A DNA stretch of 4,318 bases. It comes from a virus. Its lineage: Duplodnaviria > Heunggongvirae > Uroviricota > Caudoviricetes. Shown here in pieces: positions 1 through 4,318 of this stretch (positions are counted from its first letter, which is position 1; every line of letters starts with the position of its first letter). The stretch lies in the IMG/VR virus record IMGVR_UViG_2698536313_000008. One strand, given 5' to 3'. The translations under genes and the position numbers were made by a program. The notes below the pieces were generated by a model. That model was not told the origin of the DNA, ran no database searches, and saw nothing but the letters and a program-made list of their open reading frames with translations.

Positions 1-62
1 GCACGGAATTTCACTTTTTGTTCGGTATAACCGAGTAACTGGCGGGTCGTAAACAATCCCAT
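1..62 (-). CDS. E: Major capsid protein, N-terminal 20 codons only (partial; continues beyond the left edge)
   Basis: Reverse complement from ATG at 62..60 reads MGLFTTRQLLGYTEQKVKFR, which I recognise as similar to the lambda gpE N-terminus (MSMYTTAQLLAANEQKFKFD, from memory). AAGGA Shine-Dalgarno sits about 8 nt upstream on the minus strand. The 57-nt spacing after D matches the lambda D-E arrangement. Not in the supplied ORF track because it is truncated. Confidence 0.75.
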   Translation of the reverse strand, partial: MGLFTTRQLLGYTEQKVKFR

Positions 63-90
63 AAATCAGTTCCTTTCATTAAGAAATCAG

Positions 91-112
91 TCAGGCCAAC
101 GCGGTGGCCTGA
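91..112 (-). other. Perfect 8-bp inverted repeat (tcaggcca / tggcctga, 6-nt loop) in the D-E intergenic spacer; predicted RNA stem-loop
   Basis: Plus-strand 91..98 tcaggcca is the exact reverse complement of 105..112 tggcctga, with loop 99..104 acgcgg. It lies 8 nt after the D stop (120..122) and about 12 nt before the E ribosome-binding site. On the transcript it is followed by an interrupted U-rich stretch (CUGAUUUCUU). Confidence 0.5.
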
Positions 113-119
113 TAACGTG

Positions 120-467
120 TTACGGCAGCGCCGCGTGACTCAGGGCACTGCCGGTAAAGGCGTTGGCCTTTTTGTGTTCATCCACACTTTCAGGCCAGCG
201 GATTGCCTCCGTCGCAAAGGTCCCCGACTTGTAATACGTCAGCACCGCCTCTGTGCCTTCAAGCGGCAGTACCAGTATGCCAACCGCACTACCGGCTTTC
301 TGTCCATCCCAGACAACCAGTTTCCCGCTGGCTTCATCCAGCATCAGGGGCGTCAGTGCCGGTGTTGCCTGAGAAATCCCGCTGCTGCCTGTGGCGGTAT
401 GAGCCGGATCATTACCGGCAAAAATACGTACTTCTGCACGTTGTTCAGTGATGGTTTTCGTTACCAT
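120..467 (-). CDS. D: Head decoration protein (lambda gpD family), 115 aa
   Basis: Translation contains DPAHTATG, TPLMLD, KLVVWDG, AVGIL and YKSGTF blocks that align with lambda gpD (about 110 aa, from memory). ATG at 467..465 is preceded by GAGG about 10 nt upstream; TGA stop at 122..120. Confidence 0.9.
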   Translation of the reverse strand: MVTKTITEQRAEVRIFAGNDPAHTATGSSGISQATPALTPLMLDEASGKLVVWDGQKAGSAVGILVLPLEGTEAVLTYYKSGTFATEAIRWPESVDEHKKANAFTGSALSHAALP

Positions 468-503
468 ATTGTAAAAACCTCATATTGATGGTCAGCACTG
501 ACT

Positions 504-1319
504 TCATGGCATGGCCATGAGCATTTTCACGTCCGCATCACCGTCTGCTGACGTCTGTGACACGCCACCCCGCACCGCTGCCGGTGAATGATTCGCCATG
601 AAATGTTCAAACAGGGCGGTTGTGGATGCAGAGACCGGTTCTGCTTTATCCGGCGATGAGGACAGAATGTCGCGGGCAGCCTCCACCGTCATTCCGGGAA
701 ACGCCGCCAGTTTTTCAGCCTGCGCCTCAGCCCCTTTTGCCTCATCCAGAGCCATAATCTGATCACGGAGTGAGGGTCCGGCATCCGCCAGTGGTGCAGC
801 CGCAAGGATCGGGCGGGCTTTTTCCACCGTCATCTCCGGCATCGCCGCCAGCGTTGCCGCCAGTTGTTCACGACCTTTAGCCTCTTCACACGCCATAATG
901 CGATCGGCTTCACTCTGCGTGGATGCCACCGGCTGCTGTGGTGCTGCCGCGGTCAGAATCGCCCGGGCCTGTTCAACGCTCATGCCCTGTTGTCCTGCCA
1001 GCATCGTGGCAAGGTGTTCACGTCCTTTCGCTTCCTGACACGTCAGGATCCCCATCACTCGCTGGTTCTCCTGCGCGGCAGCTTCCGTTGCAGTTAATTG
1101 CGGCATAGTGCCTCCTGTATCATGTGTGTTCAGCGCCGCAGCCATCACGCTGATGGCATCCGACGCATTGATTAATTCATCCGCCAGCCCGGCCTCAATG
1201 CCGGACTGACCTTCAAAAACGGCGGCCTCTGTTCCCGTGACTGCATCAACAGACAGACCGGTATACATCGCCACTTTTTCGGCAAACATCCGGCGCGCCG
1301 CATCAATCCGCTGCTGCAT
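504..1319 (-). CDS. Nu3: Nested in-frame scaffolding protein (lambda Nu3-like), translated from an internal start of C; 271 aa if it begins at Met231 of C
   Basis: In lambda, Nu3 shares frame and stop codon with the 3' part of C. Here the internal ATG at 1319..1317 opens MQQRIDAARRMFAEKV, matching my recollection of the lambda Nu3 N-terminus, with AGAGG about 11 nt upstream. Other in-frame ATGs at 1289..1287 and 1268..1266 are alternatives. Start assignment is by analogy only. Confidence 0.5.
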   Translation of the reverse strand: MQQRIDAARRMFAEKVAMYTGLSVDAVTGTEAAVFEGQSGIEAGLADELINASDAISVMAAALNTHDTGGTMPQLTATEAAAQENQRVMGILTCQEAKGREHLATMLAGQQGMSVEQARAILTAAAPQQPVASTQSEADRIMACEEAKGREQLAATLAAMPEMTVEKARPILAAAPLADAGPSLRDQIMALDEAKGAEAQAEKLAAFPGMTVEAARDILSSSPDKAEPVSASTTALFEHFMANHSPAAVRGGVSQTSADGDADVKMLMAMP

Positions 1320-2009
1320 GTCCTGGCGAACCTCTGCCGGCAACGCTTCAAACTGATTGCCATCCACCTTGTGCGCCCCTGAGTAAATCAGCGTGATATC
1401 CACACCGGCCTGCGCCAGATGACCGGCATAGCTGACATGGCTCATCATCACGCCAATGGAGCCGATACGGGATGTCTGGGTAACCAGCCGTCGGGAGCAG
1501 GCCGACGCCAGCAGCATGGCTGCAGAACAGGCCGTGTCATTGCACAGTGCCCAGACCGGCTTCTGCTGACGGAGGCGGTAAATCATGTCAGCACAGTCAA
1601 ACGCACCGGCGGCCTGCCCGCCCGGACTGTCAATGTCCAGCAGTACACCCCGCACCTGGCTATCCGCCATTGCCTGCTGAAGACAGGCGACAATGCCGTC
1701 ATAGCCTGTCATTCCGGAAAATGGCCGCATACCCCCCAGCCGGTGCACCAGCGTGCCTGTCACCGGCAGTACAGCAATACCGTTCACCACCCGGTAAACA
1801 CGGGCCGGTCGTTTACCTCCGGCCATGTACTCGTCCGTTTCAGCCAGCATTCCGGGTGCATCAAGCTGTACCTGCTGTTGTGGTACCGAAAGACTTGCTG
1901 CCCCCATCTCGCGCCCGAGCGCGCAAAAGAAAACCCGCGCATAGGCGGGCTCCAGAAGCAGCGGTTCATTGAATGCTGCGGCAATAATGTGTGAAAGATT
2001 ACGTCTCAC
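504..2009 (-). CDS. C: Prohead protease / scaffold fusion protein (lambda gpC family, S49/ClpP-fold peptidase N-terminal domain plus scaffold C-terminal domain), 501 aa
   Basis: N-terminus MRRNLSHIIAAAFNEPLLLEPAYARVFFCALG matches the lambda gpC N-terminal region. Conserved blocks PVWALCNDTACSAAMLLASACSRRLVTQT, IGSIGVMM and ITLIYSGAHKVDGN fit the S49 peptidase family. Start is a GTG at 2009..2007, 10 nt after a GAGGAG Shine-Dalgarno, and it overlaps the portal 3' end by 11 nt (lambda B/C also overlap). Confidence 0.88.
   Translation of the reverse strand: MRRNLSHIIAAAFNEPLLLEPAYARVFFCALGREMGAASLSVPQQQVQLDAPGMLAETDEYMAGGKRPARVYRVVNGIAVLPVTGTLVHRLGGMRPFSGMTGYDGIVACLQQAMADSQVRGVLLDIDSPGGQAAGAFDCADMIYRLRQQKPVWALCNDTACSAAMLLASACSRRLVTQTSRIGSIGVMMSHVSYAGHLAQAGVDITLIYSGAHKVDGNQFEALPAEVRQDMQQRIDAARRMFAEKVAMYTGLSVDAVTGTEAAVFEGQSGIEAGLADELINASDAISVMAAALNTHDTGGTMPQLTATEAAAQENQRVMGILTCQEAKGREHLATMLAGQQGMSVEQARAILTAAAPQQPVASTQSEADRIMACEEAKGREQLAATLAAMPEMTVEKARPILAAAPLADAGPSLRDQIMALDEAKGAEAQAEKLAAFPGMTVEAARDILSSSPDKAEPVSASTTALFEHFMANHSPAAVRGGVSQTSADGDADVKMLMAMP
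621..1058 (-). repeat. Three diverged tandem repeats (about 141-150 bp, 47-50 aa each) inside the scaffold domain of C/Nu3
   Basis: Protein units begin ILTCQEAKGREHLATMLAGQQGMSVEQARAILTAAAP, IMACEEAKGREQLAATLAAMPEMTVEKARPILAAAP and IMALDEAKGAEAQAEKLAAFPGMTVEAARDILSSSP. The matching DNA is visible on the plus strand, for example gttcacgtcctttcgcttcctgacacg at about 1015..1045 against gttcacgacctttagcctcttcacacg at about 866..892, roughly 80 percent identical. Confidence 0.8.
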
Positions 2010-3591
2010 GTGGTGTTGTCTCCTCTTCCGGCCTGCGACTCTCCGCTATCTGCTGCTGATACGCCTGCGCTATCCACACCGGACGTGAGAGTCCAGCTTT
2101 TTCCCGCTCTGCAGATTCCCTGACCTGCTGGCGGAAAATGTCCTGATAATCTTCGCCCATCAGCGCCAGCTCTTTCTCATACGTGCTCAGTCCGGCCTCA
2201 ATGCGCATCACTGATTCCTGAACCTCCTTGAGCCCGTCAATGGCCATTCTTCCGGCTCCAATCCACTCAGCCCGTGACCAGGCTGATCGCGCCTGATAAA
2301 AATCAAAACGTGCCCGTGGCGGACGGATAATCCCCCGAAGAAGTGCCTCTTCCAGCCAGCAGGAAAACATCTGCGTGGCCAGCCGGGACGCAATAAATTT
2401 TCGCCGCCCCATAAAATAGCGCCACGACTCATTGGCGGATGCGCGGGCACTTGAGTAACTGACCTTCGAGTAATCACGGGACAACTGTTCGTAGGAAACG
2501 CCAAGACCGGCGGCGATATACCGCAGCAGCGCCTGTTCAAGCGCCGAAAATCCATTGTCTGAATCCTGCGCGGTCTGAAGTTTCAGATCATCACCGGGGA
2601 AAAGGTGCGGAATTTTGACACCGCCCAGCGTCACGCTATTCGTGTCATACCAGGTGGAGAACTTATCCAGAATATTAATAAGCGGATTATCCTTCTGCCC
2701 CTGCGGCGCACCGGCGATATATTCAAAGGCCTTTTCGGTATCAAGGTCACTTTCAATCGTCGCTGCATACATCGCCTTCACTATGGCCGACTGAAGCTGT
2801 GTTGCCTGCAGGGAATCCAGCATCTTCAGCCGTTCCATAACGCTGTAAAACTGATTGGCTCCACGGGTCTGCCCGTCCTCCACCGGCTCGAAAATATGCA
2901 GCATGGCCGGACGCCCGGTGGGTAGTTCACGCGGGATCCGTTCCCATCGTCCACTCCCGGAGCGAGGAAAATCATCCTCACAGATATGGTACGCAACGGC
3001 ACGGCCATATCGATCAACCTCCACACCGGCCCGCAGAAAACGGTTCCCGATACCGTGTCCTGGCGTGTCCACCCGTTTCGGACTCACGGCTTTAAAACGC
3101 GTACGAAACAGTTGCGTACTCTCCGTATCCCAGACCGGCTGCACAAAGATTTCGCCGTTAAACGCATGAACGCCCACACCTTCACGGATAAATTCCGTAA
3201 ACGTGCGTTTCCCTTCCACGTCGATCTCACCAAACATCCCTTCTGCGTATTCTGACCAGGCCGCCTCCACCTCATCGACAAAACTTTTTGCCGCGGTCTC
3301 CCGCATCCCCAGCCAGCGCCAGTTCGGACGGTAGCTGATCAGAAACATATGCCCGACAATGTGATCCTTATGCAGGGCCACCGCATTGGCCGCTATTCCG
3401 TTATTGCGCACCAGATCATCTGCACGGGCATTCCCCAGACGCAACGCGGGCAGCAGGGCCGCATCGGCACTCTGCGAGGGTGGCAACCACTCCGCCATTT
3501 GCCCGCCAAATCCTGCACCGCCACCGGTGTAGCTGAGGCTCTCCCGAAGCGGAACGCCGTTCACATCAATCAGGACAGGCGTTCGTTTCAT
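1999..3591 (-). CDS. B: Portal protein (lambda gpB family), 530 aa
   Basis: Translation aligns along its length with lambda gpB (533 aa): GNARADDLVRNNG, FEPVEDGQTRGAN.FYSVME, LQSAIVKAMYAATIES, LLRYIAAGLGVSYEQLSR, YSSARASANESW.YFMGRRKF, WIG.GRMAIDGLKEVQE and IEAGLSTYEKE. ATG at 3591..3589 overlaps the W stop as ATGA, with GAGG 4-5 nt upstream. Confidence 0.93.
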   Translation of the reverse strand: MKRTPVLIDVNGVPLRESLSYTGGGAGFGGQMAEWLPPSQSADAALLPALRLGNARADDLVRNNGIAANAVALHKDHIVGHMFLISYRPNWRWLGMRETAAKSFVDEVEAAWSEYAEGMFGEIDVEGKRTFTEFIREGVGVHAFNGEIFVQPVWDTESTQLFRTRFKAVSPKRVDTPGHGIGNRFLRAGVEVDRYGRAVAYHICEDDFPRSGSGRWERIPRELPTGRPAMLHIFEPVEDGQTRGANQFYSVMERLKMLDSLQATQLQSAIVKAMYAATIESDLDTEKAFEYIAGAPQGQKDNPLINILDKFSTWYDTNSVTLGGVKIPHLFPGDDLKLQTAQDSDNGFSALEQALLRYIAAGLGVSYEQLSRDYSKVSYSSARASANESWRYFMGRRKFIASRLATQMFSCWLEEALLRGIIRPPRARFDFYQARSAWSRAEWIGAGRMAIDGLKEVQESVMRIEAGLSTYEKELALMGEDYQDIFRQQVRESAEREKAGLSRPVWIAQAYQQQIAESRRPEEETTPRET

Positions 3592-3770
3592 AACCTCACT
3601 CCCAGCGGACGACGGCGACGGCGGGTTGTCCCCAGTACCGACTCCGCATCATTGATCGCCCGGTTAAGCTCATCCAGAGAAGCTGCCGTATATTCAATTC
3701 TGCGACCATCTTTCTGGACAGACACCACCCGTTTACCGGTTAATAAATCAAGGCGCGCCTGACGCAGCAA
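3588..3770 (-). CDS. W: Head completion / head-tail joining protein (lambda gpW family); 3' end certain, 5' end uncertain (provisional TTG start at 3770..3768, about 60 aa)
   Basis: The C-terminal 61 residues of the 149-aa track ORF (PLLRQARLDLLTGKRVVSVQKDGRRIEYTAASLDELNRAINDAESVLGTTRRRRRPLGVRL) align with lambda gpW ([24 protein letters not shown]...RRRGP). Stop TGA at 3590..3588 overlaps the portal ATG. No in-frame ATG or GTG exists at the position predicted by homology; the nearest in-frame candidate is this TTG. The rest of the 149-aa ORF is out-of-frame overlap with terminase, not W. Confidence 0.6.
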   Translation of the reverse strand: MLRQARLDLLTGKRVVSVQKDGRRIEYTAASLDELNRAINDAESVLGTTRRRRRPLGVRL

Positions 3771-4318
3771 GGGTTGGCCGGGTCGTCTCTTCTTCCCGGG
3801 ATTTTGCCAGTACAGCCAGATCAAGCTGCCAGCGTTGCACGGACACACGTAATGCCGCGTAGGCATACACCAGGCAGTCCAGCGCTTCGTTACGCCGCTT
3901 TTTGTTATCCCACAGCAGACGCATCTTTCCTTTTTCCCACTTCTCCACAAGCTCTTCCGCCACCAGTTGCTGCGCCTCTGTCTGCGAAAAAATCTCCGGA
4001 TCATCAGGAAAACGGATGGCATACGACGTGGCTTCATCCGCAGGCGTGGGATCGGCTTTCATACGGGCATAGAGAATTTCTTTTGCGGTGTCCGTCCCCA
4101 CTTCGCACAGATACACGCCCCGCTGATTGCGGGTTTTTGGCATGGTGATCACCGGCTTGCCATAAACAGATGCACCTTTTACCGGCAGCACCCGGAAAAC
4201 ACCGTGTTTTTTTGACCTCTGATAGACAATTTCGCCATCGATCCCCCCGGTGTCCCAGCAGACACGGGAAATGGTCATTTCGGTTCCGTCTGCATGGCGG
4301 TATTTTTTGTTGATCGCC
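3748..4318 (-). CDS. A: Terminase large subunit, C-terminal about 190 codons (partial; N-terminus lies beyond the right edge)
   Basis: Translation (KYRHADGTEMTISRVCWDTGGIDGEIVYQRSKKHGVFRVLPVKGASVYGKPV...RRNEALDCLVYAYAALRVSVQRWQLD...) matches the C-terminal region of lambda gpA. The frame stays open from the Met listed at 4278 through to position 4318, so that Met is internal. Stop TGA at 3750..3748. Confidence 0.9.
   Translation of the reverse strand, partial: AINKKYRHADGTEMTISRVCWDTGGIDGEIVYQRSKKHGVFRVLPVKGASVYGKPVITMPKTRNQRGVYLCEVGTDTAKEILYARMKADPTPADEATSYAIRFPDDPEIFSQTEAQQLVAEELVEKWEKGKMRLLWDNKKRRNEALDCLVYAYAALRVSVQRWQLDLAVLAKSREEETTRPTLAASGAP

Follow-up and report, generated by a model that had tools for sequence, protein, structure and literature searches.

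The window analysed here, the whole stretch of 4,318 nucleotides, is a head operon of the phage 21 type encoded on the minus strand, with the genes for terminase A, W, the portal, gp5/gp6 and shp. The products gp5/gp6 are homologues of lambda C/Nu3 and shp is the homologue of lambda D. Identity to the head operons of phage 21 and of related E. coli phages and prophages is 96–99%, which assigns the 501 aa-long protein of the window as gp5 of a phage-21-type head module, homologous to lambda gpC. The S49 protease gene is flanked in the window by a portal gene upstream (Pfam PF05136) and by a head decoration gene downstream (HDPD, PF02924), and the capsid gene comes next in the gene order of phage 21 and E. 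coli prophages. The 3′ part of the peptidase gene was found in 1870 of the 5426 complete E. coli genomes (about one third). The genes and the features of the gp5/gp6 region outside the repeats are the following.

3′ part of the terminase large-subunit gene, minus strand
gpW homologue, minus strand
1999-3591, minus strand: lambda-family portal gene (Pfam PF05136)
504..2009, minus strand: gene 5 (lambda C homologue), S49 prohead protease fused to a scaffold region, 501 aa (ORF list, Pfam)
1131..1574, minus strand: S49 peptidase domain (Pfam, aa 146-293; TIGR00706, aa 78-290)
1111..1116, minus strand: Shine-Dalgarno sequence AGGAGG for gene 6, a few bases 5′ of the ATG (from the sequence)
504..1106, minus strand: gene 6 (lambda Nu3 homologue), nested in frame, 200 aa, starting from Met302 of gp5 (ATG at 1106-1104)
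507..638, minus strand: C-terminal tail that follows the repeat units, aa 458-501, with conserved FEHFM...SP...DADVKMLMAMP (alignment, AlphaFold2)
120-467, minus strand: gpD-like head decoration gene (HDPD, PF02924)

Phage 21 (M81255; also OL657228) has the same gene order and the same nested proteins of 501 and 200 aa, with ~96% nucleotide identity to the window. The window is a prophage-type variant that differs from phage 21 by a 60-bp deletion at the A/W junction. The missing segment (window 3768|3769) is present in phage 21, in the PhiR12 phages and in E. coli FDAARGOS_144, and it is kept in all 12 best complete-genome matches. Its loss takes the last 17 codons and the stop codon of the terminase large subunit, and deprives the gpW homologue of its ribosome-binding site and of its first 9 codons. 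Reading on to a stop at 3748-3750, the A frame acquires the new tail AASGAP, and W is left in the window with no start codon of its own. This points to a prophage that is defective or to a sequence that was edited. The same junction is damaged in a prophage that carries a 482 aa-long form of gp5 (see below): an IS200-type gene (Y1_Tnp) lies there between the terminase large subunit gene and W (L009, 2697-3155), and the W ORF is called as 58 aa instead of the usual 68.

The earlier note had taken the ORF at 504-2009 for a C/Nu3 protein of 501 aa. It does encode a protease-scaffold protein of this type, with an S49 domain and 53% identity to lambda gpC; its position and length match gene 5 of phage 21. 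The match to Peptidase_S49 (PF01343) has an E-value of 4.2e-35 and 121 bits against a cut-off of 24.9, while TIGR00706 (E = 1.4e-31) stays under its equivalog cut-off, as expected of a phage paralogue. Ser162 of gp5 (NDTACSAA) aligns with Ser166 of lambda gpC (NDMNCSAG), which is reportedly the nucleophile in the work of Medina et al. in 2010. The internal ATG preceded by AGGAGG is a predicted separate start for the scaffold protein gp6, and at the equivalent place gene 6 or a scaffolding protein and its ribosome-binding site are annotated in M81255 and OL657228. Gene 6 contains all three repeat units described below and the C-terminal tail. Since the units lie 3′ of the internal start, they are carried by the protease (gp5) and by the scaffold (gp6) alike.

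Downstream of the gene 6 start the coding sequence carries three in-frame units.

942..1049, minus strand: unit 1, aa 321-356, ILTCQEAKGREHLATMLAGQQGMSVEQARAILTAAA (Tri1 box of phage 21)
792..899, minus strand: unit 2, aa 371-406, IMACEEAKGREQLAATLAAMPEMTVEKARPILAAAP (Tri box of phage 21)
651..758, minus strand: unit 3, aa 418-453, IMALDEAKGAEAQAEKLAAFPGMTVEAARDILSSSP (Tri3 box of phage 21)

In the GenBank entry of the phage 21 head gene operon (M81255), a Tri1 box, a Tri box and a Tri3 box are marked within gene 6 as repeat_region features, all with the remark “function unknown; putative”. They span positions 1436-1539, 1289-1399 and 1145-1258 of that locus, equivalent to 936-1039, 789-899 and 645-758 of the window (the offset is 500, with no indels across the repeat stretch). 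The three units of the window are these Tri boxes. The triple repeat reported in the earlier note is thus correct, and it was already known, having been annotated decades ago, which the note had missed. A search of the literature for a text describing the Tri boxes found none. OL657228 has in addition “CII binding sites” of the pattern TTGYN6TTGY annotated on the plus strand at the equivalents of window 854-867 and about 1088-1101; one of them falls in unit 2, antisense to gene 5. Both are pattern matches only, with no sign of a function.

The units are ~36–40 aa long, start at aa 321, 371 and 418, are spaced 50 and 47 aa apart, and share in gp5 the signature IxxCxEAKGRExLAxxLAxxPGMTVExARxILxAAP. 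This agrees with the description in the earlier note of three tandem copies with a common signature, all of them within 621-1058 where it had placed the repeat. Pairwise protein identity between units is 47–61%. Their local alignment scores are 73–99 compared to 26 ± 5 for composition-preserving shuffles (z = 9.9–15.6), as true repeats and not as a low-complexity stretch rich in Ala and Glu. The in-register nucleotide identity is 67%, 52% and 64%, which corrects the ~80% that had been proposed. When split by codon position, identity is 64–83% at positions 1 and 2 and 25–42% at position 3; third positions are therefore near random and conservation works at the protein level. Tandem Repeats Finder detected no array in the region and a direct-repeat search gave only seeds of 15–17 nt (families D12 and D15). 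This does not contradict the protein repeat, as the units are too diverged in their DNA for such tools to see an array.

Unit 3 is the most diverged one and has the nearly invariant Arg10 replaced by Ala. Position 4 of the unit is a cysteine in units 1 and 2 (Cys324 and Cys374 of gp5; window about 1038-1040 and 888-890) and a leucine in unit 3. The cysteine is found in 11 of 21 aligned units across distant phages; its conservation is unusual for a small cytoplasmic helical module. The last helix and the linker of unit 3 (window 639-690) read VEAARDILSSSPDK where phage 21 and most relatives have VE(S/N)ARAVLAAGSGK, the phage 21 sequence being VESARAVLAAGSGK. This dense patch of substitutions, in a gene that is otherwise 96–99% identical, looks like a small mosaic or gene-conversion patch.

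Lambda gpC shares with gp5 the S49 protease (53% identity over the protease), the nested-gene logic and a unit followed by a similar tail. It is 439 aa long and has exactly one unit (aa 364-403, ILNCEEAHGREEQARVLAETPGMTVKTARRILAAAP), in line with the earlier note, which had described it as a shorter protein with fewer units. The linker ahead of the lambda unit is ~35 aa longer than in the window, so that it partly offsets the two extra units which account for the greater length of the 501-aa protein. Lambda Nu3 begins within the protease domain, at aa 239, and gene 6 of the window only just past it, at aa 302.

A profile of the unit (A1; 40 columns, built from 21 copies) has the consensus IxxCxEAKGRExLAxxLAxxPGMTVExAxxxLAAAP, in which 14 of the 40 positions are invariant or nearly so. 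It matched 1410 representative proteins at E ≤ 1e-3 among 1.84 billion, and the unit occurs in at least 1,400 protein clusters at 50% identity. One unit is present in 137 of the best 150 representatives, two in 10 and three in 3, in a set that is biased toward multi-copy proteins; most relatives do not share the three units of gp5. S49 fusions have the unit close to their C-terminus; otherwise it is found in short proteins of scaffold size. The latter are nested-gene calls, fragments or standalone scaffolds taken together, among them two one-unit proteins encoded on contigs of 0.5–1.4 kb (P0104 and P0106). Among the records of the phage collection, 128 have a match to the three-unit region: about 108 match a single unit only, including lambda, 434, N15, phi80, HK629/630, DE3 and Stx1a phages, and 20 cover the region fully, those sampled being phage 21 and close relatives. 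Head protease genes of Chi-like, Klebsiella, Proteus, Xylella, Vibrio and Pseudomonas phages also have the unit. It matches PHROG clusters 53, 8399, 8940, 17040 and 16406, with the annotations head scaffolding, capsid assembly or head maturation protease, three times each. Pfam searches with gp6 and with the consensus unit gave nothing below E = 0.1, gp6 had no match in NCBIfam, and a PDB sequence search gave nothing significant. In lambda-like head modules the unit is the hallmark of the C-terminal, Nu3-type scaffold region that S49 prohead proteases carry. One unit is the common state, as in lambda, 434, N15, phi80 and Chi-like phages, and three units characterise the phage-21/Gifsy-type lineage. 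The triple repeat is ordinary for the phage 21 group.

The units are followed by a tail with a median length of 48 aa after the last unit in the best 150 representatives. Homologues from E. coli, Salmonella and metagenomes display in it the pattern F(E/D)xFM...SP..V...D.D...L(M/L)xxP, and the analogous part of lambda reads LDRLM...DLLNTPV. The element that actually binds the capsid, or that the protease recognises, might be this tail.

The three-unit architecture is colinear with the one of Salmonella (Gifsy-type) and metagenomic homologues. The Gifsy-type proteins of Salmonella (P0026, P0029 and P0059) resemble gp5 in unit, tail and S49 fusion, and their three units are orthologous by position. 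The identities of units at the same position in gp5 and P0026 are 0.75, 0.75 and 0.67, compared to 0.44–0.64 for the off-diagonal pairs. Each unit is thus closest to its Salmonella counterpart, which dates the triplication before the split of the E. coli and Salmonella lineages; together with the saturation of synonymous positions this upholds the old expansion that had been suspected. A homologue from a different E. coli lineage, with the same unit, tail and S49 fusion (P0024), differs by having four units that are 75–92% identical mutually. Its units 2–4 reach 81–92%, while units in the window share 47–61%, and this high mutual identity indicates a recent expansion or concerted evolution in that protein.

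Length alleles were collected from close relatives with more than 80% identity to gp5.

451 aa: fusion of unit 1 to unit 2 inside EAKGRE
452 aa: loss of unit 2, with the junction at AAAPQ
472 aa: unit 2 without its first half
482 aa: unit 2 without its second half (“2.5” units)
498 aa: unit 2 shorter by 3 aa
551 aa: one additional unit of 50 aa (4 units)
657 aa: duplication of 156 aa

Unit 2 is the one missing or shortened in the alleles of 451/452, 472 and 482 aa. According to DNA alignments the units recombined at short stretches of homology: the junction is at CGTGAACA in the 451-aa allele and at GCGGC in the 482-aa one, and that of the 551-aa allele adjoins a shared ATGAC, three codons out of register. 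Copy number still shifts by unequal recombination at homologies of 5–8 nt between units. The proposal that the repeat is a site of recombination-driven length variation is well founded on the alleles of 451/452, 472, 482 and 551 aa, whose junctions lie between units. The alleles of 451 and 482 aa are found in head-tail modules whose other genes look intact, and 3592 indexed blocks of the assembly collection contain a protein identical to the 482-aa form. Two assemblies are the source of the 551-aa allele; the terminase ORF at its locus has 692 aa instead of 642 and no Pfam match on record. In one of them (L012, 6000-6300; GCA_900537015.1) an N occupies both ATGACN positions that flank the duplicated 150 nt. 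Such undefined bases at junction-like positions make this allele less certain, as the extra unit could be an assembly ambiguity; the second assembly encodes the same four-unit architecture (P0109).

Allele frequencies were estimated in a spread sample of complete E. coli genomes, taking the best match per record. The best match was unbroken over 645–647 nt in 58 of 60 evenly sampled records, a 57-nt deletion was found in one of the 60, and no more than 4 of 1875 records had a best match with less than 80% coverage. Complete E. coli genomes thus have predominantly the form with three units, and length variation is at the level of minor alleles. Two other E. coli proteins, of 721 aa (P0190) and 577 aa (P0195), follow gp5 to the middle of unit 3 and continue with an unrelated C-terminal sequence, rich in Gly and His and reminiscent of tail-fibre proteins. 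These fusions indicate rearrangements that break inside the repeat region.

The structure of gp6 was predicted with AlphaFold2 using 19 homologues. The model has a mean pLDDT of 70.8 and a pTM of 0.29, with 78–84 for the units and less than 65 for the linkers. Each unit is predicted as a small independent helical motif that opens with a short helix (xEA) and a KG turn, continues with a helix of 8 residues (RExLAxxLA) and, after a PGMT loop, closes with one of 10 residues (VExARxILxA). In unit 1 the helices are at gp6 residues 24-26, 30-37 and 44-53 (pLDDT about 81–84), and a longer helix is predicted ahead of this unit. Helices in the tail (gp6 residues 160-173 and 190-196) have lower confidence. 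A lone unit modelled from the unit alignment shows the same elements with a pLDDT of 79.8. The models suggest, with moderate confidence in the fold, that each unit folds on its own and that units are separated by flexible linkers rich in Ala, Pro and Gln, like beads on a string. Foldseek gave nothing significant (best E = 1.6).

The observation of the earlier note is real except for the DNA identity figure and its interpretation was largely right. The effect of copy number on procapsid assembly that it put forward is conjecture. We consider it probable that the triplicated conserved module is the multivalent protein-binding part of the scaffold in prohead assembly. Each unit would be a protein-binding module that holds the scaffold and the protease inside the assembling prohead, its likely partners being the major capsid protein, contacted on the inner face, other scaffold molecules, or both. 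The presence of three copies would make this binding multivalent, and the S49 protease would degrade the whole unit region after assembly. We infer the binding function from a unit that probably folds autonomously and is under constraint at the protein level. The lambda prohead has ~200 copies of the scaffold and 12 portal subunits. Contacts with capsid or scaffold are favoured because every scaffold copy has the unit and the scaffold far outnumbers the portal. Several points weigh on the other side. The extreme C-terminus of P22-type scaffolds binds the coat protein, so that coat binding might reside in the conserved C-terminal tail and not in the units. Lambda builds the same T=7 head with one unit and alleles with two units exist, which means that three copies are not required and that multivalency may matter little. 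The loss of the nearly invariant Arg in unit 3 counts against a binding module, as do the moderate confidence of the predicted fold and fold searches with no diagnostic outcome. A more ambitious proposal, which we hold only tentatively, is that the EAKGRE unit could be an unrecognised autonomous domain family for coat binding or capsid targeting by lambda-type scaffolds and proteases, whose copy number (1–4) would be a tunable valency adjusted by unequal recombination.

The interactions reported for lambda Nu3 concern whole proteins and include Nu3-Nu3, Nu3-E, Nu3-C and Nu3-B (PMC3224144). They leave room for a different partner: the units might bind the portal/initiator complex and recruit gp4 and the protease to the nascent prohead, the copy number tuning assembly of the initiator. 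Lambda Nu3 is indeed needed for incorporation of the portal protein B, for which a C-B interaction is reported besides Nu3-B (PMC3224144), and in all loci examined the unit was accompanied by a portal of the lambda family. The genes for portal, protease, D-type and E-type capsid proteins are co-inherited, however, so that their co-occurrence does not tell the partners apart. Moreover, a module present in every scaffold copy fits better contacts with the shell, and yeast two-hybrid assays, also with whole proteins, found Nu3-E and not Nu3-B (PMC3224144). We regard binding to the portal as unlikely.

The variation in unit number allows another interpretation, in which the units have no specific partner. 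They would be spacer or filler, tolerated and semi-redundant, on which scaffold length or volume depends, and the tail would be the real interaction element. Natural alleles with 1–4 units in otherwise intact modules, the very common 482-aa half-unit allele included, would fit such a role, as would the flexible linkers (pTM 0.29). It is quite improbable in our opinion given that a pure spacer would not show the codon-position-specific conservation found here, that even distant phages agree, fully or nearly so, at 14 of the 40 unit positions, and that each unit has kept its identity since before the E. coli/Salmonella split. The annotation of the Tri boxes as DNA repeat_region features, and of a CII site in unit 2 in OL657228, could speak for DNA or RNA sites (regulator binding, translational signals) to which the protein repeat would be secondary. 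Little credence is left for such sites: the units have 52–67% nucleotide identity and 25–42% at third positions, homologues with very different DNA retain the amino-acid motif, and the CII annotation is a pattern match. The codon-position pattern led us to reject this reading. That the periodicity is a compositional artefact of a region rich in Ala, Glu, Gln and Pro, in which Tandem Repeats Finder sees no array, or the result of recent slippage or of assembly has a negligible chance: low complexity is refuted by scores 10–16 SD above the composition-preserving shuffles and by the recurrence of the three units in about one third of the complete E. coli genomes and in phage 21, whose sequence dates from the early 1990s, and a recent slippage-type tandem duplication is rejected as units of 52–67% nucleotide identity that form no Tandem Repeats Finder array are too diverged.

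Lambda Nu3 is a textbook scaffold and the unit is its only strongly conserved element. The natural alleles with 1, 2, 2.5, 3 and 4 units in near-identical head modules are ready-made variants of scaffold valency, which might affect prohead yield or fidelity. A unit that acts as a capsid-targeting element would be useful for engineering lambda-based particles and, if this is true, a single unit with the tail could be a portable cargo-loading tag for lambda-like shells.

Other phages anchor the scaffold inside the shell by a small helical hairpin near its C-terminus, as found in P22 gp8 and also in phi29 gp7 and T7 gp9. The helix-turn-helix coat-binding domain of P22 gp8 is a possible functional analogue of the unit, for which coat binding is putative. 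Neither the PDB sequence search nor Foldseek gave a sequence or fold match between the unit and P22-type scaffold domains, and the P22 domain differs from the unit in being single-copy and not fused to a protease. The C-terminal tail of the HK97 protease is said, in the work of Duda et al. in 2013, to target the capsid interior. Together with the cargo-loading peptides of encapsulins it may offer a second analogy, that of a C-terminal element of a cargo or protease which targets the interior of an HK97-fold shell, as proposed for the unit. The HK97 and encapsulin elements are short linear peptides, whereas the unit of gp5 and gp6 is a repeated module predicted to be folded.

Follow-up and report, generated by a model that had tools for sequence, protein, structure and literature searches.

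Does this lambdoid element begin its head-tail adaptor gene W at a non-canonical TTG codon buried in the end of the terminase gene, or has something gone wrong in the sequence at the point where the two genes meet? The question arises from a stretch of viral DNA of 4318 nt (hereafter the window, meaning the whole stretch analysed), on whose minus strand lies a phage-21-like head operon of lambdoid type, represented by its left end (Table 1). Here the terminase frame ends ...EEETTRPTLAASGAP with a TGA at 3750..3748, its C-terminal residues being ...TRPTLAASGAP, and the W frame reads ...PGKKRRPGQPLLRQARLDLLTGKRV..., the D of its DLLTGKRV motif lying at 3749..3747. Upstream of that motif (start 3749) the W frame stays open (PGKKRRPGQPLLRQARLD), but in the 18 codons before DLLTGKRV it offers no ATG or GTG, only a TTG at 3770..3768, and we found no Shine-Dalgarno sequence at a usable distance from this TTG. 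An earlier note, made from the letters alone, had drawn attention to the terminase stop, the position of the motif and the lone TTG, and all three match our reading of the minus strand; its statement that A and W of lambda overlap as ATGA is likewise borne out by the lambda record (A 711..2636, W 2633..2839). The supplied window does show this junction pattern, but the organism's DNA is not what the pattern describes.

Table 1. Features of the window, in window coordinates, from the terminase end of the operon to the capsid end
Feature	Position	Strand	Basis or remark
Large terminase subunit, phage 21 gp2 / lambda gpA type, C-terminal part to ...EEETTRPT(L)	3770..4318	-	PF20454 GpA_nuclease, E 2.1e-29; open at contig end 4318
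Placeholder base	3769..3769	.	replaces ~61 bases: T/G + AAAGAACTGGCAGCGAAGCTGTCCGGAGGAGTGAATGGTTACAGTCGCTGAACTGCAGG + C/T
False terminase tail, AASGAP + TGA	3748..3768	-	W codons 10-16 in the wrong frame
W / gp3 head-tail adaptor, codons 10-68 + stop (LRQARLDLLTGKRV...GVRL-stop)	3588..3767	-	PF02831 gpW, E 2.2e-20
Portal protein, lambda gpB type, 530 aa, intact	1999..3591	-	PF05136
S49 peptidase/scaffold, lambda gpC type, 501 aa, intact	504..2009	-	PF01343
Head decoration protein, lambda gpD type, 115 aa	120..467	-	PF02924
Major capsid protein gene, first 21 codons, cut at contig end	1..62	-	L026 gene 4257..4318; position as PF03864 capsid genes in L017-L025

The two genes on either side of the junction are readily recognised from what is left of them. 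The 189-aa terminase fragment carries the gpA endonuclease domain of lambda-type large terminases (103 bits), and many E. coli prophages match its coding segment at 100% identity over 550 nt. The W fragment scores 72.6 bits against the gpW profile, for which the curated cut-off is 22.5 bits, and covers profile positions 10-66 of 66; the W of an intact relative covers positions 3-66. W also occupies the place expected of it, between the terminase and portal genes, with its stop overlapping the portal start as ATGA (W ends at 3588; the portal ATG is at 3591). What the window does not contain is a complete W reading frame of ~68 aa with its own start and ribosome-binding site overlapping the terminase end: start, ribosome-binding site and codons 1-9 are all absent. 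Nor does the terminase frame end in the C-terminal prohead-binding tail (TL..LA..LSG...; PF05876/PF20454 type), reading TLAASGAP and stop where relatives read TLKELAAKLSGGVNGYSR and stop.

Further along the operon, the exact portal protein is listed in 8607 blocks of a public sequence collection. The C-terminal third of the C protein (504..1100, minus strand) contains three imperfect repeats of ~40-45 aa (...QEAKGREHLATMLAGQQGMSVEQARAILTAAAP / ...EEAKGREQLAATLAAMPEMTVEKARPILAAAP / ...DEAKGAEAQAEKLAAFPGMTVEAARDILSSSP), which Tandem Repeats Finder did not detect in the DNA, where they are too diverged; this repeat part is also the portion of C that varies most among relatives (97% identity, with small indels, against L005-L014).

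The origin of the window emerged when the 501-aa C protein was looked up as an exact match in the public collection, which gave 10 places. The window is the reverse complement of the whole 4318-nt contig CYFE01000109.1 (locus L026) from draft assembly GCA_001284065.1, and the two sequences are identical at 4317 of 4318 positions. The sole difference lies at window position 3769, where the record has an N and the window has an A on the plus strand, and hence a T on the minus strand. The contig contains no other N, and this one sits exactly at the terminase/W junction, which reads CCAACCCT-N-GCTGCGTC; the chance of a lone N falling there is about 1 in 4318. The TTG at 3770..3768 spans this junction, with position 3769 as its middle base, and exists because the junction itself creates it. 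Because the window is an entire draft contig, both of its ends are assembly break points; each lies inside a gene (terminase at 4318, major capsid at 1), and the two are probably boundaries of sequence common to several co-resident prophages, so that whatever lies close to either end has to be judged in that light.

The N bears at once on the reading in which nothing is amiss, namely that the locus is a natural family variant whose W, of ~60 aa, uses TTG 3770..3768 as its start and overlaps a shortened terminase by 23 nt. The reading frame of W does run on open through this TTG, and the 60-aa product would keep gpW profile positions 10-66, losing only residues 1-8; yet the middle base of the proposed start codon is an N in the source record, which effectively refutes initiation there.

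To see what the junction looks like elsewhere, we compared the 401 nt around it with phage records and with 5,426 complete E. coli genomes. Matches were found in 19 phage records (98.3-99.5% identity), phage 21 (M81255) included, and in 1,861 of the genomes, at 2,979 places (median 2 places per genome, maximum 5). Every match listed fell into two pieces that together span 461 bases, 60 more than the query. Compared base by base over its 4318 nt, the window differs from the nearest complete genome, UPEC129, by 11 substitutions and one indel, which lies between 3769 and 3768 and consists of 60 bases absent from the window (AAAGAACTGGCAGCGAAGCTGTCCGGAGGAGTGAATGGTTACAGTCGCTGAACTGCAGGC); its placement is unambiguous, and this comparison revealed no microhomology at the junction. 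The number of missing bases is 60 if the N is disregarded and 61 if it is taken as a placeholder. In relatives these bases encode the last 16 terminase codons and the stop, include a GGAGG ribosome-binding site 5 nt before the W ATG (an RBS annotation in M81255), and hold that ATG and the first nine codons (MVTVAELQA; MVTVAELQALRQARLDLL...) of a 68-aa W. Aligning the junction with relatives, the check that the earlier note had proposed, thus located the problem; the indel that it had suspected of rearranging the junction is accurate as a description, since 60 or 61 bases are missing relative to every relative, without there being any real rearrangement. Slippage between the imperfect repeats GAACTGGCAGCG and GAACTGCAGGCG in the missing segment was considered and rejected, as these are 46 nt apart, not 60.

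Loci that share the C protein give a similarly uniform picture. Among the places shown, nine contigs besides the source encode the identical 501-aa protein; a complete 68-aa gpW gene is present in all seven that reach upstream through W (L017-L019, L022-L025), and L020 and L021 start within or downstream of W. The terminase has its full 642 aa in all five C-protein loci whose contig contains the complete gene. In two other E. coli genomes (L011:887-2814 and L012:1066-2814) the terminase gene of the homologous prophage is called in two parts, of 488 and 157 aa, or as a 582-aa product that lacks N-terminal sequence; these calls may reflect genuine prophage decay or sequencing errors.

Independent sequences of this element do not reproduce the junction that the window shows. 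A 33-mer spanning it had no exact match in IMG/VR, GTDB species representatives or JGI metagenome contigs, and a stringent single-piece megablast across it had none in the 5,426 complete E. coli genomes. For a TTG-initiated W, this means a junction found in none of the 19 phage records or 1,861 complete E. coli genomes that have the region, combined with the lack of a usable Shine-Dalgarno sequence where relatives have GGAGG 5 nt before an ATG. Two contigs that seemed to yield the same hypothetical 60-aa TTG-initiated product turned out merely to start at CAGGTGCTGCG, the intact sequence in a GTG variant, with the gene called at the end of the contig. With an N inside its start codon, no Shine-Dalgarno sequence and a junction that no relative shares, the short W put forward in the earlier note has to be given up, and we attach almost no probability to the family-variant reading.

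A stretch that is missing from one sequence and present in all others might also have been deleted. A genuine 60/61-bp deletion in one prophage copy would have taken away the terminase C-terminus along with the start of W and its ribosome-binding site; the prophage would be a decaying one, defective in packaging, and the N in its record a coincidence. Decay of prophages by small deletions is common, and the remaining genes of the contig are all intact, so that a single lesion would be recent; in principle, too, the single N could be an ambiguous base call that happens to fall exactly where bases were really deleted. With 60 or 61 bases missing, the length is at or near a multiple of three, like that of a tolerated in-frame deletion, and this we count against the reading of the junction as a gap. 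The consequences of a deletion would also be clear. Sixteen terminase residues would be lost, the conserved TL..LA..LSG motif among them, and W would lose residues 1-8 along with its ribosome-binding site. Helix alpha-1 of lambda gpW comprises residues 4-22 (PMC10721106), and the lambda mutant Aam42 indicates that the last 5 terminase residues are needed (PMC4856287), so that a loss of 16 would be expected to inactivate packaging. If real, then, the deletion would point to a prophage that is defective and would hold no interest as a variant in start codons: a phage-21-like prophage would have been inactivated in one hit, with the prohead-binding tail of the terminase cut and the W start gone together. 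A viable phage that tolerates both losses by means of a non-canonical W start is far less likely.

Against a deletion stand the position of the N exactly at the junction, the lack of microhomology there, the failure to find the junction in any other collection searched and the nature of the two edges. The first missing base is polymorphic, CTT versus CTG (L007, L017), and so is the last, GCG versus GTG (L003, L004); no third variable site was seen in the ~130 nt around the junction, and the two edges fall on just these. The right edge is, moreover, a place at which other contigs end. The collection has 40 blocks that list a partial W product starting LRQARLD, and in 10 of the 10 places shown it lies at a contig end, the contigs starting at GCTGCGTCAGG, the first base of the right-hand segment of the window, or within 2 nt of it. 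These contigs come from unrelated assemblies, among them NCBI drafts, Logan, SPAdes assemblies with NODE_ names and metagenome assemblies with k127 names, which makes the right edge of the gap a place where assemblies break repeatedly. A recurrent break at W codon 9/10 is consistent with a common C/T polymorphism (GCG/GTG, Ala9Val) between co-resident prophage copies. Weighing these observations, we regard a genuine deletion as quite improbable, and the one-hit inactivation that it would represent as no more likely. Across many independent draft and metagenome assemblies, contigs (L003:1-12, L004:1-12, L027-L036:1-5) end 0-5 nt from one and the same W position (codon 9/10; window ~3768), the break point just described.

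We consider it highly likely instead that the anomaly at the terminase/W junction, with its N, its missing bases, its uniqueness, its polymorphic edges and the recurrent contig ends at its right edge (each of them directly observed), is an assembly artefact and not a property of the phage: an unresolved repeat bubble bridged by one N. The strain would carry at least two copies of the phage-21-like head region that differ at two sites; in E. coli genomes that have this region, two or more copies are usual. The variants, T/G and C/T, being 60 nt apart and hence closer than a k-mer, would have formed a compound bubble that the assembler left unresolved; assembly probably failed at this particular stretch because co-resident copies differ at its first and last bases. 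Shared flanking contigs would stop just before the first variant and resume just after the second, and a scaffolder or gap closer may then have abutted the two pieces, so that the contig would be made up, on the minus strand, of a 549-nt and a 3768-nt piece with the single N as the join. In a final step, preparation of the window would have turned the N into an A on the plus strand, A being the default for N in many 2-bit encoders.

Some short-read scaffolders and gap closers behave in this manner. Where adjacent contigs are estimated to overlap or abut but SSPACE finds no overlap, it places a single 'n' between them, and a gap that GapFiller does not close can be left with one N. The junction resembles the single-N joins of these programs in that one N likewise stands for tens of bases, in a contig that is short, repeat-derived and broken at variant sites; we offer the attribution of the N to software of the SSPACE/GapFiller type as a lead. 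The earlier note had named a sequencing or assembly error among its explanations, and this was the right class of cause, although the error would be not a 1-nt frameshift but a 61-nt stretch collapsed to an N; the 1-nt correction that it had envisaged as restoring an ATG-initiated W was not on the right track.

A different technical mishap, the loss of one 60-base line from a flat file, would also account for a junction without microhomology from which, compared with relatives, exactly the standard line length is missing. Once the N counts as a placeholder, however, the number is 61, not 60; the deposited public record already has the junction, so any such loss predates the preparation of the window; and assembly, rather than formatting, is where the N, the break that recurs among contigs and the polymorphism at both edges all point. 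We find such a file-handling accident scarcely credible.

If the junction is a collapsed gap, as we favour, each oddity of the window has a simple origin. The AASGAP tail arises because the collapse shifts the terminase reading frame into W codons 10-16. The genuine terminase tail is missing because of the gap, and its absence is no evidence on the real protein; the W start, ribosome-binding site and codons 1-9 are missing because of the N, and their absence is silent on the real gene. The true locus is expected to be an ordinary one, with a terminase of 642 aa and a W of 68 aa that starts at an ATG and whose gene overlaps the end of the terminase gene by 17 nt. The window thus says nothing new about W or the terminase, and the feature is not real biology. 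What the case offers is a lesson in quality control: one N of a draft contig, turned into a base without notice, gave rise to a convincing but false non-canonical start and gene overlap. In windows cut from draft assemblies, Ns need to be kept or flagged, and other windows prepared likewise may hide an N as an A, creating false codons and false joins; anomalies at gene junctions should be compared with close relatives before they are read as biology.

The closest known counterpart of the locus is the gene 2/gene 3 junction of phage 21 (M81255 / OL657228), which matches the 401 nt surrounding the window's junction at 99.3% nucleotide identity; the gene order of phage 21 (terminase, W, portal, C, D, E) is that of the window. 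The W residues of the window are those of the E. coli prophage form and align without gaps, one residue off, to phage 21 gp3, the product of gene 3, a head completion protein and homologue of lambda W. Unlike the window, phage 21 and the prophage relatives have the extra 60 nt, a terminase ending in KELAAKLSGGVNGYSR and stop, a W starting MVTVAELQA and a 17-nt overlap between the two genes, and the window lacks phage 21's extra 60 nt only because the gap collapsed. Lambda (NC_001416) is more distant, its W being 49-50% identical in a gap-free alignment of 68 columns and its terminase ~59% identical in the C-terminal region. The two types also differ in how terminase and W are translationally overlapped, through a 4-nt ATGA in lambda and through 17 nt in the phage-21 type, and in neither does W start at a TTG.
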